DNA of 64,000 nucleotides from the NCBI GenBank assembly GCA_964035545.1, contig OZ037770.1, forward strand, positions 13,506,642-13,570,641, written 5' to 3'. The notes under the pieces were generated by a model. It was not told the origin of the DNA. It worked only from the letters and a program-made list of their open reading frames with translations, and did not search any database. This DNA comes from Bugula neritina (lineage: Eukaryota > Animalia > Bryozoa). The position numbers were made by a program, and so were the translations under genes. Position 1 is the first letter of the stretch, and each line of letters starts with the position of its first letter. This document shows positions 1 through 64,000 of the stretch, piece by piece.

Positions 1-1852
1 TTTTGAATATATTTTATTATAAAATTGTTAGTAAAAAGATCATTTTTAAGTTGAATATCTAAAACTGATAAAAAAAACTGTTGTGATGTAATAAGTTTAA
101 TAAGTTTAATAAAAAATAAACAAAAACTATGTAATAAATAAATAAGGAAACAATAGCTTAACAATAGCTAAAATAGATAAACAAATAAACAAATAAATAC
201 AAGGAAAAATATATATAACACAAAGTGCTAAAATGTAAAGTACTATATATAATAAACTAAATGTGAAAAATAATCATTTTCCCTCAAGCAATTGTAAGCT
301 CAGAGATAGAAAATTTTCAAAAAAAAAATTCCCATTAAAATACATCGTTATATATTGAAGTGAAGTAATTTGTTAATTTGTTGCTCCCATTTAATATATT
401 GAACATGAAAATGTATGATTGTAAACAATTTTTTAGTTTACTGCTTTACTTTTTTCATTAATTATTTATAAGTAAATCTTTTAAATTAGTCCTGTCTTAA
501 GCTTTAAAGTGTAGCCAAAAAATTAAATTATATTAAAAAAAAATTGTGTTTTCACTGCCAAATGTTTTTAATTTATGCATTTATTTCTAATAAATCATCA
601 AAATAAAAAATCAGCAATGCTTTCATACAATTTGCTCTCAATTGCACAAGTCTTTTCACTAAATCAAGTTTTTTAGGCAAATATAGCAAAATAATTACAT
701 GTTTGTATTGCAAGAAATATTTTTCTCTACTTCTTTGTAGGACATAAATGTTACAGTTACAACTGTTTGGCCTAGCTCACTGTAACAAACTTTGAATGGT
801 AATGACTCTGCTCATTGACGTTAGGCCTTCGATATAAATTGATAATTACAGTTAAGATTCTCTAATATTAAGACATTATAAAGAAAGCATACTGAGGAGT
901 ACCTATATCAATACATGTAGATTGTAATTTTTGCGAGTTGTTAGCAGATATCAACTTGCTGAACAAACACTATCAAAATTGTTTAAGGTAAGTTATAAGC
1001 ATCAATTGTGATGTTTTTATACAGTTATTGAGAATAGTATACATTTATTTTGCAATTTGAAACAATTTATAACATGCTAGTAAAGCTATTGGTAAATATA
1101 ATTGGTCACTAGAGCAATTATTACGTATTGTATGTGGCAGGTAACATTGCAGCAGGTTATTGTCAGGCAGGCAGGCTTTTACTTTCAGAGAGGTAACTTT
1201 TTAGATGCTTTGTGATCAACTTATTGTGTACTCATACAAATAATCTAAACATATAAATAAACTAGACATAGCTGTAGCAGCAGAAAGAACTATTTTACAT
1301 AGCCAGCTATGATTTGCAAAGTCAACACATGTAATTAAGTTTATTAAACGTCTGCGTAGCTCTACATTGATATTATTTTTTGCCTAGTCATTGATTTTGC
1401 ATGTTGATTATGTTAAAAACTAATTCCCTAGCTATTATTAGAATATAATAATATGTTGTAGAATATTTATATCTTGGAGATTAATTACATGCTTAGAACG
1501 AGTACGTAAGGCCGTATAGGCAACCTGCAGTCTGCTGCCACGTGGAATATCTATCAAACTGACCTCTGGTTGTACGACTCACACCCTCTGATGTGTTTAT
1601 AAACTTTCAACAGAATATTTGCTAGTAAATGAAACTACTCTTCAACGCAATATACGGTTTTTCTGTACTAAAAGTCAATTTATATATCTAACTAACAAAG
1701 GAATTTTCTATAGATTTTTGTTTTATGTTCAAAAGTTGTGGTGTGGGAAAATTTAATCTTAATCATTTCCAGTCAATTTCTCAAAAAGTAGGTATTTGCT
1801 TTTGCATTTTTGTAATTCTAATATTTGGTTTAACTTCTGAAGATTATATATA

Positions 1853-1990
<138 letters not shown>

Positions 1991-2347
1991 ATGAAATTTT
2001 TAAAGTGGTTAGTTAAAACAAAGACGCAATGAAATGTTTCTTACACGCATCTAGGCTATAAAAGACTATTTTTTGTGGTATATGCAGTAATATTTTCAGG
2101 AAGCTTTTACAAATATTGGTTTACTTGAAAAAATATATGTATATATAAAGAATGATAACTACGTACTCAAACATAGTAATTATTGTACAATTATGTTAAT
2201 TATATGAATTCTCTAAAAAAAGTGATTAAAAATTGTAGCTATTATAGTTTCATAAGCATAATATTGCATGCTTGCTGTAGCTGACCAAAATACAGAAATT
2301 TTGCAAAACTATAGTTTCCCAAAGTTATCTTCTCTCTCATTTGATGA

Positions 2348-5300
2348 TCATTTGTCGTCTTTTAGTATTCTTTTGAGAGCATTCAATAGCTGGTCTTCTT
2401 TGTCTGGCTCACTGGTTGAACCTTCAATATTTATAAATATTAATAAATAAATAAAATAACAGCCCATTAAACACTAGCGTAATATTTTTGTAAAATATTG
2501 CATTACATTTTATTATGCTATATATCATATTATATTATATTATATTATAATATATTGTATTATACTATATTATATTATATTATATTATATTATAATATAT
2601 TATGTTATATTGTACTATATTATATTATATTATACTATATTATATTGTATTATACTATACTATATTATATTATATTATACTATATTATATTATATTATAT
2701 TATACTATATTATATTATATTATACTATACTATATTATATTATAATATAATATAAATGTTCAAATAATTACTTGGTTTGCTTGAGGTTACTTCAATATCT
2801 GTTGCCTCTGCTGCCTTAGCAAGAGTTGTTGAAATAGCTTTGGTAGACTCAGGACTTGGAGAAGGGGTGGTCGGCTCCTTCTCTGTAGTTGGTAAGGCTG
2901 TACTCTGTACTTCAGGAATCACAGGCTCACTTTTCACTTCTTCTGGTAATTCTAGCTCAAAACTGTACGCGGGGAGTTTTCCTTCTACTGTACTGTCCAA
3001 GAGCTGATTCATACCTTTCGCTTCCAAGATCTAGCAGAAGTAAAACTTTAAAGTTAGCACATTGGTTAGCATCGTCTAACATAACAACAACAATTTTTTC
3101 ATCAACTCGTCATGTGACTGATATATAGTCACAGTTCATTACTATTAGTAGCTGCGCTGAATTACAGCTTTAAAGTTTTAGTTTAGTTTAGTTATTTAAA
3201 AGTTATTTTGTATTCAAGCTTTCCGAAAAAATATTACTCATTGCATTTTTAATGTTTATACCAAATTGGAATATGAATAGCTATAATACTTCTTGTGCTC
3301 TTCATAGGCTGTAAAGTGCAGCTATAGGTGGTGTTGTATGCATTGATACAGTAGGCTATTATGTAATTTGTTTCCATGGGTTCAAATGCAATCATAAAGT
3401 CAAAACACCAAAAAGCTTGAGTGGTTCAAAGTTAGAAATTAAAAATGACACTTCATTAGTGTGGTGACTTTTGAAATTGCTTTTTATTGAAACTGTTAGA
3501 CCTCCATTTGAGAGTTTTAAGAATTCAACATACTGGACAGTTTAAATAGCAAAAATTAAGAACTACTATATTGAAAGCTGAAAATATTTAACCTCATCAT
3601 GAAAACCAAATCATTTCTGCTAAAAATTATGAAATATAAAAACCTGTGGTTTTGAGTTTACTTGAGAGTGACTGGCACATCAAACCTACTGCATGGTTAA
3701 ACCCAACAGCACATGAATCTTTATTCACTTGACTCGGCTCAAAAAGTGAATGTGTGATCAAATTTCTCTCAACACAATAAGAAGAAAGACTAGTGAATTG
3801 AATGAATGATAATCACAATGAATTCCAAAAAGCTGTAAGTAAAATGATAAGTAAAATCTATTCATTTTGTGCATAGATCGTACAATTAATTTGTTTAAGA
3901 AGCACCTAGCAAAATGATACTTATCATGCACAACTCAACACATCTTAGTCTGAGGTCTAAAGAAAGACTTTAGGCTGGGCTTACAATGAGAACCTTCGAT
4001 AGGTTCAAAGAAAGTTTTCTAAGAATTATTGTTGCACTTGAAAATTGTTTCGCAGATGTAGAGATGAATACTGCAGTGTGATCATTTAGCAGGTAAATAT
4101 GATATCAGTATTACCTGCTGCTGAGACTATAAGCCAACCTGCCAAGTGGACATAATTCTTCAATTCTTGTAAATGAATCAATTGAATTTGTTTATTATTG
4201 AATGATTATAAATTATATTAGTTTCAAAGCATGTATTTCAAAACATTTGGAACCCTGAAAACAATATGAAAGGCAGAGAACACTTTAGGTTTTCTATTTA
4301 GACATATTTGAAAATATTTCTGTTTTATAAAGCAACACTGTTTAAGGTAGAAAAGATATATAAAATAGTTCAAAAATTTGCCGAGACCTATTTAAAAAGT
4401 AGTCAGTTCTGTATGCAAACTGTCCCATGAAAACTCACAGAACTGCTACTTTTGTATGATAGTTAAGGTGATGATTGCAATTCCTAACACTTCCCTTGGG
4501 GTAGCTTAGTACAACTTCCAGAAATGTTACACTGAACACCACATTATAGTTTGGTTTTGCTCTGTCTAACTCATACAATTTTATTCTATATAGTTACCTA
4601 AATATATTTTTGTAAAAAATATATCTTATCATATTAATCCAAAAATTTGTAACTTGTTTTAAGTCTATATTTAGAAAGTTTCTTAACATTGTTATACAGT
4701 AAAGTCTTAGACAGGCATTCTAATTTCAAGCCAGCATAAATGTAATGGCTGCTGTTTTATGATAGCAATTGAAATTCTGCAAAAAAATACGGGCAGTTGC
4801 TGAGTCCAACTAAAATCAACCAACTTAATGAGAGCAGAGTTTAATCTATTTTGATTTTGATAAATTTATTTTAATATATTATTGGCATTAATGTTTGATT
4901 TTAATATTTTGACTCTTTATGAAAAGAATGAATCATTTTTGGTTTTGTACTGCCAGATACTATTTTTAGAAAACAACATTATGACTCACTCTAGTAAGAA
5001 ATGGCGGCATCAGATCTCTTATATTCAGCGCCATTTTGATTCGAGGCCCAAATCCAACAGTCTGCGTCTTTTCTTGCTCCTGCAGAATAAACAATAAACC
5101 CTGAAACCCTCACTGAAACTGAAAGTTTACTCTTTGTCACATTGCTTCTTTTGCATGCCAGCATTACTCATCATATGTTATCAACTGCATGCAAATCACT
5201 GATCACATATTCAATGTGCAAGTAGTATCAGTGTGCAGTATCAGTAAGCATTGTAGTAAAATTGGTGTAAATTATAAAACTATACTATTGTGAACATTAA

Positions 5301-5932
5301 AATATAGCCAGTAGTCAAAGTTTACAGCAAATGGTGGATGTATACTAAAAAGAGAATACTAATTTTAGTGCTTATAATTATGCCAGGAAAAACAGTAAAA
5401 TACTCCCTTGTTTTAATAAACTTCTTGTAATTGGGGTTCTGAAATTTCAGTTATTTTAGAACAAATTAAATTGCAAAAAGATAAAGATTATTGGGTTAAC
5501 TGTCAGCTCAAATTTTTTTAATTTCACATATGCTATTAAATGCAATGGGCTGTTGTGGTAAAAAAGGTGTAATAGTTAACTTACAGACATTTCAAAAAAA
5601 TGGTATAGGGCTCGTGCTACCCTTTAACTTTGACTACTAAACAATAGAGTGTATCATTATTATAATATGTTGTATTATAAATAATAATAATGCAACTTTA
5701 ATAAAGTTGAAAACAGGTTTAAATAATATATAAACACTTAATGCTTATACTTACTAATGTACATGTACATATGCAGTATACACTTACCTAATAATATACA
5801 AATGTAGTAGGCCTATATACTTACATAACTTAAGGTACATATGTAGTATATACTTACAGATATTGAAGCAGTAGATATCAAATTTATTGATACTAAAACA
5901 AGTAACACTTGGAAAGATTGCCGAGCAGCCAT
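2348..5932 (-). CDS. Uncharacterised secreted protein with Thr/Pro/Ser/Glu-rich linker, paralog A (~165 aa, 4 exons)
   Basis: Exons 5932-5858 (MAARQSFQVLLVLVSINLISTASIS, signal-peptide-like), 5079-4990 (EQEKTQTVGFGPRIKMALNIRDLMPPFLTR), 3030-2772 (ILEAKGMNQLLDSTVEGKLPAYSFELE...PSPSPEST...), 2421-2348 (SSTSEPDKEDQLLNALKRILKDDK*). All introns are GT-AG, phases 0/0/1 join in frame, and the gene is homologous exon by exon to the one at 7112-9406. Confidence 0.85.
2500..2752. repeat. (TATAT)n pentanucleotide repeat
   Basis: Read directly; lies in intron 3 of paralog A. Confidence 0.9.
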
Positions 5933-7111
5933 TATAGAGAGATGTGTGAACTGTACACTCTTAGCCTGTGTGGGAGCAGTGATTAAAACTATTAGGGTCG
6001 GGTCATTATAATTATATATTATATCTTCTTAAGATGCAGTCATGCTTTCAAATTCTTTTGTACATCATTGAATGCGATGTTTTGTCTGACAGACTCGCTA
6101 TCATATTATCTCAAGCATTCCTTGCCTTTTCATTCCATTATTGTTTAGAGAATAAAACTTATCAGTCTGTTTGAATAATAAAAAACATGTTCGTTTTGTT
6201 GGCAATGTGAATGCCTATTTCAGATGAGATAAACGAATTTTGTGTGAGGTTTTCTAAATTAGAAATCTTGTATATTGGACAGCCTATTTCTTATGGATAC
6301 TGAATGGTCACAACTAAGGTGTGGGATCACGCGTACAGCCTCAAGTTGAAGTATAGAAATATGGTAATTAGCCATATAAAGTGTCAAGCAATATTTGAGC
6401 TGCTAAAAATATCACAGTAGGAAGATATACATCCCTTGTATTACTGTATTACTATATGACTATATTGCTATATTACTTATATATTGTTACATTGCTATGT
6501 GACTGTATAACTGCATTCCTGTATGGCTGTATTACTATATATTACTGCAATGCTATATTACTGTATTGCTATATTAATATTGCAATATTGCTGTTATATT
6601 TCCATCTAGATAACTGTACCTAGTCGTGTTGTGTGCCATTTCACTGCACCATTAGTTAAGAGGCTTTGAGCGAGTGTTACCACTAGCAGCTAATACAACT
6701 TTACTGAGTGCTCAAATATAAATATGGTGCTACGAACGGTAACCATGGTAACGGTATATTACACTTTCATTTTATAATTAAATGAGTGTATGATTATTAG
6801 TAACTTTAGAGTTTAGTTCAACCCTATGTAATATAGTTGAGAATTATCAAACATAAGTTTGTGTAATAGATGTTGATGGTTTATATAATTTCTTATAAAG
6901 TATATATTCAATAAAAAATAATATACAAAAAATTAATGTTGTTTATACATATATCTTCTCATAATTTGTGAGGAATGTAAAACTGGCATTCGTTTTAATA
7001 AAGATCAGTGGACTAATGCCTACAGATACTTCATTCTTATCAATATGACACTAAATTAGCTATTCAGTCACGGACGACTAATCATGAGTCTACCGTACAC
7101 TACAAGGCTCT

Positions 7112-9406
7112 TTACTTGTCCCCATCCAGTATTCGTTTCAAAGCATCTAGAATTTTATCCTTGTCCTGGCCAGAAGCGGCTGGCTCCACAGCTAAAACAA
7201 TGATAATTCAACTTCAGCACTTGTAGTTAAAATGTTGGATCTGGACTAAAATATATATACTTGGTGCATCTAAATCAAATATATGAGATGAACTATCACA
7301 GGTATGCTGAAGCTCTGACAGGTTTGGCAGAGATGTGAAAAAATATTAACTGGTTTGAACTAGTAAAGTTTTGGCCAGAATTATAGCTATTTTTGCTATC
7401 ATATAACCTTAAAGACTGCGCTAAATCAAAATAATGAATTTATAGATATGACAATTTGAGCAGATTGGTAATCATGTTTCTATACAAATAAAGTACATTA
7501 ATAACATAATTTTGTTGTAAACCATCAGTGTCTGATACAAATGATTGTTTTTGTAGCTTAAATCACAAATCTGATTTGATTTTGTGTTTTGAACTATTAT
7601 TTTGATTTGCTCTTACTTTTTGAAAAGAGCTTCCTGTAAGTAAAAGAATCACTCTGATTTGCTCTAGCAACTAAAAAGTATCACCAGACTGAAATCTAAC
7701 CTTGCGTTGTGGTATCTTCTGCAGCAGCGGTTGTAGCAGCTGCTGTTGTAGGTGGTGGTTCAGTTGTGGTGGTAGTGGTAGTTGTAGATTTTTCTGTGGT
7801 GGTGGTAGTTGTGGGTTTCGCTGTAGTTGTTGTGGGAGTAGTAGTTGTTGTTGGTTTCTCTGTTGTGGTGGTGGTTGTGGTGGTGGTTGTGGTGGTAGAT
7901 GGTGCTTTTGTAGTTGTAGTTGGTGGTGGAGAAGCTGTAGTAGAGGGGGGTGAGGCTTGGGTTGATGCAGTAGTTTTAGAGTGTGAGGCTCCTTCCTTCT
8001 TTTTCTTAGACAGTCTCTCTTGTATCTTGAAGGTCATAGCTGGGAATCCCCCGTGAACTGTCCCTTCTAGAAGACTCTCCATGCCTTCTGCTTTTAATAT
8101 CTGTGGAAACGCCATGTAGACCAGATTAGAATATATACAAAGTGTACCAGAATCTACACCTTGAATAATCATAGGAATATTAGCTTATCTTTAAATTGTA
8201 GTCCAGCAAAACATCCCGTCATAGAACTGGTAAAAATGGCACACTGCAGTGCTAAATTTTCCCAAACCTCAAACCCAAACTCTCACCCTCAGATTCAAAC
8301 CCCAAACTCAAACCTCAACCCCTATTCAAAATCCCTAACCCCAATATTGAAAATGTGCCACTTTTACCTACTTTGCCATTTGTGTCATTTTTACCTGTGC
8401 TATTTTTACCTGTGCCATTTTTACTGAATACCATGACAACTACCTTGATGCCATACATGTAACTATCATCAACTTCATATAATAAACATTTAGCAATTAA
8501 CTTAGATGACCTACTCTAGCTAGAAAGGGTGGAACCAAGTCTTTGATATCTAGATCCATTCTCATCAAGCCTTCCACCTCCTCAGCCTTGCTCTAGGAAA
8601 GAAAAGAATTACAGGCTTGAATTTTACAACATTATAATATTATATGTAAAAATTTGTGCTAATTATCGGTGTCCTGTACTATTCAACCCCTAAGGCCTAT
8701 AGACTGTTGGTTTATGTCTATAAGTGGTAAACAAACAACAATGGCCATCAATTCAGTATACAATCTAGGTGTAAATAGCATTGGCTCATCATCCATTAGC
8801 AAAAATTTTATTGAAATTACAGCTAATTAAAAAATATCAGCAGCACCTTTGAAATTAGATTTCACTAATAAACTCTAAACTAGAACTTCAACTAAAAGCA
8901 AAAGTACTACGACTATACTTAAAACAACCCTTAGAAGGTGAAGAATACTGAATAGTGTCAAGTTTTATGACCTATAATTTAATAAATGATTCTTATATGC
9001 TATGGTAATTATCAAAAGGATATCTGATTGATATAGCTAGGTTATTAAGCTGGTTTCAGAATAACAGCAAGATCAAATTCAAACTCAAATAGCTAAACTA
9101 CAATAGCACTACTAGTTTCATAGTAGTCAAATTCATAATGACAGCCATTAAACTTTACCTAATAGCATAGAATTTATTAAAGCTTCAGTGCAGAAAAAGT
9201 ACCTAATTATTTACAATAAAATATACTCAAATACTCCTATATGCAATCAAACCAAGGTTACAAATAGCTATACTCTTATTCTTATAAAAATATATCTATA
9301 TAGAAAAGTCTTTATACAATATAGTAATCTATAGAAGATGCTGCATTCTTACCACAGAGCAGAAGATGCACAGAGAGATAATAGAAAGCCCTATGATTGA
9401 CCTCAT
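7112..9406 (-). CDS. Uncharacterised secreted mucin-like protein with Thr-rich linker, paralog B (~203 aa, 4 exons)
   Basis: Exons 9406-9353 (MRSIIGLSIISLCIFCSV), 8592-8515 (SKAEEVEGLMRMDLDIKDLVPPFLAR), 8100-7701 (ILKAEGMESLLEGTVHGGFPAMTFKIQE...poly-T/P), 7191-7112 (AVEPAASGQDKDKILDALKRILDGDK*). GT-AG introns with the same phases 0/0/1 as paralog A. Confidence 0.85.
8225..8432 (-). mobile_element. Small MITE-like foldback repeat, copy 3 (reverse orientation)
   Basis: GGTAAAAATGGCACAC...(AAACCC-rich core)...AATATTGAAAATGTGCCACTTTTACCTACTTTGCCATTTGTG...TACCA. Confidence 0.7.
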
Positions 9407-12400
9407 TTTGATGCTGTAATAAGATGGAGGTTACTTCTGTGTATCTCTTACTTCTGTCGCTTTCTAGTCAGAACTAGTGATTGCACACACTAAAATATGT
9501 TGGTGTCTCTTGACACTTTACCCTTAATTCTAATGGATTATAACCAATCTAGGCAAAACAACCTTCATCTGATGGCTGGAATAATTGATGGCTGTTTTTT
9601 ATCAGTGGTGGATGTAACAGTGCATCAGTCTGAATATATGTGGGTATAAAAGCATATAAGTCTGCCAAGAACAAAGTAAAGTTTTATAATTAAAAATATC
9701 AATTGCAGCATTTTTACATAGCAGTGTTAAAATTTAAGTGATATGTTAGATTAAGGAAATTATTATCAATTCTACAGTAATGAGTTGCATATATTACCCC
9801 CTCCTTACACTTCTGTGCCACTTTATCTACTGCTGGCCTCAAAGTTACATAAATTAGTGCCAAGTTTCTTAATGGCAGTTATGGCTGGATGAATCTTAAA
9901 AACTAGTTTGAAAATCACTGTAATGCTAAGTAATGCTAGGCTGCGGCTTATAAAAAGCAATAAATTAGACAACTAAGTATTCGCCTGTGAACTGGGTCAT
10001 TCCAGCCGAAGCCGTATACCTAATCATGGTGAGAATCAACCCTGGCGTGGGTAGAGGTGGGATTGAAGGCAGTGAATCATAGGCACAAGATGCAGGTAGC
10101 TCGATCATTGAGCCATAACTTTGTATGCAAAGCATTATTATCCTCATTAAAAAATCCAAAACAGCCCGTAGGAACATGAGTAGAAAAACTAACTCGCAAA
10201 AGCTTATTTTAAAATGGTTACAATATATGATAAAAAATAATTGCGATGTTTCTTAAAAACTAAAGCGCTGTAAATTAGTAATTGTCTTTCCTTGACTGTA
10301 TTGAGTAACAACTTAAAATGCAGAATCTTTCAAGTAACTAGTATCAAATAAGCTGTAAAAAGCTTACAGTTGTTACATGCTTACTGCTCTAGAAAGGCTT
10401 GAGTAGCTTTATACATTTTTATTTAATAAAGAAAGGCACGTTAATGAACATTGTTGTACACAATGTACACATAATCCAACAGTCATAAGGGCTTTGGTAA
10501 TGGATTAAACTTAATTTACAACGCAGCAGCTGTAACTTGAATCCCATATTAAACTCTAATCCCATGTTGTTGGAAAACTTTATTTTGATAGGGGGCTTTC
10601 CACTGTGCTAACATAGCTTGATGGCTTTTAATTTGAAACTGTGATTGAAGGTGTTCATGATGTCATCAATTATCCTGCTGAAGGTTTAGTCTTTGACCTT
10701 GACCTTTACCTTGACCTCTGACCTAGCAGCATGTGCTACGCTACACTTTTGCTGCATATATACACTACTTCTATACGTCAATGTGGTTGTTAAATTAAGT
10801 GTTACACCCAAAAAGCACATTGAGTGTATTTTATAGTTTGATATTTCACATTCATATCAATTATTAACTTTTCAAACAACAATATATAACTATTTTTAAC
10901 AAATCAGTTTTCTTTTGAAAGAAGTGAAGGGTAAAACTAATTTAGTGGAAGAATTACTATACATATATAACTTTATAGAGAACGTATAAGAAAACTGGTT
11001 TACAAAAGGTTTTTTCAGCCGGACAACCGGGACGTGTCTGCTATGATAACCATGTCTGTTAAAGTGAGAGATACACTGCAGTTGGCTAGTAGGTGTTATT
11101 AACGCTCTCCCTGCCCACCTCTAATGTATATTGTAAAGCTTATAACAATACCTTGATTTATTACATTCATCATATTTATTGTATATAGTAAGAAAGTCTG
11201 TGGGCGGATGATTCACTAATCGGAACAGATTTGAGTTGACCTGTGAAAGCTTATATAAAGTTGCTGGCAACAGCTGCAAATATAGAAATGCCATCAGCGA
11301 TCAAATGCATCCTTGCTGCAAGTGAAATGCATTTAAGGTATGCGCAAGTAATTTTAGAAAATAGCAATTATCTAAAAATATCTATAATCTACAATGCTTA
11401 TTGGTGTTTAGAATCAACAAATATCCCCCTCCCCTTCATCTGTAAGCCGTCTACAAGGTGACATGGCTAACCCATACCTTAAACTACAAGGCGCATAAGT
11501 TGACACAAATACAAAGCTACAATTGAAGTTAATGTTAAAGGTATTTTAGCATAGTATACATATGCTTAACATATTTTACCATTATACCATTTTTTGCATA
11601 ATTTATTTTAACATACTTTGAATACATTCTATAGCATACGTTGAAATGTATGCTGAATTTATTTTAGCACACGTTGAATAAACCACTCGAGTACTTAGAC
11701 TTCTGTTTACCCAGGTTTGAATTGAATTCTTCAGGTTTGTAGCGAAGTCGCTTTATCTTACATGTTAGCAACTTTTAGGGCTATATGCATGCTGAGTAGG
11801 ACTATTTCTAACTACAATCATCTTCTTAGCACAAGGTGAACGCATGATCACTTGGCATTCCTCAAGTTTAAACTAGATCACCCTTGTCACATTATAATGG
11901 ATAGGCATGGATGAATTCCCATCCTTTACACTGGTTGTAATCTTCTTTTTATAATTACCCCTGTTTACTGAAGTTTGAACCTACTTGTATAATTGCCATT
12001 ATAACTTGGTATTTTATGCCGATTTTAAAAAGTTTTTAATCGAATAAATTATAACCCGTAGATAATTGAAAAGGTGTTTTATCAAATACCACATTTACAT
12101 GCAGTTAAATGTTGAACAAAGCATGGACTTGTGGTATTTACAGCACAAAATGGAAGTACTAATAAAATCTTGAAATTCTCATAAAACTTCATGACTCTGG
12201 CAGAATGTAGAATGCCAAACCTGCATATCATTCTCAAATTTGCTTTATTGTAAATATAGCCTCAGTTTCTGCTAAAATGTTCTAAAATATTGATGCCAGC
12301 CATAGGCAGCTATGATATGGTTGAAGCTAATGCTAAGTAAACGCTATCCTGTTTTCTGAACAAATCTGAACTCTTATGATAATCAACTTATAAGAATTAT

Positions 12401-12969
12401 GAAGAGCAACCAACTCAGAAATTGTGGCTATTTTCTCATCTCTGAGTGAGTAACTTGTTTTAATCAAACAGGGCTGTCGCCGTCAGCACAAGCTAAGGCT
12501 AGGCTCAACAAAGACAGTTTAGCAGCTCCAAAGAGTGCTTTTGTGTTAGTCAATATTGAAAGTAAAATCTGATTTGAAAACAAAAAGTAGTCTTTATTTG
12601 ATTGGTTTCGCTTGCCCATTGCAGGGCCATTTATGCATAGTTCAACAGATAGTAACAAATGTCAGACTATTAACATTACGCCAGTTAAATTCAGAATCCA
12701 TTTACATTTCTGGAACCTTGCAGACGTGAACACGCATACATAATCTGTATCCACCCTACACTGTAAGATAATTTTATGCATAGTGAAAAGGTAGACTGGG
12801 TAGATAAACATACTCCTTGCTCATTGCTTATAAAATAATATATATAATTGTTTTTCCAATAGTTTGAAGTATATAACTGGGTAGTGGCTGTAAACTATAT
12901 TAACATAAGCTTTAAAACAAACTCTTTGGAGCTAATATGTATTTCAGTTTTGACCATCTATAGTGCAAT

Positions 12970-19850
<6,881 letters not shown>

Positions 19851-20430
19851 CTTCACTCAGAATTGGGATGCTACTAATTCCAAGATTAATCTCAATCTAG
19901 TTTACAAATTTCTTGTTGTGTTGTTCGCAAGTGACAAGTACAGTGAATGCCTGGAGCTAACAATGACAGGATTTTATACTGCAGCTAACTTAGGACGCTG
20001 CACGTTAGTTGTTTAACCTCTCTGTTAGATTAGCAAATAGCGTTTGATTGCGCATGTGTTGATGAGTCTACAATAACTAGGGCAGGGTCAATGAAAGTAA
20101 CATTGTTAGATTTCACTGCATAATATAATTGATTGGGAAAACACCTATTGTACAATATCGAACCATAATAAATGCATATTGTAGCTTTTGTTATCATTTT
20201 GATCTGAAATAAAATGACTAGCTTGTCGAATTACTGTTGGTCATTGACGTACACAAACGATTTCATAGTTGACCGTGTAAATGTTATTTATAGTTGAGGT
20301 CTACTGCTGTTATTTTTACACCAAGCTTTCAACCATTTAAATGGAAAAACAATGTCCTACACTTTTAATAGTTTGCATAAGTGAAGTTGCCTCTTACATG
20401 ACAAATGCAAATGTGACAAACAAATACGTT

Positions 20431-20529
20431 TACACCTGTATACCTGCACACCTGTATACCTGCACACCTGTATACCTGCACACCTGTATACCTGCACACC
20501 TGTATACCTGCACACCTGTATACCTGTAT
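20431..20529. repeat. 16-bp minisatellite (ACACCTGTATACCTGC)n
   Basis: About 6 units. Confidence 0.9.
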
Positions 20530-21999
20530 ATTGCATCATACATGTTAATTTCAGCATCAAAAGTCAAATTCTGTTAGAACTGTCACTGTAGAAAATAGAA
20601 CAAGTTTATAATTATGTCATTTCCTGGAGCTAACTTATTCTTACTTGGCTTTATAGCATCTTGTAGCCAATTCATGGTTAGAAACAACTGGAAATGTAGC
20701 TACTGGAATGAACATCTTTTCTGATTTGTTACACCTTCTATCATTGGCTAAAAGTATATTAGTATTATGTAACCTATCCTGTCATCAATATTTGATTATC
20801 GTGTAAATTGTATCATCAATTAATATTAATATTCACTAATTAAGTTATCTGTTGTGAAAGTTGATGCTGATTATATGCACTGAGATTTATTACACAGGTA
20901 GAACATACTTATACAATAATTGCATAAATTAGCATACGTTTATTTTACTGGCACTGTATTATAATATGATATAAGTAGATAGATATAAGTAGATACAGTA
21001 GATATGTACTGACTACATATTATATAGCATACCATTGCCATTGAATAGAACATTTGCATATAATATATTATCACCATTGCATGTAATATATTGTCAGCTT
21101 TGCATATAATATATTACCACCATTGCATATAATATAATAGCACCATTGCGTATATCATGTAATATTATATGTACACTTATGTAAGACAGCTGAAAGCTGT
21201 GTGTTTTGTCTCACATGACAGAGTGAGAACTCAAGGAGACTAATCTTTACCTATCGCGAACTAAATCTTTAGTTATATATTTTTACCTGCGCACTTCACA
21301 GCCTAGTAGTAGTAAAACAACTGCATGTTGGTTTACAAGCAATAAGTTCATTTGTTGACATAGTTCACATTCAAATAAAATGCATCATATATTTTCTAAC
21401 ACAGATATTTTATTTTATATTATGTTTATTTTATAATAAAATCTAAAGCTGCAATAAATAAAAGTTGCAAATTATATGTGGACGGTGAAGCATTCCCGAA
21501 TATACAAATCATTTAAACTAAATCTATAAAATCATATCATAGCATACCAATATCATAAACAATACATAAACAAAAACAATATAAACTGAGAAGGTACGTT
21601 GAATTGTACAAGCAACCATATTTCTACTTACTTAATCATCAATTCTAACAAAAACATCTTGCGTATTATGTATATAATAAAACTTCAACTTATAACATAG
21701 CATAATATAATATAGTATATACATTATAATTCCTTCCTAACTATATTACAGAACTTATATACTTTCTAGTGTAATGTAAGTACAGCATTTACATACTTAG
21801 CAACATACGTATGTGCTAAGTCTGTATTATATAGTTATACATATTTAGTATAGAGATATGATTGGTGCCTATGCACTTCAATAATATAGTAAATATATTA
21901 TAATAAATATGATATAATGATGATACCCATAACAAATAACATGAAATAACTACAGAAAAGCTTGCAATAGGAGTCATCCTCTCATATTCAAAGGCTGCT

Positions 22000-24900
22000 T
22001 CAAAACATGATGGTGAAGTTAAATTGTTTTAGATTGAACTTTGACCTCAGCTGTTCCAGCGCATTCAGGGAATTGTCTAAAATTGAAGGAGCAAACTTTC
22101 AGTAATTTTGAATAGTTTCTGCCAACTTAGACTTACCATTAGTTTGTGAAATTATTAAATGATTAGCTTTAGAAATCGTAGCTTACCATTTAAATTTGAA
22201 ACTAAATTAGTGTTGAAACTAAATTTCAAACAATTGTCACAACAAAGTTTGTTTGCATAATTCAAGCTGAATATTACAAGGAGATTGGGAGTTGTCCTAA
22301 TTCACCTTAAGTACGAGTACGTGTACCTATAAAAGCCAACTCTACACCAGGGTGTTGTCTGTGAACTGATATCATAATATCCATCTGCAAGCTGCACTCA
22401 TTTTATTATTTGGAAACTTGATAACTACAATATTTATCTCTCATAATTATTAAAAAAATCCATAAATGCTATATGTAAAGTTGAACTCTACTCAAATAGT
22501 CATTTTTTATGTGTCTTTGTTTTTGTGTATAGGACAATATAATTCACAGTAAAAAACTATAATATCGGTTTGAATCAGTTTCAGACGTTTACCATGCAGC
22601 AGTATTTAAATTGTAGAAGACCTAAAGAGAAACTTGGAGTTGTCTTTTCCATCATAGGAGAAAGCTAAAACGATCTTGCGAGAGGTCAATAATAAAAATA
22701 ACAAAAACACATTAAGGATAATGTTCTCCCATACACTATAACCTGTTTGATACTCACCAGTCAGCATTGGGCAGCCTTGAATCTCAAAAGAACTAATGTT
22801 TGCACCACCTGATAAAATAGCTTCTACGCACTCATCTGTTATATATTTACAGTGTGAGATTTGTACCTCCTGCATAGAAGAGTATATTAAATAAATTTGA
22901 ACAGTTGCACATAATCAACTTGTATTCTGTAGTAATTACAAGTATAGTATTATTTATTAAATACAACATAACAAAATAAATACTAAACATAGCATCTTCT
23001 GGAGTATGTACTTTAATTTAAAGTTTGAGAAATTGTCTTCCCACTACAAAAGCCAGCCCTGTCTGCACCTACTATGTAGCTTATATAATATATTTTACCT
23101 GCAGCTTAGGGGCACACACAGACTGTGCTAGATAGTATCCACTATCATCTGTGATACTAGTATAGGCTAAGTTTATACTCTGCAGGTAGTGGCAGTGTTT
23201 GGCTATTGCACTTATTGAAACGTCTGTAATCAAAGGGCATCCACTCAGGTTTACTTCTTGCAAATATTTGCACCCTTCTGCTAGCGCTCTTATTCCTACA
23301 AGTATACAGTTTACCAGATAAGTTCATTGCAAGCCATTTTACACTGTAGATTGTGATATTTATAGCAGTAATGTTTATTTTTGTTGTAAGTTGAACGATC
23401 TGATCGGCAGTATAGGCGGCCATCTTGGATTATAGATTGAAATATCTGTGATATCTTTCATGAATATATTCGAATTGATTGCTGGCCTGTTTGCAGTTTG
23501 TAAAAAAGAAGACTCTTAACTTTTTCTACTTGTAAAACTTTTGCTCTCATTGAGAATCGAACCACAGACCTCCAGTCTTACGTGTTAACCATTACACCAC
23601 AGGAGCTACTGAGTAATCTCAACACTACATCAACCGTTATATTTTTATTTTTATGCATTTTACTGAAAGGATGATAGCTTTGAACAAATTAAAAGAAGTG
23701 AATTTTTAATTTTCATTGCTTACTAAAGTACCTTCATCACAGACTAGAATGCATCTTCTGAAGTACGCGAGTCGAAGCCGAGGACAACTTGACGCGATGT
23801 GTTTGAGACTAGCAGACGACACATTGGTCCGGGTTCCTGTGCGAGTGTCGTTTAAATCTATCTTGAACAAGTTTGGAAGATGTGGTAGGCTGAGAATACC
23901 TGCGTCTGAGATGAGTCTAGTGTTTGTGAAATCTAATTCTCTCACTGCGTCTGAGCATACCTATAATAGCATACAAAGTTATTTTACCACAATTTCAATT
24001 AATTGTATGTGTATATAGGATAAGGCTGTCACCAAAATATAGATAAGACAAATATGCTGCTAGCGTAGCCTCTTCTTTTAGTTTTGTTAGTTAAGTCAAT
24101 CATAAAAAAAATATTGTACCAAAACACTCTTTTCAAATGCACAAAGAAGCAACTGCTATTCAAAACAAATAGTTGGCAGTTGAATTACACGTTGAATAAC
24201 ATTAATTACTGATTGATTATTATTGGTTAATTGAGTATGGCATAAAGAATAAAGAATAAGAAAATGCAGTCAAAAGTTAAAATTTGTCTGCAGTTTATAT
24301 TTTATATTCATTTGTTACAAATTTTCAAGTTTTTTTATTAACCATGAAGGTGCTAAGTTTGAGTAAAGATTTTCTGCAAGAATCAATAGAAAAGAGATAC
24401 CAGAGTTCTACTTACCAAGTGAATATTCTGATCAGTTAGTAGATTGTGTCTTTTGCTCATCAGATGCAAGATAGCTGCTTTGAGTTGCCGAGGTAAGTTA
24501 GGAACTTTAATCAATAATTTATCAATATGCCCTACTGATGATTCTATGCAGCTGTAAACAAGCAATGTACAACCAATTAAAATGTGTTTTAAAGTTTATT
24601 GTAATCAACTTTTAAGTTTTGTAAACTTTAATTCTTTTGATTGAAATATAATCATTAATATATGTTAAATATTTTTTTAGATTGAGCTTACATGATTTTA
24701 AAATAGTTGAACACATGAAGTAACATAGGGTTTCAAAACTTTCTATATTCCTAAGCTTACTAAAAGTGTAAGAATCAATAAAAACCTTTTGAATTATTTT
24801 ACTGTAACAATTAAATTCAATTTTACTGCAACATTTATTCAATCATTGTGATTACAATAACCTTTTTTTTGTTAGTATTACTACTAGGCCTATCATAAGC

Positions 24901-25147
24901 ATTGTGAATTAACAAGACCCGAATACCGTTAGTAAACTTTACAACTGCTAAGTACTACTACTACTAGTATTTACAATACAATGCAAGCTGGTGACAGAGT
25001 TGCTGCAAATTAAATTGAAATTTAAAAATTATTTTTATCATACTCAAAAGATACTCACAGCATCAACAACGATTTAGGTGAAATAAGCCTGACATTAGGC
25101 GTCTTCGAAATTTCGGTGAATTTTCTTTCTCCTGCGTGGGTCGCCAT
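22000..25147 (-). CDS. AMN1: Protein AMN1 homolog, cysteine-containing leucine-rich repeat protein (~279 aa, 6 exons)
   Basis: Exons 25147-25059, 24551-24416, 23960-23732, 23295-23099, 22869-22758, 22076-22000 (840 nt, in frame). LRR-CC repeats (LQEVNLSGCPLITDVSISAIAKHC; VQISHCKYITDECVEAIL), N-terminal LPRQLKAAILHLMSKR..LTDQNI, and C-terminal LKQFNFTIMF resembling the AMN1 end. Confidence 0.8.
23543..23606 (-). pseudogene. tRNA-like fragment (pseudo-tRNA or head of a second SINE-like repeat) in AMN1 intron 3
   Basis: Minus strand reads GCTCCTGTGGTGTAATGGTTAACACGTAAGACTGGAGGTCTGTGGTTCGATTCTCAATGAGAGC. A- and B-boxes and a partial acceptor stem are present, but it is only 64 nt with a collapsed anticodon arm. 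Confidence 0.55.
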
Positions 25148-26551
25148 CTTAATTTACTTGTCGTCAATAGGAACAGTGGAGCGTGCATCTTTGGCCAATA
25201 GCCGCCGACAAAAAATAAAGAGACCTATTCTACTCGTTATTAAAGATCTGCTTGTCCAATATGATGCTTGCTTTCATCAAATGTAAACACACCCATGAGA
25301 CTGTGAACAGCTGTGAGAGAGGCCGTAGATGCTACTTTTATCTATTTCTCAGCATGAAATTAACAAGCTATCAGCTCAATTTGATATCAATTGCTTTGTG
25401 CAAATAAGAGAAACGCTTATAGCAACAACATTTTGTTTTAGCCAACAACAATTTATTACATTTTCTCCTGTTTCATCATTATGTTCTTTAATTGTAATTT
25501 AAACCAAAAATACTAGCAAACATCTAAATTAAAATTACCAAATTATATTGGCTAGCAACATTAATCTGTAATCTTTTTTTGTTACTACTTGCCACCACTT
25601 CATCTATATAAAACTAGTTGTATGCAGTGAGCTCAGCTAGTATAACACTATTAAACTTTATTTCAAATATGAGGTCAGATAAGAATGCAGTAAGATAGAG
25701 GAAAGTCATATAACACAAGTTTTTATGTTAAGTAGTTATTAAAAACATTTATTTTCACTCAATACATATTCAACAGAACATAACAGCAAAATTTCACAGA
25801 CAGCACAGTATAAATACATAAGAAAATTCAAAACACTGTTTTAAAGTTCATAAAAAATTTATATATAACAAAATACAGATATACTAGACACAAAATATAG
25901 TAATGGTATTATCAATGAGCAATCATTATCATCATGATTCAAAGAATAGTTATATAAATAAACAACCTTTATCAATAGCCTTCAAATTAGTAGCTACATG
26001 ATTGTCTACCAAATGATAGAAATACTGTTCCATCACCAGTACTTTACAGAGATATAGCACAAAGTAAGAAAGCATAAACCAACATACATAGCAGAGGGAC
26101 ATAACTTCAAAAATGTATTACACCTTAAATTTAGTGATGGAAGAATCGTTCTCTCTTTCTTAAATATATTTTGCACAAATTTGCATAAGAGATATTTGTT
26201 AAGTTGTTTAATATAAGATTTGTGGATTCAAATAACTTTTGTTCAAAATGCATATAAGTTTATGGATGTGTTTTACAATGTTTTCTACTTTCTATAAATT
26301 GAAGATTACAGTTGCTAAAAACTTTTCACTTTTGGGTCCTTCTAATGAAGTGGAGAGGGACGATATATATCAGGGTCGAGAGGGACGAGATATCTCTGTG
26401 TCGAGTTACTTTCAGCAGACGGACGGAAACACACTATCTCCGTGAAGATGTCTGAGTATAACGAACGATATGAATACAAGTGATTCTACAATGAAAATGT
26501 ATCAATTTGAGCTGCCAAGACATATAAATATAAAGATAAAATAATGTCAAC

Positions 26552-26742
26552 ATCCCTGTGAGAACCCCTGATGAAAAAGGCTTTTTTGTTAACTCAGGTT
26601 AAAAACTTATGTAGATGTGGCACAGAATTAATTATGACTGAATGCTCTTTATAACATCACCAACGAATGGCCTGTACTGGGGATAGAACCTATGAATTGT
26701 GTTTACTAAGCCAGTGCTTTAACCCTTAGACCACGGCTGCTC
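26552..26742 (-). mobile_element. tRNA-derived SINE copy 2 (in probable SLC44 3'UTR)
   Basis: Reverse complement of the same head (GAGCAGCCGTGGTCTAAGGGTTAAAGCACTGGCTTAGTAAAC) and body. Confidence 0.8.
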
Positions 26743-27077
26743 TATCTCCACATATGAAATACATTCGAGTATCGAAATGGATCTCAATTATTGCATCATA
26801 CATTTGTGGGCATGTGTAATAGTGCATTGCGTTGAGAATGAGAACATAACTCCCCTGGTAAGCGAAATAAAGAAAAAGGTAGTTGGAGAAGACAACTCTA
26901 GGAACATGAAGCTTTCAGTGTAAGACTCTGAAAGTCTGCGGCATGAAAGTCAATAGAAATCCATATTTTGTTGCAATTGGGCACCTCAAAATATGAAGTG
27001 AATATAATCTAAATTGCAGCAAAAGGCATATTCACAATGACTATTACAGATTACAAAACATACAATATAGGGAGTTA

Positions 27078-30000
27078 TCAATCCTCTTTCTTTGCCTTTA
27101 CATTTTTCTTTCCAAGCACCTCTTTGAGCTCTTTGTTCATATAATACGGCTTCTCTTCAGACCCATCATTCCTTTCAAGGTCTTCCACTACAGGGCCAAG
27201 GACAAATAATTATATTACATATACTACTACTGCTCCTACTATAACTGCTATAACTGCTATTGCTACTACTACTACTGCTACTACTACTACTATAACCGCT
27301 ACTACTGCTATTGCTACTACTACTACTGCTCCTACTATAACTGCTATAACTGCTACTACTGCTATTGCTACTACTACTACTGCTACTACTGCTATTGCTG
27401 CTACTGCTGCTATAACTACTGCTACTGCTACTACTACTACTGCTACTGCTACTACTACTACTATAACTGCTACTACTATCGCTACTGCTATTGCTACTGC
27501 TACTAATACTGCTACTGCTACTACTACTACTACTACTACTATAACTGCTACTACTGCTATTGCTGCTGCTACTGCTGCTATAACTAGTACTGCTGCTACT
27601 GCTACTACTACTGCTACTGCTATTGCTACTGCTACTAATACTGCTACTGCTACTACTACTACTACTACTACTACTATAACTGCTACTACTGCTATTGCTG
27701 CTGCTACTGCTGCTATAACTACTGCTACTGCTACTACTACTACTGCTACTGCTATTGCTATCGCTACTGCTACAGTTACTACTACTACTTTTACTACAGT
27801 ATTCTATAGATAGATAAACAGATGCCCAGTATACCTACATAAATTGGCAAGTACCTATAGCTCACATTGAATAATAATAAGTTGCAATATACTCACGGAA
27901 ACATAAAAACAATGTGTCAACTGCCATGCCGTACACTGAGAAGAATATGGATGCTATCACATAAGTGGAAACTCCAATCACCTAAGACATTATTAACAAG
28001 GGAATCACAAATGCAGTGTAATCGCACTATTAAAAACAACTACAAATATGGAATTTAATGCAGTTTTAAAAGCAGTGTTTTAATGTAGCAATCTAATGCA
28101 GTTGCCAATGTAACTTTTATGCAATGTAATTTTACATACATTGTAAATTTTGCAACCAATGTTATAATGTAATGCAGTTTTAAATACAAAAATTGCAAAT
28201 ATCATAATGTAATGCACTTTCCAATTCATTCTAATTTCAGATGCAGCATAGTTTCAAACATTAGTGCATCTCACAAACAACTTAGTATATAGTTATGTAT
28301 GCCTTGGTAAAGAACACATTGAAAACTTGTTCATGATTCCTACTTTCTCTATATCAGTTAGTAGATGATTATACTTCATGCTAATCATTGTCCTTATTCC
28401 ACTACAGACTTTGTTTAAAACTTTTAAGCAGAGATAAGATTTATCTGATAATATCTTTTATTTAAGTTCAACCACAATATAGTTTTACCTCTGAAAGCTA
28501 ATACTGTCATTAAATAGTCATTAAAAACCGTTAGCTGATGTTTAACTACATGACATAAAACTGCGCAACCACTCATAACAGAACAACAACTGCTAAAATA
28601 CATAATTTGCTATTTTGAAAGATAACAATTTTTCAGCCTTGTTATATTTGAGTTTTCTTATAATACTACTAACAGCATGAGCAGTGGCTATAGTGGATAG
28701 AAATGGATATAATGGAAATAATACATTCATATCAAACTGTAAACCAGTTGTTTGCATGTAGCAGTGTGTATATTTCATACAATACATCATAGGGTGTAAA
28801 GCTGAAGTATTTAAATTTATGTACGTTCATTTTGGTGCTTCAAATTTGCTAAATTTATCAATGTTCCCATTTTTTTTTCAGCAAATGATGGGTTAGATGT
28901 CAGAGTAAATATATCACGATATGAGAATATACTTACAGTAATTAGAGTGTGTACGTACAATGAAAGGAGAATGGACTTACAGTAATGAGAGAGTGTACGT
29001 ACAGAGAATAGAGAAGGATATACTTACTATAAGGAGAGTGTACGTACAGCAATGAGAGTGTACGTACAGTAATGAGAGTGTACGTAGTCCAGGGTTGGGG
29101 TCAATTACATGTAAATGTAATTAATTACAATTACAATTACATGAAGATTTGTCAATTACAATTACAATTATAATTACAGTTAAAAATAAATGTAATTAAT
29201 TACAATTACAATTACATGGCAATGTAATTAATTACAATTACAATTACTTTTGTTCTCACAAGAAATAAATAGAAGTCACTTCTAGGGTCTAACTACCAGG
29301 GGCAGTGTTGACAGTGGTGAACCTCTTTTATTTTCTACAGTGATACTATAGGGTCATTCCATACCAAATCAACCAACTTTCAAGGGGTCCCACGTCTTTG
29401 TGTCTCAGATTTTGCTCATATTTACACTAAATGAACCTACACATGTTCAGATTACCATTCGTGAATATTTCTGGCCGGACACAAAAACATTTTGAGAAAT
29501 TACTACTTTGGTGAACAAAGGTTGGAAAATATTTGGAGGAAAATTTGTGATTTACACTTTTAGACCAATTTATAAGTAATTTAAAATTTGATTAGGCGAG
29601 TATTTAAAATTTTTCCAAATTTACAAAGATTTGTTCATATTCAATGACTTTGCATATATGCACACAAAGTATTCTGTATATAGTATGTGTTGCTACTAGT
29701 GCAAATTGATAGGTATTGTCAAATCACACAGCAAATTTTAAAGCTCAGTCTAGAAAAATGATTGAGATATAGACGTTTATAGATTAGTCTAAAAGTAGAA
29801 ATCACAAATTTTCCTCAAAATGTTTCTCAACCTTTGTCTACAAAAATAGTCAGTTCTCAAAAGAAATTTGTGTCAGGTCAGAAATACTGTAGAAGAGTAC
29901 TTGAGGCATGTGTAGGTCTATTTGGTGTAAACATGAACAAAATCGGAGACGCAAATAGACGCGGGCAATTCGGTGAGTTAGCATGGAATGACCCTATGCT

Positions 30001-33000
30001 ATATTGACCAAACTATCTGAACTTGTTATTTAACAGTAGGCATTGTAGAAAAAGAAGGAGTTTTTTAAGATTTAAAAGTTTGAAGTAATTGACATGTAAT
30101 TATAAAGTAATTGTAAAAATCAATTACATTAGATATGTAATTAATTACAATTACAATTACAATTACATTTTTAAACCTCAATTACAAATTACATTCAATT
30201 ACTTAAAAAAATGTAATTAATTACAGCCAATTACAATTACAAATTACAATTACCCCAACCCCAACTCTCATTACTGTACGTACTACGTACAGTAATGAGA
30301 GTGTACGTACAGTAATGAGAGAGTGTACGTACAGTAATGAGAGAGTGTACGTACAATGAAAGGAGAATGGACTTACAGTAATGAGAGAGTGTACGTACAG
30401 GGAAGGATATACTCACTATTACAGGAGAGTAGTAGTAGTTGAGATCAAGCTTGAGAATAACATGAGAAAGAAACCCTGGCTTAGCCACGTTTGCTGAGAA
30501 AGTGCAGTATGCAAGAGCAGCTAAAATATACAAGGGTCTATAGTGTCGGTCTACCCAGCAAAGTACTGACAACTCCCAACCAAGTGCTGAAAACTCTCAC
30601 AAGCACTATATTTGTACATGGCTGTTACATAGCTGTTATTCACGAGTCCAATAAAGCACAAAAGTGACGACTGACAATGACAGGAAGCAGATAGAAATGA
30701 TAAAAATGGAAGAGAGAGGAAAGGAGTGTGCAGGTACATTATTCTAAGTTTACGGGTTTTGCTATACAGATATTCCATTTTAACAGCATCGTTTTAGTAT
30801 ATTGTGTTATAATAGTTATTTTGTTGTATTATTATGCAAACACTTTTAATAACCTGAAAAGTTTAAAGCATTAATATTATATCACTTTGAGATCACTTTG
30901 CTTTTAGCTATGATAGTATTAATTTCACACATTTCGCACTTTGCATTCAGCATATGGCCATGTAGTATAGATTGCGCACACATATATAATATCAATCAAG
31001 TTGTATGTGCCTTCATATTTGTATGTCACTTATCTTTAGTTTGAACTTTAACTCAGCCACCATCATGAGATTATTTCATACATTTTACATCAGACTGTAC
31101 TTTTTAGATATCAATTATTGTAGTACTACATTTTAATACTACATTTCCTACTATACACTTGCATAGCTGCATTAAAACTTTGTTAATGCAGAACTTGAAC
31201 TGTGTCTTACTAACTCAATATATTATACTGTGATACATTAAATTAGCAAAATTATACTGGTTGTAGCAATGTGTTGCCTCATGGTGTATTATGGGTTGTA
31301 ATAAACTATAATACTGTATTAAAATTGTATTAAACTGTAATACTGCATTATGATTGTAGTATAGCAATACTGGATCATGATTATAATACAGTAATACGGT
31401 ATTACAGCGTGTATAATACAGTAATACGGTATTACAGCGTGTATAATACAGTAATACGGTATTACAGCGTGTATAATACGGTAATACGGTATTACAGCAT
31501 GTATAATACAGTAATACGGTATTACAGCGTGTATAATTAGTCACAGTATACTCACAATGACTGGTACAAAGAAGAAATTGAGCTCTACTTCAAACTGCTG
31601 AAGGACAGTCAAATGTTTTGCGAGAGTTCCGTTGAAGAAATAGAAACTAAGTACGGCTACAAAAGCAGACGATTCCATCAACAATAAAACAGGAAGTGCA
31701 ACAAAAATGGCAAAAAGCAGCTCATTAAGAATTGAGGATAAATATGGACATGCAACAACATTGGTAAAGCTTTGTTTGCAAAAATAAACTTGACAGTTAA
31801 ATTATCAATTTTCAATCACAAACAGTTTTAACATTAAAAACATGCAATCTTTAAGTATCATTATTGATTACAACAAGCCTGGGTACAACGACCTCAAACA
31901 CAATCATGTATAAAATGTATGAAGATTTAGTAGAAGTCACTGAAATATGCAACTCAAGATTTCAAACAAAATTACAAAAATATTAAGTAATCTTTTGAGC
32001 TACTAAGTTATGTTCACAGGTTTGTAATGAGTAAGTATTTTTAGAGTTTGACAACTCAAAGGTTTAAAAAACTTCTAAAGTTGATCTCCAAAAATTAATA
32101 TTCAATTTAATTTAATTTATATTAATATTAATTTTTTTCAACACCGTCTTTATCTCATTGAAAAGATAGAATTCAATAAGTCCAGCACACTGTTTACACC
32201 CCATTGATAAGTGACAATACTTACTTAGAATGCCTACCACCACCATTTTACTGATAAACAGTAAAAAGTCCGTGACCTTGTCCACTACAGCCACTCTACA
32301 ATTATAAACTGGAAAAGTTCAATAATAATTTACAGCGAAACATTTTATTGAGGTTGTACAACGTAGACATTTACACTCCCAGACTTATACTTAGACCTCT
32401 GATCTTTACCTACATACTTACACCCTAAACCTACACCTACTCTTCACACCTACTACCTAAACATATAACCTAGAGTTTTACACCTACACCTACTCTTCAC
32501 ACCTACTACCTAGACATATAACCTAGAGTTTTACACCTACACCTACTCTTCAGACCTACTACCTAAATATATAACCTGGAGTTTTACACCTACACCTACT
32601 CTTCAGACCTACTACCAAGACTCTTAGAAATATTACGTATAACCTTCACCTATACTGCAGATTTATAAAGTTAACCTATACTATATTTATTCACCTTGAA
32701 CTTAAACACACTATCCATACCATTGAACTGTAGTTTCAGTTCAGTGATCCATACATCTACTTTTTACCATCATAGACATAGATCTACACCTACATGGTAG
32801 AATTTAGAGCTGTCCGTCAACTAGAACTTTCATAGACTATATATCTTAGGCTATGCACTTTGACCTGTAACCTTTACTTTCAAACACCTTTTTATTGAGG
32901 ATAAACACCGCAAGGAAATGTGTTGAAGTTTTGCGACCAACAATCGACACTCGCTATCAATATGACAGCAATGGTTTGCAACTTGAGCAAAAAAATATCA

Positions 33001-36000
33001 TATGTTTATGCTTAAAAATAAAGAAATAAGGTTGAAGAACCAATGATTAAAAGTTTAAAATTGTTAAATTAACTTGCAGCTAGTGTTTTCAGTGTTATTA
33101 TAAATTGGAGATTGTAATCACCAACCTTATAATGTTTCTCATTATCAAGAAGAACGCATCTTTGGCAGATGTGCAGAAGTTCTTTCCGTAAATGGCAATC
33201 TATAACAGAAAGTGAATTATTATTGTGTGGCAGCGTTTCGTGTGAACATGAGATTCTATCCAGCTTATAGAAGAAGCACTAGCATTTCTTCTAACCTTTA
33301 CTTGAAATCAATAATTTGAACGAGTCGTATTTCTGAACAAATGTAACAGCAGTAGGATCTTATTATTCTAAAAGTTCAATAGCGAGAATATTCTTACATC
33401 TATAGCCTACATCGTTTTCAATCAATCAGAGAAAGCAATTAATGAGATTTAGTACCACTATAAGGCATTAAACAAGTCATCATATTTATTACTTTTAACC
33501 TCTGTAACAATAGTCAGTGAGTCTTAATAGATACTCAACTTCTGGAGGTAAAATACTTGGCATCCGCGGGTAAAATAAGTTCAGCATACAATAAGTTCAG
33601 CATACGCAGGTAAAATAACTAGTATCTGCAGGCAAAACACTCAGCCTCTGCAGGTAAAACATTCAACTTCTGCAGGTAAAATACTTAACACCAACAGGTA
33701 AAAAAGCCATTATTTGCAGGTAAAATATTCAGTGCCCGCAGGTAAAATACGCTGCATCTGTAGGTAAGCAAGCTTGGAACTTACCAAAATGTAGGCATTC
33801 TTGTTGATCATCTTCATGAACTTCTCTAGACAGTAGAAACAACACTTGAGACATTTGAGGAAGAACTTAGCCACTGCGTTCTCTGAGCCTTTGAGTTTAG
33901 CGTCTAGATACTCTAAGCCGACACGAATCATCTGTATGATTGCTATAATCAGGGCGCCAAAGGCTATGGAGCCAGTGTGGTAGCTGTAACAGATCATGGG
34001 TGAATGTTTATTTGCCAATAGTTTAGTTATTTTCAAAATAGCATTGAATTTAAACATGTGAGCTTTTAAAGCTACAAAGCACAAACTTCTATTGCAACTA
34101 TATAACTGTTTCTAGCGCATACTAGGTTTGTGCTAGTCAAATAAAGTATTTAATACATCTTCAAATTTATTACATTATATTCATTAATATATCTATTTAA
34201 TTTTATTACATAATAAGTTTTTGTATATCAAAGATACTTTTTTCTTCGAATTTATTGCATTATATATATCCATATAATAACAAATATCTATTTAATTTCT
34301 ACACTTTACAGTCAAGAGTCATAGCATAAAATTTGCAGCCATTACTTAAAAAGTCAGACTTAAAACTAGCATTTCTGTTTTAAATAATTAACACCAAAGA
34401 TATTAAAACCAAAATACTCAAATATAGCCTTTGGTACATACAAAAGTGTTCGGCCGACAGATTTAATAATGGGGAACATGGGCATGTGCTCCTTCTTGTC
34501 AAACGCCCAGTAGTAAGAAGCGAAGGCTCCGGCCAACACCATTTGACCAAATCCTATTATCCAGTTCATCGTCCAGAAGAACATGAATAGCATGTAGAAC
34601 TGGAACACAAGGACAATGATGTTTTAAGTTATGTTATAGAACTCAAGCCAATGTCCCAAGTCTCCATACAAAACTTAGGTAGAATGATGTCTCAAGTCAC
34701 CATACAGAACTCAAGTCGCGTTATAGAACTCAAGCCAATGTCTCAAGTCCTTATGCAGAAAATAGTAAGAATGAACCCATCATAGCAAAAGGATTTTTAT
34801 AAAATGATTAATTTTCACACTCACAGTGATCCAATCACAAAGCGATAAATTTATCTAAAATAAGCTTTAATCACATGACATTTTTCTATTCTACTACCTA
34901 TGCCCTACGACATGTAATCCGCAAGATATTGCTTGTTGTCTATAAAAAAGTCAAATATAGATCATATAATGTACTTTCTGTAGAGCTTAGGATGACGTAA
35001 TAAAATAAACGCAAATTTAAGATATATTCTGTATTCTATAACACAAAATATATGATTCCTAGTCTGAAGTTCATACACCTGAACTTACCTGTAGGTAGAT
35101 TGTATACTTGAGCACGTCATTCTTTACAAAGTTACAAACCTCACCGGCTGCGGTTTGGTTATTTGGGTCACATGGAATGAGATCTACCGGGTTCGACTGC
35201 ACATAAGAGCAAGGAGTTTAATTTATTTATCCATTATTCATTATCCATTATTCATTATCCATTATTCATTATTCATTATCCATTGTTTATGATTATAAAG
35301 GTATTTCAGTTTAAACTTAAATAAGACTGCAGTAGCAAGCTCTTCTTTTAAAAGGCATTAAAAAATTTTCAATTTAGAAAACAAATTTATTTACATGTTG
35401 TAGCTATAAAAAATAAAATCCTAAATACCAGTTACAACAATTGGTTTCAAAAATAAATTAATTTAATTAGTCAGAACCAAATTTAAAACTTCAATAAATT
35501 TAACAAGAATATTATTACTTTATTTCACAGCTCACAGCAAAAACTCTTGCTTTTAAGCACAATCTTTTTTTCAAAATCAATAATAGCACTATTAACAAAG
35601 AAATTTTATAACTGCAACTCAATATGACTAGTAAACTTACAGTAGTTGTGCTCGTAGCTTGGTAATCGTAGCTATCATTTGCTATTGCAGTTAAATTGGT
35701 AACACCGTACACCTGTTTGGTGGTGGAGGCAAGATAAAGGCATGTGGCACCCCAGTAGGCCACCAGGGATAACTCCAGTATAAACGGCCAAATTGGCCAT
35801 AGTAATGTGAACATCATCATTCCAATTGCCCTAAAAAGCACGCCGTTGATGTCTTTAAAACATTCTATTGCATATGGTAAATTATAAAAGCAAGTTTATT
35901 ACAAACTTTTAGCCAAAAAGTTGATTTAGCTATAAAGGTGATAATTCATTATTTCATTAACTTTTTATAATTATTAGCTAGTAATATATAACACTGAGAA

Positions 36001-39000
36001 GTGAGATGTCTATATTACATTACTCAAAGAGTGCAAAGTTTCAGCTACTCAAAAACAAAAACTTCAAAATATGCATAAATAATTAATTAATCACAATTCC
36101 TATTTATCAATTCTAAACAATTGACCAAACGGTTGCCTTTTTGAGGGACAATAAGTAAAGATTATGCATGCCGTATAAGTTTTGGATCAATACCATTGCA
36201 GTGAGCTATAAAAGTTACAAATAATTGCCTGATTAAGTTAAACTAACTGAAACTAAAACTATTACTTCAGAAAACTTATAAACGCAGTTTAGCTACACAC
36301 ATTGTCTGATCTACAACAACTCCAATAATAACTACAACTATTTACCTGCTGCCTTCCTTCACCAAGGCTATAGCAATCATGATACGAGATCTGAGAAATA
36401 AGATGATAAGCAGAAGGATGATGAATATCGTTGCAGACGTACAACCGAAAGCCAGCCACACCTCCTTCACAGTCAGATAGTAGTTGAAATCAGTGGTAAG
36501 GATCCAGCTGTTAGTGTTATTTACATCTTTTTTTAGGTCATAGTACGTCCAGTAGGAGTATCCTGATGCTAGAGTACAGGAAAAGTAGCTACTAACAATG
36601 GTGTCCGGCAGCAATGGTAGAGGCAGCAATGGCGCAAATGGAAAAGTAGGTAAAAATAGCACACTTTCAATATTAGGGTTCTGAGTAGGGTTTAGGTTTA
36701 AGGGTTGAGGGTTTGAGTTTGGGTTTTAGGAAAATTCAACATCGGTGTGCCATTTTTTTCTACTTTTCCATCTGTGTCATTATTTCTTAAAATTACTAAT
36801 AATGATTAGGCCTTAGTGCAAATCACTTGGTATAGGTAATATATATATTATTAATGAAATAATAGCCAAGCAATGTAGCATGACATGTTGAACATTGTTC
36901 TAAGACTTGAAGTTTCATAGTTTTGATTCATACAGAGATGCAGCAGCTTACAGATAGAATTTTGAAGTACTAGTACATGTTGTGTCTCATTATAGACCGA
37001 GAGTTTAACATTATTGATCTATAGAAGTAGGGTTGGGTACAGATACACACATTCTATCATATGAGAAACTACTTACCAAATCCAAATATAGCAAAGAAGA
37101 GAGCGATAGTGACCCACACGATAATACCTGCTAGCCACCTCATTAGGACTATCCACAGGAAACAAACTATCATTGATAGCCCCAAACCACTACAACATGT
37201 AAACGCAACTACAACTATACATTCTGTTATTGTTAGAGTAGTACTATTAATCTATAATATTAATAAAAACCTATCAATTCTAAATGATTTTTAAAAATAA
37301 TGCACAATGTGCATAAAACTCAAAATTTAAGGATATTCAAAAGGGTTTTACTACTTTCTATTAGTATTAGACCCATACAGTTTACGCCAGCTGAACAGAG
37401 GGTTTACATTGGGTCTATGAATTAAGTTATAAGTGTGGGGTTATCTTTCCTTACCGTTGGTACCCGATGATTGATAATGTAACTAAAAAGAATACTTATA
37501 GTTGAATTCATTGTAATTTAACAGATAACAATTAAACTTACAATAAAATAAACCATTTAGAATTTTCAACATCCGAGAAAACTTTTTCTCCGTAACTTCG
37601 AAATTGCAATAGCTTTGTGACGAATCTGAAAACAGGAAAAGGAGATTTAGTGATAAGTTCTGAAAAAAAGTGGAGATTGAGAGTTTGCTGAAAAGCATAT
37701 AATAAACTATTTATAGTTTACAGTTTCTCCAAATTTTGATACAGTTGCTTAGTTCAACTCAGGGAAATTAGGTAGTGAGTGCACTGACATACTTCCCACT
37801 TGCTATTATTAATAAATTATTCAAGCATATTAAAATCTATTCTACAAGCAAAAATTCTTACTAATATAAAACAAATAGATGCAAAAAATATATCCAAACT
37901 ATCGAATACACTTTAAAGGGGTATGCGTCATGAATAAATATATGCACTTTAAATATATGCACAAAAATACTGCACTATAAATGCATGCACTATAAATACT
38001 ATATTATAAATACCGTAGCATAAATACTGTACTATAAATGTTGTAGTACAGGTATCGTACTTATATAAAGACTATATATACTTGCCATCAATAATAAAGA
38101 CTCTATATATTTGCTATCAATAATAAAGACTATATTATATACTCACTGTACATGTAGAATGCTATAAATAGTAAAGACTATACATATACTTACGCAGAAC
38201 CATCTAGAATGCTATCAATTGTAACTGTTTTGTTCTGGGAGTCAACAATATCAGATGTGCTGTTGTCACTACCAACTTTCTCAGCCAGGGATTGGGCCGT
38301 GTCAATACCCTCCGTTATAATAGCAGGCAAGCATCTGCCCAGCACTACCAAACATAAAACCAACGAACTTATCAAAGTAGGCAGTATTTTTGAAGTCATC
38401 TTTTTAAATGTTTTGTTTTTTCACTTGGAAAACTGAAAATAATATCTACAAGAGTGTAAATCACAATTGATAAAATCTCCCTAGCAGACATTTAATTGAT
38501 ATGTTTTATTAGACATTTAATTGCATGAAGCCATTAAAAGTTAATATAATGAAGGCAAAGAAAACACAAACTGCAACTTTTTTAACTTAAAAAAGCACTT
38601 CAAGTTGACATATAACAATAAATAAAGTGAATCCTAATACTAAAAATATTACCTTCTTTCTGTGGGTAGTAATAACCAGCACAAAGGTCATCATCAATGA
38701 GCTCTTTTAGCTTTGCTGATGAGGCATATGCATTGTCTAATGGGTTGATACCTGTCATAAGAAGTACGGATCATTGTATATTTGTGCTAGAAAGAAAATT
38801 GTGTCATTTATTATAAAAAATTTGTATCATTTCAAAGTTTCCATCCTGGTGATAAGCCCTGATATTCTAAGAGAGAGGTAATAATTGTGTATGCTGTGGT
38901 ACAGAAACAACTATGGTGTTCTCCCGGCATTATCAATGGTTTTACTGAACTCATGACCTATTGTACACCGGTCTTTAACCTCTAAACCATGGATGCCCCT

Positions 39001-42000
39001 ATACAGCATTGACAATGCAGCAATTCAATTTAAAAATTAACTCCTATACTTTCTATTAATATCTTGAAATTCAGCTTCAGACACAAATTTAAGTTCTATT
39101 GGCATTGAAATTTTTTGATTGTTGAAATTAGAAAAAGAGAATGACCTGCCAATAGAGCATTAGGCTCACTATGAGACAAGCTTGCTATTATGACATGTGA
39201 GATAAGGTGTGTGCATGTGCTATGCCTGTCACCTGATAGCCATACGTTATCAAAACAATATAATATATAATTTACTGGAGTATATAGCAGTCATAATAGC
39301 TTCAGAATCATAACAGATTCACGTAAGCTTTTCTCACCGTAGTCACATATCATGGCCGCCCTTCCTGTTTCCCTTAGGCTGTCATCAATCAGTGATATTC
39401 CGCTGGTTTTTTCTTGCAATTGCTCTTTTCCATACTGCAAAAAGATTGATCAACATAAAATTATATGGTTACAGATTTTAGATCTCTGCTCAAATAGAGC
39501 AAAATACTTTTGCAAATATCATTTAATATAATTTAAAGCCATAAAAATTAATCAGCTAATTAAACTCTAATAGCATAAAATACAGAAAATTTCAACAGAA
39601 TTTACACAATACTAGTCAATGCCTAAAACAGGAATAATAAGAAATGTAATTAAACAGTTTCGAAGTGTTATTTGGTATGCTGTACTTACAAACCTGTATT
39701 TACCATTTGGCTAGAGGATAACACACGGCACATGCATTATTTCAAGGAGAATTTACCTGCTATATTGGCTTATAAATTTACAATAAAGCTAGTCTGTTGC
39801 AAGTTGAACTGTGGGAGATAAAAGCTCGATGTATCCTTTATACAGTGACATGTATATAGAGCAATAACCTCTGTGTTAATATAACAATGTTGTGGTTTTA
39901 TAAGTCAATAATATTATCATCGTAATCCTAGCAACAAATTAGCTGTCAGCCTAACAGAAAAACTCCCGAGGCTGGGAAAACCTTTTACTTCCTGCTGTTG
40001 CAGAGCTGTAGAACTTTCTAGTCTTTCTATACTAGTTCTGTTTTGATTTTAACGTAAAATGTTTCTGCCAGTAACTTTTAATGATATTTAAAATAAAACA
40101 TCTCAAAACCCAGTCATCAAACTATTTCTTTAAACGCGGGATATCAAAACTCTTTACGATTAGATATGAGTTCAAATGCTTTGGATCAATAAGTTTTACT
40201 ACATATATTTTGTTGAGTTTTCACTATTTTATCTTTTAATTTACTAAAGACTTATTGTCTCACTTTACATCCTATACTTTGAAATCCATTTTAATTCACA
40301 GTGAAAACTGTTTTGTAGCAAATGTACAATCAGAATTGCATCTTTGTTACTTGAAAGTGTATTTTAAATATCAACAACAATCCTATCTCAGTTCAAAATA
40401 ACTTGGGTATGCCTTCTACACTATATACAGTATATTACAACAAGGATACCAAGTGAGACAGTTTTATGATATCAAAGTGAATAGTGGATGTGAGGAAAGA
40501 TGAACTGGCCAATGAGAAGAGATGGCACAGCCAAAGAGCAAACCAGTTTAGGTTTGACAGACAGAGAATGTTTAGTGTAATTTAATTCCTAAAAAGTAAT
40601 TTTTGATGTAAATAATTTTTGGATAAAAGTTATCATTATCCTATAAGTTGGAACATGATGTAATCAAATCGAATATGACCAACTCTGAGAAGGTTTGTTG
40701 ATATTTATAGATGAAGTAAAATGAATAAACTCTACTTAAATGCATATGCTGGGTATTTAATGTATAATATAGCCTGTTATTACCAGCTTGATACTACGAA
40801 GGTCATATCACAACCAGATATGTGATAAAGTTTTACTTTAACACTCTTAGATTATCTTAAAATTGTTTACACAAGATTCAAGTGGTTACATCAGATGTAA
40901 TATGTACATGTAATTCTTATATTAATTATCACAGGGGACAAAAAGCATTCCAAACATGAAAAAGAAAGTTTATAAGAGGTAACATGCTATAAATTCCAAT
41001 GATACATTTATATGTACATGTATAGTTATATGATTATATGGGTGTCCAGCAAAAGTGGCACAGGTAAAAGTGGTAACGACAATAATGGCACAAATAGAAA
41101 AGTAGGAAAAAATAGCACATTTTCAATATTAGTGTTTCGGGGGCTTGGAATGGGTGGTTTAGGTTTGGAGTTTGAGAAAATTTAACATCAGTGTACCATT
41201 TTTTCCTACTTTTCCATTTGTGCCATTATTACCTGTGTCGTTTTTACTTGTGCCATTCTTACCTGTGAAATTTTTCTCTAAAGTTGATTATATGTATATA
41301 TACTAACCTGCACTGCCCATGTCCAGTATTCACTCGGACAATCCGTCACACAGATCTGCTTTGTAGGACACCCGAGGGTCACAATACCAGGTCCAACTTT
41401 AGCACAGTCTATCAGGTCGAAGAAGAACAAGTTCGGTTTGTCTCTAAAACACAGCAATTTATACATCATTTAAGTAGAGATATCTATGCCGGTGATAAAA
41501 AAGCTATCAGAAAAGATGTTCAAATATTGCTCAAAACTTGGGATTGAGTATCTAAACATTGATATGCACATTCAGAAACTTACTAAAGATCTTGCCATCA
41601 AATATATAATAGACAATGATCATTTTATCAATAACTTTCTGAGTCAATGCCCCTCTGGAAGACATCTCACGTTAAATATAGAGAGGCATGGGGCAGAGAT
41701 AGCTTCTTGCGACATCTTGTAAATACTTTAAACGAGCTTCTTTCTTAAATCATCCAACAGATTTCTGATTTTTTTCCAATTTTGTTAATGTCTACTTAAA
41801 TTATAGCTAGTATTTACACTGAATTTCGCAACATGTTGTCATGTCTGTGATATGCAGTAAATAAATAAATCAATCAATCAAAGCTTAGTCTGTACTGCAT
41901 GTCTACATAATGCAACAAGATAATGTATATATAGTCAAGCTGCTTACTGATATTCACCATGTCCACAGAGATTCCCAGCACTATCTGAAGGGTACAGGAG

Positions 42001-45000
42001 GAGCAAAGGATCACCATAGCTGTATGCTGTAAACAAAACATAGCTGTTGTAATATGCCGGGCATCTTATGTAGATAGGAGAACTTACGTAATGTTGTAAA
42101 TGAAGCTACCACATTACGACATGCATTACGTTTTGAAGTGACAAGTTTCTGACTGTTATGATGAAGTGGAAAATAATGGAAAGATTGAAACACTATATGC
42201 ATGACTCCTAAATCTGCAGCTTCTATGAGTCATTTCTTACTATATTATATATGATGAGGAAATAAGGAGCAGCCGTGGTCTAGGGGTTAGAGCACTGGCT
42301 TAGTAAACACTAAGTCAGTGGTTTGGATCCCAAAAAAGGCTATTGGTGATTTTAGGAAGGGAATTTAGTCATAATTGATCCTTTGCCAATAAAAAGTCCT
42401 TATTTACTTGAAAAAAACTATTTCCATCAGGGGTTCTCACAAGGATAGCTACTATAAACTAGCGTGAGTTTTTATATAATCAGAAATGTTTTAATGTAAT
42501 ATTATGAAATGCATGTACTGTTCTGTAAATTCTTAGTTTTTAGACTATAGCATGAAGCCAAAGGTAGCAGCCATCTGCCCTTAAAATTTTCAGAAGTCAT
42601 GAGGATTTCAAGCTAATGCCTGCACTTTTACAGTAATTGGAAAAATATTGATTATATAAAAAGCCAAGTAATTGTTAAGATGGATAACATATAATAAACG
42701 TCCAGCAAAGCTCTCTTGGAGGGAGAAGGTTTACCGTACCGAAGAATCCAACAACAGCCATCCCGAGCACGCATATTAGAAACAGGATGCAGCAAATGAT
42801 ATCTGTACATCCTCTGTCGTTGATGGGGCCGTTGAATGTAGGGTCATACTTCTTTGGCGAGCCTACAAGTGTGTAATGAGATGTAGCAAATATAATATAC
42901 TCAGTCACAATAACGTAGCAGCTTGCTGAAATGTGGAAATTTATGTAAAGTTAAGTTAAAAAGCTACCTTACTCGTGGTGATGATTTATGTTGAGTATAT
43001 GAATGTATTTTATTGGTACATATTCAGTTATATATACATTTTTTTATATTTTCGTCAGCGTTTAATTTAAAAATAATTAGTTGTAGAATTGTGATTAACA
43101 AATAAAAGGTTTTTCTTACAAATTTGGGTAAACGATAATTACTAATAATCATTTTCAATTTCTAGGATCAGCACATTATTGCACACTTAATTCTGAAAGA
43201 CATAACTACTAAATAAAACATCAGCAGTGCTAGGACTGGCAAAGTTGCACAGAAAAGCTCTAAAGTTGACGAAGGTATTAATTCGAATTAAATCAAGCGT
43301 ATCTTTCAAGCATTGTTTCACACAGAATTTCCTAATCAACTAAGCATGTACAAGTATTATTAAGACTGAAAGAAAGCTGTTTTAGCAACCAAGTTTTTAT
43401 TGGCACTATACATAGGTATTAAGTGGAGTGTGTATAGATTCCACCAGGCTACTTAACTACGGGCCATAATATTTGTATGGTAAAGCAATAGAATCAATAA
43501 CTACATAAAACAATAAATGACCCAAGAAAATAGCAACAAATAAAGGTTGGACAATACACATTGTTTATGTGCATTCAGTCAATATCAATATCTCATTATT
43601 ACTGAGCCTTCTACATTCTAACTTCTCCCATCTACTGAGCAGTGAACAAATAAATATTAACTAAAACTGAAATTTTATTGAAGTTGATTAAGAGCACTTT
43701 AAATGTCACCTGCATGTTTGCCTGTTCATTAATTACCTGTGTACTTGTCTGTGCATTTTTCTATGTGTTTACCTGCATGCTTACCTGTGCATTTACTTGC
43801 ATGTTTACCTGTGCGTTTACTTGCATGTTTACCTGTGCATTTACCTGCGAGTGAGTCAGCAGTATTTACTGCGTCAAATGTTGAACATCATTACATCACT
43901 ACAAAGTTCATATCACATACTTTATCTAACGAATCTAAGCTATAAACTGGGCCTAGTCCACAGGTATACCCTATTATTTACTGTTTGATAGGCAGTCAAG
44001 GAAATAGAAAAGATAAAGTAATGCAAGATAATACCTAGCTAGTAACTGTGTGGTTAGAGATTTTGAGGAAGCTATGTGACATTTACTTCATAATAATATT
44101 ATACCTAGAGACCACATTTTGCTAATCATATTTGCGGCAAGTTGGTAAATTGATGTCCCAATCTATTAACCTTGTCGATATGATAAATTATATCCTTATT
44201 TTTACTAGCAGTTCACCAAATGAAAAGAATAAAACACATTTAATAAGTATCATTATGCAGTACTCAAAATGCTTTATTACTGTTTATTTACATGTATTTA
44301 GACTTGCTGAGGCTGATGTAACATTGTTGAAAGGCAGTGCTTCATAACAGGGGAGAAAAATTTAAAATCATTAACTTTATTATTAAGCAGAAAGTCAAAA
44401 AGTTCTTATTGATATTGCAAACACTATAAAGAAACCCATAAGAAATGTGACCATACATGGCAATGCTACAAAGCACATCCTGTTTACCTGCACTAGAACT
44501 GGTAAACGAAGCTATTATAATTCACTGTTTCCTGTACTTAATATGGTCAGAGTTTATTTGTTCACTTAGGAGCAGTAGCGAAGAAATTGAGATAGCCTAA
44601 GTTCTGTAATTTTATTATTAAACTTTGGTTTGGGGCTTGGGTTGAAAATCTTGCCAGAACATAACTTCTTTTGCAACATTTTTAATCTAGAACACAGGCT
44701 TTTCTCAATTTCTCTTTCACTGCATCTACCTCTAATTTTTTGGAAATTGACTTTAAATTGACTCTACACCACAAAACACTGACGCACACTGGGCAACCCT
44801 ATTCTTAGATTAAAACTGAAGCTAAAATTTAGAGACTGATGAGGAACTACAGATAGAGGCCATGTTTCAAGTAGTATACATGCTCTTGAGATAAATATAG
44901 TACGTCATTATGGGTGAGGTCTTGTCATCGCTATTAATATTCTTTTATTGTAGTATTCAAAATTGATGAACTGATAAAAGCTATTATTTAGCAACTGTGA

Positions 45001-45813
45001 GCTAGCATTACCTGTAGCGATTGTAAGCTGTAGGCTTTAAGCAGTTAAATCTGGAAGTATATTCAACTTGCACAGTTAAAGCTGTGGAAACATTAGCAAG
45101 GTGTTAGTCCACATTCGGCTCTAATTCTTGAATCAATTTGTATAAAAGATTATTTATAATGTACACAATGTAATTCTTTTTCTACTCTAACAAAGGTGTT
45201 CACAATGGGTTTATATAACATTGTGAAGGTTGGAGTTCCAAGGACTAGTTATAAGACTATAGCTATTGTATGCTTACTTTCATATGAACAAAACTTATGT
45301 ATAGGCCATAGCGAAACTAAAATAAAGCAGCCATGGTTTATTAGTCAGAGCATTCATTGGCTTAGTAACACAAGGTCAGTGGTTTGAATCCCAGTAAAAG
45401 GCCATTGGTGGTGTTAGGAAGAGCATCCAGTCATAATTTCTCTTTTGTTTCAACAGAAAACAAGTCCTTAGCTCTCTTTAAAAAACCTTTCTATCAGAGG
45501 TTCGTACCAAGATGGCAACTATAAGCCCACTAGAGTTATGACTGAATTTCCAATTATTGATAGTTTTAGCATGAAAACCTGCCTTTCTATAGAATAGTAA
45601 AGCTCTAAATTTGTAATTTACCAAATAAAATAAGTATAGAGTCACTTTTGAGACTACCGGACAGCTCAATGGTCACATGACTCAATACAACGGTCACATG
45701 ACCCAGTACAATGTGGTCACATGGCTCGATGACTTACCATATTTATTGTCTTCTCCATCTTTCTGGTTTTGAGTAGCTGTATCAGCGTCTTCCACTTCCC
45801 CCTTCCCACACAT
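27078..45813 (-). CDS. SLC44A2: Choline transporter-like protein, SLC44/CTL2-4-5 type (~758-759 aa, 19 exons per isoform)
   Basis: Exons 45813-45738, 42862-42740 ([25 protein letters not shown]), 42026-41948, 41443-41308 ([11 protein letters not shown]), 39434-39338, 38751-38653, 38344-38194, 37625-37542, 37189-37077, 36568-36346, 35830-35641, 35196-35089, 34599-34442 ([10 protein letters not shown]), 33983-33785 (YHTGSIAFG...[12 protein letters not shown]), 33199-33126 ([10 protein letters not shown]), 32295-32225, then either 31656-31556 or 30520-30417, then 27981-27897 ([10 protein letters not shown]), 27187-27078 ([17 protein letters not shown]). The family is secure; the A2/A4/A5 paralog label is not resolvable. 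Confidence 0.93.
27222..27797. repeat. (CTA/CTG)n degenerate trinucleotide array filling most of the last SLC44 intron
   Basis: Read directly from the sequence. Confidence 0.95.
28928..29086. repeat. GTACGTACAGTAATGAGAGT minisatellite, left part (continues at 30264-30410)
   Basis: The same units flank both sides of the inserted DNA element. Confidence 0.85.
29090..30263. mobile_element. Non-autonomous hAT-like DNA element with (AATTAC)n subterminal repeats
   Basis: Left end CAGGGTTGGGGTCAATTAC and right end AATTACCCCAACCCCA share an inverted GGGTTGGGGT. AATTAC arrays lie at 29103-29247 and 30086-30253. No transposase ORF. Confidence 0.7.
29349..29996. mobile_element. Foldback MITE nested inside the hAT-like element
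   Basis: Terminal inverted repeat TAGGGTCATTCCAT ... ATGGAATGACCCTA, followed by ~230-bp imperfect inverted arms (e.g. GAGGAAAATTTGTGATTT vs AAATCACAAATTTTCCTC). Confidence 0.8.
30417..30520 (-). CDS. SLC44 alternative exon 17B (mutually exclusive)
   Basis: Bounded by TTTTAG and GTGAGT, 104 nt, phase 1 to 0; encodes [34 protein letters not shown], which carries the family LNYY.P motif. Confidence 0.8.
31382..31537. repeat. 30-bp minisatellite (GTATAATACAGTAATACGGTATTACAGCGT)x5
   Basis: Read directly; adjacent to the exon 17A donor. Confidence 0.92.
31556..31656 (-). CDS. SLC44 alternative exon 17A (mutually exclusive)
   Basis: Bounded by TAG and GTGAG, 101 nt, phase 1 to 0; encodes [33 protein letters not shown]. 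Confidence 0.85.
32405..32618. repeat. ~53-bp tandem repeat (TTTTACACCTACACCTACTCTTCACACCTACTACCTAGACATATAACCTAGAG)
   Basis: 3-4 units. Confidence 0.85.
33545..33770. repeat. ~21-bp degenerate repeat with GCAGGTAAAATA core
   Basis: About 9 degenerate units next to an SLC44 donor. Confidence 0.75.
36599..36785 (+). mobile_element. Small MITE-like foldback repeat, copy 2
   Basis: TGGTGTCC...AATGGAAAAGTAGGTAAAAATAGCACACTTTCAATATTAGGGTT...GTGTGCCATTTTTTTCTACTTTTCCAT. Confidence 0.7.
38841..38999 (-). mobile_element. tRNA-derived SINE copy 3 (degenerate)
   Basis: Decayed reverse-complement match to the head (CATCCATGGTTTAGAGGTTAAAG) and tail (TATCAGGGCTTATCACCAGGATGG). Confidence 0.55.
41041..41268 (+). 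mobile_element. Small MITE-like foldback repeat, copy 1
   Basis: ~38-bp near-perfect inverted arms (41081-41118 vs 41193-41230) around a G/T-rich GGTTTAGGTTTGG core; homologous to 36599-36785 and 8225-8432. Confidence 0.75.
42266..42470 (+). mobile_element. tRNA-derived SINE copy 4
   Basis: GGAGCAGCCGTGGTCTAGGGGTTAGAGCACTGGCTTAGTAAACAC...CATCAGGGGTTCTCACAAGGATAG...GCGTGAGTT. Confidence 0.85.
43708..43850. repeat. 12-bp degenerate repeat (TTTACCTGTGCA/TTTACTTGCATG)
   Basis: Read directly from the sequence. Confidence 0.8.
45326..45545 (+). mobile_element. tRNA-derived SINE copy 5
   Basis: AGCAGCCATGGTTTA...GGCTTAGTAACACAAGGTCAGTGGTTTGAATCCC...GGCCATTGGTGGTGTTAGGAAGAGCATCCAGTCATAATT. Confidence 0.8.
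45671..45724. promoter_or_regulatory. Three tandem GGTCACATG(AC) E-box/M-box-like motifs at the start of SLC44 intron 1
   Basis: Two perfect GTCACATGAC copies plus GTCACATGG, spaced ~21-23 bp apart. Confidence 0.35.
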
Positions 45814-47328
45814 GTTGCACACCAAGACAATCTAGCACCTCTTCAGAAAACCTCCACAGTTTGTTGACCTAAAGTGAATGCTTAGTATAATAATGTTTCC
45901 TCCTCACTACAACCTTAGCAGAATGTATTGATTTTATCATTTAAACTGTACGAAATACAGAAAAACACAAGCTATTTGGTATTAAAACTAGGGATTCAAT
46001 TTCCAGCTAAATATTAGGATGTCATTTATCGATGGCTCAGTAATCAATATTATATTTAATTAGTTATTTAGCATACGATAGGCAATATCATACTACACAA
46101 GCATTAATTAATGTATTTTTGCAGTAAAATGCAAATGTTCTAGCCACAATTGCAAGGAGTACTTCCCTCTTCACAAGATTATATGTCTATAAGTAAATGA
46201 AGTAATTTTAGATCAAATATAATTAAAGGAGTTGATTGTGTGTAACTGGAGGCTATGTAAAGTAATTTAGCTCATAGAATCTTGAATACAAGTTGAATGT
46301 AATACTACCAGTTAGTGTACTTGAATATATTGTAGTACTAAATTTACTAGTTTATATATAAACTACTGTTTAGGAAAAAGAAATTAAATTGGTATTGTGG
46401 ACTTTGATGGATAAGAGTGTAGAATTCCATGCATCCTGTTACAGATATGTTTACAGCTATTACCAGACATCACATGACACAAACTAGTACTATTAGTATT
46501 CACCAAGCAAATTGCAAACAAACAAACGATCAACTTCTCCCAAATATCTATGATTGTCCAATATTTCATTTTATAAAACAATTTCTAATTTTCTTTTTGC
46601 ATGTTTCATATTCCACAAATACTGAATTAGTCAGTGTATTTGAATTAACAACTTCACTAATCTTTCTAATTAAGGGAGCTATAAAAATAGTAAATAACTA
46701 GTTGTGTGACTGATGCCTAAAAGTTGAGCTTGTTGCAAAATAAAAGTGAAACAACACTTGAATGTCAAAATGATTTAATTACTGTGGCACCAATCTTAAC
46801 CAGCCTGCTAAATGCAAAGGTGAGTTTATATGGCTATGCTATAAGTATATGACTATCACTATATATTGATCTTACTTTATATAACTTACTCAAGAAAAAT
46901 TAGGTGAATAGTAGAACTAGAAGTTACATCTACATTCAATTTACATTGATCAAGACTGCAGAGCCAGAACTATCAAATTCAACCATAGCATTTGAATTTT
47001 ATTTCAAGACATGTAAATGGCCACTTCATTTCAAATTATTTGCACTCTTACCTAGAAGTAATTGTGTGAACAGTTTTACTCCTTTTATGTAGTTGAAGCC
47101 GTTGTCGTTAAAACTATATATTGCTATGATGATGAGCCGTATTCGTCTGTTGGATCAGAAAGCTTATCTTGTTCACAATGCTACTGTTTTGGCTGGTTAG
47201 ATAGCTGTTCTCCTATTGGACAGCGGGCACCTGTTTGTTTATTGGTTGCTGCGTTATAATTTGCACACGCAAAAACATTTTCAGCTGCGGGATTAATATC
47301 CTAAATACTTATTTGGTTCAACTGCATC
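45814..47328. promoter_or_regulatory. Divergent (head-to-head) SLC44/ACADM upstream region with inverted CCAAT boxes before ACADM
   Basis: The ATGs are ~1.5 kb apart on opposite strands. ATTGG occurs at ~47215 and ~47241 in a CpG-richer patch just upstream of the ACADM ATG. Confidence 0.45.
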
Positions 47329-49819
47329 ATGGCGGCTGTCAAGGTAAGTCCTGTTGTTAGGGTTATGTAAGGACAATCATTTTAAAATAATCATAACTAC
47401 CTTATTACCTAATAAACCGCAACAAGTCATTTAAACTGCTGCATGATCTTTTAAGAAATACTCTAAAATCCTTATGACTGATAATATTGGCTTCTGTGCG
47501 CGCTGTTCAAAGTCCAATTAATAATCATAATGTCTTTCTAACCGGCAACGCCTACCTTTTTAGTTTTCATTTCATCTTAATCTTTGCCTTGCCCTTTGTT
47601 CTTTTTATTTGGCTTCAAGCTAATGTACTGACTTTGATATAATTTCAGTTGTTTTTATTTTAACTTTGCGAAACGTAATGTTATTTGAAACTGAGTTGCT
47701 ATATTCATGTTGATGTTTTAACTTCCAAGTTCCAACACTACAATAAGTATAACTATAAGTTAGTTGAATATCTTAGCCAAGTGATAATATATATTTTTAT
47801 GTTTATATAATAAATATATTTTTACTCGAGTTACTCCTGTCTAAGCTGATAGTGCTAAGCTATAAAGCTTCTAATCAGTTCACTGCTCACCCTAAGGCTA
47901 ATACTAATAGCATATTCAGTATTTGCTAAACTTTACTCTGTGCGAGTAAACCTGGGCACCAATAGTTTCAAATGAGGAAGTCAAAGTTTTGTACACTAAT
48001 GCAAAATGATATATTCCTCAATAGCCCATCTAATTCCTTGTCACCATGCTAACTCACCTACACATAATGTGCATTTTTAAATAGAATACCTGCAGGGAAA
48101 TTTACCTAAAACTAGTAAAATGTGACTCCTTGAATGAGACTAGTTGTCTAGACTCTAGAATATTATACATACCTAAATTGTTTTTATATGATTGTTTGAT
48201 CATTATATATCATTAAACAATATTATTTAAAATAAATATGTGACCATTTTATTATTTAGTATTATTGTTTATTTGTTTCATAGGTTCTTATTAAAATGTT
48301 TGTAGTATCGTGTATATGTTGGTTTGATCTAGGTATGCAGAGGGTTGCACAATTTTGTTAGATCGGCTACAGGGGGACAACTCCGTGCTCTCTCTTCCAC
48401 TGCTAGAAAACAATCTGGCTACAACTTTGGTATGTAATAATAAGACAGGTTTTGAATATTATATAATGACTTGGCCCATCAAACAGATACGGATTAATAC
48501 ACTTCTGTTGTAACATGTGTTGAAGAAAAATGGCTCTATAAGCAGCTTCGAGTTGGGATGAATGAGTGCAGTAGTTTGGGTTCTTGAGTTTTAAGATTCC
48601 TAAGCTACTGCTCTCATTCACTTCCAACTCGGAGCTGCTGATAGAACCATTCTTCAAGAAAAGGTAAAAGTGTATCCACTGTTTCTGTGTTCCCAGACAT
48701 AACACCTGAGCAACAGGAGTACCAGGAGCTTGCCAGGAAGTTCACAGCTGAGGAGATCATTCCAAGAGCAGCTCACCATGACACCACTGGGGAGGTAACT
48801 CCTTGTAGTTTACAATACAATAGTACAAGATTTGTCATTACTAGAATGATAGGCTTTATTATGAAGACCTGGTCAGTTGCTCATTCATATTGTACATTTT
48901 ATATGTAGATTGTGTTTATGAATTTACTTTTATTTCAAATCTTTCAGTCTATCCTTTAAAAGAGCAGTATGTCTTATATCTTGCTATTATAAAATGTTTG
49001 ATAAGCCTGTGTCCCGCATTCTTTAATGCCAGTTCTTTGCCTATTTTCAGTACCCCCGTGCCATCATAGAAAAGGCGTGGGAGCTGGGTCTAATCAACAC
49101 ACATATTCCTACAGAGTATGGCGGGCTGGGTCTTGGAGCTCTCGATAGCTGCATCGTCACTGAGCAGTTAGCCTATGGATGTACCGGTATTCAGGTGAAC
49201 TCAGCGTCATGCATTTGTGTCTGGTATAAGTTGTTCATTTTATTATATAATATACACCTTGAAGCTTGTCTCAGGAGTTGTCTTGTCTATAATTGCATTG
49301 TCTATAATGAAGAACAAAACTACTAAAATTCAGAAAATGACCGTAAGTTAAATTTGAACCAATAATTTTACCTGAGGATAAAGCTTTTCAGGACAGATAA
49401 AAAGTTTAGCTTTGAATAAAATATCGAAAGATATAAATAGAATGTTTCAATACACATCAACCTATAAATTTTATATCTATACTGTTTATTTTTATAATGC
49501 ATTCTGTGAATGTAATAGTGTTATTATATGAATGTTATATTGTTATACGGTATCTTATTCAGACAGCTATAGAGGCAAACTCTCTCGGGCAGATGCCAAT
49601 CATAGTGGCCGGTAATCATGAGCAGAAGGAGAAGTACCTGGGGAGGATGATAGAGTCTCCCCTACTGTGTGTGAGTAGTAGTGATAGTCATAGTAGTAGT
49701 ACTAGTAGTAGTAGTCGTAGTACTACTACTACTACTAGTAGTAGTAGTAGTAGCAGCAGTAGTAGTACTAGTAGTAGTAGCAGTAGTAGTAGCAGTAGTA
49801 GTACTAGTAGTAGTAGTAC

Positions 49820-49866
<47 letters not shown>

Positions 49867-50547
49867 ATAGTACTAGTAGTACTAGTAGTAGTAGTATTAA
49901 TACTACTAGCGGTAGTAGTGGCAGTGGTAGTAGTAGTAGTAGCAGCAGCAGCAGTAGTAGTACTATTAATGGTAATTAGTAAACAACTCTTATACTGCTG
50001 CAGGCATACGGAGTTACTGAACCAGGCTGTGGCTCAGATGTGGCTGGAATTCAGACTAAAGCCGTGAAGAAGGGAGACGAGTGGATATTAAACGGGCAGA
50101 AGGTAGGGTTTGGGGTTGTTAGTGTAGATATTCACTATACAGCAGTGAGCGTAGTCAGTAGTGCCTGTTCCAGTGTTGAAGTGGAGTAGAAAGGATGTGT
50201 ATTGCTCATATTTTATTTAATTTATACACTTGTCATCAATCATAGTTTGTAACTAAAATTTGCAAAATTGTTAAAAATAAACAGTTTTGAAACATGATTT
50301 CTTGCCATAGTAGTTTATCCTAGTCATACGTTACCAATTCACTACATATTTATTCTTTAGATGTGGATCACTAATGGTGGAGTCGCCAATTGGTATTTCG
50401 TCCTTGCCAGGACAGCCACTGATCCGAAGACACCCCCTGGCAAAGCATTCACAGGGTACCTACTGCAATTACTACCACTACTAGTACCACTACTACCATT
50501 ACTACCAGTACTACCATTACTACCAGTACTAATACTACTACTACTGT

Positions 50548-50591
<44 letters not shown>

Positions 50592-52916
50592 ATACTACTG
50601 CTGCCGCTGCTGCTACTGTTACTACTACTACAACTTCCAGTATAATATTTGCAGGTTTATAGTGGAAGCTGACTGGCCAGGAGTGACCAAGGGTCGGAAG
50701 GAGATAAACATGGGCCAGAGAGCTTCATCCACCACTGGCATTACATTTGAAGATGTCAGAGTGCCTGCAGAGGTATGGAGTCATACAAGCTCTGTGACAA
50801 GTAGTTGTTAGTATAAGATGAGCTTAGGCCGTGTATTTTGCTGTGTAATTTTAGTATAATCCGATATAGTGAAAGCCCGTCTCATAGATTCAGCTGGGAA
50901 AACTGTGGGAACTTTTGTACGACATTTAAACATAACCAGAAAACATAACAAATTAAATTGAATAAAAATAAATAGGCCTATGTGCTGTATATTCATCACA
51001 ATAACTCATTATATATTTTTCTGGTGTGGTAATGCAATGTCATCACAGGAATAGCGACTATATATAATGGTGCGGTGTTACAATGTACGTTTCTAATGAC
51101 ATAGCTTGTACTCCTAGAACATGCTAGCTGAAGAAGGAGCAGGTTTCAAGATTGCTATGGCAGCATTTGACAGGACTAGACCTCCAGTAGCTGCTAGCGC
51201 TGTCGGGTTGGCAACCAGAGCTTTGGATGAGGCAGTAAAGTACAGTCTGGAGAGGAAGACGTTTGGTACTGCTATATGCAACCACCAGGTTGGTGGTTAT
51301 TGATAGATTGCATTGGAATAAACTGCACTTCTGTGCTGCGGATAGAGAAGTATACAGTACTTGGCATTTCAAATTTAGTGAGACTCAGAAGTTGTCTTTC
51401 CATAAATAATCAAATTGGTAGTTAAAAGAGTCGTATTTATCTTGAGGAACTTTTCATTTAGCGTGTTCAGCTGTGACTGTTGACTGGGTCACTGTGACCG
51501 TTAGTTGACTCAATGTGACTGTTGGTAAGATCAATGTGACCTTTAGTCGAAAAGTTGGTTGATTCACTAGACATGCGATTGCGACCGTATCAATCTTATG
51601 AAGACTTGCTTTCAATTGTCAAGTCAAAGTCTTGTAAATAAATTTGTTCCAAAATTTTAACAGTTCTATTGCATAAGTTTCCATACCGTTTATGTAGTTA
51701 TTATTAGCAATCTTGGTAAAAAATATCTTCATTGCGCCCATTCAATCAACATCTCAAAGTCATACAATACGTTCTGGTAATCAGTCTTTCACTGGATGCA
51801 GGCCGTATCCTTCATGTTGGCTGACATGGCCATATCCGTGGAGACAGCCAAGCTCATTACCAGGAGGTCAGCCTGGGAGATAGACCAGGGTAGGAAGAAC
51901 ACTTACCTTGCCTCCATATCCAAAGCATACGCTGCCGACATCGCCAATAAGTGCGCCACTGACGCTGTCCAGGTATATTCTTGTGTTTAGCATAACTCCA
52001 GTCATACTCAGAGGTTACTAGCCAATAGGAACCACTTTGTCATGGACTGGACCAATCGTAACTGCTGTATCACTAACTTCAGTTGGGTTCATCTCATTGT
52101 AGGAATGTTTTCTGTTCAACTTGCAGTTTCTAGGAGTTTTCTTTCCATGTCCAACTGCAGTTACTTGCATTCAAAATGAATATTTTATTTCAGTTTCTCA
52201 AGTTGATGCAAAATGAATATTTTAAACTTGACAATGACTTTACAATGGCTGTAGTTTGGTACTAGTAGTTAACTTATGTTAGTAGTAGTTACACCAACTA
52301 AGTTATTATTTCAGTGGTGCAGTCGTTCAAATCTTTCTGCATAGCACAACGACATTTTGCAAACCCCAGTCTGTAAAATGTAGACTATCTGTTATTTCTG
52401 TATTTCCAATCATTTCCTTAGAATTATGTCATATTTTATGTTATTATTAAAAATTCAGATATTCGGTGGTGCGGGATTCAACTGTGAGTACCCAGTAGAG
52501 AAACTTATGAGAGATGCTAAAATATTCCAAGTAAGTTTCAAACTTTAAAATTATTCTGTTAGAAAAGAAAACTCCAATTTTGTTTTCAATAGCAATGTAG
52601 TAGTGTGCATAATCTTCAACTTATAGCCTGTTTTGTAGAAGCCAGTTACAGTTGATTAAGACATTATTCACCTTTTGTTTCACAAATATTAAATAGGAAG
52701 TTGCCATCTTGGTCATTCCTCTTTAATTTTACAGACTTAACGAGTCAGCTGTGTATAGTTCTGGTAATTATTATGTAGCTTTAGCTCTATAAATCTAGCA
52801 CATGTTTGACTCTATTCTATTTACAGATTTATGAGGGGACAGCCCAGGTGCAGAGGCTAATAATATCCCGCGACGTCATTACTAGGGCGGCATCGGGACA
52901 ACTTAACAACATCTGA
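47329..52916 (+). CDS. ACADM: Medium-chain specific acyl-CoA dehydrogenase, mitochondrial (~425 aa, 12 exons)
   Basis: Exons 47329-47343, 48333-48429, 48697-48794, 49051-49194, 49563-49670, 50004-50102, 50361-50455, 50655-50772, 51118-51288, 51802-51972, 52459-52530, 52827-52916 (1278 nt). Arg/Ser-rich presequence, [63 protein letters not shown] (catalytic Glu). Confidence 0.96.
49671..49962. repeat. (AGT)n array filling ACADM intron 5
   Basis: Starts at the donor (GTGAGTAGTAGT); source of the poly-Ser/poly-Val ORFs. Confidence 0.95.
50460..50632. repeat. (CTA)n array in ACADM intron 7
   Basis: Read directly; source of the poly-Leu ORF. Confidence 0.93.
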
Positions 52917-53729
52917 AAGCTTTAAGCTCATGCAACAGTCATGTGACTTTACTTGGTCATGATACTTTTAGTGACAGCCGTACTTTTGCAAACGTTGTTG
53001 TAAAATTGCTGTAAAAGATTTCATACTTGTGTTTTGTAACAATCATTTGTCAACCTGCTGATCACATCATGTGCAACTGTAACCATAAATTTCTCAACTC
53101 AACTTAATTTATGAATATTTTGAGATATTGAATTATTTTATCATTAAACTTTACAGAGCAGATTTAAGATTCTATAGTATGTAAACCCTGTTTCTGGTTT
53201 TATTGTAAAATTCTATAATACATATTAAAAATACGGATCTTGTTGCAGAGAAACTTCAATTTAAAGCTAACAATTTGCAGCAAACTCACCTCCCCACCCC
53301 ACCCTACATACAATAGCCTAGTTCATGTGGCTATTCAAGCCAGTGATGAGATATGGATTAAACCCAGCAACACATTCAATTTACTAGACATCTTAGAAAA
53401 GCATAAAAATATTCAACATTTTAGTGTTTACCTGAACAAATACGATACAAGAATACAATTATAGCAAAAATAAAGGTAAATACTAGAGAGAGTTCAAACC
53501 GTACATGATGTAAGATGAGAGCTGTTTATTTCTGTTTTGGCGGTAACTCTTGTCTACAAAAGGTGCGAAAACACAAGTAGTGAAATACTAACTATCTAAC
53601 ATCAAACAAAGCTAACAATCTACAATTCAAAATGAAAGTGTTTTCATTTGTGATATTCTGTAACAAGGGACACAATTGCCGGAAATATGACAACTGATGA
53701 AACTATGCGGTGCAGTAATCATGTATAGC

Positions 53730-53828
53730 AACTAACTCACTGTTCATATACACATCACTACTAACTCGCTCTTCATATACACATCACTACTAACTCGCTC
53801 TTCATATACACATCACTACTAACTCGCT
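53730..53828. repeat. 29-bp tandem repeat (ACTAACTCGCTCTTCATATACACATCACT)x3+
   Basis: Overlaps the predicted stop codon of the MOLO-1-like gene. Confidence 0.88.
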
Positions 53829-56800
53829 ATTATACTATAGGCACTTTTCGGATTCAGGCCAAGTGTAGCAAAACAAACAAGATATCTAAAATATTCCAGT
53901 TATTTACATATATTCTAAATAATCGCAACACACATCCAAAAACCGTGGTTAATACTAGTGTAGACACTGGAACTTACTTTATTCTTCTGATTATGTACCC
54001 CAAACCATCGGCTACAGACAGGGAGAAAGAGCTGCTCGAGTCGGTAATTATGTCTGCGATCTCATCATTGGTTAAATGTGCCATTACAACATTTCCTGTC
54101 ATCACGTACACCTGAAATCACCATGACGATGAGTAAACACAGCTAACAGCTAGCACACTATAGCCAATAGGTTTTAGGACTAGTATTCTGTGAAGTTAGA
54201 AGTCTAAAGTTCATTATGGAGCAACTTCAGATTCAAGTGCCTGTTGACACATGTCAAGTTATCTATCATGAATTTAGTATTGGGGGAAGTATATTTCCAA
54301 ACAGCATGTCTGATTGGTTGAATGGTAAATAGAAACATTATGTTTTTGTCCATGTAAACGATTTTCATGACAATATTGTACTGAAAGAGGCATCAAGCTC
54401 TGAGTCATCAATTGAAATAATCTGCAAAAATTACTTATATATGCAGTAAAGAGTTATGGCCTCTCAACACAAGAGACTCCTACAGCTTCTTTGCTTCTTG
54501 TAATGAATTCTATATTAAAATACTTCATCAAAATCAAAGCACTCTATTGCAAGACAATATTTATTACAAGATAGAGAAATTAGCATGGATTCCTGAGAGC
54601 AGAAAAAAGAGTTACCCCTTTTTTCTAATGTAGTTACACAGAAAAGGAAGCTCTAAAACACTCTTGGATGGTGAAGGTAAGAATCGGGAGTTAAAACTTA
54701 CGTATCTCTGATTATAAGAGAGAAATATAAGAATGTCCTCCTCACACTTGGTGTATCCTCTGTCGTAGAAACCCCGTGCTTGTCGTAGAGTCTGCGCATA
54801 GTTGGCGCTAGTATCGGTAATGTAGAAGTTTGAGCTGTCAATAAAAGGTTGGATCATAACACAACATGAATGAGACGTACACAGTGTCTGCTGTATTCAC
54901 CAAACTGTTTCTTGACAATAAAATCAGTTTTTATTTGAAATGTACAGATCAAATAAACAAATTTTGTGGGGCTCCAATTCAATTATTTATCAAAGTTAGA
55001 GGACAAATTCTATTTATATTCTATTCTCTTAGTTTTATAGATTATAAAACTCTAAACACAGCAATAAGATATATTTTGCCGGAAAAGGTTTCACACCAGT
55101 TGGCTGTCAAAATCTAAATATTCTTTTCAATATGGCTGCTACCTCACTATAGATGTGACTACTAGTGTAGTATCATGGTGTATATATATATATATGGAAG
55201 CATGTCATCATGTCATATGAAAACATTCCAATATATTCTACTTGCCTTCCTTAAATGTGAATATTTACACATTTTCTATCTCCTTATTACAAAAAATACA
55301 ATGATACAATTGAAAATAGCGGCTATTTTAAAGGGGGACTTACTAAAACTCATGTTTTAACAAACATCTTAGGAAGAGTACTATAAGTGTGAATGCTGTG
55401 AGAGGTACTATTTTATATCTTTATACTTTTCCTGTAATGCTTCTTCTACTCAAACTAAATAAATCCCAGATGCATGACCCCTTAAATTCCAGAGGTAATT
55501 ACATAACTAGCTCTATTAACTTATAGACCCTACATAGCACATATTAGTGGCTATAGCAGCTCATCTATATGCTTTATATTCTATAATTAGATCATGTTTC
55601 CATTGTCTGCAATGTTTTATATTCTATGATGAAGTTAATGGAAGGGCCATATTACTATATTACTATCTAGGTCTAGTACCACAGGCCTAGTACCACAGGT
55701 CTAGTACCACAGCTTCAGTACCACAGGTCTAGTACCACAGGTCTAGTACCACAGGTCTAGTACCACAGGCCTGGCATAGAGTCTATTAATCATTATATTT
55801 TACAGCCTATCTGGTTTTAAAAGAAGCTGCTATTTCACTCCATTATATCACTACTTCTATTACTCTGCACTTGCAAGCTTACTAGTAGTTGATTATTTTA
55901 TGAGTTAATAAATGAACATGTATTATATAACTTGCACGCTAGCATGTATATATTGGAACATGTTGAAACTAGATGTTGTCTTTTTTTTTCATATCCAAAA
56001 TATCGAAAATTTTCATTTTAAAATAAAAGTGTATGCCCAGCTTTTAAACAATAGAAATACTGGTTAGCTTTTATAGAAGAATTGAGGCTTAGAAATAGCC
56101 TTAGTGACACATTTGAGGTTTGTGGTGGCCACACTCCCCCTCCCTCCATCAGTTGATACAGATTAATTCTCATTGCTAACAAGTAGGGTGACTATTACTT
56201 CAAATTACGTTTCCATAGCAACAACAACAACAGAAGTTAGCTCCACATGGTATGCTTACCCCATGGTCTTCACCAATGCCAAGGTCACTGTGTATCCACT
56301 CGGCTTCTTGTAGAGTCTGCTGTTGAAACAGACATCAGAAGCACAGGGGCACGCAGTCTCCGCCTTCACACTCTCAGCCAGATTATGAAGATCTAGGGCT
56401 ATATATAACAAGGAACCAAGTCTGCTTATTCAAACTAACTTGATTAGTACAGAAGGCTTCAAATTAGTTTGGCAAATATTTTTAGGAATATACATAATAT
56501 TTAGGAGAGAGTTTTCATTTTTTTAAAACTTCTTTCTCTAGTCAATAGCACCCATATTATGCTATAGGAGAAAAACGTTGTTAGTTGAATATTACATGAA
56601 ATACGAATATCACTGAGGAAAATAATTTACATAATTTTGATTGGTTACAGTCCAAGTCAAACGTAATACTGCAAATCGGCAAAACAAAATGACCTTGAAA
56701 TTTGTGACCAGGTGTAATACTAGAATTGTAATTGAGTTGTAAAGTGTAATACAGTCACTGTAGCTGTAATACAGTCACTGTAGCTGTAATACAGTCACTG

Positions 56801-57671
56801 TAGCTGTAATACAGTCACTGTAGCTGTAATACAGTCACTGTAGTTGTAATACAGTCACTGTAGTTGTAATACAGTCGCATGGTTAGTCACGGTCTACTGT
56901 AGTGAATGAGAGGATGCAAGGTGTTTGTGTGTTTAGTGTAGCCAGTATTTACAGTGAATAATAAAGATAACAATATTCTTACCAAGAAGGAAATGTTTTT
57001 AACCTTACAGAGTACAGGCAGTAAAACACACTGATAATTAGGTAATATTACGTGGCCCTTAACCTTTGCAGATGTGTAATTATATTGCTGTATGCTATCA
57101 TGAAACTCTTATTACATAAGCAGTACTGTATCAAATAGCAACTGATACTGATGGAGATAGAAGAGCAGAATGAAAGCCAAAGAAATAAAAACTTGTTTTG
57201 AGTCAGTCAATGAAATAGTCCTAGATTCTACTGTACAATCTGGAGGGGCTTTTTATACTACTTCAAACTCAGCCAGTGGCAGATAAGCCAGAAACTCAGG
57301 CATTTTAAGATAGTTTTTCTATAGCAGTATAAGTATTGGAATGAAATAGTTATTTATCCCATTTCATTGAGAATAGTTGAGTTCCAACCCATCTCTGCGG
57401 GCATCAATACTCCCTCCCTTAGAAATAAGACATTAGACTGAGGCACTGAAGCTAATCTCCGAAAGTACGAAGGGGGCTGTTGCTCACCCTGCTGAAGGCT
57501 GACAACTTTGTCAGGATCACAGACTCTCAGGTTATAAGGTATCGGCTCTGTCCTGTTCCAGCACGCCGAGGGATTGTCCCGTAGACTGGGGTAGAACTGA
57601 GAGCTGATGGCACTCGACAGATTGGGGGCTAACAGTACCGTCACCAACAGCAGCATTATTCTATCGGCCAT
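53819..57671 (-). CDS. MOLO-1-like (modulator of levamisole receptor / TPM-domain) secreted protein (~218 aa, 5 coding exons)
   Basis: Exons 57671-57488 (signal peptide, then FYPSLRDNPSACWNR...RVCDPDKVVS), 56398-56260 (TACPCASDVC...GYTVTLALVKTM), 54834-54702 (YAQTLR...KCEEDILIFLS), 54111-53978 (VYVMTG...LTNDEI..I...GLGYII), 53885-53819 (stop). The YP..C...CDPD / CPC / C..DILIFLS pattern fits the MOLO1 family. A probable 5'UTR exon ends at ~58159. The last exon is the least certain. Confidence 0.7.
55670..55771. repeat. 14-bp minisatellite (GGTCTAGTACCACA)x7
   Basis: Read directly from the sequence. Confidence 0.92.
56744..56877. repeat. 20-bp minisatellite (TGTAATACAGTCACTGTAGC)x6-7
   Basis: Read directly from the sequence. 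Confidence 0.93.
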
Positions 57672-59282
57672 AATCTCAGTCTAAGTAAAAATATTATTAA
57701 TGAATTAATCCGAATAGTTGAAATAAAGATAATAACAGCAGTATAACAGTTGGCTGAAAAAAAAATTCTATTTGATGAAAAATAAAACTACGAGTATATA
57801 TAAGAATTATAGCTGGCACTTTATACATACTCTATGCTAGCCTGCATGTTTACTTATAATACCATTACATCAATATTATGTATTTTATTTCATTTTCATT
57901 AAATTTAAAACAATGCCAAAGTATTTTGCAAGAGCAAGAGTTTTGTTTAGTTCTAAGTATTAGAAGTTGTCCGATAGTAAAATAAAACCATCAGGACAGA
58001 ACTTAACCTGAGCTATTTGAAAATTACCACACATGCTAAGAGATTCCATAGCAATGCTGCTCAAGATTTACAAATTACAGATAAATTACAAAACGAAGTG
58101 TTTCCAATTTAGTGAACAGAGAGTAAAAAGAGTTTCAAAATAATAAGTCAATTCTTACCTGTGTAAGGTGAAACAGTCATATGAGTGAATCCTTCTTTCT
58201 ACTCTTCAGTAAAAAACTGACCTTTAACATCTATAGCCTAGGCACCAATGAAAAAATCTCACCGGCAGGGGCAGGTATATACGCCCTCAAACAAAACCAA
58301 GTGCCCTCCGCATGATATACTAATTACCTCATTACAATGTAACTGCCTATAGCTGTTATATTACAAGTTATTTATACAACCTACACAAACGCATTGCAGG
58401 TGTACAAATATAGCTGAAAATAGATTATAATTCACAGGTTCATACCTGAGCAGGATATTGATCTTAAAACTGAGGTGATTTACATATCTTAGCTACTGTT
58501 ACATCCACACTATATTCAATTGGTAGTTAGGTGTGTTGGAATTTAGCATTAGTGCAAACACCACAATGGAGTGAGATGGGTGCAGTAATCAAGCCTGTGT
58601 CGTGGATATAAAGTGTAGAAGAAGTTGTGTACCCATTAAAATTTCAACTCTCGCCCCAAACCCAATGTACAATGAAGATTAAAGGAACTTGGGCTAAATT
58701 AAAATTTCTCAACTAAAAAGCAATTAAAAAAAATTTTTAGGCACTTCCTAAAGATAATATAGCTTTCTTACTGCCTAGGTAAACTTTGCTCATGTAAAAC
58801 TTTGCTAAAACAGTTGGTTTCCTACTTTAAGAAATAAAAATCATATTATTGTAATAGATACTATTATTTTCATTATAACTACAATATGTACAGCTTTATT
58901 ATGTCGGAGAATGGAGATGTGAATATGAACAATAAACGAAAAAGTGAAAGAAATATATTCTTTAGTTGACTTAAACTGCTAGCAATTTGACACAACTGTA
59001 AGGTGCTCCTAAGTGTCAAGTTATTTGACATCTGGCATGTGTTGGCAGATCAATTTAACATAATTACTAAATGAATAAATTATATGACTACCAATTAAAG
59101 TGCCCCTAGCTGTCAGTTATGCAACATGACTAAAAGGTATCAGTTACTTGACATGACCACAAGGTGTCCGAAAAGTGTCAAATACTTGGCTTGGCTGACA
59201 AGTACCAGCAAGTGTCGATTCCTTGGCATGGCAGTAAAGTAAAGTTGCTTGGCATGACTGCAAGGTGCCCAAATGTGTCAGA

Positions 59283-63642
<4,360 letters not shown>

Positions 63643-64000
63643 CTAAATAGTAAACACAATATATACAGTATAGTGTATGTTTATATATAATAGTTAATAC
63701 AGTATATACAGTATAGTGTATGTTTATATATAATAGTAACCACAATATATACAGTATAGTGTATGTTTATATACAATAGTTAATACAGTATAATATATAC
63801 AATAACATATAATATTAAATACGGCATAATATATATTCATATATAATAATAAAATAATTTAACATATATACACACACGCATGAACGCACACACATATAGT
63901 AAACAAAAATAAATTGATATAGTTTTATATAATACATAAATGTATAGTAATAAATATAGTTAAATTTGATATACAAATATATAGTAAATATAATTATATA

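Follow-up and report, generated by a model that had tools for sequence, protein, structure and literature searches.

Two tandem genes of Bugula neritina with conserved ends and a Thr/Pro/Ser-rich linker: candidate small, cysteine-free secreted mucin-like proteins

Two neighbouring genes, g1 and g2, are arranged head to tail and read from the minus strand of the window, the whole 64-kb stretch of Bugula neritina DNA that was analysed. Gene g1 (2348-5932, minus strand) is composed of four exons with 165 codons and 498 nt of coding sequence; g2 (7112-9406, minus strand) likewise has four exons, with 203 codons and 612 nt coding. The exons are as follows.

5858-5932, minus strand: g1 exon 1, beginning with the start codon and encoding a signal-peptide-like segment of 25 residues, with a phase-0 GTAAGT donor
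4990-5079, minus strand: g1 exon 2, 15 residues that are not conserved, followed by the N-block's first half (15 residues, PPFL motif at its end); phase 0 on both sides
2772-3030, minus strand: g1 exon 3, the N-block's second half (~27 residues), followed by a linker of 59 residues rich in Thr, Ser, Pro and Glu; phase-1 donor
2348-2421, minus strand: g1 exon 4, encoding a short acidic run and the amphipathic C-terminal helix, up to the stop codon
9353-9406, minus strand: g2 exon 1, beginning with the start codon and encoding a signal-peptide-like segment of 18 residues, with a phase-0 GTAAGA donor
8515-8592, minus strand: g2 exon 2, 11 acidic residues that are not conserved, followed by the N-block's first half
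7701-8100, minus strand: g2 exon 3, the N-block's second half, KKKK site and 106-residue linker; phase-1 donor
7112-7191, minus strand: g2 exon 4, encoding the amphipathic C-terminal helix, up to the stop codon

All six introns have GT-AG borders, and the intron phases are 0, 0 and 1 in each gene. An alternative donor, a second in-phase GTAAGT, is found 33 nt beyond that of g1 exon 1, at 5825. The pyrimidine tract at the g1 exon 4 acceptor is weak. An ATTAAA signal occurs at 6999, 112 nt downstream of g2 exon 4. Frames, phases, start codons and stop codons are intact in both genes despite saturated synonymous divergence. No transcript-derived protein for either gene was among the matches to the protein collection in word searches, and for that reason no junction is RNA-confirmed.

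The two genes resemble each other in three colinear stretches. In single-pair BLASTP, g1 and g2 share 10 of 17 residues in the exon 2 block (E 7e-8), 13 of 27 in the exon 3 block (E 4e-8), and 10 of 16 in the exon 4 block (E 6e-6). With three such E-values and colinear matches, the similarity is well beyond chance; g1 and g2 are real paralogous genes, tandem duplicates. The N-block, of ~40-45 residues, straddles the exon 2/3 junction in both (10/15 + 13/24 = 23/39 identical). The conserved C-terminal helix covers about 16 residues and has an 11-residue hydrophobic moment of 0.84 in g1 and 0.86 in g2. When the DNA of the two loci was compared for common promoter or intron elements outside the coding blocks, only the exon 2 block matched. 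AlphaFold2, run with no alignment on g1 exon 3 alone, where half of the N-block is absent, gave no secondary structure (pLDDT 61); a complex prediction with the exon 2 and exon 3 pieces of g1 as separate chains scored 0.01, which counts neither way.

In the first-exon segments of both genes, a hydrophobic core of 13 residues is accompanied by a basic n-region and by small residues close to the end of the exon. For example, g1 exon 1 has a 9-residue Kyte-Doolittle maximum of 2.72, with small residues at -3/-1. A generic scan for signal-peptide-like ATG-to-GTRAG first exons on both strands of the window (128 kb) detected only two candidates, the first exons of g1 and g2. Each is on the right strand and in phase with its exon 2, of which it lies upstream by 778 nt in g1 and 760 nt in g2. 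Beyond exon 1, no hydrophobic or transmembrane segment is present in either protein. Cysteine occurs solely in the g2 signal peptide, leaving both mature chains cysteine-free, and neither sequence contains an N-glycosylation sequon.

A product that is not secreted is unlikely. Translation would then begin at the conserved exon 2 Met, with the mRNA starting there either at an alternative start site or because a leader is trans-spliced onto the exon 2 acceptor, and would yield a disordered cytosolic or nuclear protein. Paralogue conservation does begin exactly at this Met (the preceding 15 residues of g1 and 11 of g2 cannot be aligned), and in both genes the start context is good, with A at -3 and G at +4. 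However, the sole two signal-peptide-like first exons of the window precede it at matching distance, strand and phase, and in neither gene does a stop codon interrupt the frame between the exon 2 acceptor and the Met. The long runs of Thr with Pro and Lys that follow are a mark of extracellular mucin domains.

Between the conserved ends, the linkers cannot be aligned. They are 59 residues long in g1 and 106 in g2, with Thr, Ser and Pro together making up 46% and 68%, respectively, the g1 value being only moderate. The g2 linker contains 51 Thr and imperfect 39-nt repeats (~2.4 copies). Both are long Pro/Thr/Ser-rich regions of the sort by which mucin domains are recognized. The first-pass annotation of this locus had described two four-exon genes of identical intron phase, each with a signal peptide, a conserved N-block, an unalignable Thr/Pro/Ser-rich linker, a conserved terminal helix, and a mature chain free of cysteine and transmembrane segments. 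All of these features are borne out, and the peptides that it quoted were all found at their coordinates on the minus strand.

As an alternative it had offered a precursor cleaved at the KR/KKKK basic sites. The proteins would then be prohormone or secretory-granule precursors, secreted but active only once cut at basic sites, with the conserved blocks as the peptides released. A signal peptide, an acidic spacer behind it and a lack of cysteines in both genes would suit such a role, as would the KR conserved in the C-terminal block of both genes and the KKKK of g2. However, that KR, the sole conserved basic pair, falls midway along the conserved amphipathic helix and not at its border, which makes cleavage a weak alternative. 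In addition, KKKK is missing from g1, the N-block of g1 has no flanking basic sites, there is no Gly-basic amidation signal and no Gly-Lys-Arg, and 51 Thr would be atypical of a peptide precursor. A precursor of this kind is therefore given a low probability.

Whole-genome searches of the 216-Mb genome recovered only two copies, g1 and g2, and a degenerate DNA pattern for the exon 2 motif with its donor occurs at just these two sites in 216 Mb. Homology queries were single exons, with the exon-spanning N-block searched in halves of 15-30 conserved residues each. Eight exon translations compared with Pfam-A by hmmscan gave nothing near the cut-off (best E 0.077, 14 bits versus a cut-off of 27), and PDB sequence searches with exon-sized queries gave 0 matches at E up to 10. 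A word search with g1 exon 3 yielded a single match (P0009, discussed below), one with the ORF around g1 exon 2 yielded none, and one with g2 exon 3 yielded Thr-rich chance matches only (P0001-P0008). When 1.84 billion representatives were searched exhaustively by HMMER with a profile of two rows (A1), made from the exon 3 part of the N-block, no relative besides P0009 was detected. The other proteins that this search brought up (P0010-P0020, of which P0014, P0017 and P0019 were inspected) are long and repetitive, with scores summed from many short stretches, and were rejected.

A metagenome scan with profile A1 gave no further confirmed relative. The degenerate exon 2 pattern was seen at 10 metagenomic loci, all on GC-rich (0.50-0.73) non-animal contigs, and these were discarded. 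In two of them (L011, L017) the motif following the pattern recalls the end of STAS domains; this STAS-like continuation is ascribed to chance, the first nine residues being forced by the pattern. A look-up in a protein language-model atlas gave no usable neighbour, and the family was not found in literature on Bugula and mucin or on bryozoan secreted lineage-specific proteins. As far as is visible, the family is probably restricted to one lineage.

A known family might have been overlooked in these searches, as an intron divides the diagnostic N-block, which went into the searches as two short halves. In the library of 1.84 billion proteins ~35 bits are needed for E 0.001, a score that a 60%-identical relative would fall short of. 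Such an oversight is judged improbable: Pfam and the PDB are small enough for short matches to appear at E up to 10, and none did, nor was there a usable language-model neighbour. The earlier statement that the pair belongs to no assignable family agrees with the Pfam, PDB, word and HMMER searches, for queries of this short, exon-sized kind.

Evidence on selection comes from a metagenome contig of a related animal, ~81% identical, that carries an orthologue of g1 exon 3 (P0009 on L007/L008); it covers one exon of one gene. Protein identity over the exon is 94% and DNA identity 92%, against 74.5% for intron 2, and both splice sites are retained. Protein-level similarity collapses directly past the predicted exon 3 donor. 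In the N-block part of the exon all 9 changes are synonymous and none is a replacement (Fisher 9e-8), and dN/dS is 0.115 for the whole exon and 0.39 for the linker. The dN/dS comparison between paralogues that the first-pass annotation had proposed gives, for the conserved blocks, a pN of 0.27, with pS saturated at 0.84. Judged from these substitution patterns, the conserved blocks are under purifying selection, in keeping with what had been suggested for the two ends. The linker, by its dN/dS of 0.39 and its different length and composition in the two genes, is comparatively the freer part. That g1 and g2 are non-working, either decaying duplicates or mis-assembled exon models, as missing RNA evidence and the weak tract at the g1 exon 4 acceptor might hint, is very improbable given intact reading frames, phases and start and stop codons in both genes at saturated synonymous divergence and the strong purifying selection on the N-block relative to the orthologue.

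On balance, g1 and g2 are probably a lineage-restricted tandem pair of small, cysteine-free, secreted mucin-like proteins with two binding ends, for which a role as coat component or cross-linker is suggested. Both proteins would enter the secretory pathway, where heavy O-glycosylation may turn the linker into a spacer that is stiff and hydrated. Each conserved end could then serve as a non-covalent binding module, binding either the other end or a partner or surface that both share. The protein would thereby work in an extracellular layer, for instance cuticle, mucus or adhesive, as a small mucin-like cross-linker or as part of the coat. A more specific version, rather unlikely as it is, has the N-block, as a new small fold, and the C-terminal helix serve as complementary docking modules, by which the cysteine-free, O-glycosylated spacer protein would polymerise head to tail or cross-link with no covalent bonds; this would be a new means, specific to bryozoans, of constructing a network (mucus, cuticle, adhesive).

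Little is known in molecular terms about the extracellular materials of B. neritina (cuticle, larval glue, mucus). If the mucin-like reading is true, the secretome of this fouling, bryostatin-producing bryozoan gains a protein family that had not been described, and with it two new short conserved modules. It would also offer a compact model, with conserved ends and no cysteines, for how glycoprotein coats assemble non-covalently. Invertebrate genomes often contain orphan secreted genes of low complexity, and the pair is for this reason a solid annotation and not a surprise; it opens no long-standing question.

Several known systems share part of this architecture. Gel-forming mucins, like g1 and g2, are secreted and have a PTS-type central region, which in the Bugula proteins is probably O-glycosylated. 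However, they are thousands of residues long, compared with 165-203 for g1 and g2, and are built from VWD-C8-TIL modules with a cystine-knot tail, while the Bugula proteins contain no VWD, C8, TIL or CK domain and no cysteine after the signal peptide. Granin and prohormone-type precursors share with the pair their secretion, acidity and disorder, and also have conserved ends around a variable middle and a KR that is conserved. In contrast to these, g1 and g2 have their KR within the conserved helix, an N-block with no flanking cleavage sites, and a mucin-like centre.

Small secreted mucins with conserved end domains include the Drosophila salivary glue protein Sgs3 and the TES-120/MUC surface-coat mucins of Toxocara canis. 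Like g1 and g2, these have a signal peptide, short conserved N- and C-terminal parts, tandem gene copies and a Thr/Pro/Lys-rich repeat region whose length varies between paralogues. No sequence similarity of g1 or g2 to small secreted mucins appeared in the Pfam or HMMER searches. The end domains of Sgs3 and TES-120/MUC are cysteine-based (disulfide-rich or six-cysteine SXC), whereas the mature chains of g1 and g2 are cysteine-free and their ends look like short amphipathic helices. In the Bugula pair, helix-mediated association may stand in for the disulfide-rich end domains of other small mucins.

The neighbouring four-exon genes g1 and g2, which lie head to tail, are very probably a real secreted orphan gene pair. 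The window (G000:C6:13506642-13570641 in the 216-Mb assembly) is AT-rich animal DNA with 33% GC, and every peptide quoted in the first-pass annotation is found on its minus strand. The exact exon borders, derived from the sequence, are as follows.

Exons of g1 and g2 (positions in the window)
5858-5932, minus strand, g1 exon 1
4990-5079, minus strand, g1 exon 2
2772-3030, minus strand, g1 exon 3
2348-2421, minus strand, g1 exon 4
g1 coding length, 498 nt, 165 residues
9353-9406, minus strand, g2 exon 1
8515-8592, minus strand, g2 exon 2
7701-8100, minus strand, g2 exon 3
7112-7191, minus strand, g2 exon 4
g2 coding length, 612 nt, 203 residues

Each of the six introns has GT-AG borders, and the two genes do have the identical intron phases first ascribed to them (0, 0, 1). 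Intron 1 is nearly equal in length (778 nt in g1, 760 nt in g2); intron 2 (1959 nt in g1, 414 nt in g2) and intron 3 (350 nt in g1, 509 nt in g2) are unequal. Exon-by-exon comparison gives three matching blocks: exon 2 has 10/17 shared residues (E 7e-8), exon 3 opens with a block of 13/27 (E 4e-8), and exon 4 closes with one of 10/16 (E 6e-6). These are colinear and lie in exons of identical phase. Beyond them, no alignment of g1 with g2 was found for either protein or DNA. The two are real, paralogous genes. Saturation in the blocks affects synonymous sites (pS 0.84) but not replacement sites (pN 0.27), so the duplication is old and the blocks are constrained. The original picture of conserved ends and a freely varying linker holds: the three blocks align and the linker does not, the ends being constrained and the Thr-rich middle free to vary.

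Elsewhere in the window, an SLC44-type choline transporter-like gene has exons at 33710-36662 on the minus strand (Pfam Choline_transpo, E 1.3e-26). Acyl-CoA dehydrogenase exons at 49497-50645 on the plus strand, with a weak Pfam Acyl-CoA_dh_N match, run straight on into long Ser-coding and Leu-coding trinucleotide-repeat tracts that are presumably intronic. An ORF at 57354-57671 (minus) has a signal-peptide-like start and a weak match to MOLO1, modulator of levamisole receptor (E 0.0018, under the curated cut-off).

Queries against the 216-Mb genome itself were the exon 3 piece of each gene, a profile of two rows, and degenerate DNA patterns representing the exon 2 motif or the C-terminal helix; g1 and g2 were the only family members found. 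The helix pattern gave one extra match, as did a reversed control pattern. The first-pass annotation could assign no known family, and exon-sized queries agree: they gave no match near any cut-off in Pfam-A and none at E up to 10 among PDB sequences. The language-model atlas gave no usable neighbour, and among 1.84 billion representatives, searched exhaustively with HMMER, the only matches were repeat artefacts and P0009, a protein orthologous to g1 exon 3. In the protein collection searched, neither gene was represented by a transcript-derived protein. Within the reach of these data, g1 and g2 are the two members of an undescribed family confined to one lineage. Set against these null results, an unlikely rival reading is that a known family was overlooked, since the N-block (the conserved part across the exon 2/3 junction) was entered as two halves; to reach E 0.001 the 1.84-billion-protein library demands ~35 bits, more than would be scored by a relative with about 60% identity across 27 residues. 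Two GC-rich metagenome contigs from a degenerate exon 2 pattern scan, L011 and L017 (GC 0.72-0.73, presumably bacterial), carry ORF ends that match this junction over ~20 residues. The motif is reminiscent of the end of a STAS domain. We put its agreement with the N-block down to chance and to the search pattern, which imposes such a match.

In both genes exon 1 opens with a Met, and the segment that it encodes has a basic residue, a hydrophobic core of 13 residues, and small residues close to its end. Of all in-phase candidates running from ATG to GT ahead of either exon 2, these exons alone combine hydrophobicity with a strong donor. A generic first-exon filter (ATG, 15-40 open codons, GTRAG donor, hydrophobic core, basic n-region, no acidic residue) applied to 128 kb (the window, both strands) returned exactly two start codons, those of g1 and g2; its criteria were fixed after the exons were known, yet are ordinary signal-peptide criteria. 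The secreted reading, with the signal peptides originally seen in both genes, is well supported. Translation from the conserved Met of exon 2, giving a shorter product that is not secreted, would fit the onset of conservation at that residue and its good start context, but the unique, in-phase signal-peptide exons speak against it. A second in-phase GTAAGT donor lies at 5825 in g1, 33 nt downstream of the predicted one (5825-5857); if used, it would add 11 residues, including one cysteine.

The signal peptide is followed by non-conserved, mostly acidic residues, 15 in g1 and 11 in g2. Next comes the N-block, which begins with an alternating hydrophobic/polar stretch from the conserved Met. Its PPFL motif sits at the exon junction, followed by a moderately amphipathic stretch and a conserved T-V-x-G-x-x-P-A-x-x-F segment; AlphaFold2 yielded no predicted structure for g1 exon 3 by itself, which has only half of the N-block. 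The g1 linker has 59 residues (46% Thr+Ser+Pro, many Glu), the g2 linker 106 (68% Thr+Ser+Pro, 51 Thr) based on imperfect 39-nt repeats. The last 16 residues make up a segment whose helical hydrophobic moment is very high (0.84-0.86 for an 11-residue span). As initially described, neither mature chain has a cysteine or a transmembrane (second hydrophobic) segment; N-glycosylation sequons are also absent from both. The alternative first offered, a peptide precursor cleaved at basic sites, is a weak one: the sole conserved KR lies within the conserved C-terminal helix, and the g1 N-block has no flanking basic sites.

A word search with g1 exon 3 returned one protein, P0009 (90 residues, 94% identical), whose coding sequence lies on the short JGI metagenome contigs L007 and L008 (samples 3300002729 and 3300003318). 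These align to window positions 3737-2555 at ~81% identity, and so come from a related animal with a different genome. Identity is 92% in exon 3 versus 74.5% in intron 2. The acceptor AG and donor GT of the exon are preserved, and protein similarity collapses directly past the predicted donor. In this exon the 27 N-block codons have 9 synonymous changes and no replacements (Fisher 9e-8), as the proposed purifying selection would predict; the 59 linker codons have 5 synonymous changes and 6 replacements (dN/dS 0.39). For the whole exon, dN/dS is 0.115. This comparison, which covers a single exon of g1, confirms that the sequence is coding and that the N-block is strongly and the linker more weakly constrained. 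Such selection speaks against the idea that the models are non-functional. Further metagenome scans recovered neither the other g1 exons nor a g2 orthologue.

Within this exon, synonymous divergence from L007 (2772-3737) is ~5-fold higher for N-block codons (9/16.8 sites) than for linker codons (5/44.7 sites; Fisher p 0.001), and a patch of g1 intron 2 (3095-3270) cannot be aligned to that contig. These features may mark a recombination or introgression boundary, or be small-number noise. Intron 3 of g1 is almost all (TATAT)n microsatellite (2495-2754, ~47 copies), which probably explains why the metagenome contigs stop there. A (TA)74 run (1845-1992) follows the g1 stop codon at a distance of ~350 nt.

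Tentatively, g1 and g2 may encode small mucin-like proteins that act in an extracellular layer as cross-linkers or coat components. The proteins would be secreted, O-glycosylation would make the linker an extended spacer, and the two ends would serve as non-covalent binding modules, from which the cross-linking or coat role would follow. Neither the hallmarks of gel-forming mucins nor those of neuropeptide precursors are present in g1 and g2. Fly glue proteins and nematode surface-coat mucins are small secreted mucins with conserved, cysteine-rich end domains; g1 and g2 differ in having ends without cysteine-rich domains, but resemble these proteins in architecture.

What the first reader, a model, noticed from the sequence alone, without database searches (positions are those of the whole stretch)
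30417..31656. Mutually exclusive duplicated exons in the SLC44 choline transporter-like gene
Seen in sequence: two homologous exons lie between VVVGIL and [11 protein letters not shown]. Exon A (101 nt) encodes VLSFYFFNG...[11 protein letters not shown] and exon B (104 nt) encodes ALAYCTFSA...[11 protein letters not shown]. Both are phase 1 to 0 with canonical splice sites and open frames. Including both, or skipping both, shifts the frame, which is the signature of mutually exclusive splicing. They encode the end of the penultimate TM, the last loop and the start of the final TM (family motif F.FF....LNYY.P). The two versions are strongly diverged yet both intact. Inference: two transporter isoforms with different late-TM/loop chemistry. 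I am not aware of such an exon pair being described for SLC44 genes.
Basis: partly seen in the sequence, partly recalled or inferred. Interest (0 to 1): 0.78.

Follow-up and report, generated by a model that had tools for sequence, protein, structure and literature searches.

The report
Swappable exon pair in CTL2 gene
A choline-transporter-like (SLC44/CTL2) gene, likely from a moss animal (bryozoan), carries two intact alternative copies of one exon that are likely spliced one-or-the-other to swap the outer tip of the protein's last membrane hairpin, and predicted isoforms of moss animals, lamp shells, ribbon worms and a tardigrade show the same swap.

Summary
Observation confirmed. Exon A (31656-31556, 101 nt) and exon B (30520-30417, 104 nt) are homologous, AG/GT-bounded and phase 1 to 0. 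Either one alone gives an open 758/759-aa protein; both or neither shift the frame. The gene is a CTL2/4/5-type SLC44, 70% identical to that of the bryozoan Watersipora. Contigs of a relative's run join exon A on both sides, skipping B. No B junction was seen. A second genome (L007, 62% identical protein) has both exons at the same lengths, phase and order; L001 has only A. RefSeq-predicted isoforms swap this same segment in 5 of 28 gene groups: Watersipora, Lingula, two nemerteans and a tardigrade. The exon covers the outer end of TM9, the extracellular loop and the start of TM10, and holds none of the mapped pocket residues. Two 2026 studies found no choline transport by CTL1, so 'transporter isoforms' is doubtful. 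Human catalogues list SLC44 duplicated exons only at other positions. Verdict: new member of a known kind, with an unusually wide spread; single ancient origin is unresolved.

The parts
31556..31656 (-). Alternative exon A, 101 nt, phase 1 to 0; residues 662-694 of the predicted protein (outer end of TM9, extracellular loop, start of TM10)
   Evidence: Sequence; joined on both sides in run X1 contigs; 15-24 of 33 residues identical to the A exons of four relatives
30417..30520 (-). Alternative exon B, 104 nt, phase 1 to 0; residues 662-695
   Evidence: Sequence; a 104-nt counterpart at the same place in L007; 34-residue counterpart in Watersipora isoform X1; 7 of 34 positions shared without gaps by all three; no spliced contig seen
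32225..32295 (-). Upstream constitutive exon (71 nt): inner half of TM9, with the equivalents of CTL1 D537, F541 and K544
   Evidence: joint 31656/32225 in X1
27897..27981 (-). Downstream constitutive exon (85 nt): most of TM10, with the equivalent of CTL1 D595
   Evidence: joints 27977/31552 and 27187/27897 in X1
27078..27187 (-). Last coding exon, to the stop codon (cytoplasmic tail)
27078..45813 (-). Whole coding span of the SLC44/CTL2-type gene: 19 exons per mRNA, all introns GT-AG, 758 aa with A or 759 aa with B. The start codon at 45813 is inferred.
   Evidence: Exon chain joined in a script, no internal stop, 70% identical to Watersipora P0003/P0121; PF04515 on exon 33785-33982
30521..31555 (-). 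Intron between A and B, 1035 nt, with a 30-nt minisatellite just after the A donor; likely too long for steric exclusion

Best explanation
Exons A and B are an old tandem duplicate that is likely spliced one at a time, giving two predicted full-length CTL2 proteins that differ only in the predicted outer tip of the TM9-TM10 hairpin. Shown: the frame logic; A-in, B-out joints in a relative's contigs; both exons at identical lengths in a genome 62% identical in protein. Inferred: A is the common form and B a minor or tissue-restricted one. Inferred: exclusivity is imperfect and is enforced partly after splicing, because the double-inclusion product has a premature stop 87 nt before the last junction. 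Inferred: the swap leaves the polar pocket unchanged and alters the rim of the outward-open bowl, tuning lipid entry, membrane shaping or a partner contact rather than a choline site. Among those functional readings I put lipid or partner tuning at about 0.6, a change in transport kinetics at about 0.2 and no functional difference at about 0.2.
For: Frame test. X1 joints 31656/32225 and 27977/31552 at GT-AG ends, not present in run X2; the loose end at 31552 reads the next exon. L007 has exons of 101 and 104 nt in the same phase and order, and its gene is sister to the clade holding the window, Watersipora, P0005 and L001 (FastTree 99 for the five, 91 for the four). Predicted isoforms swap exactly this segment in Watersipora, Lingula, Tubulanus, Lineus (three versions) and Paramacrobiotus. 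The odd tails of Lingula X6 and tardigrade X4 fit the second exon read out of frame at 20 of 20 and 13 of 13 codons, with 0 of 5000 shuffles matching, so those exons are tandem and phase 1 to 0, and double inclusion is modelled there. In X1, exon B keeps its frame and both splice sites; its 4 amino-acid changes all fall in loop codons 11-20 and its 2 silent changes in the helix part. The model of P0003 (mean pLDDT 84.7) puts the exon (656-688) across the end of helix 629-663, two short helices and the start of helix 684-722. It matches only CTL1 and PNS1 at E<=0.001. CTL1 D537, F541, K544, H584, E591 and D595 all align outside the exon.
Against: Exon B of the window is far from the family consensus (3.5 bits against 18.5 for A; 8.7 and 9.3 bits on the two class profiles) and is only 12 of 35-36 columns identical to the other B exons. 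Its changes in X1 (4 replacement, 2 silent) cannot be told from neutral (binomial p 0.45; Fisher p 0.11 against 2 and 10 in four constitutive exons, whose list was cut short by the tool). A neutral exon would survive that short divergence intact in 2-24% of simulations. L001 has lost B, or is a paralogue without it, so B is dispensable in some lineages. The isoforms from other species are RefSeq predictions whose read support I did not see. The structural and lipid data are for human CTL1, a distant paralogue; one paper in my search listing (PMC8081925, listing only) reports ethanolamine transport by CTL1 and CTL2.
Confidence: 0.8

Rival explanations
1. The pair is ancestral, but in this lineage exon B is decaying and is no longer used, on the way to the state seen in L001.
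For: Window B is the most diverged B exon and has lost the start motif shared by Watersipora X1 and L007. Replacement rate in X1 is 0.052 per site against 0.005 in the listed constitutive exons. L001 lacks B.
Against: B has the same 104-nt length as in L007, an open frame, a donor identical to A's and 7 of 34 positions shared with both other B exons. All 4 replacements in X1 avoid the helix ends; the loop boundary was drawn after seeing the data.
Confidence: 0.13
2. Exon B acts mainly as a poison exon: added after A, it shifts the frame and lowers CTL2 output, and B-only mRNA is incidental.
For: Double inclusion puts a stop 87 nt before the last junction. RefSeq has double-inclusion models in Lingula and the tardigrade.
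Against: A poison exon need not keep an open frame, helix motifs and a 34-codon length across three lineages. B-only proteins are predicted in Watersipora. In Lingula and the tardigrade the second exon is the family-typical one.
Confidence: 0.05
3. On history only: the cross-phylum pattern is recurrent, independent duplication of one exon (a hot spot), not a single ancient event.
For: Lineus has a recent extra duplicate (X2 with X3, 99/93). Tubulanus X1 and Lineus X4 exons score near zero against nearly all others. A tardigrade-only pair is not rejected (p-AU 0.31), nor is a clade of all bryozoan A and B exons (p-AU 0.19). Watersipora X1 scores better on the long-class profile (35.0 against 26.9). 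Amphioxus isoforms swap the neighbouring exon instead. PMC9741552 (passages) reports that most events shared by human and fly arose by convergence.
Against: The Lingula long exon groups with the annelid Owenia exon (94/77; 19 of 31 identical), and a Lingula-only pair is rejected, narrowly (p-AU 0.044, one of six tests, uncorrected). Bryozoan A exons group with annelid exons and the tardigrade long exon (95/82, long branch). The order long-then-short is the same in Lingula and the tardigrade.
Confidence: 0.45

Closest known systems
Tandem duplicated exon substitutions of human SLC44A2 and SLC44A5 (PMC4494069 Table and supplement file 2; PMC8373072 supplement, events 193-195; PMC9741552 supplement)
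   Same: Same gene family; homologous exons used one or the other; old (listed as Chordata or Gnathostomata).
   Different: Those events are N-terminal or C-terminal cytoplasmic pieces. This one is internal and covers membrane and extracellular residues of the last hairpin. The human mutually-exclusive-exon list adds only an SLC44A5 candidate near TM1 (PMC5740500 supplement).
Homologous mutually exclusive exons in general (PMC7954323 abstract; PMC9741552 abstract and passages)
   Same: Fold kept, surface residues near a functional site changed, same phase and similar length.
   Different: Few are reported to reach back to the bilaterian ancestor (21 human events in PMC9741552). Here the event spans four invertebrate phyla, and no swap was found in the vertebrate clusters checked.
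Human CTL1/SLC44A1 (PDB 7WWB, 9QU3) and yeast PNS1 (9F63)
   Same: Same fold; equivalents of E490, K491, D537, F541, K544 and D595 are kept in the window protein.
   Different: The window protein is CTL2/4/5-type. Its TM9-TM10 segment is 33-34 residues against about 22 in CTL1; N533, H584, E591 and W487 are D, S, G and Y here. Lipid binding is shown for CTL1 only.

Membership tests
SLC44 / CTL (PF04515), CTL2/4/5 type | PF04515 domain above the curated cut-off | tested here: met
   93 bits for one window exon, 351 bits for P0003, cut-off 26.9
SLC44 / CTL (PF04515), CTL2/4/5 type | CTL1/PNS1 fold | tested here: met
   The model of the Watersipora orthologue P0003 (not the window protein) hits 9QU3, 7WWB and 9F63 only, at E<=0.001
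SLC44 / CTL (PF04515), CTL2/4/5 type | Orthology to named CTL2-like proteins | tested here: met
   70% identity to Watersipora and one clade with it, FastTree 100, alternative exon removed. No CTL1/CTL3 outgroup was in the tree.
Choline transporter (function) | Direct choline or ethanolamine transport | not testable with these tools
   Disputed for the family: none found in PMC13160678 or bioRxiv 10.64898/2026.10.02.755950
Homologous mutually exclusive exons | Adjacent homologous exons in one intron interval | tested here: met
   also in L007
Homologous mutually exclusive exons | Same phase, similar length, canonical splice sites, frame broken by both or neither | tested here: met
Homologous mutually exclusive exons | Each exon found alone in transcripts | tested here: inconclusive
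   A alone: joined in X1 contigs. B alone: no junction seen here; predicted in Watersipora X1.
Homologous mutually exclusive exons | Conservation of both exons in relatives | tested here: met
   Both in L007 (DNA) and Watersipora (proteins); B intact in X1; B absent from L001
Homologous mutually exclusive exons | An exclusion mechanism (steric, spliceosome class, RNA pairing, decay) | tested here: inconclusive
   Intron of 1035 nt and GT-AG ends argue against steric and U12 mechanisms; no conserved pairing found; double inclusion gives an early stop
Homologous mutually exclusive exons | Tissue- or stage-specific switching | not testable with these tools
   Only two runs, both contigs, were listed

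The most novel reading that the evidence does not exclude
The exon was duplicated once in the protostome ancestor, into a long-loop copy followed by a family-typical short-loop copy. It has been kept as a splice switch in bryozoans, brachiopods, nemerteans and tardigrades, while annelids now use the long copy and molluscs and chelicerates the short one. The switch remodels the rim of the lipid-entry bowl of CTL2, giving a natural pair of variants with which to test what these supposed transporters really do.
Probability: 0.35. Interest if true: 0.72.

Novelty: new member of a known kind. Interest (0 to 1): 0.52.

Why it matters
What SLC44/CTL proteins do is an open question again: two 2026 studies found no choline transport by CTL1, and one proposes phospholipid binding and membrane deformation. 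Several phyla keep two versions of just the outer TM9-TM10 tip while leaving the pocket alone. That marks an unstudied surface as functionally tuned and supplies matched isoform pairs for lipid-binding, trafficking and partner assays. It is also a candidate for a very old or repeatedly evolved exon switch that human- and fly-centred catalogues would miss.

Tried and rejected
No genome is held for the window. No RNA holder was listed as such; X1 is 'RNA?' by guess and from a relative with roughly 5-10% differences. No contig joined to exon B was listed in X1. Contigs drop rare variants and the tables were cut, so this is not evidence of absence; B lies only in an unspliced contig. Contig depths (about 590-630 for spliced, 63-70 for unspliced) are not used to rank isoforms. 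The single-sequence fold failed (pLDDT 41.8); only the A-type Watersipora isoform was then folded with an alignment, and no B-type model was made. The first gene tree used a mis-joined window protein and was discarded; it was redone with FastTree only. Exon B alone found 0 hits among 1.84 billion representatives, which is uninformative for 34 residues. An inverted repeat flanking exon A (31075-31098 with 31900-31923, 79%) was rejected as a splicing structure because X1 skips 31042-31347. A scan for long-range duplexes timed out and was not repeated. No conserved difference in loop charge between A and B types; B loops have 1-4 prolines against 0-1, and slightly lower helical moment, on only 3 and 5 exons. 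The N-G-T sequon of exon A is in 3 of 5 A exons and sits at the membrane exit, so it is probably unused (own knowledge). Long and short exon classes were defined after seeing the alignment; leave-one-out placed 38 of 39 training exons, and Owenia failed. No earlier scan findings. Insects and nematodes were not surveyed, apart from one beetle model. The fly identifier searched was recalled, not taken from a call. No complex was predicted.

Full report
Observation. On the minus strand, exon A (31656-31556, 101 nt) and exon B (30520-30417, 104 nt) lie between a 71-nt exon ending at 32225 and an 85-nt exon starting at 27981. Both have AG before and GTGAGT after, and both are phase 1 to 0. Either alone gives an open frame; both together stop at the end of B, and neither stops inside the next exon. 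The two peptides align with score 37, reached by 0 of 5000 shuffles. A family profile finds no other duplicated exon of this gene in the window.

The gene. Nineteen exons with GT-AG introns give 758 aa with A or 759 aa with B, without internal stops; the start codon is inferred. The nearest named relative is CTL2 of Watersipora subatra, a cheilostome bryozoan, at 70% identity. With the alternative exon removed, the window gene groups with it (FastTree 100). The source is therefore likely a bryozoan.

Transcripts. Two runs were listed, both as contigs. X2 matches the window as DNA. X1 is RNA only by the tool's guess and comes from a relative, but it shows joints at intron ends that X2 lacks, including 31656/32225 and 27977/31552: A in, B skipped. 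The loose end at 31552 reads the next exon. Exon B appears in X1 only in an unspliced contig, with frame and splice sites intact and 6 listed substitutions. Four are replacements, all in loop codons 11-20, and two are silent. These counts do not differ from neutral (p 0.45), and the replacement rate is about ten times that of the four constitutive exons listed. So use of B is not shown here.

Conservation in relatives. A metagenome scan gave 64 loci, of which 30 were inspected. Two reach this region as close genomic relatives. L007 has exons of 101 and 104 nt, in the same phase and order as the window; its protein pieces are 62% identical to the window protein, and it is sister to the group holding the window, Watersipora, P0005 and L001. 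L001 has A only, between introns of about 75 nt. Watersipora isoforms X2 and X1 differ only in this segment, 33 against 34 residues. A exons are 15-24 of 33 identical to the window's; B exons are about one third identical, with 7 of 34 positions shared by all three without gaps. A dead exon would be unlikely to keep its exact length and frame over that distance (inference), although B clearly evolves fast and can be lost.

Other phyla. Across 28 gene groups built from cluster members (at most 15 listed per cluster), 5 swap this segment: Watersipora, Lingula, Tubulanus, Lineus (three versions) and the tardigrade Paramacrobiotus. The other 23 (molluscs, echinoderms, chordates, horseshoe crabs, a flatworm with only truncated models, a second Lineus gene) do not; this reflects annotation, not a search of their DNA. 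These are RefSeq predictions whose read support I did not see. The truncated tails of Lingula X6 and tardigrade X4 fit the second exon read out of frame (20 of 20 and 13 of 13 codons; 0 of 5000 shuffles). So in both animals the exons are tandem, phase 1 to 0, with the longer one first. Outside the bryozoans each such gene has one family-typical 29-residue exon and one longer, diverged one. The exon tree (33 columns, 19 of 37 inner branches open) groups bryozoan A exons with annelid exons and the long-branched tardigrade exon (95/82), and the Lingula long exon with Owenia (94/77). A Lingula-only pair is narrowly rejected (p-AU 0.044); the other five clade tests reject nothing. The diverged nemertean exons cannot be placed. 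A single protostome origin and recurrent duplication both remain open.

Structure and mechanism. An alignment-based model of P0003 (pLDDT 84.7) matches CTL1 and PNS1. The exon spans the last two turns of TM9, two short loop helices and the first residues of TM10, about residues 552-573 of human CTL1. CTL1 is described as an outward-open bowl of three hairpins, TM5-TM10, with phosphatidylethanolamine bound through D537 and D595 and a polar network including F541, K544 and H584 (bioRxiv 10.64898/2026.10.02.755950, abstract and sections 6, 7, 8, 10; PMC13160678, abstract and sections 8, 11). All of these align to the flanking constitutive exons. The swap therefore likely changes the rim, not the pocket. 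Both papers report no choline transport by CTL1, though earlier work reported it. An insect Ctl2 is reported to interact with chitin synthase (seen only as a passage and citation in PMC9894549). I infer tuning of lipid access, membrane shaping or a partner contact. How exclusivity is enforced is unknown: the 1035-nt intron argues against a steric block (own knowledge), no conserved pairing was found, and double inclusion gives a stop 87 nt before the last junction while skipping both gives one 20 nt before it.

Comparison with what is known. Human catalogues list SLC44A2 N- and C-terminal and SLC44A5 C-terminal events (PMC4494069, passage, abstract and supplement file 2, file 1 not searchable; PMC8373072, supplement; PMC9741552, passages and supplement) and an SLC44A5 candidate near TM1 (PMC5740500, supplement). 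PMC7954323 (abstract; 6 supplements searched) had no SLC44 entry. Searches for SLC44 or choline transporter-like with mutually exclusive or duplicated exons, for bryozoans, for lophotrochozoans and for a recalled fly gene id showed no report of this exon pair in listings. The library lacks most subscription papers, bioRxiv supplements are closed, and fly and worm databases were not seen, so an entry there cannot be excluded.

Verdict. A real, conserved duplicated exon pair, most likely mutually exclusive (0.8), with a 0.13 chance that B is decaying in this lineage. It is a new member of a known kind. Interest 0.52, for the spread over four phyla and for the handle it gives on a disputed protein function.

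Noticed in passing
Proteins P0266, P0300, P0323-P0334 (amphioxus); equivalent to window 32225-32295: Branchiostoma isoforms swap the exon just upstream (inner half of TM9). The position equal to CTL1 D537, a lipid-headgroup residue, is N in one form and V in the other. A second, different alternative event in the same helix, and one that does touch the pocket.
   Followed up: partly
Proteins P0110, P0173, P0174 (Lineus longissimus): Three alternative versions of the exon in one gene, two of them a recent duplicate pair.
   Followed up: partly
L001:3380-3480: A relative with very short introns has exon A only; B is lost or this is a paralogue.
   Followed up: yes
window 28900-30430: A minisatellite starts at the exon B donor and resumes about 1.2 kb downstream, including a near-copy of the donor region at about 29010-29042. 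Between lies a high-copy element with long inverted arms (29397-29575 and 29777-29955), likely a non-autonomous transposon.
   Followed up: no
window 30521-30778: The 260 nt upstream of exon B align in run X1 with about 7% differences, against about 10% plus many gaps upstream of A, and include a pyrimidine-rich stretch near 30680-30727; possibly a splicing element, difference not tested.
   Followed up: no
window 27220-27800: The last intron is mostly a trinucleotide-type satellite, giving long low-complexity open frames on both strands.
   Followed up: no
window 49437-49976 (+): A long frame contains a stretch that looks like an exon of an acyl-CoA dehydrogenase (recalled resemblance, not searched).
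   Followed up: no
Fish and frog proteins, e.g. P0275 and P0290: The known alternative C-terminal exons of vertebrate CTL2 are visible among the hits; the window gene has a single last exon.
   Followed up: partly
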